A stretch of 64,000 nucleotides of DNA from an uncultured Nitrososphaerales archaeon (GTDB lineage: Archaea; Thermoproteota; Nitrososphaeria; Nitrososphaerales; Nitrososphaeraceae): the NCBI GenBank assembly GCA_963709405.1, contig CAVPXM010000042.1, positions 1 through 64,000 on the forward strand, given 5' to 3'. The notes beneath the pieces were generated by a model, which worked only from the letters and a program-made list of their open reading frames with translations, was not told the origin of the DNA and ran no database searches. Shown one piece after another: positions 1 through 64,000 of the stretch (position 1 is its first letter; every line of letters begins with the position of its first letter). Both the position numbers and the translations under genes were made by a program.

Positions 1-158
1 TATTGTTTGTGCATAATATACCAACAATACAAAAGGTATTTAAGTGACTGTAATTAAGAAGTATTGATTACAACCCTGAAAAATAAACCAAAGTCGCTAA
101 AAAAGGCAAAAACAATAACGTTGGGAGCAGCACAATAAGTTACAATCAATCTACTCCT

Positions 159-1361
159 GTGATCGACCACTCTGAAAATACAGCATTGAACAAATATATT
201 AGAAATATACGCGCAATGAATAAGAAAACTGCATATGAATATTATCATAGACTAAATAACTTTCAAGACTTTGTTATTCGCGGTTATAATACCACACTAG
301 ATGACATTATGACAAAGATGAATGGAGGCTTGGAAGATCCTTATGAGGTTTTAAACGGTTACGTTAGTTATCTGCAGACTAGTTATAATATCTCTACATC
401 TACGATAAAGGAACGTGTTATAACTGCAAAAAACTTCCTTGAATACTATGATGTTGACATAAGTCCAAGAAAATTGAAACTCAAAGTAAAGATGCCCAAA
501 GTTATAAGAAAGAGTAAAGAGGCATTATCAAAAGAAGATATAATCAATATTTTGAATGCATGTTCTGAGATAAGGTTAAAGACTTATGTAATGTTGTTAG
601 CCGGAACTGGACTTAGAGCTGTAGAAGCATTATCAATACGAATCAAAGACCTGTATCTGGAAACTAAACCATCAAAGATATTTGTACGAGGAGAATATAC
701 AAAAACAAAGACAGATAGATACGTTTTCCTAACTGAAGAAGTTGTTAACCAATTAAAACAATGGCTAGAATACAAATACAGAACTAGAAGAGTATGTCAT
801 AAAGATATCAATTCTGAAGGAAAGACAATCTCATACTACAAAACACCAGAGAGGAATGATAACGATTTAGTCTTTGCTGTTTATCAAGATAGGGAACATG
901 CAAATCCAAAAATACTATACTTTGATCTTGCTAAATCATTTGGAAAGACTTTAGATAGAATGGGTAAAGGTCTAAGAGAAGAAAGCAACAACAATAGACG
1001 AAGACAAATAACCCTCCATTCATTTAGACGGTTTGTGAAAACTACAGTATCAGACCTCTGGTATGCAGACTATTCTGAATATTTCATAGGACATTCAGGT
1101 TCTACATACTGGCACAAAAAGGATTCAGAGAAAGCCGAAATATTTGGTAAAATAGAACCTTTTCTGACATTCCTAAATATCCATCAACTAGAAAGACAGG
1201 GTGCTGACATTCAAAGCAAGGTAGAAGAACTAGAACAACTAAATCAATCAATGAGATATCGAGATAAAATGAAAGATGATGCGATAGCACATTTATCAGA
1301 CCAACTTGTAGCTATAACCGGAAGATTGCAGGAACTTGAGAGAAGACAAATAACAGTGTAG
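159..1361 (+). CDS. Tyrosine recombinase/integrase with C-terminal coiled coil
   Basis: Catalytic motifs GLRAVEA (R), KTK (K), HSFRR (HxxR) and GHSGSTY (H, Y); 400 aa. Confidence 0.92.
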   Translation: MIDHSENTALNKYIRNIRAMNKKTAYEYYHRLNNFQDFVIRGYNTTLDDIMTKMNGGLEDPYEVLNGYVSYLQTSYNISTSTIKERVITAKNFLEYYDVDISPRKLKLKVKMPKVIRKSKEALSKEDIINILNACSEIRLKTYVMLLAGTGLRAVEALSIRIKDLYLETKPSKIFVRGEYTKTKTDRYVFLTEEVVNQLKQWLEYKYRTRRVCHKDINSEGKTISYYKTPERNDNDLVFAVYQDREHANPKILYFDLAKSFGKTLDRMGKGLREESNNNRRRQITLHSFRRFVKTTVSDLWYADYSEYFIGHSGSTYWHKKDSEKAEIFGKIEPFLTFLNIHQLERQGADIQSKVEELEQLNQSMRYRDKMKDDAIAHLSDQLVAITGRLQELERRQITV

Positions 1362-1631
1362 AGAATTTTACCTGTCTATTCCAATATCGTCTGAGGTTTT
1401 ACTATTCCGCACTAAGAATCGCGATGCTATATCTATTATGTCTACACTATCGCTGTTGATTGCTCGTTTTAGTGAATGTCTTAGTCCTGCGTTAGTTAAT
1501 ACCTCGGCTGCGATGTTTGGTTGACTGCAATGTTGTTTGCAGTAGGCCGCCATAGTTATTGTTCTGCTGTATCCTTGTGTTACCATAATTAAAATCAACA
1601 AAATATTAAATGCTGTGTGATTTTGCTACTC

Positions 1632-1871
1632 TTATTCCTGAACTAATCTCAAAATATCTCCACCGTCTTTAATGTAGAGTTTACCATCTATTCGGAAGAT
1701 TTCCTCTGGTTCAATATTAATCCAGTGTTTGTCTTCCTCACATTGTGGACAGTCTGTTCTTAGCCAGTTAAAGGCCGATTCTTCTAGTCTTGTCAGTTTA
1801 CGATATCCCTCTTTGCTTATGAGGTGATGATGTCCTATCTCATCTGCACTGTAGATTGGAGAGTCTACCAT
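1632..1871 (-). CDS. Small hypothetical protein with CxxC
   Basis: 79-aa ORF with HHH and CPQC; co-oriented with neighbouring small ORFs. Confidence 0.45.
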   Translation of the reverse strand: MVDSPIYSADEIGHHHLISKEGYRKLTRLEESAFNWLRTDCPQCEEDKHWINIEPEEIFRIDGKLYIKDGGDILRLVQE

Positions 1872-1903
1872 TATCTATTCAACACCTCTATTTATGGCAT
1901 TTT

Positions 1904-2164
1904 TTATTGAGGTGTAGTTTCAGATGCTCTATCGGTTTTTAATCTTTTCAATGTTTTGTAATGATGGAAGATAATCGACATGAATATTGGCTGTATTCGT
2001 ATTGGATTGGCAGCATACATACAAGCTGAATTATACAAACGTTCAATTGAAAACATTCTATCAAATAACTTCCTGTCAGATCTGCCAAGACAGTTGCGAA
2101 ATTCCTTCCATTCAATTTTTTCATCTGATGTTGCTAATCTAAATGATGGAATTGTTCTACCCAT
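1904..2164 (-). CDS. Conserved small archaeal helical protein (MGRTIPSFR family)
   Basis: N-terminus MGRTIPSFR...EWKEFR..L...DRKLFD is a recurrent archaeal family signature. Confidence 0.7.
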   Translation of the reverse strand: MGRTIPSFRLATSDEKIEWKEFRNCLGRSDRKLFDRMFSIERLYNSACMYAANPIRIQPIFMSIIFHHYKTLKRLKTDRASETTPQ

Positions 2165-2166
2165 TT

Positions 2167-2373
2167 TTAAGTCAGATATAATAAGAAACTACACTTTTCG
2201 CACGAGTAGCCTAGCCTATCAAATTCAGATGATAATATCATTACGTCATGGCAGCGAGGACATTCTGTTTCGTGGTCTATCTCTTTTAGTTCAGCATTTG
2301 GTTTGATCTCTCTTGCTTCCTGCACGTGTAATGGATCAGATTGAACTTGCAGTAATGGGTTCTTCTTCCTCAT
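2167..2373 (-). CDS. Zinc-ribbon protein
   Basis: CPRC...CEKC pair, 68 aa. Confidence 0.7.
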   Translation of the reverse strand: MRKKNPLLQVQSDPLHVQEAREIKPNAELKEIDHETECPRCHDVMILSSEFDRLGYSCEKCSFLLYLT

Positions 2374-2554
2374 AACCAGATTTCGATATCGTGATTATTA
2401 TAAAATGTAATACTTATCAGAGAGGGGGAGGCTGATTAAGTTCGTAAAGCCCGTGTATGTATATAACTATAGCTTAAATGTATAAAACGTCTAAATTTCT
2501 GAATTGGATTCAAGCTATGGCTTAATAGGTTGATTTTAGGTCCTAATTATTGAA

Positions 2555-3618
2555 TATGTTATCGGAGTTGTATGGTAATGACGAGATTATCAAAATGACA
2601 TTAATGACATTCTCTCGGGTTAGCGAAAGAATGGCAGGTTCACTTGATAGTGTCGGTCCAGCAATTCATATCAGATATACACCAATATGAACTGGTCTAG
2701 TTCAGCTTAAAGAAAAAGTTGTAAAGGTAAGAGTGGTAACTGAGATTACGTCAGCCAATATTATTTATTGTAAAAAGTTAATGATGTTTGTGAGCGTCGT
2801 CATCTAGATGGAGTTAGAACTAGTTTTGGAATAGCTGATGGGAGAGAGGCATTACTTCATGGAGTTTCACAGGAAACAAGCCCTCTATCCCAAGCTATTT
2901 TAACTACAGTCAAGGGAATTGTAGAAGCGCAAGAGTATCTATTTGAAAATTTATGGAAGAATGCGATTCCTGCTCAATACAAGATTAAGGAAATAGAAGA
3001 AGGGATAAAACTAACATTTACAGAAACATTAAGAGATCCACTTGAAATACAAAAACTTGTCTTTGATTTTGTTGCTTCAGCCAAAGAAGAAATATTGGTG
3101 TTGTTATTCCAACATACTACTATTGGTAACGTATTTTTGATAGAAGAAAATGTGCAGAAAATAATAGAATTATTAAAAGATGCAATAATACAAAATGAAG
3201 TGAGGATAAGAATTCTTACATCTAAAGATATACAGGAACAAATAGAAAGATTAACTGGAAATCAAAAATTATAATGACGCCAAAAGAAACAGGAAGACAG
3301 AAAGAAGAAACAGGGGAAGACGGAGGATCGACAAGGATAGGAAACCAAGGAAAATTTGAGATCCACTTAATTGATGCCATTCAGGATCAACAACAACGTC
3401 TACAAACTAAAGTTTCAATATTGATTATGGATTCAAAAGTATCTTTAGTCGAAGAACCAAATACCAACAATAAGAACAATAAATGGGGCAATAACTCAAA
3501 TGGTGATTTAGCCTTGGCTACTTATTCCAATAGTGAATCAACATTATTAGCTTATATCTCAATATTCGAAACACTCTGGACTCAAACTGAGTTAAAACAA
3601 CGAATCGTATCACAATAA
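2555..3618 (+). pseudogene. Degraded Nitrososphaera-type sensor/TrmB-like domain protein (related to histidine kinase N-termini)
   Basis: Fragments KVRVVTEIT, RHLDGVRTSFGIADG, QEYLFENLWKNAIPA and ATYSNSESTLLAYISIFETLW across several frames, with stops. Confidence 0.6.
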
Positions 3619-4079
3619 TGATACTGTCGATAATGCTGGCATATTTAAAAAGTAGAAAAGCTTCACAATCTTTATCCAAATCTATGTTTTGATATATGTC
3701 ATCATAATTTGCAATATCACATTGGCAGTTCTGGATGGGATAGTAATTACTCACTTTGCGTGCAGTATTAACAGGTTTACATCTATTTAGCAGACCATTT
3801 TTTTTTGAAACCATATTTATCATATGTTAATTCTAGCCAGGAATGTATTGTCAAATGCCTAGTATTCCGATCAGTAATCTTATATCCATCAATCGACCTA
3901 TCGCAAGTTATTGAACCATGGCTACTAAAGATGAATGTGATGAGAGATATGGGTGGTGGAGAAATGAGTTAGCCTCGCTGGGATTAGTAATAAAGAAAAG
4001 AAATGAGTTTAATAATCTCGAAGAGCTTTGTAGCCTAGCAGAAAATATAAAGCAGACATTTATTCACAATTACGTAGAT

Positions 4080-4379
4080 TCAGAGAAGACGCAGACCCAA
4101 GCTACTATCAACTCGCAAAGGAGTATCAAAACAAACAGTGACATTGATTATTGTTGATGAGCCGCCCAAACAGCAACCTTGAGCTATAGATATTCTAAGA
4201 CTATCTACAAAATTAAAACCTACATTTTTCCAAAGAAGAGGCATCATATCAACTTCACGCTGATTCATGTCCTTTCCTTCGTCATATCCTCCTCTCTCAA
4301 TCAGAACAACTTTTCTTTCCTGCTTCCACAAGCTCTTTAGCCAAGCCTGCACCGGCTCGCTCCAGATCCTATAACGCAA
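4080..4379 (-). pseudogene. GMC oxidoreductase N-terminal fragment
   Basis: KVVLIERG and GCCLGGSSTIIN motifs; rest of the gene absent. Confidence 0.6.
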
Positions 4380-4944
4380 ATATCTGGATTTTCCACAATA
4401 TCATTTTTGACATTGATTAATTCATTTCAGCTAACAAAATCTAAGTAACTTATTTGGCCAGAAATTGATTGATCTCTCTTAGATGTAACCTCTCCACCAG
4501 CAAATTCGGTAATGATAGCAGAAAAAATCCCTGGAGCATGGCTTGTGCAAATAGGAGTAGGAGGACATGGTCTGATGTTCCAATATCCACAACAATCTAC
4601 AGCAGTGCTAGAAACCTTTCTTTCATAAACATGAAAACCAAAGAAGAATGAGAATGATCTATTCTATGAATCAGAGTCGTGTGCTTGTGCCAGTGCAGAG
4701 AAGCTAACCACTGATAGAATCTCCACTACGACTACTGTTGCTACTCCGCCTTGCACAGATCGGATATCATCATGTCCTGATTTACGTCTCCAATTCATTG
4801 TAGTTTGGTCTTTCTTCTTCATACGTTATTGTCCAACTCATTTACCAGTGGTTTAACAATATAACTACTATGCAAATACGAATATCTAATGAGATAGTAA
4901 TCAAAGTATACTTTATCATCTAGCATTACATACATGAGAATATT

Positions 4945-5079
4945 GTGAAAATTAAATGTGTGGATTGTGGTTGTTATCCAGAAGAATGTATAGCAAGTCT
5001 TTCTTCATTTGATTGCCCTAACTGTTTCTTAGGCGATTGTTGTTGTTGGTCTACGATTCATGATGAGGAGTCTATATAA
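4945..5079 (+). CDS. Cys-rich micropeptide (metallothionein-like), 44 aa
   Basis: Manual translation from GTG: MKIKCVDCGCYPEECIASLSSFDCPNCFLGDCCCWSTIHDEESI*, 9 Cys; below the ORF-track cutoff. Confidence 0.6.
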   Translation: MKIKCVDCGCYPEECIASLSSFDCPNCFLGDCCCWSTIHDEESI

Positions 5080-5199
5080 TAACTGGTAATTTGTTGATTG
5101 AATTGCAGGAATAGCATTACGATTGCTACGGATTTGTCCTCTAATGCGTGCTCTTATTATTTGGTGTTTTTAATTATGTCATCTTTTTGTAGTGGTTAG

Positions 5200-5492
5200 A
5201 AGTTATTGGCACATTCATCGTAGTAGTTCTTGCAACAGGTTCAGTGGTAATTGACGCCAAATTAAATGGAATATTAGGTATACCTTTCATTGCATTTGCT
5301 CCATTTATAGGAGTTGCTCTAGGAGTCTACTTATTTGGAAAAATATCTATGCCTCATTTCAATCCTGCAGTTACACTGGGATTTCTAATTACTAGACATA
5401 TAACAAAAATCCAGTTATTTTATTACTTTTCTGCAGAGATAATTATCTCTGGATCTATTATGATTTACTTAAATCTTTTCAAAAGACACTAG
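5200..5492 (+). pseudogene. Aquaporin (MIP family) N-terminal half
   Basis: EVIGTFIVVVLATGS upstream of the called ORF, then HFNPAVT; second NPA half missing. Confidence 0.8.
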
Positions 5493-5596
5493 ATCGGATT
5501 GGTAAAGACACGCAAGCGAGAATTATATATCGCTTTTAATCCTCATTACGAGCAACAACCTCCTTTTCAACTTAGTCTTGGTTAGAACTACTTTTG

Positions 5597-5628
5597 TTCA
5601 TTCATTCATTCATTCATTCATTCATTCA
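5597..5628. repeat. (TTCA)8 microsatellite
   Basis: Direct reading; shorter tracts at 8085-8100 (TTCA)4 and 11828-11850 (TGAT)5. Confidence 0.9.
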
Positions 5629-7180
5629 TGTCATTACCAATATAGCACGAGGAATAAACGATACACGTAAGCTAAATGCCGATAAATTTCAGTTCGTTTA
5701 TGCGATTCTGCAAGTATTAGCCTTAAGAAGCATAGACAGGAAGGAACAAGTTACATACGAGTCTAGAAACATGCTTTCACAAGAAGACAGAAATGCATTA
5801 GATTGGTTGAGTAAATACCTAGAACATAAACCAGGTGGAGCTGATTTTGAACGATGAATACTCGGTCAAACTCGCATTAATAGAAGAATATAAAAAAGTT
5901 CTGAAATATAAAAAATCTATGAGGATTTGGTAGAATCTTTCCAATATATGATAGCGGATTTGTTTCAGTATGCAGATAAACAAAAAATTGACCTTCCGAA
6001 TAGAGATAGAATATATAGAAATATCGAAAGGGCTAGAGATCTAATACAGTATCGAATAAACAGTATGGAATCCGACGAAAATTTACATTCATAGAAATCC
6101 GACGGAGACTTGACAGAACCCAAAATGGTTTATCATAATAGATTCATAATTTTTTGTAGAATCCTAATTCCTTCTACAAATCCTATTAGAGGCAGAAACA
6201 ATACATAGAGCGGCCAAAGGAGACCTAATTTGTAAGTTTGTAGTCAAAGAAAGAAAAGAAGGTTATTTGTAATAAGAAAAAGTAAAAATGGAGCCTCAGT
6301 TTCCACATAATCCAAATGGCCTAGTAACAGTCCCTAAAGGTGAGGCTGAATCAGCTAGAAACATAAGCGCACTTGATCCAATCAACAATACAACTATAGG
6401 ACAAGAAAACAGTAACCAAAGCCATAAACAAAATGATCAAGCTCGAAGTTTCATTACAAGAGTTGAAGTGGATCTATCTCGGTCTAGGTTGGTATGATAC
6501 GGAGGGAAGGAGATTTGATGATCCGGATAGAGAGGAATTTGAAAGATTTACTGATAAAATAAAAAACTTGCTTTTAGAGGAGAAGAAGAAGAAATGAAGT
6601 GTGCTCAGAAAGATTGCAAAAACAAAGCAGAGCTAACAATTATCTCTAGTGATATCACAAGCGATTCCAATAACACGCTGATCATTAAACTCCTTCTTAT
6701 ATATTTAATTGGCCTATAAACTAATATAAATCCAGTCAGACGGAAGATATACTCAAATTATTATTGGAGCTCTTCTGCTATACTAGTCAAATTGTTAGAG
6801 TATGGTCGCAGACAAAATTGATGGATAAAGCATTTAAAATATGTCCATTGAGGCCTCTTCTAGAGGCATTGTCTGGTCGTTGGCAGATGAACTCATCCAA
6901 ATTAGTTCAACCCTCAACTGATGCTACCTTGATATCTGAAAGGGATTGAATTAGTATATACAAGATCTACTAATTAACAAGCAGAAAAGTTTCACAACCT
7001 TTATTCAAATCTGTGCTATTTTTATATAGACATCATATTTGCAATACCACATTGGCTGCTCTATGGAGTTATTAAGCCATGACAATGTCCGTGATGGTGA
7101 GAGACAGATGGATGCTTGTGCCGGTGCTGAATCTGATAGTATTCCGACAGCTGCTACTATTGTTACTATGATAACAATCT

Positions 7181-7318
7181 AGTTTGTAGCTTAATTCCGA
7201 AATAACGTTATTCAAGGATTATTTCGAACATCATAATGAACAATATGTTCGTATTATTCGTTGACACTCTATACTAATTCGTGATTCGAAAACTGTATTC
7301 GAAATTACGCTACAAACT
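7181..7318. mobile_element. MITE-like element, 138 bp
   Basis: Ends AGTTTGTAGCTTAATTCCGAA and TTCGAAATTACGCTACAAACT are inverted repeats with 2 mismatches; no ORF and no clear TSD. Confidence 0.6.
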
Positions 7319-7380
7319 CGTGTAAAAAATAAAATAAAAAAATTGAATAGCGATCTTGTCTTCGTTTTGTTTTGTTTTTG

Positions 7381-8052
7381 TTATCGTTTTAGTAATTCCT
7401 TACCATTCTGATCTATTATAGATTCTACTGTGCCAAATACTGGCAAGCCCTTGAAGTGATCATCAGTTTTTGTTCCCTCGATGTTGAAGTTGGCTACATT
7501 CCCGTTCAGCAAATGAACAACTATTGGGACATCTTTCCACTTTACTTTTCCATTAGTGGTTATATCAGCGATTCCTTTAAAGTCGGTATGATTACCGTTT
7601 GTTAGTGCTATTTGTTCACTGTGACCAGGCAATACCGCACCAGTTGCATTCCTCAAGATTTCGATTGTATGATGGTGGGCTCCTTTACCATCAATCTTTG
7701 ACATCGCAATATCAACAGCTAGGTTGGTTAAATTTCCTTTACTTACACCCAACTCCCAATCTCCCCCTAGAACCCATATTTCTGATGTGTTGCTAGAAGG
7801 TCGTCCTGCTAATGTATCAGAGGCCAAACTAGATATCTGACCTTTTGCTCTAAAGGTATCAACATTTGTGGTATTGGTAGTGGTAGTAGTATTACCTCCT
7901 TGAGTCTGTGCTAATGCTAGACTGTTACCGTTGAATATTGATGTCACTGCAGTTACGCTCATTAAGGATATGGCTATGATGGCAGTAGATAAAATCGCTA
8001 TTTTAGTCCTACTCATGTCTGGAGATATGATAGAAGATCCAGTTGTCATCAA
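7381..8052 (-). CDS. Secreted hypothetical protein
   Basis: Hydrophobic N-terminus, ALA cleavage-like site, Thr-rich linker; 223 aa. Confidence 0.75.
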   Translation of the reverse strand: MMTTGSSIISPDMSRTKIAILSTAIIAISLMSVTAVTSIFNGNSLALAQTQGGNTTTTTNTTNVDTFRAKGQISSLASDTLAGRPSSNTSEIWVLGGDWELGVSKGNLTNLAVDIAMSKIDGKGAHHHTIEILRNATGAVLPGHSEQIALTNGNHTDFKGIADITTNGKVKWKDVPIVVHLLNGNVANFNIEGTKTDDHFKGLPVFGTVESIIDQNGKELLKR

Positions 8053-8685
8053 ATGATCAATACTACTAATAAACTATAAGAATATTCATTCATTCATTCA
8101 ATAAGATAGGACATATCTCTACTAATTATGAACAAATTGACCTGAAGAATTCCTGCCATTTCAGTTTGAGAATTACTCTTACTAATCATCTCTGACACTT
8201 TGGTTCTTCTCAACTCTACTTGAGTTTTGGGCTCATTTATTGCACTTATTCACGCTCATTTGGTATCGACTTCAGAACACTTGTTTAGTTATACTAAATA
8301 GGACCTGGACAAAATCAATCTACTCGAAAATCTATGTAAAATAGTATAAGCGTCTACACTGATGTTATAGACGCGAAGCAGAAAACTTCCTACGTTCATA
8401 GTAGACGAGAAGATGAATATCATAAATTAAACAAGAAAGGAGAACTACAATCCATATTCATGAACTAGATGTGCTTGCATCACTAGATAAACTTCAGACT
8501 AAAAAATACCGACAAATACGATAAGAATACAAGATAGATAGTTACAAGGCTACTTTTGGAGATCTCATCCTCATTTTCCAAGAAAGTTACGTGAAACAAA
8601 CTAAAAACAAACTAAAAACAAATTAGGATTCCACTCCAAAACATATGGTCTTACGGCATCAGTATGCTGTGGTGTTATCAAGATG

Positions 8686-9201
8686 TTATGGCAGAACTTC
8701 TAAGTGGCCTATCATGCTGGGTAGATCATATCTACAATAGTATGTAAAACCACCTACTGTATCAGCCTTGAAACTAAATGTTGCATTCTGCCCACCTGCT
8801 AGATCATGATCCATCTTGTAAGGTGATTGCATACTGAATGTGTGTCTGTCGGTAGCTTCATCTGCAGTATTGTAGAAATGAATTGTAACGTTATCTCCCT
8901 TATGCACTATAATATTTGTCAGTGTGAATACTGCAACTGGCACGCCAAGTTTAGATTCGTCAGCGTTCAGTTCTTGGGTAAAAATGTAATATTCATTTGG
9001 CTTTAGCCCTGGTGCACTAACCTCCTTAACTGATGGCTGGGCTGCAGCAATCTTCATCACCCCAACCGGCATCAACAGTGTCAGACCTAAACTTAGTGTC
9101 AGTGCGGCCACAAGTATAAGTGCAACTGGCATCGTTAGAATCCTCTCCATCCCCATAACACATGCGAAACAAATGTATCTATTAAGCATATCTATGCTCA
9201 T
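8686..9201 (-). CDS. Secreted cupredoxin-domain protein
   Basis: Signal peptide; VHKGDNVTIHFYN, HTF and GGFTYYCRYDLPSMIGHLEV. Confidence 0.85.
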   Translation of the reverse strand: MSIDMLNRYICFACVMGMERILTMPVALILVAALTLSLGLTLLMPVGVMKIAAAQPSVKEVSAPGLKPNEYYIFTQELNADESKLGVPVAVFTLTNIIVHKGDNVTIHFYNTADEATDRHTFSMQSPYKMDHDLAGGQNATFSFKADTVGGFTYYCRYDLPSMIGHLEVLP

Positions 9202-9897
9202 TGAACTCTAGATATTGCAAAGCGTATTCCGTTTAGGAGTATGATCCACGGCTGAATGGAAATTGAATCTTCCTCATCCATATAGGCAACTCTGATTTCG
9301 TTGCATTTTTGCACCACCAAGACTTCGGGGATAACGGTAGTGTTTCATTTCTTATCGAGATTATTCCCATATTGAGAAGGACGTGCCTGTTTTTCTATAC
9401 TGTCCCTCTTTTAGGCTCAGGGCATACCGCAACCACATCCTCATTCCTATCTTATTATGATATGGCAGGGTTTATGCGTTATGATAATATCAAATCTGAT
9501 TTTTTTCAGTTACAGGCTATATTATATGAGTTTTTACAATAGATAAATAAGTTGCAGATAAATAGCTAGCCATTATTCCTGTTTATACTGTTCTTCCAAA
9601 TTTGATGTATATAGAAATTATTTCATTTAACAACATAACCTGAATGGTGAGTGATAAAATATCGAGTCGATACTTTTATATCAGATGAAAAAGATTACGA
9701 GAAAAACAATGAACAAATCAAAAACAATGTCAATTGTTGCAATAACCCAGACAATAATAATAACAAAGCCAACAATTAGTAAAAGTCGAGACATATGATA
9801 GAGTATTGTCTATACTCCTAACTCTTTTTTATTTTCTTCAAACTCGTTCTATGGCTGAGTTGTTAAATGGTCTTGTTTAGCAGAAATAGACTTCCGT

Positions 9898-10140
9898 TCA
9901 TGCTGCATAGATAATAATATTTTTAGCTTTTTCTATTTCCTTTCCTGCCTTTAAGTTTGCTTTGTATTTCAAGTTCCGTGGCCTTGTTCTTAATCTACAA
10001 CCACAACAAGGACAGAATATTCCTTCCCATTTTATAAAAAGCTCGCATACTTGACATCGTTTTTGTCCGGTAGCATATCTGCTTATAGCAGGCGGAGGTT
10101 TTTGTGCTCTATGTTTTATACATATGCCTTTACAGGTCAT
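9898..10140 (-). CDS. Conserved thaumarchaeal Zn-finger protein
   Basis: MTCKGIC...RY..GQKRCQVC...CPCCG.RLRT. Confidence 0.8.
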   Translation of the reverse strand: MTCKGICIKHRAQKPPPAISRYATGQKRCQVCELFIKWEGIFCPCCGCRLRTRPRNLKYKANLKAGKEIEKAKNIIIYAA

Positions 10141-10741
10141 TTTGTTATTATTCCTTCCTCAGGTAGTATATGGTGTTGATATTATACTTTTAAAGGCAAT
10201 CATAATTTCTGCTTTAATTTTTAATTTTCGGAATTTTATTGGAATTATGACGTTTATTTGTAACTTCTATGTTACGATTTTCTTCAATTCTCTCCACTAA
10301 AGCCTTTAGGGCCTTCAGACCCTTCAGTATTATCTTTTATCGGAAGTTTTAGTTGAACGTTAGATTCCAGATCATCGCGTGTTCGATGATGTCCTAATCC
10401 ATTCATATAGGAAGTAGGCACAGTAATGGAATAGAATGCAAAGAATGAGTTTATAAGGAAGAATTATTTTATCAAGGCCAAGTCAGATTCCAAAAAAGAA
10501 CAATGTGTTCCCAGTTACGTATTTACTGGCTCCGAGTTCTCCTCCTCTGCAAACAACATTAGAATTACAGTAAACGATGTATCAATCAAAGATTTGAGTG
10601 TAAGTTTGATAGAGCCACCACAATAATTCATCAATGACACAGCCTTCATTGATGTGGAAAGAGAAATGTATTGGATAGGCCACTCATATTTTTATAATAT
10701 CTACAGATTATATCCAATGCGAAGCCCTAGACACAATTAGA

Positions 10742-11200
10742 ATGGCAACTGGAGTGATATATACCCCATTGCATTTATCAAAAGTTCTTGTTGTCTTTTT
10801 GATAATTATTTCAATGCTTCCTACTGGAACTTTTATTTATGGACATCTATATGGTAATGGGATACAGCAATGGATAAACAAAGAGGAGGGCATTAAGATT
10901 CAATTCAAATATGCACTTTATAAGCCTGAAATTAACAATTATCATCAACTCAATTTCAGTATACAAGATTTAGAAACTGGAAAACATCTAAGAAATCTTA
11001 CTGCATATGTTACTATTACAAATGATCCCTTATTCGCCTTTGATAATATAACAATTCCTAACGGTGACTTCATGGTTGTCTGTCCCTTCTTAGATCAAGG
11101 TCAACGCCAAGTAATTGTTAGTTTACGGTCTAGAAATTACGCATTAGCATTAGCATCATTTAATATGACAATTCCACAATCAAACTCAGCAAGTAGTTAG
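10742..11200 (+). CDS. Secreted or membrane-anchored hypothetical protein
   Basis: N-terminal hydrophobic helix, beta-rich remainder. Confidence 0.6.
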   Translation: MATGVIYTPLHLSKVLVVFLIIISMLPTGTFIYGHLYGNGIQQWINKEEGIKIQFKYALYKPEINNYHQLNFSIQDLETGKHLRNLTAYVTITNDPLFAFDNITIPNGDFMVVCPFLDQGQRQVIVSLRSRNYALALASFNMTIPQSNSASS

Positions 11201-11306
11201 CGGAATAATACATATAATAATTCGAATCATTTTTATAGATTTCGTTAGGAACTTTGTATCATTCCAAATTTATACAAGCAAGATGGTTGACTAACTTACC
11301 AGATAT

Positions 11307-11834
11307 ATGTCAACTAAAAGGCGGCTGGGATTGTCGCTTAAAACGATGAAAATAAAAACCACTACTGAAATATTATTTCTAACTATGGTTGTTGCTGCGA
11401 TACTACTTCTTGGGAGAACGCTAATTCCATTTACTAATGTCTTGGCAGAAATTATGGATGGAACTCGTGGCAATGATGTATTAAGTGGAAGCAAGGTGAG
11501 TATCACTGCTGTTAATGGTAACGAGACTCAGCTAGCTGATTTTATTTATGGGGATTATGGAAATGATACGATCTATGGTCAAGATGGAAGTGATCATCTC
11601 AGCGGTGGACCTGGTAATGACGTAATATATGGAGGTAATGGCGGTGATTTCATACAAGGTGGAGAAGGTGACGATAAAATCTATGGAGGAGACGGCAATG
11701 ATGATTTGGTTGGAGGTCCAGGCGCGGATCTGTTTGATTGTGGACCTGGAATGGACATAGTTAAAGACTTTAATGCAACTGAGGGGGATGTTCATTTAGC
11801 GAATTGTGAAATGATTACAGATGATAATGATTGA
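11307..11834 (+). CDS. Calcium-binding protein with hemolysin-type (RTX) GGxGxD repeats
   Basis: Tandem nonamers GGPGNDVIY, GGNGGDFIQ, GGEGDDKIY, GGDGNDDLV; signal peptide. Confidence 0.9.
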   Translation: MSTKRRLGLSLKTMKIKTTTEILFLTMVVAAILLLGRTLIPFTNVLAEIMDGTRGNDVLSGSKVSITAVNGNETQLADFIYGDYGNDTIYGQDGSDHLSGGPGNDVIYGGNGGDFIQGGEGDDKIYGGDGNDDLVGGPGADLFDCGPGMDIVKDFNATEGDVHLANCEMITDDND

Positions 11835-12042
11835 TTGATTGATTGATTGAATCCAGCAGGGGGCTTACTTATCGAGTAGAACCCCCAACTGGGGAAATGC
11901 GGAACTTCCACTTTACACGACATTCACCTTTGCCGCGTTGCACCACCAGCACGGCATAGTTACCATAACAAATTAAGTCTATAAACAATCTTTACTTTTA
12001 ATCTAATTTATACACTAGGACTTTCCAACAGAAAACATAGCT

Positions 12043-12405
12043 ATAAAGACAATAGAGTTCTTTACCAAACTTGGTTTTAAATTTAATCCTAAATTTACCG
12101 ATGAGAACGCAACATGTATGATTATAGGTGATGATATATTCGTCATGCTCTTGGTTGAAAAATTCTTTAAAAACTTTACTAAGAAGGAGATTTGTGATAC
12201 CTCAAAAAATACTGAAGTAATAGTGGCATTATCTGCCGAAAGCAGAGAAAAAGTAGATCAGATGACAAGTAAGGCTATAGAATCTGGAGGTAATGAATCT
12301 AGAGAGCCACAAGATCACGGGTGGCTGTATGGTCGTAGTTTTGAAGAGATTGATGGGCATATATGGGAAATAATATATATCGATGAAAATGCTATAAGAA
12401 AATGA
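12043..12405 (+). pseudogene. Glyoxalase/VOC-family protein, N-terminally truncated
   Basis: In-frame IEFFTKLGFKFNPKFTDENATCM precedes the called ORF, then QDHGWLYGRSF..DGHIWE; upstream in-frame TAG at 12016 and no start codon. Confidence 0.75.
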
Positions 12406-12818
12406 TTACGCCCTTTGTGATGCCATAAGTAATTTTTGTGTGAAAAATGATAAGATATTATAGAATATAATTAGGCCGATTGATGGAATTATAACCTCGT
12501 AATTCGATTTAGTCAAGTTCTGACTCGACGAAAAGCAGTCCAGGCCTTTCGTTATTCACGCATTACTAGGCAGACAAACCAGTTCACATTTTGTTAGGGA
12601 TATGCAGTCATTACAAATCATTCTCTGGATGCCGCCTTGCTTGTTTTGGTGTGCTAATGTAACAACAGGAACTTGATTTATTACGCTAACCTCTTGCTAT
12701 ATGTGTTTTAAACCAACCATTAAAGTAGATTCTCAACCTGAGTCGTTTGGTTTAGTCAATAGTGCAAGCCATAGAACATTGAATACATATGAAGTATAAT
12801 GTATAGCTGTGAAAATAT

Positions 12819-13514
12819 TTGAAATTAAGAGACATCACCAAGTATCGGGTTATTAAAAGATACTTTCAAAGGTCTAAACAGTCCAGACAAGTCAATTCCT
12901 CTTTTATTCCAGCTAATTCTAAAAATGAATTTGATTATTATCATTTTGATGTTACCAAACCTCCAGAGATCTCTGACTATATAGAAAACAGATTTCTTCC
13001 AATATTTAGGCAGTATAAGAATAATGCTAGAATAAATACTCGCAGATTACGCCTCTGGCGGGTTTCAATTATTGTCCTAACTTTGTTCATGATAATATTT
13101 AATGTAATAGTTATATCAGGTACTAGCAATAGCCCAAGTAACAAATCTTCCTCAATCATTGCCATAGGGATTGTTTCTTCCATCGCTGCAGCACTTATAC
13201 TTGGATTTACTGCATTTTTGCAATTGACAAAGTCTCAAGAAAACTGGCTTTTGTATAGCACGATATCTGAAAAACTAGAACGCGAATATAACCTGTTCAA
13301 GTTCAAAGGTGGTCCATATTCTTTGTCCGCAAATAACGAAAAAGAAGGAGAATCTGCTGACGTAAACAAGATTAATAAGTTATTTGTAGAAAGTGTTGAA
13401 AATATAATTTTAACACAAGGATCAGAGCCAAGACCCAGATATTCTTCCTCTACTACTACTGCTGCTCCTACCAATCATCATGAGTCAATGCCATCATCAA
13501 CGACAACTTCTTAA
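12819..13514 (+). CDS. DUF4231 / SLATT-like two-TM protein
   Basis: Two hydrophobic helices then QENWLLYSTISEKLEREYNLF...GGPY...LFVESVENII. Confidence 0.8.
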   Translation: MKLRDITKYRVIKRYFQRSKQSRQVNSSFIPANSKNEFDYYHFDVTKPPEISDYIENRFLPIFRQYKNNARINTRRLRLWRVSIIVLTLFMIIFNVIVISGTSNSPSNKSSSIIAIGIVSSIAAALILGFTAFLQLTKSQENWLLYSTISEKLEREYNLFKFKGGPYSLSANNEKEGESADVNKINKLFVESVENIILTQGSEPRPRYSSSTTTAAPTNHHESMPSSTTTS

Positions 13515-14563
13515 GAGTCAAATAAAAAAGAAAATGGATTATCATAGTTTTCTGAAGCTAATTATAAACAAAATAAAAACTGTCTTGATTTTTCAGACTT
13601 ACATACACATATTTTATTAGTCTTTTGCCCATTTTTTCATCCAGTTTAACGGATAGATGTATCAGGAAGATATTTCAAGACAAATATACCTCTATCCTTT
13701 AATAATACTGTGCTCAGTGTAGAAGCGGACAACAACGTTAGGGATAATGATGAGATATCATTTTTTGATTATTCGGAGCACTATTGTATATGCTATATAG
13801 ATATGGTAGATTCTACGAGAGTCATATCTCAAATTAATAAAAGTGATAAGATTGCGCAATATTATTCTATATTTCTTAACTCAATATCAGTTATAGTTCA
13901 CGAGTTTGCTGGAAAAATAATTAAGAATACTGGAGATGGCATGATATGCTATTTTCCAGAAACATCCGACCATAACAAGAAACCTGCATTTAGAAATGTT
14001 ATCGAATGTGGATTAACCATGATGGCAGCATTTCGATTTATCAACATTAGGATGCATGAAATGGATCTCCCAGACGTTAGCTATCGAATTAGCGCAGATT
14101 ACGGAAGATTTAGCATCGCAAAATCACCAACATCACAAAGTTATGACTTATTCGGTCCAACAATGAATTTGTGTGCAAAGATAAATTCAAAAGCTGCTCC
14201 AAATAGCATGGTAATAGGAAGCGATCTTTATCAGATGTTGAAATCTATTTTTTCCTCGTCTCGGTCTGTTTTGGATAATTATTATTTCAAACATGTGGGA
14301 GAATATGTTGTTGATGGATTAAAGAACGCGTATCCTGTATATTCGGTCATTAGTAAATATCCTAATGAAGATTATTATCATGCTATACAAATCGATAATG
14401 AGAGATTATTGCAAGAAAAACGACAAAGAAAAGAGCAATTAGTTGAATTGCAGCAAGAGAAAGAAGTCGAGAATAAAGCAATGAGGTTTAAAAATCAACG
14501 TAAACCTACTGAATTGCAACGACAACAAGTGAAGGAAGAGAAGATCCATCTACAATATTTTAA

Positions 14564-15494
14564 GGTAATACCTAAGAGTTTGGAACAGATTCTACCATCA
14601 TCTTTGTCAGTATTCTGAAGATATTTTCGTTCCTATGATTGAACCTGAACTCTATTTCCTTTAAATAAACTTCAAAGTATGATTTCGGTACACCTCGGTA
14701 GTGATATAGCCATGTCTTGGCATAGCTCCAGAATCCTTCGATACCATTGATATGAGTTGCTTCATCTCTAACATATTCTTCCTTTCCATGAAGTATCATC
14801 TGATGTTTACCTATCAAATTCAATGTAGCATATGCAATATGATCATCCGTATAATACAAGGAACCTTTCTTTGTATGCTGTTTTATCAATGGGATCAAAG
14901 TATCATGTTTTCTGTCGGATACAGGGAATGTGATGACCTTGCCATTTCTCTGGTATATTCCAAATACTAGGCTTTTACCTTCAGATCCCCATCCACGTTT
15001 TCCTTTCCTATGTCCACCAAATAACGCTTCATCTATTTCTAATTGTCCGGACAACTTCTTTAACTCTTTTAGTTTCAGCAACGACTCATTGTAGATTGAT
15101 TGTCTGAATACTCTGAATGTCTTCTCTATCGTAGTCAAACTAAGTGGTACATAAAACCTGATCCTGTATGCAGGTACTCCTAGAGCGAATAGGTACGTAA
15201 GATGTACTAGTTTATCAAGCGAAAAGTTGAATTCTCCGATATACGTTCCTGTAAACTCTCCAAACTTGTATTTACAACGTCTGCATCCAAATCTCTTATC
15301 TTTAATATGATACAACAATCGGTATCCACATCTTGGACATTGTCTCCTTCCCTTCCATCTAGCATGACGAAAGTGCACGGAGCACTTTTTGTCACGCTTC
15401 CAGCGAGTTCTATTGGACTGTATTCACGCACGCAGCACGAATGTACCAGTCAAAATTATTCTTTATTTCTTGTTCCAAATGTTTGGGTATTACC
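14564..15494 (-). mobile_element. IS1595-family insertion sequence, 931 bp
   Basis: Imperfect ~24-bp TIRs GGTAATACCTAAGAGTTTGGAACA / GGTAATACCCAAACATTTGGAACA; 8-bp TSD TATTTTAA at 14556-14563 and 15495-15502. Confidence 0.95.
14572..15378 (-). CDS. IS1595-family transposase
   Basis: CPRC..CRRC Zn ribbon; EIDEALFGG, YTDD, HINGIEGFWS and YLKEIEFRFN. Confidence 0.93.
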   Translation of the reverse strand: MHFRHARWKGRRQCPRCGYRLLYHIKDKRFGCRRCKYKFGEFTGTYIGEFNFSLDKLVHLTYLFALGVPAYRIRFYVPLSLTTIEKTFRVFRQSIYNESLLKLKELKKLSGQLEIDEALFGGHRKGKRGWGSEGKSLVFGIYQRNGKVITFPVSDRKHDTLIPLIKQHTKKGSLYYTDDHIAYATLNLIGKHQMILHGKEEYVRDEATHINGIEGFWSYAKTWLYHYRGVPKSYFEVYLKEIEFRFNHRNENIFRILTKMMVESVPNS

Positions 15495-16139
15495 TATTTT
15501 AATAGTAGAAGATGAACCAGATGTAATATATACATATAAAGAAATGTTACAAAGTGAAGGCTACAACGTAGATACTTTCAAAGATCCGTATGGAGCATTA
15601 AGACACTTTGCAGAAAAAGATCCTTCATACTACGGACTAGTTCTCCTAGACATAAGAATGCCCAAGCTCAATGGACTACAACTATATTATAGGATCAAAG
15701 CTATCAGTCACAATACCAAGATAATATTTTTGACAGCCCTTGATGTTACAGACGAATTAGTAAGTATATTGCCTGACATGACGTCTGATTATATAATTAA
15801 AAAACCCGCGGATCTTAATCTTATTGTCAATACGGTGAAACGAGTTATATCTAGCTAAATAGTATCCCCTGAAATCAAGTTGTCGTCGATATTTTCATTT
15901 CACAATATTAATTTCATTGTAACTCTTCGTAATTGCAAAACAGGTAATCTATTCAATATTTAACATCAATTGTCACAATCATGGGTTCAGAGCCTAGATC
16001 TAGATATTCTTCTACAATTACTACTGCTACTACTACCAATCATCATAAGCCAACATCTTCATCATCGAATACGATTGCACAAGAGTGACAAAATAGACAC
16101 ACATCATATGCCTTAAAGATTGGTGGAACCGCCAGAAAA

Positions 16140-16569
16140 AACTTTAGCACTATTGGCCAAGCGCACTTTGAAAAAACATTCAATGTCAACGAAGGGCTTC
16201 TCTTTACTGTGCAAAAGGCACTTCCACTATTTCAAGACGGTGGTTCGATTGTTCTAAACGCATCAACCGCAGGATCAAAAGCCGCAGATGGGTTCAGTGT
16301 TTATGGCGCAACCAGGCCAGAAGATTCGAGTCAATGCCATTAGTCCGGGTCCTATAGACACGCCGGGCCTTAGGGGGTTTGTTAGTGGGTTGGCTCAGAG
16401 TGAAAAACAGACCGAGCAGGTTAAGATGAGCATTGTATCCAGCGTGCCACTGGGACGGATGGGAACTCCTGATGAAGTCGCGAAAGTTGTTTCATTCCTC
16501 GCGTCTGATGACAGCAGTTTTATCACCGGTATAGAACTGTTCGTCGATGGAGGTATGGCACAAATCTAA
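16140..16569 (+). pseudogene. SDR oxidoreductase C-terminal fragment
   Basis: FTVQKALPLFQDGGSIVLNAS in one frame, IRVNAISPGPIDT...ELFVDGG in another; N-terminus absent. Confidence 0.8.
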
Positions 16570-16974
16570 ACTAACAGAGTAGGCCGAGTCAAAGAGCTGA
16601 CGCTCACCGAAAAACTGTATAGTCGGTCCAAATAAGTAAGTAAGACCCACGGTTTGTCTTATCGACTGTCTTGGTTTGACAACATCTTCAAGAACGACTT
16701 TGCTACGCCTACAAGCTTATGAATATATTTATTACTAGATTAAGATATCGACATATTATCTCACGTAGTGATCGTTTGAACAAGACATTGAATTTGTAGC
16801 TCTAAATGTGCAATGGTTCTTGTATCCAGAAAGGAATATTGATTATGGCCAGATGAGTGGTGATGATAGTATTTTATATCGTTGTCATAAGGAGTATGAC
16901 TTACAGATGGTCTTTGAAATATTCGTTGCCATTATGTCTATTTGTTATCGTAGTTAACTGGTAAAGGAATCAGA

Positions 16975-17779
16975 TTAGACTGTTGGAACCGTTCCACCAT
17001 CAATTACATACTCACTTCCATTAATTGATGATGCTCTGTCCGAGACCAAGAAAGCGACCAATTCGGCTACCTCTTCAGGACGTCCAGGACGACCGATGGG
17101 AATGCCGCCAAGGGAATTCATTAATTCTTGGCGTGCAGTCTGCATATCAGATCCGGTTTGTTTGGACAAACGCTCTATAAGTGCTTGAGCAGCAGAAGTC
17201 TCTATGAATCCTGGAGCTATTGTATTGACACGAACTCCTTTTGGGCCCACTTCCTTTGATAATCCCTTGCTGTAAGTTGTTAACGCTGCTTTGGCGGCCG
17301 CATAAGCCAGTGTAGCTTCAAAAAGTGGAAGTCTTCGCTGAATCGAGGAGATATGGATAATAACACCATTGCCTTGCTTAAGCATTCCAGGCAGTAACCC
17401 TCGATCTAACCGAACAGCAGCCAATAGATTTACACTCAGCTCCTTTTGCCATTCCTCATCGCTCAAGACGCGGAAAGCCTCCGCTTGGTGCAGATGATCC
17501 TCCGACAACATTTACAAGAATGTCGATGCCACCAAAATGAGAAATGACCTCATTGACTAGTTTCTTACATCCCTCTGCCGTGCTAAGGTCAGCTTGAACA
17601 AATTTAAGTTCGCGATTTTGATGATCGCTCGGCATGCTGGTCGTGCGCTCGTTATGACTTTGGCTCCTCCGTCAAGTAAGGCGACTTACGATGGCTTTGC
17701 CCATTCCGGCAGTTCCCCCGGTAACGAGAACACGTTTTCCGCTAAATTCATCAGCGATAAATGGAAATTTCGTTGACAT
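16975..17779 (-). pseudogene. SDR oxidoreductase, frameshifted
   Basis: ATG at 17779 gives MSTKFPFIADEFSGKRVLVTGGTAGMGKA; YAAAK catalytic motif in the downstream frame. Confidence 0.85.
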
Positions 17780-17859
17780 GATCATTCTCTGTTATCTAAT
17801 ATTTTGAATATTTCTATTTTATGATAAAGATCATACGAATACAAAATATTCACAAATAT

Positions 17860-18427
17860 TCATTTGGTCCATGGAGAATACGCAAGGAAATAAAAAGCAG
17901 GATGGATTGATAGGCCCATTATCTTTTCGGGCCGAATCTTTATTATAATTCGCTTATGATTTGGTTTTCGGTAGTAATATTTTCCAATTCCAAGATACTT
18001 TTTGGCAAGCCTTTTGAGATGCTCATCTGCTCCTTCGGTTGTCCGCTCGATTACCCTTCCTTTTATTGACACCATATTAAATGGATTGTTCTGCTCAACA
18101 ACGGATAGGGCTATTCTTTTATCATTTGTTATATGTTTGTTTTTTGCTGAGGTTTCAAAAGTATTTATCAAAGATCAAATCGTCGACCATCTCTGCCCAA
18201 ACTGGGGTGAGATGTGGAGATCCATCTTTTGACGATGTGGACAAAAAAGCTAAATTTCTGCCATTAAAAAATTGGTATACTTCCTCTTTAGTAAGTTGTG
18301 TTACACCTGCTGCTAATTCATTTGCTGCAGTTGTTGTTACATCACTTTCTGATTCTATCGGAGGTGTATCAACCACTTCTACTGAAGTTATTATCCTTCT
18401 ACTACTATCATCATTACCTTTTTGCAT
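17860..18427 (-). pseudogene. PPOX-class F420-dependent oxidoreductase, one frameshift
   Basis: LAFLST..KDGSPHLTPVW then INT...KNKHI..DKRIALSV...LAKKYLG; shift near 18170 in a T run. Confidence 0.85.
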
Positions 18428-18699
18428 GTTGTTAGAACACTAGATAACTGTGTATTAATTATTATGCTACGCTAGATTGCAATCTGATAATAATAATTTT
18501 TGATACACAAAATTAGAAAGATTTGATTCGTATAAGGCAGAATCAGTAGTGAAGTATTTGCACAGCCTTGAATTGTAAGCGGAAATGAGGTATAGGTTCA
18601 ATTATTTTAATTAATTAGTGTATGTGTTCAGTCGTCAAATGCCGACACTATAGTCGTTAGATTATAGAACTGTCACTACATTTATCTATCGAAATTTTC

Positions 18700-19210
18700 G
18701 GTCCTGGATCAATCCATCCAAGAGAACATCCCTCTGAACAAAACTGTAAGATTTCACAACAAGGACCAGTATGGTTTTTAGCAGATCTTCTTAGCGGAAG
18801 TCAAGTCCGCAAGCTGCACAGTCCCATCTAATTTGTCTATTCTTGTTCCTCTAGTAGGAGGTTTTTGTGGGGCAGATTCAGAAGGTGTTAAGAATGATGA
18901 CGATTTGCGACATTGTGCAATGGCTGGCGACGATTATGCTGCCATGAAAGTCACTTTAGACGGAAAGGAAATCATGAATTTAGACAAAAATCGGGTTCAA
19001 ACGGGGTTCTTTAACATCACTTATGGTAAGGACAATATCTATAAACACTCGCCAGCGACGGTTAAAGGTTTTGCTGATGGCTATTACCTATTTTTGAAAC
19101 CCATGACACCAGGACAACATATCCTGAATTTAAAAACAAATGTATTAAACCCGGTTAATTCTGAATTTAACTACTCCGCAGACTTAACGTATCATTTGAC
19201 TGCAAAATAA
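18700..19210 (+). pseudogene. Degraded paralogue of the secreted protein at 23195
   Basis: QQGPVWFLA upstream; ADGYYLFLKPMTPGQH. Confidence 0.7.
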
Positions 19211-19373
19211 AGGATGACAAATAGTCTGAGCGGTTGTTGCGCACCGAGTATTCTGATTCCAAGCTCTTCACTTGACGTGTATTACTTGTCTTTGAAATAA
19301 TTTTTGATTTCCGTTCGTAGACTCGTATGAATCAAATGAATACAATATCTGCAGACCATATTGATAAGAATTA

Positions 19374-19769
19374 TTAATAAAATCTTAATTCTTCCAATTT
19401 TACCTTGTCTTTAATATTCATAAAATAATCTACAATTTTATCCCTGTTATCTTTCTGTAATTGCTCGAACCTAGACGTATCATCGAATGTCTCTTTATCA
19501 GATAATACATAATCAAGTCCTTGTTCCAGTATCATGTCAAACATTTCTCGATTTGTTAACGCTTGATAAAGATCTTGTTTATTTTTTATTCGAACAGCAG
19601 AGGTATCTTTTCTAGCTACGGCTAAGGCAATTTCTACTGCAAAAGCCATATTAGCCAATTCAAATAGATCTTCAACATCAAACTTTGCACTTGATGATTT
19701 TCCTTTCTCATAAGGACATTCAAATCTGTTTACTACAGGACAAGGATATTCTGGTGGAGTATTGTTCAT
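19374..19769 (-). CDS. Hypothetical protein (YPCP...CPY family)
   Basis: 131-aa ORF overlapping the upstream stop; degenerate homologue at ~51900-52085. Confidence 0.65.
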   Translation of the reverse strand: MNNTPPEYPCPVVNRFECPYEKGKSSSAKFDVEDLFELANMAFAVEIALAVARKDTSAVRIKNKQDLYQALTNREMFDMILEQGLDYVLSDKETFDDTSRFEQLQKDNRDKIVDYFMNIKDKVKLEELRFY

Positions 19770-20159
19770 CTATCTTTTACTAATCCTTTAGCAACTAATC
19801 TATTAATACCAATGAATATTGGGTCATCTCTCTCAGGACTTAACAAGCAATGAAAACACTTTGTTCTACCATAATTTGGATTCCTTTTATATTCCATCAA
19901 GTCCAAATAATCAGAATACCATTTCCTTGTCTGTTCATCACTATCTTTTAGTTCACTTTCTGTTAGAAATGTCCTGAGACTTATCGAAATCATCAGGAAA
20001 ATATTCTAGTGCGTAAGGTGTTCCTCTAAGTTGAATCCAATCATTTAATGGAATTATTTCTTTGCCTCTCCAGTGGTTTGAATCGTTACCATCACCATTA
20101 AAAGAATCTAATCTTTCAATCCTTTTAGATAGATTACTGATTGATCTCTCTAGATTCAA
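19766..20159 (-). pseudogene. Hypothetical protein, probably one gene split by a frameshift
   Basis: Two overlapping ORFs (19953-20159, 19766-19993) join near 19980; the start is duplicated at ~33885-33995. Confidence 0.5.
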
Positions 20160-20311
20160 TAGTTTGTAGTCTCTCCTCTAATGACTTTATGTGCATAATT
20201 GATGGACCTTCTTTGAATAATGCAAATTTAGCTCTCATTGCATTCCCTTATCACTTTCAATGCTAAAAGTTTGTCTTTTGGTGTTAAATTGACTATTGTC
20301 CTGTCCTTTGA
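20049..20311 (-). repeat. Inverted duplicate, copy A (3' end of HTH gene plus start of next gene)
   Basis: Manual alignment with 33734-33995: 9 substitutions and 1 indel over ~262 bp. Confidence 0.92.
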
Positions 20312-21450
20312 CCGGAAAGGTTGCACTCATAATACAAAATTTGGCATCGTATTGATCATGAAGATGTCTAATAAGACTTTTTATTATACCAAATGTCTCT
20401 GAATCATATGCATGAATCTCATCAAAGATAACCAAAGACTTTTTCATCAAAAATGATTTTAGACTGTATCTACCGTGATTCATCATAGCTAATATTAGCT
20501 GATCCGGAGTAGTAACATTTAATGAGTAAAAAAATTTTTATACAAGCTGAGGTTTGCCTTAGTAGGATTAAGTCCTTCTAATTTCAGATACAAATCTACA
20601 TTACTAAAATACTCTGATACAACACTTCTATCTAGACCGTATCTCGACTCATCTATCAAGCGTTGATACATTGCATTTATTGTAGTCATAGTCGGAAGTG
20701 TGTAGAAGGTTCTAAAAGCAGAAGTAAGGTTCCCAATAAGCCATAATAGTGCCGTTTCTGTTTTACCAGAGCCTGTGGGTAGTGTTATGAAAACATTACC
20801 AATGGTATTCTTTGCTTTTATCTGATAATGATATGGTTCGGGGAGGAAATTGTCTTTAAAGTTCAGTGGAATTTCTACCTGCCCACTTGCTAACCAATCA
20901 GAATAGTTCAATATTCCTTGAATCTCTACAAAGTATTCTCGTAATCTAATTCCATCCACCAGAGATGATGGAATTGGCAAATTTAATTTTGATTGGTCTA
21001 ATGCTAACTTACAGTTCTTTGCATAATATTCCGTAATATCAAATGCATTGATCCCGATACGTTTTGCTAATCCATAAACTATATTTTCAAATGCCTCTTT
21101 ATTAGCTAGCTCCAAATAGCAACAATTCTCTTGTACTTTAGAATAGAGCTTTTGATGTAGTGCAGTGTGATGAGATGCAACAGCTAGAACTACTAGACTT
21201 TTCAGGATTTCGTTATCCAATGATTGTGCAAGCTCATAAATGATAGGCAATCCTAATAACGGATGATATATTTTAGGTCCATTTTTATTAATCAGACAGT
21301 ATTGGAATCGTGCATCGGCTTTGCCAATATCATGAAATGCGCAAGCTATTTTTATAGCTCTTATGAGATCGTTGTCGTTAATGGTATACTTTTTAATTAA
21401 CTCCTCCGCATGATCCAACGTCTTTGAAAGATGAGATAATAGTGGTTCAG
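20312..21450 (-). pseudogene. cas3: Cas3 (HD nuclease plus SF2 helicase), truncated after motif III
   Basis: EPLLSH, FHDIGK, YHP, SHH, SDWLAS, PTGSGKT, TTPDQ, FDEIH and MSATFP; frameshift in a T run near 20530; cut at repeat copy A. Confidence 0.93.
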
Positions 21451-22000
21451 TGTCCTACTTTGGCCATGTCGAAGTGTTCGGGCGAGACAAAGCCGTCTGT
21501 ATTATAAAGTATAGTCTCAGCCTGAGCCTGCACAAGATTAAGTAAAGATAAAAATTCTGGCGAGTGCCTACATCGCCTGAAATCAAATAAAAACTTCTTT
21601 AGTTTCTTGGGATTTCTTTCTTTCTTTTTCATGGTCTTTCCAAGATTATACCCTGTGCTATTCGCATCTCTAAATACATCCTTCTCCGACAACGATAATT
21701 CATCCATTATTACTGAAATAAAAGATTTGAGATATGGTATTACGTTATTTTCGCTGCCCTTTAACATCAATAGAGATTCTATGGTTTCCCAATCCCACCT
21801 TCTGTATGCTAACAACCCTCTAAAGAGACGTCTTCTCTTTATAAAATCCCGTTGATTGATCGAATATGCATGTGGGCTACCGACTTCATGTTTCTTAACA
21901 TCCGTTGTTCTAAGATTTCTAAAGAAAATCTTAAACGCATCTTTGTTATTCGCATTTTGCTTGAATCTGTAAAATCCTCTTATGGAACGGTAGAGTAGGT
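21447..22000 (-). pseudogene. Probable type I Cas8 large-subunit C-terminal fragment
   Basis: Helical C-terminus GYNLGK...LKKFLFDFRR...EFLSLL directly upstream of cas3; assignment relies on context. Confidence 0.55.
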
Positions 22001-22271
22001 AAAGATGCCTACATAGAGGAATATAGACAAAGAATAATGGAATTAAACGAGCAGCGTAGAGATTTATGGGAACTAGTCAGAAAATATGAATATCAACCAT
22101 TTGTTCAAATCTCATCTCATAAAAAAATCCATGCTCTTACAAAATCTATTTTACAACTATATGAAACACTTCCACTATTGGTAACTAACAGCAATATACC
22201 CAATGGCGATATATTTTGTGATTCAATCTACGAAGATACGACTGGTAAATATCCCGATCTTTCTGCATGAC

Positions 22272-22420
22272 TTAATAATCTATATTCTTGAGTTTGAGCA
22301 AGTGCTTAGATCCGATATAAGAGGCTACCACTGGATTACGTTCACATACTTCTTTAATCAACTCTTCTGATATCATTGATCTCTTCTCTTGTAAAATTTG
22401 GATAGAAACAGTAGAAAGAA
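22272..22420 (-). pseudogene. Fragment of the N-x-x-V/I-x-x-Y-x-G domain family
   Basis: SIQILQEKRSMISEELIKEVCERNPVVASYIG aligns with 25878-26159. Confidence 0.55.
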
Positions 22421-22483
22421 TAATGACAGAACGTAGTCAACTCAAACAAGCTGTTTATATTTAATGAGTATTCTTTCAAAGCT

Positions 22484-23093
22484 ATGAGTACATCTCAAAA
22501 TGAACCTTCGGACGAGGAAGTCATTAAATGGTGGCAGTGGATTTTGAGTATCCCAGCAAGCAAAAGTCCATTTCTTGGAGGCCAAAATGTCAATGTAGAT
22601 CAAGACAAGACCATATCCTATTGTCTTGCGTGGTACTGGCGGCCTGGGATCTAGGGGGGGTAAGGACTTTGATCGTGTATTGGATTTGCGTGACAAGAAA
22701 AAGAAGGCCATAATGATCCCTGTATTTGTGGCAGCCTATACGGCCGAAGAAATTCCACCCACTGTAAGTAAAAGGGATCCACTTGAGTATGCTCGGCGTC
22801 TAGTAAATCCGCAAAATCTTTCTACAGATAATTTTTCTAAGACTATGATTATTGACGGCATCGACAAGAAGCCATTTTTTAAAGACAACATATCATTTTC
22901 TGCAGAAGTGCCAGACAATCATGTACTTGATGTAAACGTTCCCAAGGGCACTTATACGTTCTTTAGTAGCGGATGGTGGTACAAGATCCCTATTGAAGAG
23001 CAGCACACCGGTAGCGACATTATCATACAATTTGGAGGAAAAAATATCGATGCAAATTTCGAGACAGAAGTCAAATATACCATAAAGGTCTGA
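22484..23093 (+). pseudogene. Paralogue of the 23195 family without a signal peptide, one frameshift
   Basis: MSTSQNEPSDEEVIKWWQWILSIPA...CLA joins GTGG via a shift near 22630; SSGWW. Confidence 0.65.
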
Positions 23094-23194
23094 AATAAAC
23101 CATTTGGTTTATGCGGATCACCATCACGTGACAGCTGAAACCTGTACGAGCAGAATACCTTATAAGTCACTTTTTTTAGTAAGAGTCTAGGAAT

Positions 23195-23908
23195 ATGACT
23201 TGTTATCCGAATCTGAGATGGATAGCTCTTATGATATTGATAGGGAGTTTTGCTTCATTAACTTCTCCTACCAACTGGGTTAAGGCTCAAGCTAGTAGTG
23301 AAAATCTAAAACTTTATCCAGTAGATTCTAAGCCTTACGGCGTATCCTTTGGTGAATGGACTGGCAAATGGTGGAAATGGGCATTGGAAGCTCCTAAAGC
23401 AAAAAATCCAGTCAGTGATGTTACCGGCAAAAATTGTGCTGAAGGACAGAAGGGTCCAGTCTGGTTCTTGGCTGGGACCTATGGAGGTTCTGCAGTTAGA
23501 TCATGTACTATTCCAGCAGATAAAGCTATCTTATGGAATCCTATAAGTCAGGAGTGTTCTTATGCAGAATTTCCAGCTCTAAAAACGGAGTCCGACTTAC
23601 GTGCCTGTGTCAAGAATTTCCAGGATAAGGTTACAGACGTAGAGGTGGTTATTGATGGAACGAAATTACAAAACTTGAAGGCTTATAGGGTTCAGTCTCC
23701 ATTGTTCAACTTTACACTTCCAAAAGATAATGTTCTTGCACTCCCAGCGCAAGCTACAACCGGAGTGTCAGACGGCATTTGGGTCTTTTTACACCCGCTC
23801 CCTCCAGGTAATCATCAAATTCATTCAAAGGGGGTGAGCGTGGATTTCACTGGACCAGCAGTCCAGAATTTCGTTGCAGATGTCAAATATAACTTAACTA
23901 CTAATTGA
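23195..23908 (+). CDS. Secreted hypothetical protein (WWxW...GPVWFLAG family)
   Basis: Signal peptide; intact 237 aa; 4 Cys in the mature region; SDGIWVFLHPLPPGNH. Confidence 0.85.
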   Translation: MTCYPNLRWIALMILIGSFASLTSPTNWVKAQASSENLKLYPVDSKPYGVSFGEWTGKWWKWALEAPKAKNPVSDVTGKNCAEGQKGPVWFLAGTYGGSAVRSCTIPADKAILWNPISQECSYAEFPALKTESDLRACVKNFQDKVTDVEVVIDGTKLQNLKAYRVQSPLFNFTLPKDNVLALPAQATTGVSDGIWVFLHPLPPGNHQIHSKGVSVDFTGPAVQNFVADVKYNLTTN

Positions 23909-24263
23909 CATCACATTGAATCTCGTTGTGAGCGGAATAATGGATATGGATTTTCAAGAATTCCTGGCTTAGGGATCATTTGTGCATGGCAATGCAAACA
24001 CCTTCTCAAGCCTGGGTAGTAGCGCTCAATCCACGATAGATAGCTTGATAAAGGTTGGTATTTTGGATTTTTGTTGGAAGTAATATCAAAACATCTTCGT
24101 AACGAGAAAATAAGATACACAATAATCTTGGTAACAATTTTGGCATTATTAATCGATTTATCACTTACCAAGATATCCGATCTTTATTCGTACAGATCCG
24201 AACTATAATTGGAGGTTTGGAGTCTTTCTCTTTATTGGATTTGTTGCTATTGTTGGACATCAT

Positions 24264-25427
24264 ATGATACCTAACCTGGTTAGTGTCAAGCGTAGAGAAT
24301 ACATGAATTTGGCTGTCCTCCCAATGTACATTATTCACAGAATAGTTAGGATCATTCATTACGTCTTAAGCGGGATAATCTTGTTTGTTATTTTTCAGAT
24401 TCTTTTTTTATCATATTATGGTACTGGCATACTACTGATAGCAACCAGCATAAGCTACTCCTTAGCTATAGTTATGCTTGGAATTCTGGTCCAGAGATTT
24501 TTCTTTTGGTTTAGATCGTACAGAGATTATGTAGTTTTACTTTACGGTTTGTCATCGTCCGCTCTTGTTATCAACGCACTTATTATATTTCTGCTTGCTG
24601 TTGCTATCTATCCAAATTCACCCGAATACATAGGACTGCATGTAGCAAACTTGCAACGGATTATAACAGATCCCATTCAAGAGTCTCTAAATTTCGCAAA
24701 AACTATATCCTCTGTGTTAGCATTTGTACTAATGTGGTTATCTACAGCGGTACTCTTAAAGCGTTATTATCATCGAATGGGTAAACTAAAATACTACGTA
24801 CTCACTAGCATCCCTCTAGTTTTTTTTGTTAGTCAATTTCCTTCCTTGTTTACAGACGCTTTAGGTCCTTTAATTATGACTGATCCTATTTTTTATGGTG
24901 TGCTATTTACAATAATCTTTTTCCTTAGTAATCCGGTAGGAGGGATATTTTTTGGCATTGCATTTTGGACCACTGCACGCATGATTAAGGATAACGAGTT
25001 AGTAAGGAACTATATGATTATCTGTTCGTTCGGTCTAATTCTTTTCTTTATTTCTAATAGTGCCTTTACCGTATGGATTAACCTGCCATTTCCTGCATTT
25101 GGACTTTCAAGCATCTCATATACAGGACTATCCTCTTATTTGATACTCATTGGGATTTATTCAAGTGCTATAACTGTAGCGTCAGACTCGAAGCTACGTC
25201 AGTCGATTAAGAAGTATGCCACGAGTCAGTCAAGGTTTTTGGATAATATTGGCGTAGCGCAGATGGAAGAAGAAATAGAACGAAGAGTTAAACATATGGC
25301 TAAAGAAATAAGTGAAGAGACAAGAATATCTAGCGGAGTTGATGTCCTCGTTTCGGAGAGCGAAATGATAGATACTGCCCGCGAAGCGGTACAAGAAGTA
25401 CATAAAAATAGGGAACGAAAACAATAA
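24264..25427 (+). CDS. Multi-pass membrane protein with soluble C-terminal tail
   Basis: About 8 hydrophobic segments; SDSKLRQSIKK...FLDNIG.AQME tail; N-terminus probably frameshifted from ~24100. Confidence 0.8.
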   Translation: MIPNLVSVKRREYMNLAVLPMYIIHRIVRIIHYVLSGIILFVIFQILFLSYYGTGILLIATSISYSLAIVMLGILVQRFFFWFRSYRDYVVLLYGLSSSALVINALIIFLLAVAIYPNSPEYIGLHVANLQRIITDPIQESLNFAKTISSVLAFVLMWLSTAVLLKRYYHRMGKLKYYVLTSIPLVFFVSQFPSLFTDALGPLIMTDPIFYGVLFTIIFFLSNPVGGIFFGIAFWTTARMIKDNELVRNYMIICSFGLILFFISNSAFTVWINLPFPAFGLSSISYTGLSSYLILIGIYSSAITVASDSKLRQSIKKYATSQSRFLDNIGVAQMEEEIERRVKHMAKEISEETRISSGVDVLVSESEMIDTAREAVQEVHKNRERKQ

Positions 25428-25585
25428 GAATTTTGTGGATTCAGTTGCCAGGGATTAGGTGTTCTGAATCCATTCTGACTATGGACATTCGTCTATTTAA
25501 AAGGGCGCGAATTATAGTGTAAATTCTCGACATAATGTCCTTACTAGAGTCTTCTCCCTAATAGGTTTTATGTTAGTCGAAGGGA

Positions 25586-25746
25586 CTATTCCAATCGCTC
25601 CTCTAGGGACTTAATGTGCATAATTGATGGGCCTTCTTTAAACAATGCAAATTTACTTTCATTACGTTCTCTTATTACTTTCAAAGCTAAAAGTCTGTCC
25701 TTTGGTGTTAAATTGCTATGACCTTTGAAGATCTCGCAGCCTTTCC
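25586..25746 (-). repeat. Third, more diverged copy of the HTH gene 3' end
   Basis: KGCEIFKG..NLTPKDRLLALKVIRERNESKFALFKEGPSIMHIKSLEERLE matches 33716-33880. Confidence 0.85.
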
Positions 25747-25877
25747 AGGCGGTGCTCACGGACATGTAGCACAAGAGATCAAGGATAAGGTAAATGGTGG
25801 CAGATGTGGTGTTTGTGGTGGCTAGGTTAATAGACCAGCAAAGCAACACCTTTTGTTTTTACTTTACTTTAGTTTAC

Positions 25878-26159
25878 TTAGATGTATGATAACAAGATGG
25901 GTTTCTGATTCACACGTTTAACGTTGCTGTGTTCGAGTAGTTGCTGTATTACTGATCTGAGTTTTTCATTGTGTTTCATTAGGTATTTGTCTCCTATGTA
26001 GGCGGCTATCTGTGGGTTATGTTGACAGTCTCGTTTAATCAAGTCCTCGAATTTTAGTGATTTGACTTCCTGCAGGATAGCAAGGCATTCGTTACTTGTT
26101 ATCTATTCAATGTGGGTTATAGCAGAGTCCTGCCGTCGTGGTCTGCCGCCGCTTGTCAT
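25878..26159 (-). pseudogene. 93-aa helical protein with one in-frame stop
   Basis: MTSGGRPRRQDSAITHIE*ITSNECLAILQEVKSLKFEDLIKRDCQHNPQIAAYIGDK...HSNVKRVNQKPILLSYI; TAG at 26103-26105. Confidence 0.6.
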
Positions 26160-26679
26160 GGCGTTAACGGTAACAATTGATGATTGATAAGGGTTATCTT
26201 TGACTGGCTAGGCTAGCTTAGCCTTTTCGGTTCCTCCACCATTTTTTATTAATCTTGTATTAATAAATGACTATTACAGTGTAGTACGATTGCTAAGACA
26301 GCTTCTGTCATTTTCTTTGATTAATTATTTCCACCAATATGAGCTATGCTCTACTATATGCTGTATAGATAGAGTCACCAACCATTGACTGACTTCACAA
26401 GCGTGGGTGGATGGCATATGCTTAAAGCGTTCGCTCAATCTGGGCTGGTTAGTCAGTCTTTCCTCCCTCCTCTCTGTTTCCCAAGGGAGCCTGTTTTAAG
26501 AAATCACCTTGAATGCCACGCGTTGGCCTGTACTGTTGGCTCTTGCTACTTAGCGAAAGACCATAATTGTATACCTTCCGTAAGGGTGGGAATCGGATAC
26601 CTTTGGGATTGCTATTTGATACACGTATCGTCAGACCTCCAGGACCGTTGTATATATCTGTTGTAATTACAGTATGGTC

Positions 26680-28606
26680 CTTATTGTTAGGCCAAAGCCG
26701 TAAAGCTTATAGATCTGGACGGTAAGGTTTTGGTTTTTTTAGATACGCCTGACCATAATCTTTTGGCAAACATTGCGCCAATACTCTCACATGACAAGTA
26801 TGAACAGGAATATAAGTTCGTAGACGTCAGTTCTGGGCCAAAAACCAAAAATAATGTAATTAGAGGATTTCCTACCTTAATTTTTGCCCAAGCCTCCGAT
26901 AATAGTAACAAAGATAGACATGTGGAGATTAATAGAAGGTATTTATCAATAAGTGTCAATACATCAGAAAAGAAGATAGCCGATGCAGTTGCATTAAAAG
27001 TCGAAAAATCTGGTGGTGCAAGGGGAGAGTATGACCTTAAAGTAGTTGAGAAATCTTCAGTATATCGAGCCAAGGTTATTCTAGCCATACTAATGCGAAA
27101 ATTAAGGAAGTTATCTGAACCGTTCAAGGCAGCAATTAATTGCAGATAATACCTTAACCCTAGATGATATCGAATCTGGAACATTTATTCCATTTAAAGA
27201 GAGCTTGAAGACTGGCCTACCACATAAACATGTCCTTGATATGACTGCCGCTGAAACCTTCAATACTAATTTAACTTTACTGCCAAAGATTAATGCAGAT
27301 AGTCGTCCTAAGTTGATCTATTCTGACGGAGTTGTAGTTCCGCTAGCTATCTTTGAAGACTTAGCAGTGGCAATGTCACTACTAGAATTCAGTAACACTG
27401 GCCTTAACCCGGAGTTGCAAAATTGGTATGAAGACGTGTTTATGACGACATACAACCAGAAAGTAAACGAGTTTGAAGAAAATAATCAAGGGCATCAGTC
27501 GCAACAAGAACTTGATAATCTGTCTATTTCATTAACTACTGCTAATTTAATTGAAAAACACAAGGAGTTAAGCGTCAAAGGTGGAAGCAGAGGAGGATAT
27601 GAAGAAGTAAATTCCAAAGAAATACTACAAAAATATCTCTATCCTCTAATCAATCTCGGCTATATAGAAAAGGAAGACATTCAAGGCAGAAGGGCAAATA
27701 GTTATAGGCCAGTCAAAGACTTAAAATGTTCTTTTTATTCCTTTTCCGATGAAAAGAACATTTTTCCATATAAACTCAAGATAAAGATTGAAAAAAATGA
27801 GTTATATCCATCAAAAGAAATGTTAGAATTACAAATTAGAGACTCATTAAAATATTCTTCTGAATATACTAAAAAGAATGGACTTAATTTTAAATTAGTA
27901 GACGAGAATGATAGCGAAATCGAAATTAGAGATTCTGGTTGAAAGATTTTATGCCAAGCCTGAGGACTATTTCTTCTTAGACGATAAGACTCGAAACAGT
28001 TCAACTATGGAGCTTGAAACAAATGTTATAAAAGATGCGGATAAGACAAAAATACTAACTGCTCCTCTTCCTAATAATTCAGAAGAACATTTCTCAAACA
28101 GTGATTTTTGTAATAATGACAATGAAGAAGGATTTCTAAATACAAGTATTACAAAATCTGTTGATGAACCATATAAGAAATTATTCTATGAGCATGAAAA
28201 GGAACAAAAAGAATATTCTACACAATTTTCAGGCCTTAGAGAACAAGAAAAAGTATCTAGTGAAGACGCTGTATTCGAACAAATAGTTGGAGCCATAAGA
28301 GAAACTATTGGAGCCGAAATTTCTGTAGATCCAATCATAGAATCACTGAGAATGAAAAATGAACACGTCAAAGAATACTTTGGACAGATAGCAATACAAA
28401 AGGACAACCCAATTATCAAAAATATATACCTGAGAATTATTAGACACAACAATATAGAAGTCGTAAGACATAGACCCGACCTAGTTGTCAAGTGGGTCAA
28501 AGAACAAAACACTGAACACCAATTATCTAGCGATTATGACGAAAATGTATACGACAAACAACATCAGCAAGATAGCGCGGCCAACAATGCAGAGGCTTTG
28601 CATTAA
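26680..28606 (+). pseudogene. Mobile-element replication protein (helicase/ATPase-like), N-truncated and frameshifted
   Basis: Three consecutive ORFs; LVFLD (Walker B-like), PTLIF, EINRRYL (Arg-finger-like); stop overlaps the polB start. Confidence 0.5.
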
Positions 28607-29070
28607 TGAATTCTTCAAACGGAGTAGCAGTTGTTTCTCAAGCGTCTCATAGAAACGAATTACTAACTTACACTTATGCATCTATAGATATAGAATTTAG
28701 ATTTGATCAAAACAATAGTGATAAACCATATTCAATTTTTGCAGTAGCAATAGTAGATAGTTTAGGTAATACAAAAGTAAGACATGAATCACATTTTGTG
28801 AATTATCAGTATCCAGAAAAAGAGTTAGTGCTATGGTTGATATCAGAAATTCTTAGATATAGATTGACAATAAGATGGTATAGCAAAGGTGTAAGAATTC
28901 AAAAAGAGGACGGAACATTTACTGGCAAAGATTCCGATCTGAAAATCATTGATGATGTGTGTCAGCATTATAATATTCCTTCAATAATAGGTTTTGATAA
29001 AAGAGGAGTTCCCTATGTCAGAGGCTACGACTATCATCTCTGCGCTACGTCACCATTCTATGCCAGAATG

Positions 29071-30070
29071 TGCTTTGTTGCGCGATTCATTATGTTGTAA
29101 GTGATATTTATTTGACCACTCTGCATTTAGCTACCCAATAATAATTATTCTGGCATGATTGACTGGCCTTCGTATAATCATTCATTAGTAAGACGTGGCC
29201 AAGTACCTCTTAGATTTTGATGTACTTGATGGATGGGATCATGAATTATCTCAAATGAATCTTGGTAAGGTTGGTGAACCTTACGACTATCCAGATTCCT
29301 TTATTAAGATCCTAGGTTACATGAGAGCTTATTTTCATCTACCATATAGACAGACAGAGGGCGTAGTTATAGCACATGCAAGTACAAAGGTTCCAGGTAT
29401 ACCACATTATAGTACTATTAGTAGACGCATAAACAGGCTAGAGATCAAAATCAATGAAAAATTAGGAAATGATATTGTCATTGCTATAGACAGTACCGGT
29501 ATTAAAGTAGCTAATCGAGGTGAATGGATGCGGCATAAATGGCATGTTAGGAAAGGATATCTAAAGATACATGTAGCAGTTGACATCAAGAAGAAAAGAA
29601 TCCTGTCTTTGGAGGTAACTAGTGAAGAGGTACATGATGGTAGGATGCTAAGCAAGCTAGTAGACAATGCTTCTGAGAATAATCATGTGAAGGGCATGTT
29701 AGCAGATGGTATGTACGACAGCAATAACAATTTTAGATACCTGTCAAAGAACCATATTAAACCAGGTATAAAGACAAGAAGTAATTCCAAGGTAAGGTCA
29801 ACTAACTGTCATGCTAGGAATATGTCTGTAGTAAAACAACAAGCAAATCTCAAAAGATGGAAGCGTAGCGTGAGCTATGGACACAGGTGGATGGCAGAAA
29901 CAGCATTCTCTTCAATTAAAAGAATGTTTGGTGAACATGTAACAGCTAGAAAATTTCCTAATATGGTAAAGGAAATCTTCCTAAAGGCAACTCTGTATAA
30001 CATGTTCAATCGAATGACCTAACTAACGGCTTGCATAACCTAAAATCCTAATGAATCATGCAACAGAGCA
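29071..30070 (+). mobile_element. IS5-family insertion sequence, 1000 bp
   Basis: 21-bp TIRs TGCTTTGTTGCGCGATTCATT / TGCTCTGTTGCATGATTCATT; TSD CCAGAATG at 29063-29070 and 30071-30078. Confidence 0.95.
29155..30022 (+). CDS. IS5-family DDE transposase (apparent +1 shift near 29205)
   Basis: MIDWPSYNHSLVRRGQ start; IDSTG, ADGMYD and RWMAETAFS. Confidence 0.9.
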
Positions 30071-31915
30071 CCAGAATGAATAAATTTGACTGGTATTACC
30101 ATATTGATCTTTACCAAATTTATAACAAACCGTTGGTAAAGACCATGATCTATCAGAATAAGTATAGAGACCTTAAACTTGATACAGTATCAAATGCTAT
30201 TCTTGATGAAGGCAAATTTGAACAGTTAGACGGGTTACAGATTCAAAACCTTCCAATGGAAAAACAAATAGAATATGTAGCTCAAGATGCCAACCTCGTA
30301 ATGAAATTATCTAAACATAATAATTATGAAATACTGGACTTGATGAATGCAATTTCTATTATAACAAATGTTCCTTTTGATAGAGTATGTCATACAGGCA
30401 TATCTACATGGTGGAACAAGATTATCGCCAACAAGTTACTTAATGGCGAATGCAAATTACCTTCCTTCAGGAATGAGTTGAAGAACAAAAAACAGAAATA
30501 CATAGGCGGTGAAGTAATCCCTCCTATAATAGGAGATTATAAAGATCAAAAAATCTATGTGTTAGATGTCAAGTCACTCTATCCCACTATAATGATAAAT
30601 AACAACATCAGTTTTGAGACCGTCAACTGTGACTGTTGTATGGACAAGCCAGAGGCAAGAGTTTCATCCGAGATTATGGATATAATAAACAAAGATTTGC
30701 CACTGGGCCAAAAAAGACAGAATATATATTGGATCTGTAAAAATCAGAATTACGTGGGAATTATTCCACGTCTTTTATCTCACTATCGAACTGAAAGATT
30801 CAGACAACAAGAGTTAGGAAATAATTCAATGCAGTTAGCACTCAAAAATCTTATTAACGGCATTTATGGCTTATTCGGTAGCGAGTTCTTTGATTTTTCA
30901 GATTATAGAGTCGCTGAACTTACAACGGCTTTTGGAAGACAAACTTTGAAATATATGCAGCATATAGCAGAAAAAGTATACGGTTTTAAAGTAATTTACG
31001 GCGATACAGATAGTATTTTTGTAACGGACGTCAAGAAAGAAAATGACATTAACAAATTCTTGGCAGAGTGCTCCATAGTATTAGAAGATATTGAAATTGA
31101 ATTGGCAAATGTCTATAACAGAATCTTAATCATAAAGAAGAAACATTACCTAGGAGTTACAAAGGAAGGAGAAATCATAGTTAAAGGAATGGAGGGTGCA
31201 AAAATGATCGTCCTTCATGGATTAATAGCGTGTTTAATCAGTTTGTAAAGGAGATTGTCGCAAATGATGTAAATGTATTAGCAAACATAAGAAATTCAGT
31301 TAAGGAATTTGAAGAAGGTAAAGTAGATGCAAATGAATTGAAGATATCTGTCAAACTTTCAAAGGATCCAGATCACTACACAGTGAATAATGCACAAAAG
31401 AAAATAGGTCTTGAGCTCAATCTTAAGGCAGGAGATGTTATTCAGTATTACAAGTCGGATAATGACGATGGAATCTCATTAGATCCAAATGATATCAGCA
31501 TTCAGAAATACAAAGCAATGTTATGGAATTCAGTTAAGGATATTCTAGAACTAACTGGCCACGATATTATCACAATAGAACAAGATTTGATACTAAACAA
31601 GTCAAACAATACAACCCAAAATCCATCAAATATCCAATTTCTGAGGTAAATCCCATTTAGTAAACTTAATATGATCTAAACCAGCCATGCGGCGGGTTCC
31701 GAAACTTCCCATTTTAAACAGAATAAAGTTGCGGTACTTTGATACATCAAAGATATTTTGGGACATAGAATATTAGAAATGTAGACCTGTTTGTAACTCT
31801 AAGAAAGTGTATGTAAAACTGTTTGTATCTATTATTCCACTTGTACTTAAAATCTTTTAGTCGTTACTATTAAACAGTAACGCTTTTATATGACCATTGT
31901 TTATAGTATTCATAC

Positions 31916-32623
31916 TTGAGTAGTTTTATTCTTGATCTCATAAAATGCGAATATACAGTACAAACTGATGGTAACAATAATAAATATTTCATCATTCTTG
32001 CTGGCCCTGCAAAAGGTGTATTATATATTACAGAGAACAGTCCAGACTATATATCTGGACAGGTTAGAATGAGAGGAAGAGATGGAGGCAGATATCCGTA
32101 TAACTATTTGGAGATGATAGACCATATTTTTGGAAAGGAAGAAAATACCATTGAAGTATGTAGTGGTAGTATCAAGGGAAGAAACGCGACGTCGACAGCA
32201 TCAATCACGTCCATTCAACAGAGTAGATCCTCTTTATTATCAATTGCACAATTATCATCATTTCCATCCTCATCGTGTTTTACAGTTGATATCAATCCCT
32301 ATACTAACCCAGACCTTATTGCTGATGGACAGATTCTTGATGCTATTCCAAATAGGATATTCAATAGATGGAGAGGTGATCCTCCATACAATCCTAGAAC
32401 AGCAAAAGAAATGTATGGAACAGATCTACCCAATCCTTCTAAATTACTTAAAGCAGGTGCGAGGGTCTGTAAGCCTGGTTCGTTAATGTTTTTATTGCTT
32501 GGGCCACAAAACTATCAGATTCATCCTAAAGGTGTAAAGAGAATCGGTTATATTGATATCACAGTCGTCCCGAATAACGAAATTAGATGTTTAAATATAT
32601 ATTATAAGTTTGCAGATGTTTAG
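31916..32623 (+). CDS. Putative DNA amino-methyltransferase (DPPY)
   Basis: EVCSG (motif I-like), VDINP, GDPPY and RVCKPG. Confidence 0.6.
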   Translation: MSSFILDLIKCEYTVQTDGNNNKYFIILAGPAKGVLYITENSPDYISGQVRMRGRDGGRYPYNYLEMIDHIFGKEENTIEVCSGSIKGRNATSTASITSIQQSRSSLLSIAQLSSFPSSSCFTVDINPYTNPDLIADGQILDAIPNRIFNRWRGDPPYNPRTAKEMYGTDLPNPSKLLKAGARVCKPGSLMFLLLGPQNYQIHPKGVKRIGYIDITVVPNNEIRCLNIYYKFADV

Positions 32624-32752
32624 GTAGCAGTTATTACTTCCATTATCATATGCTGTGATACTTTCAGTAATTTTATCCCTCATAGTATCACATAATTTCT
32701 ATAATCAGTCACCATAAATGTGTGTCTGCAAAATTTAATTTAGAATCCTTCA

Positions 32753-33064
32753 TTGGTTATGCATTTATACTGCTTAACTCATTATACACATGATGCACCA
32801 TGTCCAACACAATCGACACCACCGCCAACAAATCCACCACTAAGCACCGACAATAATTCACCGTCAACAGACAATAATCCAAGCGATAACAATCCAAGTC
32901 CACCGTCAACAGACAATAATCCAAGCGATAACAATCCAAGTCCACCAAGTAGCGATAATGGTAACGAGCCGTCATCTAATAGCGATAAAGGCGGAGAGAA
33001 AAGCAATGGTGGTGACAAATCGTCAAGTGGTGACAAGGGTGGTAATCAACCAAACCAAGACTAG
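32753..33064 (+). CDS. Low-complexity Pro/Ser/Asn/Asp-rich ORF, likely a gene remnant
   Basis: PSTDNNPSDNNPSP repeats; perfect 42-bp tandem duplication at 32859-32942. Confidence 0.45.
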   Translation: MVMHLYCLTHYTHDAPCPTQSTPPPTNPPLSTDNNSPSTDNNPSDNNPSPPSTDNNPSDNNPSPPSSDNGNEPSSNSDKGGEKSNGGDKSSSGDKGGNQPNQD

Positions 33065-33411
33065 TTGATGTAAATGAAGACATTCTAGCGTGGTGTAGTT
33101 AATAGTAAAGAAGGCAAATAAAATGAGAAAATCACTAAAATAAGCCTTATTCTTCTAAAACTAGCTTTCATTAACAACTTGGTAGGAGTATTCGAATATG
33201 AATCAGATGAGTCAGGAAATACGTCAGCCAAAGTATGGGAGCGAAAGTGATTGATAGTAGCGGGGGCAAACGCGTTTCTGGAAAGGATAGAAAAACTCCA
33301 GCTTTAACGATCCAAAAAATTCCGTTTGATACTTTATTAATTCCAGACGTAAAAAAGACGTCAATCATGAGTAGATGAGTTCTGAATCAAGAAATTCTGA
33401 AGAAATAGTAG

Positions 33412-33910
33412 ATGATTATTTTAGTAACCTCCTCAAAATGCATAAACATAACCTTCACGAAGAGAATATTGCATATAACAATCTTGGTAACGCATAATTT
33501 CAAAATTGAAGACAGACGAAGAATGGTTGCAACTCTATTAGCACAGTCAATGACAGAAACTGAAATAGCACAGGAACTGAAAGTAGACCAATCAACTATT
33601 AGTAGAGATATCAAAGTATTAAAGGAATTGTCGCAGCGATTCGTATTTGATTTAGCAAAGTCTGACTTGGCGTATTATTACAAACAGTGTATTGATGGGA
33701 TAGAAGAAGTTAGAAGGAAAGGCTGGGAGATATTCAAAGGGCAGGACAATAGCAATTTAACACCAAAAGACAAACTTTTAGCTTTGAAAGTAATAAGGGA
33801 ATGCAATGAGAGCTAAATTTGCATTATTCAAGGAAGGTCCATCAATTATGCACATAAAGTCATTAGAGGAGAGACTACAAAATATTGAATCTAGAGAGAT
33901 CAATCAGTAA
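33412..33910 (+). pseudogene. HTH protein (start probably ~33462-33522), frameshifted near 33812
   Basis: MTETEIAQELKVDQSTISRDIK helix-turn-helix; the tail FALFKEGPS continues in another frame. Confidence 0.75.
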
Positions 33911-33995
33911 TCTATCTAAGAGGATTGAAAGATTAGATTCTTTTAATGATGATGGTAACGATTCAAACCACTGGAGAGGCAAAGCAATAATTCCA
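33734..33995 (+). repeat. Inverted duplicate, copy B
   Basis: About 96% identical to the reverse complement of 20049-20311. Confidence 0.92.
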
Positions 33996-34108
33996 ATCTG
34001 ATAGATTAGTTTGTTTTGTGTTACTAGATACTCCTTCTTCACCTTCTTGCGAGGAGATGTGAAATATTATTCGAATGTAAATTCAAGAATGCTTTTGTTC
34101 TTGGAGAT

Positions 34109-34438
34109 ATGCAAAGAATTCGCCAAGTTGTCCATAATTTATTGGACAATGCATTAAAATTTACAAAACATGGCTCTATTACAATATCTTTATCAGAAAG
34201 AAAGACAAGAACTGCAAATGAATGGAATATCGTTATAAAAGACGACGGCGAAGGTATTGATTCAGAGATAATGCCGAGGCTATTTACGAAATTTGCGACT
34301 AAATCAGAACATGGGATAGGGTTGGGCCTGTATATCTCAAAAAGTATTATTGAAGCTCATGGTGGTAGAATATGGGGCGAAAATAATGCTGATGGGAAAG
34401 GCGCTACTTTCAGTTTTAGCTTGCCAATGGCTAACTAA
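34109..34438 (+). pseudogene. Histidine kinase HATPase_c fragment
   Basis: NLLDNALKF, DDGEG, GIGLGL and GATF boxes; no H-box. Confidence 0.85.
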
Positions 34439-34630
34439 CCAACTAACTAATATTTAATTAGCCTTTCCTTACATATCGGAGCTAGCACCTTCAATTTTTT
34501 CTTTATCTTAGCTGAAGATAATGGCTTTGAATATAATGGTAATAGGATACAACTGTAGAAAGGGCGTCCCAACTACTTTCCAATTCCAAAAATTATAGTG
34601 TGGATATAAAGGGTATATTACAGATTTCTT

Positions 34631-34861
34631 CTAGTTGCATTTTTGATGTGAGGTTGAATCGGCTTTGGAACGCAATACTTTCCCACATCCTTTACAGTAA
34701 TAGATATCACACGTTAAACATTTAAAAAACCAATTTGGTGAATTATTGATTCTGATAAGGATAAAATCATGCTCATGTGAGAGAAAATTTCTGTGGAACT
34801 TTTTATTGCTTTCAGTTTCGTTAGCTATTATTATACAATTAAAATAGTTCTCTTCCCTCAT
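34631..34861 (-). CDS. Small Zn-finger protein
   Basis: H.H...CLTC...YCKGCG. Confidence 0.6.
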   Translation of the reverse strand: MREENYFNCIIIANETESNKKFHRNFLSHEHDFILIRINNSPNWFFKCLTCDIYYCKGCGKVLRSKADSTSHQKCN

Positions 34862-35643
34862 TGCTTTTCGATATACTTGAACCCTGATCTAGTCTATCTA
34901 CAACCAGAAATGAAAAAAGTAGACTTGAAAGCAAAATAACAATTCTAGAATAGGGATGTTCACCTGATACCGTTATCATTTTATGATCACGTAATAATAC
35001 TAATAATACCATATGACCAGTATTAGTGTTAATGACACTAGCGTATTATTAGCAAAAGAATGTTATGAGATAAAGCTAGCATTTCTCACAAATGCTACAG
35101 TAGAAGCAGGGTTGTCAGATTTATTGAAGAGAAATCCTCCAAAATGGACGCTTTAATGCAAGCCAGGTTTCCACACATTAGCTATTTTAAGACCTATATT
35201 TGCTTGGCTGCAAGCAGCATTTCCTTTCTACTTGGTGAAAAGCCGTATTCAACACGAGTTTATGCTGCTATTTTGTCAATTGCACATTCTGTTGTAACAT
35301 CAATGGCTGCAACCAACTTTTAGCAAAGAAAGGTATTTGCCGATGATGGTGATGGTAGAAGTATCATTCATTTTGACTTTGGGTTTTCCTGTCAACTTTT
35401 GAGAGATATGTGGATCCGACATTGTATTATCTACTGATCCAATAGATGCATCTGGGGAAAATAAGCAAATGATTCAGAATGGTTTCGACATTTAGTAGTA
35501 GTTGAGGTTTTAAAAGATAATAACTAAGAAGGAAGAGACAATTGTAAATGACATGTTAGTGCTACAGCAGCATCAATAGCAGGAGTCTTCATAATAGTTG
35601 CAAATGTCATATTTTGTCATTACTACTCTTGTCCTAATCACTG

Positions 35644-36690
35644 TCAACGTATTAGATTAAGTGAAGTATATGAACCAGGCCATACAGCATAATTTTCAAT
35701 TATCTGATCTTTTCCATCAGGATATACTACGGTTATCCTATATACACCAGATGGCAATTTAAACACGAAATGACCGTGTGGAGAGATAACTGAGCTTTCG
35801 GTGTATCCAGCAGATTTTTCTACAGAATCAACTAAGCCAGCATTTTTGTATACTGTTACTGAACCACCTACAGTTGCTGATTGGCCAGTCACCTCGCCAT
35901 TCACTGTTCCGTAGTCGGAGGTTTGCTTTAATATTGATGAAGATGGTGGGAAAATGTTTGTATTTGGCATCATTATTCCTCCGCTTACAATAAGATTTAC
36001 TAATGAAGCTACTCCTGCGATAGCAATTAAAGCGTAAATCGTCGTTTTATAGCTACTGTTACTGATGAGACGATTCTTGCTGCGATTAAAAGGGATGCCT
36101 ATTTGATTGCTATCTTTAGACGCTATTATTGAATTCGGTTTAATCTGGTTTTGTCTGTCATCAGCATGTTCTCTTTCTTCTTCTATATGAGATTTCAATC
36201 TTCCTTGTTTTTCTAACACAGACTCTACTTCTTCTGGTCGATATTCTCGTGCTGCTCCAACTGCTGTTACTGTGCCAGTATAATCACCACATATTTCCAA
36301 GACAAAATTAATATCATTTAATGCTTTGAGGATACCAAATGTCAATCTCATGTTTATTACATAATGGCTATTATGATCATATATTGCAGGGATAGAACCA
36401 CCGCTTATTGAAATTAGATATTCTCTAAACTGTTCTTCCTTAGTAATTTTTCCTTCCTCCTTTCGTTCTTTTTTCTTAGTAAATATTTCTATCATGTATA
36501 TTGGTTGTTTAATATGAGGATTTTCCTGAAGCCTTGCAAAAAGGTCACGTATAAGTTTAGGTGTTACTTTGGGCAATATGGTATTATAAGCTTCTTGCAG
36601 CTTTAAAGACTGAAGAAATAATACATCTAATTCCACACTTCCTTTTTCTGAGCCTGATTTTATTAAATCAAATATCTCCTTGCCAAACAT
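35644..36690 (-). CDS. Membrane-anchored hypothetical protein with C-terminal Ig/carboxypeptidase-regulatory-like domain
   Basis: Single TM; GHFVFKLPSGVYRITV. Confidence 0.7.
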   Translation of the reverse strand: MFGKEIFDLIKSGSEKGSVELDVLFLQSLKLQEAYNTILPKVTPKLIRDLFARLQENPHIKQPIYMIEIFTKKKERKEEGKITKEEQFREYLISISGGSIPAIYDHNSHYVINMRLTFGILKALNDINFVLEICGDYTGTVTAVGAAREYRPEEVESVLEKQGRLKSHIEEEREHADDRQNQIKPNSIIASKDSNQIGIPFNRSKNRLISNSSYKTTIYALIAIAGVASLVNLIVSGGIMMPNTNIFPPSSSILKQTSDYGTVNGEVTGQSATVGGSVTVYKNAGLVDSVEKSAGYTESSVISPHGHFVFKLPSGVYRITVVYPDGKDQIIENYAVWPGSYTSLNLIR

Positions 36691-37145
36691 TGCTTCTGTT
36701 ATATTGCTCAGGGGATGTTCGCCTCGATTATTTGTATCCTTGCCCTAATACTACTAAACTCCATTCAATATGATTATACCAAAGATTTGCATAATAGATT
36801 AGCTCATATCATATAGTTAGAAATAGTAATTAAAGACTATTTCTAACATATGTGTAATAGCAGTGAATGAATTTGAAGATTTAAGATAATTTGGAATTAT
36901 CTAGATTGAGAGGATAAAATGGTCCTTGCCATGCTGAATAACTCCATCCAGAGCAGCCAATGTGGTATTGCAAGTATGATGACATATACTTTGCACTAAG
37001 TTTTGAATAAAGATTGTAAAGTCATGATTCAAGGGAATGAAAAATGCATGAGTTCTAATGATGCATACTATACCATAATATCACGATGATGAAGAAATGA
37101 GTAGTTATAACACCAGCGACTAAGAAGAATAATTTCTGAAGTATC

Positions 37146-38180
37146 TCATGCTAATGCTCTCATATGACCCTGAATGACAGGATTGATCTGATCCAAACCA
37201 TCCCTCCGTAAAATACTTGAACCATCAGGTGATAATAAGAACTTGACAAAAGCCTTGGCTCCTGCTAGATTTTGGTAAGTATTGGGTATTGTAACTGAAA
37301 AATAAATCGGTTCACCGTGAACTGTTTGACCACTAGGCAGAGTATATGTGGCTGTTTTGTAAAAATTAGAAAATGATGGATTGCCAAGATTAATCTGAGG
37401 AGGTAACGCTATATATTCAAGCCCTCTTGCTACTGCTTCATGTTTGTATGCAACTATTGCATCTAGATGCCCCGTTTCCAGAGTTGTTATAAGAGTTTCC
37501 TCTGGAAATAGTTGTTTGGGGTTCTTATCATCTCCCAAAATTCTTTGTTTAATGTTAGGATCCTTGTAATATGAGTTGGCGAGTTTGGACATGAGTATCG
37601 TATAGTATCCCTTAGGGTCTAAATCAGGATCTGTCCTTCCTAATTTGAACCCCTGCTCCGATAAGACCTGATACCAAGGTTCAAGTCCTTTCTTTGCCTT
37701 ATCCAGGTCAGTATGAAATTTGCTGGTAGGCAAATATGCAATTACCATTTCCCCAGATGCAAATTTAACTAATCCCTGAGCGAGTGGTGATTTGCTAATA
37801 ATACTAGTCGAGTTGATCAGTTTATTGATAGGAATTGTGCCAGCACTAACAAAGACGTCTGGCCTCCTCTGGCCGTCCAATATCATATTTGCAATTTGTA
37901 GCGAGCCTCTTCCTTCTCCAGTATATGTATAACCAGTTTTAGTCTGAAATGCGGGACCGAGATCTTTTTCAAATATCTTTACAAGAGAACCTGCATACAT
38001 GACGAATACCTTCCCGCCTTGGCTAGAAGAAGAAGGCTGAGGCGCTGCTAAGGGTATTGCGTAGCCATTTTTTATGGGTATTGAAGATAATATTAGTGCG
38101 ATAATAACGATGGCAGTGCTAAGTATTCCTGTAATTTTAGCGCTATTACGACAGTTATTATAAATTAATTTCGAAACCAA
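37146..38180 (-). CDS. Tungstate/molybdate ABC substrate-binding protein (WtpA/ModA-like)
   Basis: YAGSL, GS, PDVFVSA, GRTDPDLDPKGY, AYKHEA, LPPQINL and GEPIYFSVTI. Confidence 0.85.
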   Translation of the reverse strand: MVSKLIYNNCRNSAKITGILSTAIVIIALILSSIPIKNGYAIPLAAPQPSSSSQGGKVFVMYAGSLVKIFEKDLGPAFQTKTGYTYTGEGRGSLQIANMILDGQRRPDVFVSAGTIPINKLINSTSIISKSPLAQGLVKFASGEMVIAYLPTSKFHTDLDKAKKGLEPWYQVLSEQGFKLGRTDPDLDPKGYYTILMSKLANSYYKDPNIKQRILGDDKNPKQLFPEETLITTLETGHLDAIVAYKHEAVARGLEYIALPPQINLGNPSFSNFYKTATYTLPSGQTVHGEPIYFSVTIPNTYQNLAGAKAFVKFLLSPDGSSILRRDGLDQINPVIQGHMRALA

Positions 38181-38372
38181 CGCATCTAATTTAGCATCCT
38201 AGGGGATAAATAAATTTAGATATCTGATTCAGCGGGTTATTGCCCACCAAAGTGACATTGGATTCTAATATTCTGGCGGTTACTGAATCGCTTCAGCTTC
38301 AGTCATATTATTTTTACAATTTACTCCTAAAATAACGCGTTATCACTTTCTCTACAGACTCTTCAGGGTTCT

Positions 38373-38840
38373 TCACACTTGCCTATAGCACAAAAGTCGC
38401 TGGTAACCTGATGCAAAGATAAGACATGTAGGTCCATTTGGACTTCTATATATTACCACTGGAAATTGCTCAGGCTCAAAAATAATTTTGGTTAGTGTCG
38501 ATGCTATACTATTTAGATCAATTTTACCAATGTTTGATGTTGCCACAATATTCCGGACTTTTGGTTCGATCTTTACTTTTTCAATAAACTTCTCATCACC
38601 CAGAATTTCCACAGTATGTTTAATCTGTTCTATTGATTCCGAGACACTTCTGGCTCCTGTAGATATCATTTTACCCGATTTAAACACTGTAACGCGACCC
38701 CGGATCATATGATCCTTTACATATCCACATCTGCCACCATAATATTCACGGTCATACATTCCCCAAGGATATTCCATAAATTTTGTAATATCTATGTCTT
38801 GATTTAGATTAGCGGTAGTAACGACATTCTGAATCTTCAC
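38373..38840 (-). pseudogene. tbp: TATA-box-binding protein paralogue, C-terminally truncated
   Basis: IQNVVTTA, VFKSGKMISTGA, NIVAT, FEPEQFP and LIFASG, then unrelated sequence. Confidence 0.85.
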
Positions 38841-39168
38841 TACAAGCCATTTTAACTACTAGTCAACAATACTTAATGATTTTGAATGATTTTGCTATCG
38901 TTGTTGATTCCAACTCATACTGCTTACCCTGCGCTTTTCATGCGGTTCCAGGCACATAGTGCCTCATAGATATTTTGATACCGCATAACTTTATGATGAA
39001 TACTCGATCATTACGTTTAGTCGTCAAATATTATATTCACCTATTCTGATCTCATTATCAAGAGTTATTTGTCTTTAATTTCAGAAACAAAGAAGATTAA
39101 TTAGTAAAATTATTGATAGTAGGAATAAACCAAATTACAGATGATTTACCTAAAATCCAACAGGATGC

Positions 39169-39543
39169 TCAACTTCGAAGAATTTCAACTGACCTAGATA
39201 CGGGATCGGACTTACGAAGTCTGTGTGCATTCTTTACCATGAATCCATATTTGCAGAAACCAAATTTTTTGATATCTGCATAATGTTTATTTTTATCTAT
39301 TTCAAGTTCTATTTTGCCTTTATATTGTTTGACATCGTATAATATTGCAGTGCCTATAATTGCTCCGCGTGTAAGCATTTTATAATCAATACCTAAAGAT
39401 TCAGATCTTTCCTTATCGACATTTTTTGAAGCATGTATCAAGAATTTTCCTCTAAAGACGGTATTCCAATTTCTCAATTCTATCGTCTTTTTTCCTGATA
39501 CCAAAAGTTCCGCATACGGTTGTTTCAGAGATAAGCATTTCAT
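39169..39543 (-). CDS. ASCH domain protein
   Basis: LSLKQPYAELLVSGKKTIELRNW, LIHAS, GAIIG; probable shift in the last codons. Confidence 0.9.
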   Translation of the reverse strand: MKCLSLKQPYAELLVSGKKTIELRNWNTVFRGKFLIHASKNVDKERSESLGIDYKMLTRGAIIGTAILYDVKQYKGKIELEIDKNKHYADIKKFGFCKYGFMVKNAHRLRKSDPVSRSVEILRS

Positions 39544-40114
39544 AATGAATTATCATAACTGCCATGAATGGAAAAAGTTTTTGTCTAGGATGTTTAGAAT
39601 ATCGTAAAGTGAATTTAGAATATCGTTGACTATTACTTATTTTTCTATCTTTACTATTATCACTGCTGATATATACAACTATACATCAGCTCTTCCTAAC
39701 TAAGTGATATAAAAGATTAATAACATTGATAGACATATTGATATTCCCTGACGATCTTCCTAACGGAAAAGGCACTCTGAACGTTGAAGACGTTTTGTTT
39801 TCAATCTCAATCCCTTCTGTGGGTATGATATATTATGCTTTTAGATCTCGAAAGTTAAACCAAAGCCAGAAGGTGAATACAAAGTGATAAAACGACCGAT
39901 AAAACCTGAGGAAGCTCGAGAATTTACAAACATTTGTAGGAGAATAGGGGCAATACTATTGCTGGAAAGGGCTTTAGATGATAACTACAATAAAATAAAG
40001 AATAATGCGTACATATGGAACTCATAGCTATTGTATTTTTAACCAGCTATTATTATAACCAACTAAGTTGAAGCATCAGATCCACCTGTTTGTTGTATGT
40101 AGAATATTATATTG

Positions 40115-41458
40115 TCAATTTAGGATCTCTGGAGGATCTACCACTTTTCCATATTTCCAACTTATTAGACGTGCTAGTTGCCTTGTTGGACTCTTATATC
40201 CATTCCTGGAATCAGTAGGTGAAAAAATCCAACCATTCAGCATCATGTCAAAGCCACCAAGAATGATGAGTTTTTCTTTGGACCTGGAAATAGCAACATT
40301 GACGTCCTGCAATGTTCCTGCTGCGCCGACATTATTTTCAGCATTATTTCTTACCAGCGAAAAAATGACAACGTCAGCTTGGGTTCCTAATGCGCCTGTG
40401 GTTGTAGTGACTTTTATACTATCCCCAATTCCCATACTTTGTAAATAGCTTCTTATCAGCTGCTTCTGAGCAGTATATCTAGTGATAATAACAATAGACT
40501 TTTGAGGAGCAATATATCTAAGTTGATGACAAATTCTCGCGCATGCTTTGGCTTCAGTTTCATTAGCCCAAGAAGATGGACCTATGGGTTCCTCGATACC
40601 CTTGCTTATGTCGACCCAGGTCGTAACTTCAGAAGGCTGGATTATATCTCTGTATTCTATGTCTGGTTGTATCTCCACAATCAGCCTTCTTGAAGCGACT
40701 TCAGGAGCAGACCTTAATCCACCATATTTTGCAAAGTCGTTAACTAATCCTGAGAGTTGATCGGGCAAACGATGAGACAGTCGCAGCGTATCTGAACGAG
40801 TTCTCTTTATTATCCAGTCAATTGCACTATAATCACGACGGTCAGGGCTAATAGGTCTTGATTGCTTTGGATCGCCAATTACCGTGGCAACAGTGCCACT
40901 CTTCACTATTAGATCCAAAAGATCGTTGATTTGATCAGACTGATTATTGCTTCCTCCGCTATCGTTACGCCACCTATAACTGGCCATTGGATCAACACCG
41001 AGTGAAAATGGCCATAAAATATGCTCTATTCTGTTGATACCAGCTTCGTCTACAATTATATTATCAAATCGCATGTTCCTTGTCAATATTTTAAGGGATA
41101 ATGTAGTGCAAATGATAATCTTCTTATCCAAGATATCATTGATATGTCTTTTAAATGGTATGTAATCATTCAGGATTGGGTCTATACCTGTGGGATTACC
41201 TGTCCTTACACAGAACTTTTGTGCAGTATTACCAAGTATATTGTGGAGCTCCCAACCAAACTCATTAGCTGCAGCATTAGTATATGCTACTAGCAAAACT
41301 CGCGTAGCAAGACCTTCTGCAATTAGCTTCACAGCTAAGCTACTTCCTACTGTTGTCTTTCCACAACCAGGAGGCCCAACTACTGCTGCAATATCCTTGC
41401 TAGTTGCACGCCAGTTTAAAATTCTAAGCTGTTCACTGTCAAGAAAGAGGTTATGCAT
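40115..41458 (-). CDS. SF1B (Upf1/Dna2-like) helicase
   Basis: EQ, GPPGCGKT, TNAAAN, DEAG, GDPKQ, NETEA, RYTAQ and NVAISRSK. Confidence 0.9.
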   Translation of the reverse strand: MHNLFLDSEQLRILNWRATSKDIAAVVGPPGCGKTTVGSSLAVKLIAEGLATRVLLVAYTNAAANEFGWELHNILGNTAQKFCVRTGNPTGIDPILNDYIPFKRHINDILDKKIIICTTLSLKILTRNMRFDNIIVDEAGINRIEHILWPFSLGVDPMASYRWRNDSGGSNNQSDQINDLLDLIVKSGTVATVIGDPKQSRPISPDRRDYSAIDWIIKRTRSDTLRLSHRLPDQLSGLVNDFAKYGGLRSAPEVASRRLIVEIQPDIEYRDIIQPSEVTTWVDISKGIEEPIGPSSWANETEAKACARICHQLRYIAPQKSIVIITRYTAQKQLIRSYLQSMGIGDSIKVTTTTGALGTQADVVIFSLVRNNAENNVGAAGTLQDVNVAISRSKEKLIILGGFDMMLNGWIFSPTDSRNGYKSPTRQLARLISWKYGKVVDPPEILN

Positions 41459-42920
41459 GTCCTATAAATTCGCCATAGTTTTCATCATGTAGAAGGAGAT
41501 CAGCTGCTAATCTGTGAAACCTGTGCATTGGTTCAAGAACTCGTCTAGTAAGGTTTATTTCATCTGGGACTATTACTATTGGAAGATCCAGTAAATGTAT
41601 CTTGGCACGGTCGACTGCTATAGTTGTAGGTAAATCGATTATAACCTCCTTGCCATTTACCTGTTTTATCATACCTCTTTCGCTTATACATGCCAAGATC
41701 GGAATATCGTTTACGTGATTTTTCTGCTCTTTTCCTATTATTCTTATGACCTTGCGTGGTTCTAAAAACGTCCTGATATTCTCTCTAGTAAGAGTGACTG
41801 ACCTGCCTTCAGTAGATCTTAGTTTATAGCCAGAGTGGATTATGCCTGCTCTTTCCAGTTCCTCCAAACCAGCTGCTTCACCAAGGTTTTCAGTAGCAGT
41901 ATAAAGTACGAATTTATGTCTATGTGTTTCACCTCGCTCTTTTAGGACCAAATACCGTCTTTTTATTAGTAACCTTCTGATTTTATCATAATTATCCGGA
42001 AATACTCCCTGACGGGCTAACCTTGTATCTTCTCTGTAAAATCGACAATCTGGAGCTGATTCTCCATCTCTATCACAAACAGGACATACAACAGGCTTTT
42101 GAGCATATGGTGTTCCTCCACATAGTACTTGGTGTGCAAACTCTCTGTCAATTTTGACTTTATTGATAATACGTTCAGAGATAGGTAATCTGGGTATATA
42201 TGCACCCTCATTATACACTACAGCCCCAAAACGGCATTTACTCCAATTATTTTCGTCTCTGGTATATCGGTAATTTGTTAGAAACAAATTTGCAATGATT
42301 TGCCATGCATCTTTTCTACCACCTGTAGTTACGCTGTTAACTTCGTTTGATTTCCAATCAATAATACCATAACAATCATCATCGTATTCTAATATAGCAT
42401 CAATTCTTCCTTCTTGCACATTCCTTATATTGGTAATTGTTATTTCTGTTATTGCCCTTACTGGTTGAGGATGCTTTTTCATTACCCGTTTTGCCAATCC
42501 AATTAAGAGGCCATGAAATCTGTCTTGAACTTCATTTTCGAAAGTATCTAAAACACTACTATCTCTTCCATCTCTTTTTGCCACCTCTTTGGCGTTTGCT
42601 ACTGTTTTTTCTATTATATTTGCTGAATCTTTAATTATTGATTCTGCTACTGTCCCAAAATCCTTAACTCCGTATTGCCAGTTATCAAGAATTGTTGTTG
42701 GGGTTGCAAGACTCATGATGTCATGAACAGTATTTGCAATCAGGTAATCACGTTCTCCACCGACTACTCCAAAAGGGTAACTTAGTTTAAATAAGAAAGG
42801 ACATACACAGGCTGTGGCTATCTCAGTAGACTGCACAACGTGTGTCGACTCATTAGACATCTTCTTGTAAAGTTCTCTTATGTATAGCTTATTCGTATTA
42901 GCCAATTGTATGAATTCCAT
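41451..42920 (-). CDS. Cas4/AddB/Dna2-like PD-(D/E)xK nuclease with predicted Fe-S staple and C-terminal beta domain
   Basis: STEIATACVCP, TVH, E...GRIDA...IIDWKS, CPVC-x8-C; 8-bp overlap with the helicase. Confidence 0.78.
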   Translation of the reverse strand: MEFIQLANTNKLYIRELYKKMSNESTHVVQSTEIATACVCPFLFKLSYPFGVVGGERDYLIANTVHDIMSLATPTTILDNWQYGVKDFGTVAESIIKDSANIIEKTVANAKEVAKRDGRDSSVLDTFENEVQDRFHGLLIGLAKRVMKKHPQPVRAITEITITNIRNVQEGRIDAILEYDDDCYGIIDWKSNEVNSVTTGGRKDAWQIIANLFLTNYRYTRDENNWSKCRFGAVVYNEGAYIPRLPISERIINKVKIDREFAHQVLCGGTPYAQKPVVCPVCDRDGESAPDCRFYREDTRLARQGVFPDNYDKIRRLLIKRRYLVLKERGETHRHKFVLYTATENLGEAAGLEELERAGIIHSGYKLRSTEGRSVTLTRENIRTFLEPRKVIRIIGKEQKNHVNDIPILACISERGMIKQVNGKEVIIDLPTTIAVDRAKIHLLDLPIVIVPDEINLTRRVLEPMHRFHRLAADLLLHDENYGEFIGHA

Positions 42921-42969
42921 ACACGATCATTTGTTACAGAGATGGTGTCTAACATTTCTTTTGATAGAC

Positions 42970-43227
42970 TTAAAACATGCTTTCATCTTTTATCGAACCG
43001 TCCATAGTAACTAGCATAATACGTTCACTAATCATAAAGCCACAATTTTCACATCTAAATCGGATTTTATCATTCCATTCATCGTAGTATATAGTGAGAT
43101 AGTCAGAGCAATCTGGACAGACAAGATCCAGGAATTCATGTGTTGATTTAGTCGTAGGAAAATCCGCTACTGAAAGTCTAATACCCTCCATTCTGTTTTC
43201 ATTTTCGTTTGTTAATTCACAGTGCAA
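42970..43227 (-). CDS. Zinc-ribbon protein
   Basis: CPDC...CENC. Confidence 0.6.
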   Translation of the reverse strand: MHCELTNENENRMEGIRLSVADFPTTKSTHEFLDLVCPDCSDYLTIYYDEWNDKIRFRCENCGFMISERIMLVTMDGSIKDESMF

Positions 43228-43244
43228 AGCTAACTTAGTGTTGT

Positions 43245-44093
43245 ATGGATAGCAAGGTATATAACCATAATCACCTTACTAATATTACTAAAGTGACTAA
43301 TGTGAGTCATATGACAAATACATCTTCCAGCCTGATAGATATGCTTCGTGTGCACATAGCAGCTGTAGGTTTTGAGGTTGATCGCATAGTCCTTCCAGCA
43401 ATTAAGAATAAAGCTGATCGAGTATGGCTTCTGACCCATAGCGGTCTGGATAAAGATAAGGGTGATGTTTTTGTGAACTTGATTAAGGAGAAATTCAGGA
43501 GTGCAGGCATAGATTGCCAACAATCTACTGCAGACAGAACAGATCTATTTGATATATTAAGAGCATTAAGATCGATTATCCTAAAAGAAAAGGGGAATTC
43601 TATCCTGGTTAATGTATCTGTTGGAAGCAAAATTCAAGCAATAGCTTCAATGATGGCCTGTATGATGTTTAAAGACCAAGTAATGATAAAGCCATATTAT
43701 GTGGTTCCTGAAAAATATAATACTTCATCTACACAAGAAAAGAGACAAGAAACCGAAGGGATGAAAGATAACATCCTTCTTCCAGAATACAAAATAGAAA
43801 TTCCTAACGAGAAACTGATAAGGTGTTTGGACATAATAAACCGACAAAGAGACAATAAGATTAGTAAACGTGAGTTGAAGGATTTAGCGTTGGGAAATAA
43901 TCTTATTCATATTTCCAACAAGCAAGATACGGGAGATTATACCGATCAGGCCGCATATATGGCACTGAATAAGAATCTCATAGATCCATTGCTTGAATGG
44001 AAGTTCATAACTGTGAACAAGCAAGGTGCGCATCATATAGTAAGTGTGACTGATGAGGGTAGAAATGCACTAAAATTTCTCAATGTTGATTAG
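43245..44093 (+). CDS. DUF6293 (HFX_2341/Csa3-like) CARF-type domain plus winged HTH regulator
   Basis: RVHIAAVGFEVDRI, NVSVGSK, PYYVVP and a C-terminal wHTH ending VTDEG; true start may be 43311 or 43341. Confidence 0.8.
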   Translation: MDSKVYNHNHLTNITKVTNVSHMTNTSSSLIDMLRVHIAAVGFEVDRIVLPAIKNKADRVWLLTHSGLDKDKGDVFVNLIKEKFRSAGIDCQQSTADRTDLFDILRALRSIILKEKGNSILVNVSVGSKIQAIASMMACMMFKDQVMIKPYYVVPEKYNTSSTQEKRQETEGMKDNILLPEYKIEIPNEKLIRCLDIINRQRDNKISKRELKDLALGNNLIHISNKQDTGDYTDQAAYMALNKNLIDPLLEWKFITVNKQGAHHIVSVTDEGRNALKFLNVD

Positions 44094-44168
44094 GAGTTGT
44101 TTACTGGCTGCCATGAATCTGAGGTAGCCGTTCGATCAGAATAATCAAGTCAAGCTTTTGTTAATTCC

Positions 44169-45250
44169 TCAACAATTTAAATCCCTTCCGACTCTTTTAG
44201 TTAAATCTTTAAATCCCAATATTTGAAGATGTGAAGATGTCAAATTTGCTCTAGCTTTTTCACATGTAACTTGATCAATATCTATGCCTATTCCTTTTCT
44301 TCCTGAACCACAGTTTAATGTCGCTTTAATGTTAGTGCCAGCTCCCATCATCAAGTCCAATACTACATCGCCAGTATCTGGAAATGTTAATCTTGAAATG
44401 ATTTCTTCTGCTTCCTTTGTGCTTTGTTGCCATTCTATGAAGATCTTTTTCTGGTCTTTGTGATGGAATAAGGTTTTGTAATAGACCATTTGTTATTAAC
44501 TCAGGGCCTTTGTAATACCACAGTAAATCTTTTTTCTTCCTTGAAATATGTAGATGCTGATCATGGCTGAAAGGCCCTTGAAGTTGTATCGATATATCTG
44601 TGTTATATATCAGACCTTCAGCTTCTAAAATATTCATAAATCTACGTTTCATGGTGTCTCCGAATAATGAAACTAAATGACCATTAGGTTTTAGCTTGGC
44701 CATTACTATTGGTGGCAGGGCTTCGTAAAGATACCAGTATTTTTCTTCATAAGGTGGATCGAGAAGTATCAGGGATACAGAATTGTCAGGTATTTTGGCA
44801 AGTATTGCAGGATCTCGGAAGTCACCACAGTAAATCGTAGCTTGATCAGGTAACAGGTATTTGGAATTTATAAATTTGGCCTGCTGAATCAATCGTCTCT
44901 GTTTTTCTGCTGCTTTTAGCTGTGCAGCCACCTTATTTGCTGTTACTTTTCCATTTCTTAGATCTTGTATTTGTTTCTCATTTGCATTATTTTTTACAAA
45001 TTCCCATGTTGATATTGTAGTATGTGAAACAGTCCATCATTTTACCTAGTAGTTCATTCACCCTATTACTGGCCTGGTTATGGTTATTCTTCTCTAATGC
45101 TAGATTATAGTCGTTATTAGCGATTTTGTTAGTATTAATTGGTGTAAAAACTTTCAGGTAGTCCTGCTGTATGGTAATACCTGGCGTTGATTCCTTCAAA
45201 GATGGTTTGAATTGCATCTGTAACAAGCTTATCGAATCCTTTAGGATCAA
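44169..45250 (-). pseudogene. Phage-type DNA methyltransferase (beta class) with N-terminal HTH, two frameshifts
   Basis: VSHTTIS, YCGDF, LDPPY and VLDLMMGAGT...GIDID. Confidence 0.8.
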
Positions 45251-45750
45251 TATTTTGGCAGCTGCTCCAGTTCACTCCTTAGTGACGACGTGAGATCTGC
45301 CGTATTAATTACAAATACGGGTGGCTTAGCAGGGTTCCACGTATTTATCCGATAAAGCACAAACTCTGCTCGTTCATGATATTTCTGATGGGTTTCTAGT
45401 GCATCCCAGTCAATCTTAATCTCAAACCGAAGTTCATTTAATAATCTATTCCAGTCGATTTCAGTCTTAGACGAAAGTTGGTATACTAATTCATCTTTTA
45501 ATGCGGCTTTACTTCTTAGGTTGTCATTACCGTTACTGATGTAGATACCGCTTAGTTTTGCTGCCGTTATAGATCCACCCCCAGCGAATAACCATCGCTC
45601 CATTTCCTTGGCACTGCCGGAATGGACATGGTAGATCGTGCTCGCCATTTTCTTAAGCGCACAGTTTGGTTGATCTTCGCTACCAATGTCGGTATCGTCG
45701 GTGGTTTCGCCTCCAATAGAGCCGGCTTTAGTTTCTCTTTTAGTGTTCAT
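45247..45750 (-). CDS. Hypothetical protein
   Basis: 167-aa ORF tightly packed between AbrB and the MTase. Confidence 0.6.
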   Translation of the reverse strand: MNTKRETKAGSIGGETTDDTDIGSEDQPNCALKKMASTIYHVHSGSAKEMERWLFAGGGSITAAKLSGIYISNGNDNLRSKAALKDELVYQLSSKTEIDWNRLLNELRFEIKIDWDALETHQKYHERAEFVLYRINTWNPAKPPVFVINTADLTSSLRSELEQLPKY

Positions 45751-45752
45751 TT

Positions 45753-45986
45753 TTATTGGGCCTTTTCGATAATAATTTTTCCACTTTCTTGCGTAACTCT
45801 GACGTAATCACCTTTACCGAGGCCAAGGTTTTGTGCATACATTTTTGGTAGACACACCGAAAAACTTAGATCCCCAATGATGCTCCTATATTCTGCTTTT
45901 ATACCATCCTCAGCTTTCTTTGTTTCTAACATTATACTAGTAATCGAGGGAAATGTATATACCGTCCAACATCCGACCATACTCAT
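45753..45986 (-). CDS. AbrB/MazE/SpoVT-family DNA-binding protein (start likely ~45932)
   Basis: SFSVCLPK.YAQNLGLGKGDYVRV....GKIIIEK. Confidence 0.85.
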   Translation of the reverse strand: MSMVGCWTVYTFPSITSIMLETKKAEDGIKAEYRSIIGDLSFSVCLPKMYAQNLGLGKGDYVRVTQESGKIIIEKAQ

Positions 45987-46540
45987 TGGAATATTATGAA
46001 TATTATGACGGCTTAGATTGGAAAGGACTAGTTTACAATCATTACTGGTTAATAGTTATAATAGAAGCTGCTTTGTTTTGTGAATCCCGTAACGAAAGAT
46101 ATATTCGATTTAACGATCTAAGGAAAAAATCGAATGAGGCTTTAAAAAGTCTAACTAACAATGAAAACACCAATTTGGGTGGAACTTTTGCATCGATTAT
46201 TTATAGTGATCGTTGTAAAAAGTTTTTCCGTGTAAGAGTCAAAAACAAAAATAACAACAGAAAAGAAACACGGATTTATCCAAAAATCCTAGCAATTCAA
46301 AATGAAGTCAAAAACAGGAAGATTGAAAACTTAAATTATGGTAATGACAGGCTTGCCAGAATCCGAAATAAATTTGATATAGTGCATCGCCGTAGACCTA
46401 TAGTCGAACCTTCGGTATCAGTCTCAGACTCCCTGACAAGACAAACATCAAAGACAAGAACTCTAAGCAATTCGGTGCAAATATCAGAGAGATTGGATAT
46501 CGTAGTTACACGTGCTAATCCAAAAGAAGTTCCCAAATAG
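45953..46540 (+). CDS. Basic hypothetical protein, possibly wHTH
   Basis: 195 aa, divergent from AbrB; IRFNDLRK...ETRIYP. Confidence 0.5.
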   Translation: MYIPSNIRPYSLEYYEYYDGLDWKGLVYNHYWLIVIIEAALFCESRNERYIRFNDLRKKSNEALKSLTNNENTNLGGTFASIIYSDRCKKFFRVRVKNKNNNRKETRIYPKILAIQNEVKNRKIENLNYGNDRLARIRNKFDIVHRRRPIVEPSVSVSDSLTRQTSKTRTLSNSVQISERLDIVVTRANPKEVPK

Positions 46541-46693
46541 CCTAGACATATTTTTAGTGTTTAATGCAATCTCAATTACAATGTGGATAATGCAATTGTA
46601 ATTAAATTAAGAGGAGAGTATTAAATATGCTATGCCAAGTAAGATAAAATATGTGAATGATTTACAATTTTTGGTGGGATGATTGAATGATCA

Positions 46694-47221
46694 ATGTATA
46701 AAAAAATCATAGTCCCAGTTGATGGTTCCAAACCTGCAGATAAAGCATTAGAGCATGCCGTACAGCTAGCAAGATCTATTTTCGTTAATGGTAGTTTTAG
46801 TAAGATAGAAATTATAATACTGCTTGTTATTCAAGACTTTCCTGCTACACTTGGCATTGAAACTACTATGAGATCTCCTAGGACAGGAGAAGTAATTTCA
46901 TTCTCAGAATATATTAAGGAAATCCATGAATTGAAGAGATCAAACGCAATAAAACTCCTATCTGCAAGAAAGAAAAAATATGAATCTCATGGGACTGCAA
47001 ACAATAATTTTACAATAAGAACAGAAGTTCTCGTTAGTCAAGGCAATTCTATATCCGATACGATAATTAAGTTTGCTAACAAAGAGAAAGCAGATTTGAT
47101 AGTGATAGGCAATATTGGGTTAAGTGGGATATCAAAGCTCAAGACATTAGGAAGTGTGTCCAGATCTACTGCTGAGAAGTCTAGTTGTCCTGTTTTGATT
47201 GTGCGTTATAAGAACGCGTAA
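46694..47221 (+). CDS. Universal stress protein
   Basis: KIIVPVDGS, DLIVIG, LGSVS and CPVLIV. Confidence 0.93.
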   Translation: MYKKIIVPVDGSKPADKALEHAVQLARSIFVNGSFSKIEIIILLVIQDFPATLGIETTMRSPRTGEVISFSEYIKEIHELKRSNAIKLLSARKKKYESHGTANNNFTIRTEVLVSQGNSISDTIIKFANKEKADLIVIGNIGLSGISKLKTLGSVSRSTAEKSSCPVLIVRYKNA

Positions 47222-47354
47222 GCTTATTACAAGAATTGTTAGAAGCAGATGAAAAGTGAAAATCCAACAATTTAATATATGCTAAAGGTGTGCTACAACT
47301 TATAATAATTCCTTGTAAAATAAAATGAAATATTATTAGTTTTGTGTATATTCC

Positions 47355-47822
47355 TTATTTTTCTGGTACAACTATTATCTCACCCTTAAGTGATGGATCT
47401 GTTATAGAATAGAATTGATACCTTCCAGGATTAAGATTTGATGCTACAAACTCGGCAAACCCTCTTGCTTTGATAATTCCAGTATCAAACAATTTCCCAG
47501 AAAGGGGATCATTAGAAGATATGCCATTTGTAAGACTATGGGGAGACGTATCATTATTACCTATAAATACTTCTTCTCCAGGTTTTATTGTTAGTGTTTG
47601 TGGCTTAAAAATTAGATTTCCTTTCTCATTTTTGGTTATGATTACAACTGCAGCAACGGATGAAGCGTTAGGACTTGTTGTTGCATTCTGGGCATTGGTT
47701 GTTACTGAATATACTCGTGGGATGATCTCATTTTGGTTTACGATAATAAGAACAACCAGTATCCCAGCTATACCAGATAGACTAAGTAACCGTTTCCAAT
47801 TGTAAATTGGTTTGCTCATCAT
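47355..47822 (-). CDS. Cupredoxin-fold protein lacking type-1 copper ligands
   Basis: FKPQTLTIKPGE, N.D..PHS, FDTG; FYSITDPSLKG where Y.C..HP.M.G is expected. Confidence 0.75.
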   Translation of the reverse strand: MMSKPIYNWKRLLSLSGIAGILVVLIIVNQNEIIPRVYSVTTNAQNATTSPNASSVAAVVIITKNEKGNLIFKPQTLTIKPGEEVFIGNNDTSPHSLTNGISSNDPLSGKLFDTGIIKARGFAEFVASNLNPGRYQFYSITDPSLKGEIIVVPEK

Positions 47823-47973
47823 TTTGGCCTTAATTTCTCCCTCTTTATATAAATATATTATCGAATCTTGGCTTGTTATAAATGAAAGGCTTCCACTGAG
47901 CCAAGAAAGTAAGAGTATTGATAAGGAATGGACAAAGTCAGCAAGTGTAGACACATTCACAGAGCCTAGATAA

Positions 47974-48060
47974 GGCACTGTTCAGTTAACGATGGACATA
48001 AAGATAAAACCTCTTACTTTGATTGAACATGAATTGACTGCAAATTAGAACACATAACAA
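47974..48060 (-). mobile_element. IS6-type terminal remnant
   Basis: GGCACTGTTCAGTTAACGAT resembles the end GGTTCTGTGCACTTAACGAT of the IS6 ending at 52953. Confidence 0.5.
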
Positions 48061-48578
48061 ACTGATTAGCTCTATTTGTGGATATTCAGAACAGGGTGCT
48101 CATGATAGAACGAAAGATTGTTAAATGAACAGAGCTTAGATAAAGAGGCAAATTTAATAAATGCATTTATTGACTGAAAACCAGAGCGAGGCGAGGTAAC
48201 AATTAACAAAAGCAAATTGAGGATATGATTTTTGAAACGTCTTCTAGTTGCCATTATGCAAAAATAACGCCAAAAAGAAAGCTGGCTTTTTGATGTTTGT
48301 AATTGTAGATAAAAATGATTGCTTAGGTAGAACAATAAAATAATGCGATATCGACGTATCATTTTGGTGCATACATTGAACAGAGTACCAACTTGTGTAT
48401 TATTGTGCAAGTCTGGCCTTGATAGTGTCTTTCATTTAACCATCTGCTCATAGATTATATTCATGTTTGTCATCTTCGATTCTGCTGGATTTTGAGAACT
48501 ATTAACTCTTGCATATTTTGAAACTCAATCCGAACAATAAAAATAGTATTATGATTCTCTTTTTAATCGCATTCTAAT

Positions 48579-49139
48579 TTATTTGTAACCATGAAAGTCT
48601 GATTCTTTGTTTCTCTTTTGATTTTTGTCCAGTGTTTGTGATTGTTTTTCTTCATATTCTAATATCGGCGCTGATTTCAACGACTTCCTCCTTATTAATG
48701 GTATTAGTATATATACGGATAGAGCAACTATTGCTGCTTGCATAACCTTGGTGAGTACATCTACTGTACCTACATCATTTTGTACCCCTATTGAAGGAAT
48801 GTTTATCGTTCTGGTCAATATGTAAAAGAGAATTAATGCTAGCGAACCTGTTATAGCCATGATATATGGCATCTTATTACGATATGGATTCTCTAATGTG
48901 TAAATCCCGACAGCAGTGTATCCTAGGCCTACTATAATGAAAAATATCATTTCATTTGTTGTTGCCATAATGTCCTGTACATTCTTGCTTTCGGTAGGCA
49001 GGCGTGCTGACTGCGAAAGTTCGGCGTAGTCCTGAGATGCAACAAAAAAGTATATCGCACCTGTCGAGAGCATCAGTGCAATAATAACATATACCATTGT
49101 TCTCGTAGGATACGCGGTCAATGTTGTAGTTCCTTTCAT
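48579..49139 (-). CDS. Four-TM hypothetical membrane protein
   Basis: Four hydrophobic segments. Confidence 0.7.
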   Translation of the reverse strand: MKGTTTLTAYPTRTMVYVIIALMLSTGAIYFFVASQDYAELSQSARLPTESKNVQDIMATTNEMIFFIIVGLGYTAVGIYTLENPYRNKMPYIMAITGSLALILFYILTRTINIPSIGVQNDVGTVDVLTKVMQAAIVALSVYILIPLIRRKSLKSAPILEYEEKQSQTLDKNQKRNKESDFHGYK

Positions 49140-49260
49140 AATCTAATAGTTTTTTTGAATATTATTAAACCACTGTAGGAACTTTGGTAGAGTACCTAGG
49201 AACTGAGTTCTTCTATTACTTAAATATGAGAAGAAAGAAGATTTTACTATATGATTTTCT

Positions 49261-50151
49261 ATGGCTGAATCCTCGTCTGGTAGTAATGACAAAAGAGTTC
49301 AAATAGAGGGAGATGATAAATATTCACAAACACAAAAAGTAGATGCACGTCGACAATTACAAAATTCTCCAATGTTAGCTACAAAATATGCCCACGAGTC
49401 TTCCAAATTAGTATATTCAATTGAAAAGAATTTCTACTTGATCATATGTATAGTTTCTTTATTATTTGTCTTCTCGTTATTAGATTTCCTTGAAGTCCGA
49501 GGCATATTTTCAGCTTCAATGGATTTCTTAATTACAATCTCCTCTGTTATTTCTATTGCTATTTTATCATATACAATCCCTAATATATTAAAATCTAAAC
49601 GAATACTTAGATCATGGGCGGATATGTTTGAGAGGAACAGTATAAGAGCTGGCATGAATATATCTATGATCAACAAGAGCAAAGAAGAAGCCGTACATGC
49701 TATTGCGGAAACAATAGAAGAAGTTGGCGAGCCATTACGAAAATATATTTCATCTAAAGATAATTTCAATGAATTTTTGAACATCCCATACGCATCTAAC
49801 GGCAAAGATGTTATAGATAAAATAAAATTCGATGTCCTAATTGACTCAGAGCATGTAGTAAATACGAAGAATGACGGCGTTGAATATATTAGCACTAGAC
49901 TTCAAGAAGCTCTTAAAGATTATGGCTCAATAATAATTAAAATTATTGATGGCAGTATAACCAAGGAAGTAATCACATCATTTTCCGAGGATCTCAATTC
50001 ATACAAATTATCTTCAAAAAACAATATTCATTTAGCGATAATGATAGGAGATGATGTATCAGAAGATTCGTATGTATTGGCTATGAAATTGGAAAGGAAG
50101 GGATTTGGCTACTTTGTTCTTGTCGAGAAACCTTCTCCGTTGTCCACATAG
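49261..50151 (+). CDS. Two-TM protein with alpha/beta C-terminal domain
   Basis: Intact 296 aa; two TM helices near the N-terminus. Confidence 0.7.
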   Translation: MAESSSGSNDKRVQIEGDDKYSQTQKVDARRQLQNSPMLATKYAHESSKLVYSIEKNFYLIICIVSLLFVFSLLDFLEVRGIFSASMDFLITISSVISIAILSYTIPNILKSKRILRSWADMFERNSIRAGMNISMINKSKEEAVHAIAETIEEVGEPLRKYISSKDNFNEFLNIPYASNGKDVIDKIKFDVLIDSEHVVNTKNDGVEYISTRLQEALKDYGSIIIKIIDGSITKEVITSFSEDLNSYKLSSKNNIHLAIMIGDDVSEDSYVLAMKLERKGFGYFVLVEKPSPLST

Positions 50152-51121
50152 TAACAAGTATCGCATTATTGTGATTAATATGGGACACTATTAATTTTAG
50201 TATTGTTTAAAATTGAAAGTGAAACACATAAATAATAATCTTGGATAAGTGAATAATACCTTGAATTGAGAGAATAAAGATGCTTACTACTTTCCACCAT
50301 CATCGTAATTGTAATGTCCTTCTCTTACTGTGCGAATCACCTCATTATAACGAACAGCTATTTGATTTACTGTAAAAATAAAGATGCTCCGAGACCATTA
50401 ATACTAAAAATGAGTAATTGATAGGAAACTATTACAACTTAACTACGTTAATTCAAGTTTATTAGGAAAGCTTTGAGCACTATGCTAATGTCATTTGAGA
50501 AGAGTCAGGAGCTTTATGTAGCAAGCTACTATAATGATCATAGCGAGATTACGCGTATCACTATTGGTATATTTCGATGCTGAAAAGTAGTAAAGATAAT
50601 ACTAATAATGGTAATGATAGGGAATATTTTGACATGAATACTGTTTATACAAAAACTCCGGATGTACTAACAAGCACGCATAGGTACGAAGAGAAGAATA
50701 GTAATGAAATAATGTTCGGATTGATATATACTTATTATTATCTTTGTACAAATAATAATATCACACCACACCCGATGGACTACTGCTCCAACATTCAATA
50801 ACACTGTAAAAGTTTATAATATGATAGTAAAAAAAGAGAAACATAATATGAATTGGTCTGGAATTAACATCTTAATGTCTCTTCGCCTGAATCTGTATTG
50901 AATATCATGATGTAATAACTACTACAGAAAAGAACAGAAATGTCACAAAAAGATAAAACCATTGGAATGCTCATATCCACAATCTTAGGATCCAATTTAT
51001 CAGTAAGATCAATTCAATCTGCCTGATAAGTAATATCCTATCAATTTTATAGGTCAATGACGAATTAATGACAGAATATCTTAACCGCTTTGGTGCGAGA
51101 AAAATTCTAAGGTTTCGATAG

Positions 51122-51502
51122 TTGACTCAAAATAAAAATACCAAGAGAAACAAATTTCGTTACTCTTCTGAGTACACTATGCTATCAATCCTTGAATATC
51201 TTTGTATCAATTCTCTGGGCGGGCCGATCAGCAAGTATCATATTCTCACCAAAGTGCCTGGAATTAAAAGTCAACGGCAGGATAGGATAGCTGAAATAAT
51301 GAACATATTAGAGGAAAACGGTCTTATTGAATCAATTAAAACTTCTTCAGAGTCTACATTTTACCACATCACTGACAAAGGAGCCAACGCTTACTCGAAA
51401 TGGGTTAAGGATTTTTTGGATTTCACTAGATTCTCGTATAATAAATTAAGTGAAAATAAAGGACATGGTAGATATCATATTAATTATTTAATTCAAATAT
51501 AA
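51122..51502 (+). CDS. Winged-helix transcriptional regulator
   Basis: ILEYL...SKYHI...LEENGLI...YHITDKG. Confidence 0.75.
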   Translation: MTQNKNTKRNKFRYSSEYTMLSILEYLCINSLGGPISKYHILTKVPGIKSQRQDRIAEIMNILEENGLIESIKTSSESTFYHITDKGANAYSKWVKDFLDFTRFSYNKLSENKGHGRYHINYLIQI

Positions 51503-51899
51503 ATATTATTTTCAAATATTATCACTGATAATGAACGCTATCACAATAATGTTTCGTCAATAATTTTTTTGACCTTGCATGCCACTACTACAAATCTATC
51601 AGGACAATCAGAATTTCTGAGGCTATTACTATATGAATACATGGTTCTAATATTTAGTTGCTAGTCTAAAGGATCTGGAACTAAAATATAGGTGTAAGCC
51701 AGAATTGGTTATAGATGGAATTATCTTATTGCATTTCATATAATGAACAAGCAAATGCCAGATACATCTAGCCATAGATATTAGGTAGTGAAGTTAAGAG
51801 CCTAACGTATACTTCGAAGAATTAATCCCACTAGGCCTCAGAAAATCCATTCCGAATTCGATAACTGATTTCAAGAGAATTAACCTATTCTTCTTTTGA

Positions 51900-52085
51900 T
51901 CAAGAATTGTATCGACGTTTTCTATTTATTGGCACTTAATATAGTTAGTTTATTATTTATTTGAATATCAGATGCATCTTTTTTATCCGCGATCAAGCAA
52001 GCCCTATTTCAACTAAAAAAGCAATCTTGAACAATCCAAACACATCTTCAACATCAAATTTTTTGTTTATTGAATTTCCATCCAT
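51900..52085 (-). pseudogene. Degenerate copy of the 19374-19769 gene
   Basis: KFDVEDVFGLFKIAFLVEIGLA versus KFDVEDLFELANMAFAVEIALA. Confidence 0.6.
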
Positions 52086-52255
52086 TATATTTAAATGGCA
52101 GAAGCAGGACTAAAAGTAATGCTTTACAATAAATTCACGGGGTTTGTAAACTGGCTAAATTTATAATCAATACGATATAGTAAGGATTTTAATAATTAAG
52201 CTATTAGCCTATTTGTTTTTAATTATCAGCATATTACTAATTCTATACATACATG

Positions 52256-52953
52256 GATTCTGTTTCACTTAGTCATAAAATCTATAGATTGAAGACGTCC
52301 TATCTCTTTTTTGAATACAAGAAATAGAACATTTTCAGAATATGTTGACTATGGTCTATATTTTTATTTATTTGTAGGTCTTTCATTAAGAAAGACATCC
52401 GAAAGATTATCGTCTTGTTTTTATAAAGAGAAATCATGTATCAGTCTGGAATTAGAATTGGGTACAAAAGTATAGACCCAAAAAGATATTTGAGAGGAAA
52501 AAGAAAATCGAGGAATTCATCATTGATGAAACATTAATAAAAATTGGTTCAGAATTGATATGGTTTTGGGTTGCTATCGAACTTGAGAGTAAGGAAATCC
52601 TTGGAATTAGTACATCCAAAGAGAGAAGTATTATGCTCCTAGCTGAGCAATTTACTTCAAGCCTAGTTAAGATTCATGGTCATCAACATCCAGTTTCCAC
52701 AGACGGAGGTACTTGGTATCCACAAGCATGTAGATAGATTCCTAAACATTCAACATCATCACAATCATTCCTCGATTGAAAAAAGCTTCATAGAAAGGAC
52801 GATACAGTACATAATAAAAGATAGAACCGAATGCTTTGATGACTATTTTTCTTGCAGAAAGAAGAATTGTAATTTATTACATGTGTAGAATTGGTTAAAT
52901 CTAATCGTAGGCTATCATAACAAGCAATTACAAATCGTTAAGTGCACAGAACC
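52256..52953 (+). mobile_element. Degraded IS6-family element
   Basis: FIIDETLIKIG, WFWVAIE, STDGGTWYPQAC and IERTIQ...DRTECFDDYF with stops and shifts; imperfect TIRs. Confidence 0.8.
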
Positions 52954-53184
52954 ACTGAAGGTATGTAAAATATCGTATGCGAGCACATTACACTGGAGAT
53001 TTTATTATCAATAACTTTGGTAGATTATTGGTTATTCTTAATTAACCAGCTTTCTCGCCATCACGGGAAATTTCAACTGTCTAACTTAAAATCTGTATAC
53101 GACAAATGCAGGGGACAAATAGCTTGACTGGCAATATAGAATATTAAAGAGCAAGTTTCTAACCTCTTCATCTGAAAAATAAAA

Positions 53185-54399
53185 ATGCTGCAAACTGTAT
53201 CAGATCTCAGTGATCTAATTTATTATGGCAAGAAAGTGTTAATGAGAGTTGACTTCAATGTAGCACTAAATGATGGCATAATTGGCGAAGACTACAGAAT
53301 TCGAATGTCCATACCGACTATAGAATACCTTACAAAAAGGGGAGCAAAGCTGATATTGATGTCTCACCTAGGTAGGCCTCGGCCAACAACAAAATATCTT
53401 TTTCCTCCAGATGGCAATTACTCATTAGCTCCAGTAGCAAAAAGATTATCTGAAATCGTGCTAGTAAATAAAGTGACGTTTGCTACCGATTGCATTGGAC
53501 CAGTTGTTCAGAAAGAAATAGATGATATGCACATGGGCGATGTCCTGTTACTAGAAAACCTTAGGTTTCACAGAGAAGAAGAGGAAAATGATTCAGAATT
53601 TTGTAAGCAGCTTGCTTCATTAGCAGATGTTTATGTAAATGATGCTTTTAGTACATCTCACAGAAAGCATGCTTCAACTTATGGTACACCAAAATTTTTT
53701 GATACTAGAGTTGCTGGTCTTAACCTCAAAAAAGAAGTTGAATATCTGTCAATGATTAGGGATAAACCAATAAAGCCATTTACTCTTCTTATAGGAGGCG
53801 TAAAGATAAAAGACAAAATTGGTGCTTTAGAAAATCTGTTACCAAAAGCAGATAATCTTCTTGTAGGAGGTGCTACCTCATATACGTTCCTCAAAGCTAG
53901 TGGAGCTAGAACAGGAAATTCGCCAATCGATGAGGAACATCTCCCCTGGGTAACAAACGCACTTTCAAAATATAGAAATAAGATAATCCTTCCAACAGAC
54001 CATATCGTCTCTCCAGCACAAGATTCTCCATCTGTTAGTCTTATAAAAGGCGATATTCCAGATGGTATGATCGGTTTTGATATAGGGGTTGAGACTTCCC
54101 AACAATATTCAAACCAAATTGCTGCAAAAAGATCTGGGACAACATTCTGGAATGGGCCAATGGGACTATTTGAGATAAAACATTTCGCTAATGGCACAAT
54201 TAACATTGCAAAAACTATGGCACTCGCGTATTGGCGTGGATCTAAAACACTCATAGGCGGTGGGGACACTTTGGAAGCTATGAAAAGAGCAGGAGTTTCG
54301 GAAGGAGAAGTAAGCCATGTGTCAACCGGTGGTGGTGCTACTCTTAGATTTCTGGCAGGGGATGAAATGCCTGGAATTGATATACTCCAAAAAGGATGA
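53185..54399 (+). CDS. pgk: Phosphoglycerate kinase, bacterial type
   Basis: RVDFNV, SHLGRP, LENLRF, YVNDAF, WNGPMG, GGGDT and HVSTGGGA. Confidence 0.96.
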   Translation: MLQTVSDLSDLIYYGKKVLMRVDFNVALNDGIIGEDYRIRMSIPTIEYLTKRGAKLILMSHLGRPRPTTKYLFPPDGNYSLAPVAKRLSEIVLVNKVTFATDCIGPVVQKEIDDMHMGDVLLLENLRFHREEEENDSEFCKQLASLADVYVNDAFSTSHRKHASTYGTPKFFDTRVAGLNLKKEVEYLSMIRDKPIKPFTLLIGGVKIKDKIGALENLLPKADNLLVGGATSYTFLKASGARTGNSPIDEEHLPWVTNALSKYRNKIILPTDHIVSPAQDSPSVSLIKGDIPDGMIGFDIGVETSQQYSNQIAAKRSGTTFWNGPMGLFEIKHFANGTINIAKTMALAYWRGSKTLIGGGDTLEAMKRAGVSEGEVSHVSTGGGATLRFLAGDEMPGIDILQKG

Positions 54400-55214
54400 G
54401 TCAATAAGAGAATAGTCAACCGATACCTTCATTTTATTAAAAGGTATCATTTTATGCTACCTATTTTAGTATGTAGGGAAACGAATGTATCCCTTTTATG
54501 AGACTTTATGATACCATTTTGTGGAATATTCAAGATTTTAAGTAGATTTATCAAGGAAAACGCACTAGAAACAAAATAACATATAGATGTTGAGATCCAA
54601 CAAAATGCTAAACTCATACCTAGGTTGTACTCATAAGAGATTATGAGCCTGCTCGATCTATCAAAACTAACATACTATTGATACAACAAAGAATGTTTAA
54701 GCACGATAATGAAGAGCAATTACATCTAAAATATTCAGACATTTACTTGACCACGAACATATAAAACATAACCAATTCTAAATTCCTATCCACTGTTACA
54801 GCGAAATTTAGATAGAACATATAACAATATAGTAAAGAATAGGTTTCTAGCAGCTGTGCTTCAGGTATGTCTCCTATCTGATGAAAACCAATCAGCAAAT
54901 AAACTTTCAAATTCTGGAAATTTTGTTAGTTACCATATGTGAGATATAACAGTTAGTAAAGTTAGTAAGTTCGTTTTCTTCGCCTCCACAAGATTTTTGC
55001 CATTTTTAATAGTCTTACACTTGTCCGTAGACGTTAATTCAATTTCTCGTGTCCATTCCATTTGCTCTTGAATTGTAATATTATCAAGCTGCTGAAAAAG
55101 ATGGTGGTAATACTCATAGTAATCTCTTTCTTGATCATCATATGAGTAGTCTTTTTTATAACCGTTGTGCATGTGCATGCATCGTTAATAGAGCCTTCTA
55201 AGCTTAATGCATTA

Positions 55215-57113
55215 TCAATTATTATCTTCAAACACACCGTGCTGCTTTGTAAATTCTCTAAGCACATGACGCTTCTTAATATGATGTCTTTCTTCAGCAC
55301 TCAATAAACCTGATAATAACGTTACTGCTTCAAGTATGTGAGTACCCTTATTCAACATCACACATTCAGCACGTTGTCCCATAGCTGCATCTGTTATCTC
55401 AGCCCTTGTTGGTAGACCACTTTTTGCTAATGATTCAAGCACCTGAGTAGCTAGGATAACAGGAATATGAGCCGCTTCGCACATGCAAAGGATATCTTCT
55501 TGTACTAACGCCAAATTTTCAAATCCCACTTCAACAGCCAAATCACCCCTTGCAATTAGTATCCCAAACTTTGGCAATTCAAGGCCAGCTATGATTATCT
55601 GAGCTAGATTATGAATAGCATCAGCTGTCTCCACCTTTGCTATAATGCCTATGTCTGAGTGACCTAGTTTATCAAGGGCATTACGCAGATCATAAAGATC
55701 CTCTGGACGATGCACAAATGATAATGCCACAGCAGTTGCATGTTTAATAATAAAATCCAAGTTACTGATATCCTCAGACGTTACTGCAGGTATGTTCAAA
55801 GCTGAATCTGGAAAGTTCAAACCTTTCTCCGGTCTGATCTTACTACTATCGGTGGGGGAATTGATCTGTAATTCAATATATTCTTCATTAGAAGATGAAC
55901 TAACTATGGCACCAATTTTACCATCGTCGATAAATACTCTATGTCCTGAGTGGATTTGTTGAAGAACTTCAGGATGTGTGCAACTTATTCCTGCAGGGAT
56001 ATCTGCAGTCGCTTTGTGTCCGAGTATCCCACTGGTTTTGTAAAGACGCAACGTGTCTCCAGCTTTTACTTGCAGATCAACTGGCTGTGGCTTAATTGTT
56101 CCAACAGTAAACGAGGAGCCACTTATTTCAGCCTGCAGTTTCAATCCTTCTTTCAGATAAACAGTTCGCTCTAAACCAACTTTAACATTCGTTGGGGCTA
56201 TTCTTTCAAGTACTATCATTGTTCGAAGACGATCACGGCTATCCTTGAAGTTTATCTTTTCACCCAGCTTTAAAGTCGCCAAACTATCTGATTGTTGGTT
56301 TGGTATAGCGATTACAAATGTTGGAGGTACCCCTATAAGATTTACAACACGTTCCGTTTGGTTAGACTCACTGTCTAGAAATCCTTCCACAAATCGTATA
56401 GGTTTACCCTGCGAATCTTTTGGGACAGAAATCTTTAATGGGCGAACTTCAGTTTCCATAGACCCTATGCGGATCTTTGGACCTGCCAAATCCATCATTA
56501 TTCTACACCTGCGTCCAATTCCTTGTCCACGACGAACTAATCTTTCTTCCGCGTAATGTATAGCCTCGATTAACATCTTCCATTCCTTCTTTGAATCATG
56601 CGCACAATTGATTCTAGCAATGTCCATGCCGCTTCTAAGCAATTGTTCGAGAAGTTCAGGTTGATGTATATTGTAAGAATCAAGTGTTACCATGATCCTC
56701 GTCTTCCTTCCTTCTCGAGGCCTACCAAGCAACAACTGACTGCGTTTTGCTAACGATAATTTGGCGTCTGTAGAAGTAGACTTACATAAACTATGGGTCT
56801 CATGTGGTGGCAATCCAAGGTTCTTAATCACTTTTTCAATGCTGACTATCACCTGACTTTCAAGTCTTCCCAAAGACGATAGGCCGTGTTCAGCTAACTC
56901 GAGTGCCAAATCAGACAAATCATGTTCTCTTAATGCCAAATAACATAACAAATTATCACGACTACATTGGTTTTCGCGATTGTTGAGTGGGAATTTCTTT
57001 TGGGCTGTTTGAGCATTTCTGATAATGTCTATGTAGAAACTATTGAGAGATTGACGCAGCGATTCAATATCACTACTCTTGTCTATTTTCTCAGATTCTT
57101 TTTCAATCGGCAT
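55215..57113 (-). CDS. pyk: Pyruvate kinase, long form
   Basis: ARINCAH, DLAGPKIR, DDG, AKVE, ARGDLAVE, ATQVLES and PTRAEITD. Confidence 0.93.
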   Translation of the reverse strand: MPIEKESEKIDKSSDIESLRQSLNSFYIDIIRNAQTAQKKFPLNNRENQCSRDNLLCYLALREHDLSDLALELAEHGLSSLGRLESQVIVSIEKVIKNLGLPPHETHSLCKSTSTDAKLSLAKRSQLLLGRPREGRKTRIMVTLDSYNIHQPELLEQLLRSGMDIARINCAHDSKKEWKMLIEAIHYAEERLVRRGQGIGRRCRIMMDLAGPKIRIGSMETEVRPLKISVPKDSQGKPIRFVEGFLDSESNQTERVVNLIGVPPTFVIAIPNQQSDSLATLKLGEKINFKDSRDRLRTMIVLERIAPTNVKVGLERTVYLKEGLKLQAEISGSSFTVGTIKPQPVDLQVKAGDTLRLYKTSGILGHKATADIPAGISCTHPEVLQQIHSGHRVFIDDGKIGAIVSSSSNEEYIELQINSPTDSSKIRPEKGLNFPDSALNIPAVTSEDISNLDFIIKHATAVALSFVHRPEDLYDLRNALDKLGHSDIGIIAKVETADAIHNLAQIIIAGLELPKFGILIARGDLAVEVGFENLALVQEDILCMCEAAHIPVILATQVLESLAKSGLPTRAEITDAAMGQRAECVMLNKGTHILEAVTLLSGLLSAEERHHIKKRHVLREFTKQHGVFEDNN

Positions 57114-57213
57114 GATTTAACACCTTAACGATATATATTTCGTATGACAATTCGCAGCCTTTTATGAACATAATTTATCTGTCATCGTTTTGCTGATGCA
57201 ATCACTATTGCTA

Positions 57214-58326
57214 TTATGGGATAATTACTCCCCTGCCATCAATCATTCCGGATCTGAGTAAGTCTATTGCTTTATTCACATCATTTAAGGAGAACTTATG
57301 AATATTGTGCTTTATCTTGTGTTGTTTTGCTAATTCTATAACTTCGCGCAACTCATTATAATTCCCCCATAGAGAACACCGTACCTGATATTCATTAATT
57401 ACAGATTGAACAAGAGGCATCTTTATTTGATTACCAAACAGACCTACTACTACCAACACACCGCCTTTGCTTAGAATTCTTATAGAATCTCTTATTGTCT
57501 CTTCAGCACCAACACAATCAATTACGACATTGACACCTTGGCCCTCTGTCATTCTAAATACTTCGCTTTTTATGTCTTGTGACTTTTTTGAATTTACCAC
57601 ATAATCAGCCCCTCCAACTTTTTCTACAAGCTGAAGTTTCTCATCACTATGATCAACAGCTATAGTATATGAATTTGGCGCCAACAATCTTGCATATTGC
57701 AATCCATACAACCCAAGACCTCCCATACCAAATACTGCTATGCTAGTTCCAGGTTCAAGCAAATGCCTAACCTTTTTAATTGCTCTATAAGGAGTTAAGC
57801 CAGCGTCAGTTAGAGGCGCTAATTCTTCTGGCCTTAAGCCATATCTTTCATCAATTTTTATCAGAAATCGATACGAAGGTACTAGAATATTCTCAGCGAA
57901 ACCACCGTCAAATGAAGATAGACCTGGCCATGCTGCAAAGGTGCATAATTGCTCATCTCCTGCCTTGCAATGAATACAAATTCCACACCCCCATCCACCA
58001 AATACTACTACTAGGTCTCCTTCGTTTAGAACTCCTTGTGGAACTGAATCACCAATTTCTTCTATCCATCCAGCTACTTCATGTCCTGGAGTAATAGGTA
58101 GCTGAACTGGAATTGCATCTTTCCATTCTCCGTTTATAAGGTGAAGATCGCTGTGGCATAATCCTGCTGCTCCTACCTTCAGTAACACTTGTTCTCCTCT
58201 AGTAACTCTAGGTTTTGGAATTGTATCTAATATTAGGGATTTTTGATATTCGTAGATTCTGGCAGATAAAATCATCTCTGTGTTGGGATTGTTTGTTATA
58301 TCTTTGTCGGCCATACTTGCTATCAT
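57214..58326 (-). CDS. Zn-dependent NAD(P) alcohol dehydrogenase
   Basis: CHSD, GHE, CGICIHC...C and GMGGLG. Confidence 0.93.
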   Translation of the reverse strand: MIASMADKDITNNPNTEMILSARIYEYQKSLILDTIPKPRVTRGEQVLLKVGAAGLCHSDLHLINGEWKDAIPVQLPITPGHEVAGWIEEIGDSVPQGVLNEGDLVVVFGGWGCGICIHCKAGDEQLCTFAAWPGLSSFDGGFAENILVPSYRFLIKIDERYGLRPEELAPLTDAGLTPYRAIKKVRHLLEPGTSIAVFGMGGLGLYGLQYARLLAPNSYTIAVDHSDEKLQLVEKVGGADYVVNSKKSQDIKSEVFRMTEGQGVNVVIDCVGAEETIRDSIRILSKGGVLVVVGLFGNQIKMPLVQSVINEYQVRCSLWGNYNELREVIELAKQHKIKHNIHKFSLNDVNKAIDLLRSGMIDGRGVIIP

Positions 58327-58714
58327 TATGGCAAATACAATGATCTCGTGCTATTTTAAGAATAGGGGTACATTGTCGTGCAGTTGAGATATATGAATAT
58401 AGCAGTGGTAGTACTCGCTGCTCATCTATAGAATAGAAATGAAATATTATGATCACATAGCGCTATAAGATTATTACTTTCCTACGTCATCGATACATTA
58501 ATTTGAGTTTTGAAGTCATCGAGGTGTTACTCACATTATTATCAATGATTTTCTAATAATTAATTCAAAATATATAGAGGTCTTTATCATCATGTAGGAA
58601 TAAAGATTGTATTCTAACATGAAACTAGTAAGTTGAAAGAAACAAATGAAAAAAGATGTATTGTACAGGCTTATTAGCTTTGACTCTGCATGCTATCTAC
58701 TGTGTAAATGCAGG

Positions 58715-59242
58715 TTATTTTATTTCAACCTTAGTGGTCTCTTCTGATGGTTTGGTGGGCGTCGTTTTCGGAAGATCCACTACTAATACACCATTGCTCA
58801 TTTTAGCAGAAACCTTTGAGGGAACTATTTCTTCTGGAATTGGAATTCGTCGACTAAATGATCTATATGATCGCTCATTATATACATAATTCTTGCCTTT
58901 ATCTTCAGTCCTTTCAGATTGTTCTCCGGTAATCTCAAGAGAATTCTTCGTTGCCCTGACATTTACTTTTTCCTTTTCAATCCCTGGTACTTCTAGTTGG
59001 ACCTCATATTTGTCTCCCTTATCTACCATATCGCATAGAGGCACACGCTCCTCTCCCATTACGTCTAGTCCAAGCGGAATACGCCAATCAGTAAAGGAAT
59101 AAGGCAATATTGGAGAAAACATGTTTTCCATTTCTCTTCTAAAGTTCTCAAAGATGTCGTCCATTCTTGGTCCCGGTCTTCTTGGCATTATAGCTCGACT
59201 TCTTGCCTTATCGGTAGTACCTGATTTTTCAGACGCTGACAT
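58715..59242 (-). CDS. Small heat-shock protein (Hsp20)
   Basis: EVPG..KE, ERSYRSFSRRIPIP and NGVLVVDLPK. Confidence 0.93.
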   Translation of the reverse strand: MSASEKSGTTDKARSRAIMPRRPGPRMDDIFENFRREMENMFSPILPYSFTDWRIPLGLDVMGEERVPLCDMVDKGDKYEVQLEVPGIEKEKVNVRATKNSLEITGEQSERTEDKGKNYVYNERSYRSFSRRIPIPEEIVPSKVSAKMSNGVLVVDLPKTTPTKPSEETTKVEIK

Positions 59243-59613
59243 AATATAATCTATGAATCATTTATATATTAAGAGTTTGACTGCAGTGCGTTGTAATGAC
59301 GTAATGCAATATATCTAATTCTTGTCTCTATCAGATACAAGTAACGAATGCATTCGTAAGGCTTGAGAATTAACTTTCTAACTATTGATCGTAGATTTTA
59401 GGACCATTTTGCAGTCAATAGAACTGCCACGATTGAAGGTCTAATGATAAAAAAAGATGCAAACTGCATTTATATTGTTCAAGATATCTTCATTTATAGA
59501 TTCCAGAATAGCAAACCCTTATGGTTTTTCTTTTCATTACCTATTATCTATTTACATATAGCCTAGGTCTAATAATATTACTACGACTGCTTGATTCTGA
59601 ATCGAAGATATTC

Positions 59614-60063
59614 TTATGTGACTGTTACTGCAGTTGAGCCACATCTAGGACATGCTCTTTCTTTATGTTCTTTACCACAGTTCATACAATAGAACTTAAG
59701 TGGGCTGTAACTATACTCTGCTGGGCCAGAGAATCTATTACCAGCACGAAAAGCTGAGGATAATGATTTGTATAGTTCTTTTACTCCACCGGGCACACCA
59801 GATCTTCGCAGATTACGGTCCACTCTTAGTGCATTAATCAACAAGAACATAAGCAAATAGACTACAAATGAAATTGGAAATGGAATAGTAAGAGAAATAA
59901 CAATACCTATAACTATAAAGATAAAGAACCATTTCAAGTAGCTACGATCTATCCTATTATTACCATCATTGCTATTGCTATTATTCCTTAGAGTATTCAT
60001 ATCCCATGATATATAAACACAACAATTGAATAAACACTTTGAACACACATTCTTGCAGTGCAA
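59614..60063 (-). CDS. Two-TM protein with C-terminal Zn ribbon (true start probably ~60000)
   Basis: CMNCG...CPRCG. Confidence 0.7.
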   Translation of the reverse strand: MHCKNVCSKCLFNCCVYISWDMNTLRNNSNSNDGNNRIDRSYLKWFFIFIVIGIVISLTIPFPISFVVYLLMFLLINALRVDRNLRRSGVPGGVKELYKSLSSAFRAGNRFSGPAEYSYSPLKFYCMNCGKEHKERACPRCGSTAVTVT

Positions 60064-60542
60064 GTGGTCCCGTTAACCTAATGTGATAGCTAGTAGGTAT
60101 CGCTAGCGATTTCATGCTTGGAGTAGGAGCAATCCTTCCTATAGAATTCCTCAAGTTAACAGCATCATGCAAGGCGATTATTAATCTTAATACGAACTAT
60201 CTATTCAGATTTTTCAGATAGCCACTCAAATTATTCTTTTTTAGAAAGAACAGTATGCAGAATAACGCCAGTAAATCAGTATTATCGAACATTACTGCTG
60301 TATAGAATGGTAACTACGGATGATGAAATATCTAGAAATACTGTATACATATAAAAGATAACGAAACTTCAGTTAATAAAACATAATAAGACTACAATAT
60401 TAACTGCCAAGGATTAGGTAATCCTATACCGAAGTAAATTCTATAGCCGATCGTTATGGCTTCTAGATTTATGCGTTAATTTGACTATTACTCTTGTTTT
60501 CTTGGTTTCTTCAAACATTACATTGAACACGGATGGGACGTA

Positions 60543-60992
60543 CTAGAACGTAGTAATCCCGCTGGCTCTTAACACTACTTTAAATATATCTTTATCTGTA
60601 ATTATTCCATTCATTTTTTTCTCTTTATTATCTACTATGGGTAATCTTCGAATATTGTTCGAATGCATAGTTGATAATGCGTCACTTATTTGCGTATCTG
60701 AAGTTACAGTTATCAGATCTCTATTACCTTTGTTACTCATTAATTCCCTAAGGGGACTTTGAGTTGAAAAAAGTTCAACTTTTCCTATCTGATTTATTAT
60801 GTCTCGTTCAGTAATTATATCGATTGGTATTAAACCGTCTACAACTCTTTTAACTATGACTACGCTTCCTATGTTATTCTCGTACATTGTTCTACATATA
60901 GATTGAATAGTTTGATCTACAGTAGCAGTTACTACATTCTTTGTCATATATTTGGAAACAGGTATTTTGTCTAAGTTCTCTATTTTGCTCAT
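60543..60992 (-). CDS. CBS-pair protein
   Basis: YMTKNVVT, IITERDI, RRLPIVD and GIITDKD. Confidence 0.92.
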   Translation of the reverse strand: MSKIENLDKIPVSKYMTKNVVTATVDQTIQSICRTMYENNIGSVVIVKRVVDGLIPIDIITERDIINQIGKVELFSTQSPLRELMSNKGNRDLITVTSDTQISDALSTMHSNNIRRLPIVDNKEKKMNGIITDKDIFKVVLRASGITTF

Positions 60993-61594
60993 TGAGTTAA
61001 GTGTGGATAAAGAAATTTAATCATATATTAGTATCTAGAAATTGTGCATATCTATCCTGATTACTAATGTCTGAGATTATATGATTACTGGTGGTGGTAT
61101 TATAAAATTTAACAACCAATGATGAAGATGTCCCTCTATTTTAAGTAATTTACTAGCATACGGATACCAATACCATTGGTCTATTAATATCTGGTGTTTT
61201 CCATACTGGTTTATTAGATTCTGAAACAAATACTCTGCAACGATCATGATTCTTTCTACTAAAAGATAGATATCAAGAATAAATTTATTTTTAGATTCGC
61301 TTGCAATTCAGATCTAGAAATAATTATTGCTTACTTTAATTTATAATTCATGAATCATAAATACAAGAGTTCTCATTTTATAGGATTTTTGAACAATCTT
61401 TTAATAGAGAGAGAATGCTCTTTCTGTCACCCGTCTTTCACTTAAACATTTATTGTGAAAAGATATGTTTTGCAGAATACAACAGTTGACTAAGCGAGTT
61501 ATGAATACAACTTTCGCTTAATACTTCTACACTTATCTTAAACATAGTGTTCATTTACTCATCAATAGAACTATTTTTCGTGATTGCTAATTGC

Positions 61595-62000
61595 TCAACT
61601 GATAACAGCATTCGAGAAGATGTTGCTATGATGTCTACTCGCAATTAAATTTAACCTCCTTTCTCCCTTCACGACTTTCATGTAGATATTGGCATGTTCT
61701 CGAGCAACAAACTCCCAGTCAAGTTTTCCCTTAAAATTGTCAACTGCTTGTTTGTATGTGGAATAATTCCTACCGAGCGTTTCAAGTGCGTTTGAAAATT
61801 CTTTTGGATCCCAATTTCTCACCGATATGCCTAAATTATGGGTCTGCAAATTCTTTAAAGAATGGCAAATTAGATCCTACAAATGGTAGCCTATGAGCCA
61901 GTGCATCAAACATTACTCCAGAAGATGAACAAACTTTGTATGGAATGATGATAGCATCAGCGGCATACATTAAGAGTGATAGATCGCTTTCAGCACAACA
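61595..62000 (-). pseudogene. GT-B (family 4) glycosyltransferase C-terminal fragment
   Basis: AADAIIIPY..SSGVMFDALAH.LPFV, then LDWEFVA. Confidence 0.75.
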
Positions 62001-62676
62001 GCTTTACCCATCAATAAACACAGGAGACTAATTAATCTAAGCTCAATAACGAACTTCTTTAGCAGTCACAGATTATCGGACTGTCAAATCCAGCATAATT
62101 ATATCGGAAAAAATGCTTCTAAATACGATATGTACGATACCACATTATAAGTATTATTGAAAACGCTGCGTGCTAGATGCAGATTGACGCCTCGATATAA
62201 TGAAGGGATATACGTTTCTGTCAAGAGGCCAATAATAATTCTATAAATAAGAATTATGTTGGAAAAGCTTATAAATTTGACTTTAGGCTAGTGCAGATCT
62301 GAATGTATTATCATCAAATAGGATATTCATCCTAACAAATCCAACGACTGACACTGTTGATACGAAGTTGGTTAAGTTTGTTGGATTGGATTTAAAGTCT
62401 AAGCAGACCTTGAGATGTTCATTTACAAGTTTAGCGGCTCTAAATGCAGAGGACGGAAATGTTGCGTCCAAAAACAAGTGATATTTCTTTAGGCCTTCTG
62501 GAGGATATGAGTTGCTTGCGGTCCAGTAGCGTCATCGTGTATTAATGAATTCTTATCTATAATATTTGGCACATGGCGCGGCTAATGATAGAAATACACA
62601 TAAATCTTTTATCATCATACCGAGGCCATCAGTCTATGCATCTTCCTAACATAGGTGACATTATAGCTAACTATAT

Positions 62677-62976
62677 GTGAACGAATATTGTAAGTCTAAA
62701 GCAGACGGTGGCGTATGCAAGAAGAGTATGTTTGTGGGAATGGACGTTCACAAGAACTATCTACAGGTCGCTGTTCTGGACGAAAAAGGAAAGGTACTGG
62801 ATAATTCTAGAGTAGACAATAACTTGACCAAGGTGAACGAATTCTTCGATACTCTTCATCCCAGCAGTAATACCAAGGTAGTAATGGAATCATCTGGTAT
62901 GTGGTACAACATTTATGAATGCTTGAGAAAGAGACACCTAGTGATTCTGTACCCAGGACCAGCTGGGCAGCTTTAG
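62677..62976 (+). mobile_element. IS110-family transposase N-terminal fragment
   Basis: FVGMDVHK...VAVLD..G...VVMESSG (RuvC-like DEDD start); truncated near 62940. Confidence 0.85.
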
Positions 62977-63689
62977 GCCAGTTTTAAGAACTAGGACTCT
63001 AAGAACTAAGAACCGAAGGTATACGGTGACTTTCTTGCAAGATATATTCACTTTTTTACAATTCTATGGAATATCACGTTCAATTTAAGCCAAGGAAAAC
63101 TTAATTTCTTGACATTATTGGTGAATTCGCAAAGATTATAGTCTGTCGCCATAAGAGGTTACTATGAGACAGTAACAATAAAGCTACCTCCATTATAGCC
63201 CTAACATACATAATAACCTCAAGCATCTTGATTTGGGCAACATGTTCCTCAATAGGGTTCATCCTATCAACATATTTCAAACACACGAAAAATGTAATGG
63301 ATATTTCTTCCGTTCTAACAATTATCGTTGCTATTTTTCAGCCAGTTTTTATTCAATAGGCATAGTCCCCCTAGATTGTGTTATATAACCTGTGCAATGC
63401 CTACTACCAACGCGTCCCTATTGATATAACATCGATTGGATTCCAGACTCCAATGGGTTGATCAGTCGATGTTTCCTTATTTATACAAACTGCATATACT
63501 TACACACTCAAAATCCTGGCAGAAGCCGAGTCTGTTTGGAGAGAAATTGAATTATTCGATATTCAGTAAGAGTACGAATTTAATATGTGGTTGCAACAGT
63601 GAGCGTCATCCATAGATGAAGATTATTAATATAAATGCTGACTAGATCATCCAATATACTATTAAGTGAGAGTACACGCGATATAATAA

Positions 63690-64000
63690 ATGACATCGAC
63701 AATAGATAATGAATTAAATGCTACCTTTGAGGATATCATAAATGACATACTTATTCACGATAATGTCATGTTCTCAGTAAGAAGCGGTGGCGCTGTATGC
63801 GAAGTGAATGCCGAAAAGAATTTGCCTTTGCGTGTTCGTGAATCATATGCAACAATAGGCGACGAAACCAGACCTTGACACATACATGTTAATCTTAGCG
63901 ATACCAAAGAAGCAAAGTTTGTAACAGAGAATAAAACTGGTGGCAAAAATAGCTATAGCATAAGGTTCTTTGATTCAGAAGGGAATTTAGTATTACGAGC
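63690..64000 (+). pseudogene. HutX/ChuX-like protein with in-frame TGA, runs off the window
   Basis: SVRSGGAVCE...RP*HIHVNL...AKFV...SYSIRFFDSEG; TGA at 63876-63878 where Trp would fit. Confidence 0.5.

Follow-up and report, generated by a model that had tools for sequence, protein, structure and literature searches.

We analysed a 64,000-nt stretch (the window) of contig CAVPXM010000042.1 from an uncultured Nitrososphaerales archaeon (Nitrososphaeraceae; assembly GCA_963709405.1). Four intact ORFs were recovered, each where an earlier sequence-only reading of this DNA had placed it, together with two cis elements and one broken gene:

40115-41458, minus strand: SF1B helicase, 447 aa
41451-42920, minus strand: PD-(D/E)xK nuclease, 489 aa
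42970-43227, minus strand: Zn-ribbon protein, 85 aa, first gene of the minus-strand operon
43245-44093, plus strand: DUF6293/HFX_2341 CARF-wHTH regulator, 282 aa, likely true start 43293 or 43311
43258-43264, unstranded: TATATAA element inside GGTATATAACC, proposed TATA box within the annotated 5' end of the regulator gene
43276-43300, plus strand: three TTACTAA-like heptamer direct repeats with 9-bp spacing, candidate regulator operator
44169-44931: N6_N4 methyltransferase, broken over two frames

The stop of the nuclease gene and the start of the helicase gene overlap by 8 bp (41451-41458, minus strand, ATGCATAA), as had been described. The very short divergent gap reported between the regulator and Zn-ribbon genes holds for the longest ORFs (17 bp) but not for the likely later regulator start, which is probably GTG at 43293 or ATG at 43311, since a TATA box and the repeats lie inside the annotated 5' end. 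The neighbouring genes are indeed broken: the methyltransferase is split, and fragments of PolB and of a histidine kinase are found farther to the left. The Zn-ribbon protein has four cysteines and matched the TFIIB ribbon below the Pfam cut-off (20.9 vs 29 bits). Its relatives were found between regulator and nuclease in many loci and also beside regulator relatives with other cargo (L123, L150, L152 and L162); the gene is an optional companion of the regulator.

All the nuclease motifs quoted in the sequence-only reading were present (C38-V-C40-P, G171-R-I-D174, I-I-D188-W-K190 and C279-P-V-C282), except that C282 and C292 are separated by nine residues and not eight. D174, D/E188, K190, C279, C282 and C292 were invariant in the nuclease alignment (46 sequences), while C40, H66 and Q207 were near-invariant in the nuclease alignments. 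The PDDEXK_1 match was below the Pfam cut-off (18.1 vs 22 bits), and PF08696 (Dna2) matched neither this ORF nor any other sequence in the whole genome, with the Haloferax volcanii genome matching as control. The structural model was confident (pLDDT 90, pTM 0.90) and comprised a Cas4/AddB/Dna2-type PD-(D/E)xK nuclease domain with a four-cysteine cluster (residues ~20-300) and a two-helix stalk (309-332 and 458-476) with a beta barrel between the helices (362-452). The protein can be regarded as a PD-(D/E)xK nuclease with a four-cysteine Fe-S cluster, the latter predicted from the conserved cysteines and the fold. The Dna2 likeness claimed for it was confirmed, as mouse Dna2 was the top match both by Foldseek (5ean_A, E 4.4e-10) and by VIA-align (model residues 1-475 against Dna2 23-586: Z 16.6, rmsd 4.5, 398 aligned), and the match spans the Fe-S PD-(D/E)xK nuclease, the two-helix stalk and the beta barrel. 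AdnAB and Cas4 scored lower by VIA-align (Z 12.4 and 11.0, respectively). The C-terminal part was also similar to the stalk and barrel of IGHMBP2 (residues 3-159, Z 10.8), of Upf1 (barrel, Z 8.2) and of Sen1. According to DSSP the model has only helices and no beta strand before residue 155, so an N-terminal OB fold, which in Dna2 occurs along with an RPA-binding helix, is not evident.

The helicase ORF matched AAA_12 (1.1e-28) and AAA_11 (4.7e-13), both above cut-off. Every SF1 motif was invariant in the alignment of 26 sequences, with K34, D137/E138, Q199, R230, G358, R370 and R392 among the invariant residues. Among PDB sequences the helicase profile matched mouse DNA2 best (3.1e-35), ahead of NAM7/Upf1 (3.4e-30). 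Judged from these features, the 447-aa protein is a complete, minimal Upf1/Dna2-like SF1B motor with RecA domains 1A and 2A. Helicases of the Upf1-like branch act on RNA and DNA.

The helicase gene directly followed the nuclease gene in 26 of the 29 related loci, while the other three stop at a contig edge, and the adjacency was likewise kept in a second nuclease family (nuc2). A nuclease search over 1.84 billion representatives returned 114 matches, the longest of at most 487 aa, and in the Nitrososphaeraceae families nuclease and helicase were always two genes (about 440–560 and 435–465 aa, respectively). Kept in two families and with no long fused representative, the split is genuine and not an indel artefact. 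When nuclease and helicase were modelled as a complex, ipSAE was 0.83, 0.82 and 0.83 against 0.00 for the best control, which passes a mark that was attained for 116 of 157 solved complexes and for 2 of 215 mismatched pairs, although this pass may reflect likeness rather than binding, given that the Dna2 structure is already solved. The runs had at least 92% of contacts in common with a partner pLDDT of at least 86, and the helicase insert (residues ~143-187) formed the docking surface for the nuclease stalk. The proposal of a two-subunit Dna2-like machine induced by a nucleotide signal is thus well supported in its structural half, through the fold, the DNA2 match, the split and the complex model.

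The nuclease family of the window (nuc1) occurred in 37 of the 101 genomes of the family, or in 20 of 70 when high-quality genomes alone are counted, and several of its copies contain stops; nuc2 occurred in 17 of 101. We found no synteny of the flanks across genomes, the position of the module varying between them; the flanks in eight other genomes consisted of ordinary metabolic genes and not of recognisable defence islands. The module is patchily distributed and accessory, not housekeeping. The same genome contains a further split pair, highly divergent from the first and accompanied by a DUF6293/HFX_2341 regulator copy of its own. The two regulators are 56% identical, while the two nucleases are related at profile level only. 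The genome has two strong HFX_2341_N genes and two AAA_12 helicases, all of which fall within these two split modules, and a NurA-HerA pair is found elsewhere in it.

The regulator matched HFX_2341_N (119.5 bits, 1.5e-34; cut-off 30) and DUF6293_C (67 bits, 2.2e-18; cut-off 27), and additionally CARF_Card1 (6.4e-7) and the PADLOC model CARF3--CARF over its full length (5.9e-67). The NVS-GSK and H-x-x-PVGF motifs were invariant among its relatives, and by its domain content we assign it to the HFX_2341/DUF6293 CARF-wHTH (Csa3-like) family. HFX_2341, the sole characterised member, has been shown only as a repressor, as far as its description goes (PMC11434293). Linkage of DUF6293 to the nuclease, expected from the sequence-only reading, does recur elsewhere but is not obligatory: it was found in 9 of 29 family loci and in 25 of 36 regulator-centred loci, in which close relatives of the regulator are divergent to a split nuclease-helicase pair, and the loci compared are kin, so that these and the motif counts overstate independence. 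A nuclease clade of ~42–46% identity (L017-L030) had no regulator within the 1.5-kb flank, with little upstream DNA or a contig edge in L020, L029 and L030; CARF control is therefore dispensable. In the regulator tree, the partners of the nuc1 and nuc2 types are intermingled, with at least three changes each required by well-supported branches. Among the other cargo, a NurA-HerA-phosphoesterase operon is divergent to a member of the regulator family at L123 and a UvrD-PD-(D/E)xK operon at L150, and more distant relatives adjoin PIN, HNH, ThsB-TIR, NurA-HerA and UvrD-nuclease genes, an assortment that speaks for defence. The regulator-linked Dna2-like, NurA-HerA-phosphoesterase and UvrD-nuclease cargoes are also classic end-resection repair machines, which speaks against it, as does the lack of any known defence family matching the nuclease. 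Relatives in Thermoplasmata had no consistent neighbour. Cas10, Cas1 (PF01867) and other known signal synthases were not found in the 91%-complete genome, which leaves the nucleotide-signal half of the proposal unsupported and the CARF ligand without a source.

The TTACTAA repeat pair was found in 18 of 28 regulator-upstream regions, always 17–20 nt after a TATA-like element, compared with a background of 0.005 per 130 nt in the remainder of the same loci; in the related loci the spacing from the TATA-like element to the repeats downstream of it is constant. We propose that the TATATAA element may serve as a shared TATA box of both divergent transcription units, and that the repeats are a candidate operator of the wHTH regulator.

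The explanation that we prefer, although we hold it at somewhat under even chances, is a two-subunit Dna2-like enzyme that is controlled by the CARF-wHTH protein and degrades foreign or replicating DNA. The two overlapping genes would encode the two subunits of one enzyme, the first contributing the Fe-S PD-(D/E)xK nuclease with its helical stalk and beta barrel, and the second the RecA domain pair of an SF1B motor with 5'-3' polarity. In the complex, the nuclease stalk helices would dock on the helical insert of the motor and so rebuild the Dna2 arrangement, in which single-stranded DNA with a free end would run past the nuclease site as the motor draws it through. In the clade of the window, the divergent CARF-wHTH protein would set transcription of the module, probably by binding the TTACTAA repeats beside the TATA box common to both transcription units, and might respond to a ligand. 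The role could be innate and defence-like, the enzyme breaking down foreign or replicating DNA on which single-stranded ends are exposed.

Rather unlikely, but the best-surviving alternative, is that the same two-subunit enzyme has a damage-inducible role in repair or recombination, as an accessory end-resection or flap-processing activity, with the CARF-wHTH protein acting as a stress regulator in organisms that, to our knowledge, lack an SOS system. The closest structural and sequence relative of the enzyme is a repair/replication enzyme, at locus L126 the helicase gene is followed by RadA, with ordinary flanks elsewhere, and the L123 and L150 partners of the regulator family are resection-type machines. 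Csa3-family factors are described as regulating CRISPR and DNA repair genes (PMC8844856). A repair role is, however, at odds with the patchy distribution and frequent pseudogenes, with the presence of two divergent nuclease families in one genome that already has a NurA-HerA pair, and with a cargo that is repeatedly swapped under one regulator lineage whose other relatives adjoin PIN, HNH or TIR.

That the regulator does not control the nuclease operon, and instead only regulates itself through autoregulatory repeats or acts globally like HFX_2341 of Haloferax, which is described as affecting many unrelated genes (PMC11434293), we consider improbable. Read towards the regulator, the repeats do follow the TATA box and cover the expected transcription start of the regulator, the Thermoplasmata relatives lack a consistent neighbour and an entire nuclease clade lacks the regulator; but read in the opposite direction the repeats directly border the same TATA element on its upstream side, most close regulator relatives (25/36) are divergent to a split pair, both paralogues in the genome are so placed, and the arrangement is retained even where one nuclease family has replaced the other.

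Cas4-like nucleases and SF1 helicases are encoded by many archaeal viruses and plasmids, and the four genes might belong to an integrated mobile element or a provirus as its replication/recombination module, which we judge very improbable. Mobile-element debris is found nearby, namely an IS DDE transposase (29195-30022), a PolB fragment (30058-31248), the broken methyltransferase and an AbrB/MazE-like gene, the position of the module differs between genomes, and Cas4 genes are reported to be often recruited by mobile elements (PMC5704561). No relatives of the nuclease or the regulator were nevertheless found in the viral contig collection by pattern scans and then tblastn, no integrase, tRNA or direct-repeat border was found beside the module and no tRNA in the window, and only three or four genes travel together, with chromosomal metabolic genes as flanks elsewhere. 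Finally, an action of the pair on RNA, like that of Upf1-, Sen1- or Mokosh-type helicases, would agree with the Upf1-like branch of the helicase, with its strongest PADLOC match, which is to the helicase region at the C-terminus of MkoA (8.2e-39), and with Dna2 helicase contacts that are described as able to accommodate RNA (PMC4716839), but appears extremely improbable given that the helicase profile scores DNA2 above NAM7/Upf1 and that the partner belongs to the Cas4/AddB/Dna2-type Fe-S nucleases, described as DNA nucleases (PMC5704561).

Beyond the preferred reading of a CARF-wHTH-controlled Dna2-like enzyme, a broader and more doubtful idea is that the CARF-wHTH gene, often with its Zn-ribbon partner, may be a portable sensor-regulator cassette that switches on interchangeable DNA-end-degrading effectors, as an unrecognised, nucleotide-driven circuit of archaeal inducible immunity or of an SOS-like kind. 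The effectors would be the two split Dna2-like families, NurA-HerA-phosphoesterase, UvrD-nuclease, PIN and HNH, and the hosts CRISPR-poor soil and marine Nitrososphaeria.

Soil ammonia-oxidising archaea are abundant and difficult to cultivate, and little of their defence and repair repertoires has been charted. The undescribed, patchy module reported here suggests that they have a switchable machine that destroys or repairs DNA ends. It is a natural dissection of Dna2, in which the motor has a chain to itself and the nuclease shares the other with the stalk and barrel, and could help to separate the contributions of the two halves of Dna2 biochemically. One CARF-wHTH lineage is repeatedly paired with different DNA-end-processing machines, with no type III CRISPR signal source found, and these pairings suggest that CARF domains outside CRISPR receive a regulatory input not yet recognised. 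Should viruses or plasmids be restricted by the module, an archaeal nuclease-helicase system would join the known list; if it serves repair, it would have a dedicated, ligand-type regulator for end resection, rare in archaea.

Among known systems, Dna2 (mouse; PDB 5EAN/5EAX/5EAW) shares with the enzyme of the window the nuclease with its four-cysteine cluster, the stalk and barrel, and the SF1B 1A/2A order, as in the domain order given for Dna2 (PMC4716839). Dna2 has all domains in one polypeptide, whereas the enzyme of the window is two chains, cut after the stalk and barrel, and is a patchy accessory gene pair beside a CARF-wHTH neighbour, with no PF08696 match. Fused archaeal Dna2-like proteins are likewise single long polypeptides whose Dna2-type nuclease domain is detectable by PF08696, such as a 1442-aa open frame in a Halobacteriales genome, while the split Nitrososphaeraceae families are undetectable by this profile. 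AddAB/AdnAB and UvrD-Cas4-like enzymes also combine an Fe-S Cas4/AddB-type nuclease with an SF1 motor on DNA ends, and this group ranked next after Dna2 in structural similarity to the nuclease domain (Z 11–12). Their motor is of the SF1A UvrD type with a C-terminal nuclease, unlike the AAA_11/AAA_12 SF1B motor encoded here by a separate downstream gene, and on this ground we rejected membership; weak phylum-wide profile matches had this SF1A architecture instead.

PADLOC named no system, in agreement with the view that the pair belongs to none already named: it returned nothing for the nuclease and only partial MkoA and GajB matches for the helicase. The MkoA match covers helicase residues 246-413 against positions 912-1082 of 1112, and Mokosh (MkoA with a PLD-family nuclease) was rejected, the partner nuclease being PD-(D/E)xK with no PADLOC match. 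Gabija (OLD GajA with UvrD-type GajB) had rightly been set aside, as the GajB matches were weak, with 4.1e-6 as the best, and did not extend beyond the Walker A region, and no GajA-like gene is present. A CRISPR-associated Cas4 was rejected as well, with no Cas1 in the genome and the helicase, Zn-ribbon and regulator genes as neighbours. Nhi of Staphylococcus, a single bacterial protein, is similar in being a defence protein that joins nuclease and helicase activities and degrades phage DNA; the Nhi-named models of PADLOC, whose library may hold none, matched neither the nuclease nor the helicase ORF. Its published description has Nhi activated by phage SSB, with phage DNA degradation as the model (PMC10732053). 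Finally, the regulator shares with Csa3 and HFX_2341 an N-terminal CARF Rossmann domain with NVS-GSK and a C-terminal winged helix, but shows no link to CRISPR-Cas in this genome, where neither Cas1 nor Cas10 was found; its conserved partner is the split Dna2-like operon.

The genes of the module in the window were as follows.

40115-41458, minus strand: helicase ORF, 447 aa; Pfam AAA_11/AAA_12
41451-42920, minus strand: nuclease ORF, 489 aa; PDDEXK_1 match below the Pfam cut-off
42970-43227, minus strand: Zn-ribbon ORF, 85 aa
43245-44093, plus strand, divergent: regulator ORF, 282 aa; Pfam HFX_2341_N and DUF6293_C, plus a Card1 CARF domain match

The nuclease and helicase ORFs overlapped by 8 bp, and a search of the module ORFs against NCBIfam added nothing specific. 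All the nuclease motifs listed in the sequence-only reading were present, but the last two cysteines were separated by nine residues and not by eight. The expectation that the pair would not map to a named defence system held in PADLOC, where the nuclease had no match and the helicase only partial ones (the C-terminal part of MkoA and a weak GajB match). The regulator matched the PADLOC 'CARF3--CARF' models (5.9e-67).

The two genes might have been a single fused gene elsewhere, so we searched for fused homologues; the split was genuine and conserved. In particular, the helicase lay directly downstream of the nuclease on the same strand in 26 out of 29 related loci, and the remaining 3 stopped at a contig edge; in one locus (L002) the helicase was reduced to an N-terminal fragment and another (L013) carried many stops throughout. 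With phmmer, run on 1.84 billion representatives of all lengths, we recovered 114 nuclease matches, none longer than 487 aa. The word-index searches spanned 268-856 and 1064-3035 aa (lengths of 857-1063 aa were covered by phmmer only); they returned 189 nuclease-family matches, all of about 400-607 aa and labelled Nitrososphaeraceae or without a source label, and no fused homologue among proteins of 1064-3035 aa. The helicase family was likewise stand-alone (about 433-482 aa). When 401 genomes of the phylum were searched with a profile, only the window itself and 4 weak matches came up, so that the nuclease was found nowhere else among them; the 2 weak matches inspected were UvrD-type helicase-nuclease fusions.

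The nuclease family alignment (46 sequences) contained invariant E159, G171, D174, E178, K190, C279, C282 and C292, while C40, H66 and Q207 were nearly invariant; judged from sequence, this is the Cas4/AddB/Dna2 pattern, with four cysteines around a predicted PD-(D/E)xK site. Searched against PDB sequences, the profile of the nuclease matched PD-(D/E)xK proteins only weakly (E 0.19 or worse). The AlphaFold model of the nuclease (pLDDT 90, pTM 0.90) bore out the proposed kinship with Dna2, since its three significant Foldseek matches in the PDB were all mouse Dna2 (E 4.4e-10 to 5.6e-9). With VIA-align, model residues 1-475 superposed on Dna2 23-586 (Z 16.6, rmsd 4.5, 398 aligned); the nuclease part alone matched AdnAB (Z 12.4) and Cas4 (Z 11.0), and residues ~310-472 resembled the stalk and barrel at the N-terminus of IGHMBP2 (Z 10.8), as well as those of Upf1, Sen1 and SETX. 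The Dna2 Pfam domain was also found in proteins that a language model places close to the nuclease but that lie outside its family; we treat these as leads only. The cited passages of PMC4716839 give the order of Dna2 as nuclease, beta barrel on a stalk of two long helices, and helicase domains 1A and 2A, and describe the assembly of barrel, stalk and helicase as strikingly like the Upf1 subfamily; the domain order of the module was exactly that given there for Dna2, and the gene boundary fell directly past the stalk and barrel.

The helicase alignment kept every SF1 motif, and its profile, compared with all PDB sequences, matched DNA2 best (3.1e-35), followed by NAM7/Upf1 (about 1e-30). Taken separately, both halves thus pointed independently to Dna2. 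A model of the complex built from the two alignments agreed with the proposed two-subunit machine, with ipSAE values of 0.83, 0.82 and 0.83, whereas the highest of three controls scored 0.00; the mark used was reached by 116 out of 157 solved complexes and by 2 out of 215 mismatched pairs. The runs had at least 92% of contacts in common (partner pLDDT at least 86), and the modelled interface placed the two stalk helices of the nuclease (310-331, 457-476) on a helical insert (143-187) that the motor carries after motif II. Because Dna2 has already been solved, this result may mirror the likeness and not prove binding; the modelled nuclease and helicase may form a physical complex.

Between the divergent genes lay GGTATATAACC, with TATATAA at 43258-43264; then, at 43276-43300, came three TTACTAA-like heptamers spaced 9 bp apart. 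A heptamer pair was detected in 18 out of 28 regulator-upstream regions, which are kin, so that the matches are not independent events; it occurred in loci of both split nuclease families (that of the window and a second one, described below), always 17-20 nt past a TATA-like element, against a background of 0.005 per 130 nt. The other ten regions showed degenerate versions by eye. The repeats lay within the regulator ORF as annotated, at its 5' end, where the protein was not conserved; thus, the true regulator start is probably GTG 43293 or ATG 43311. The TTG of the Zn-ribbon gene and GTG 43293 lay 34 nt and 32 nt, respectively, from the TATA centre, and a single palindromic TATA element might serve leaderless transcripts in both directions. 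If the wHTH protein occupied the repeats, it would mask the start site of the regulator itself and border the opposite promoter on its upstream side. A close second match to the TTACTAA repeat, TTACTAACTTTACTAA, was present far from the module (54953-54968, minus strand), between the phosphoglycerate kinase and pyruvate kinase genes. Finally, a soil metatranscriptome run (X20) contained four short contigs 90-99% alike (three 95-99%, one 90-95%), three mapping to the regulator gene and one to the nuclease gene, and one of the four started at 43312, beside ATG 43311. These come from a relative, in a library possibly with DNA and with strand and ends not shown, and give only a hint of expression of the module.

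For the regulator, the decisive finding was a second split module, carried by a different contig of the window's genome (locus L033, G000:C36:38000-54000, positions 7115-10849) and made up of a nuclease (513 aa), a helicase (435 aa) and a divergently oriented DUF6293 protein (259 aa). The regulators of the two modules were 56% identical and the helicases 25%, while the nucleases were unrecognisable to each other by BLASTP and showed profile homology across 370 columns, the barrel among them (hhalign probability 94.5%, E 7.5e-8). Both AAA_12 helicases and both strong HFX_2341_N genes of the genome belonged to these two modules. The second nuclease family was present in 17 out of 101 family genomes, always with the helicase where the DNA permits. 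It has Q-I-K in place of (D/E)-x-K, with Q201 and K203 invariant in 10 sequences, and might therefore be catalytically altered.

The proposed linkage of DUF6293 to the module stood when counted from the regulator and only in part when counted from the nuclease. Among close regulator relatives (at least 54% identity) in the species-level genome collection, 25 out of 36 were divergent to a nuclease of the first or second family; of the 11 loci without a nuclease, four have less than 700 bp of sequence upstream and two hold an incomplete regulator. Counted from the nuclease, the regulator was linked in 9 out of 29 loci, all from the clade of 54-63% identity, and it was absent from the 1.5-kb flank of every locus in the 42-46% clade, where three loci (L020, L029, L030) have little upstream DNA or a contig edge. 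Two loci of the latter clade carried a different small winged-helix gene in its stead. In a maximum-likelihood tree of 32 regulators the partners of both nuclease families interleaved, with well-supported branches forcing at least 3 changes for each family label; 10 out of 42 labelled rows were left out for an unmatched anchor motif or a short product, including NurA-HerA, HNH and TIR rows. The association has thus been repeatedly re-formed or exchanged, which argues for function and not for inheritance alone. The Zn-ribbon gene stood between regulator and nuclease in many loci, not all, and also beside regulator relatives with other cargo.

The nuclease was found in 37 out of 101 sampled family genomes (20 out of 70 high-quality ones) and in 12 out of 18 genera, several copies being fragmented or interrupted by stops. 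Some of the family-genome and locus counts, this one among them, draw on two genomes marked as unpublished, G076 (loci L012 and L055) and G035 (L025); without them the respective counts drop by one and the conclusions are unaltered. Nine neighbours of the module in the window did not recur beside it in 34 loci, except for Usp paralogues, and in eight other genomes it was flanked by ordinary metabolic genes, with RadA adjoining the helicase in one. The patchy occurrence, decayed copies and varying flanks fit an accessory, often lost module and not an essential replication gene. A viral origin was rejected, as pattern scans and tblastn recovered no relative of nuclease or regulator in the viral contig collection; as for integration marks, tRNA genes were absent from the window.

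Other features of the window were also recorded. An IS-type DDE transposase followed by a 396-aa fragment of a family-B DNA polymerase (29195-31248) and an isolated histidine-kinase ATPase fragment (34109-34438) suggest that the DNA left of the module is a mobile or variable region in decay. An N6_N4 DNA methyltransferase occupied two overlapping frames at 44169-44931 (SAM-binding part 44169-44489, DPPY part 44332-44931) and looks like a frameshifted pseudogene, perhaps a restriction-modification remnant. An AbrB/MazE-like small ORF (45753-45986, below the Pfam cut-off) lay directly upstream of an unannotated 167-aa ORF (45247-45750), and the two may form a toxin-antitoxin-like pair. The genome also encodes a NurA-HerA pair elsewhere; beside this pair and an MCM gene, a gene resembling TiaS (agmatidine synthase) appeared split into two ORFs (228 and 250 aa) that overlap, with the FLD domain common to both (locus L183, G000:C21:30000-42000, positions 2851-4207).

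The CARF signature residues were invariant in the regulator family, and a PDB sequence search with the regulator profile gave only weak CARF matches (E 0.1). Neither Cas10 (TIGR02577, PF22335) nor Cas1 was found in the 91%-complete genome, so that the nucleotide signal proposed in the sequence-only reading found no support. In the cited portions of PMC11434293, HFX_2341 of Haloferax mediterranei, the sole characterised family member, behaves as a repressor; its many targets include cas genes, and it is also conserved in species that lack CRISPR. Distant regulator relatives were divergent to a Zn-ribbon/NurA/HerA/calcineurin-like phosphoesterase operon (L123, 1507-6768), to PIN and Zn-ribbon genes with a 1120-aa UvrD-PD-(D/E)xK fusion (L150, 1910-6735), to PIN (L137, L143, L152, L162) or HNH genes (L134, L140, L141), to ThsB-type TIR and 8xMP membrane genes in two Methanoregula genomes (L138, 2659-5515; L145, 3041-6756) and to a STAND-kinase-TPR protein in a Halobacteriales genome (L174). 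Cas4-like, radical SAM or kinase-HD genes lay beyond the TIR and 8xMP genes of the two Methanoregula loci. The regulator relatives of Thermoplasmata had no consistent neighbour. Such mixed cargo suggests a regulator of either defence effectors or DNA-end-processing machines.

We infer function throughout from sequence, models and gene order. The reading we tentatively favour, at somewhat less than an even chance, is a two-subunit Dna2-like enzyme with a defence-like role. The same enzyme could act in damage-inducible repair, a role we consider rather unlikely; patchiness, copy decay, cargo swapping and the company of PIN, HNH and TIR genes favour defence over it.

Among known systems, AddAB/AdnAB, Gabija, Hachiman and Mokosh were rejected as identities of the module, as was a CRISPR-type Cas4. 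The cited passages of PMC5704561 link Cas4-like nucleases to UvrD and COG1205 helicases and none to a Upf1-like motor. Literature on DUF6293/HFX_2341, CARF3, archaeal Dna2-like proteins and thaumarchaeal defence, apart from the CARF classification supplements, yielded no description of the module. Fused Dna2-like proteins are present in other archaea, such as a 1442-aa frame in a Halobacteriales genome. The module differs from Dna2 in being two polypeptides instead of one, in failing the Pfam Dna2 model (PF08696, without a match in the window's genome) and in having, unlike Dna2, no evident N-terminal OB fold in its model. From its sequences and models we infer that it would work like Dna2; it is a split, two-gene version of the known Dna2 kind.
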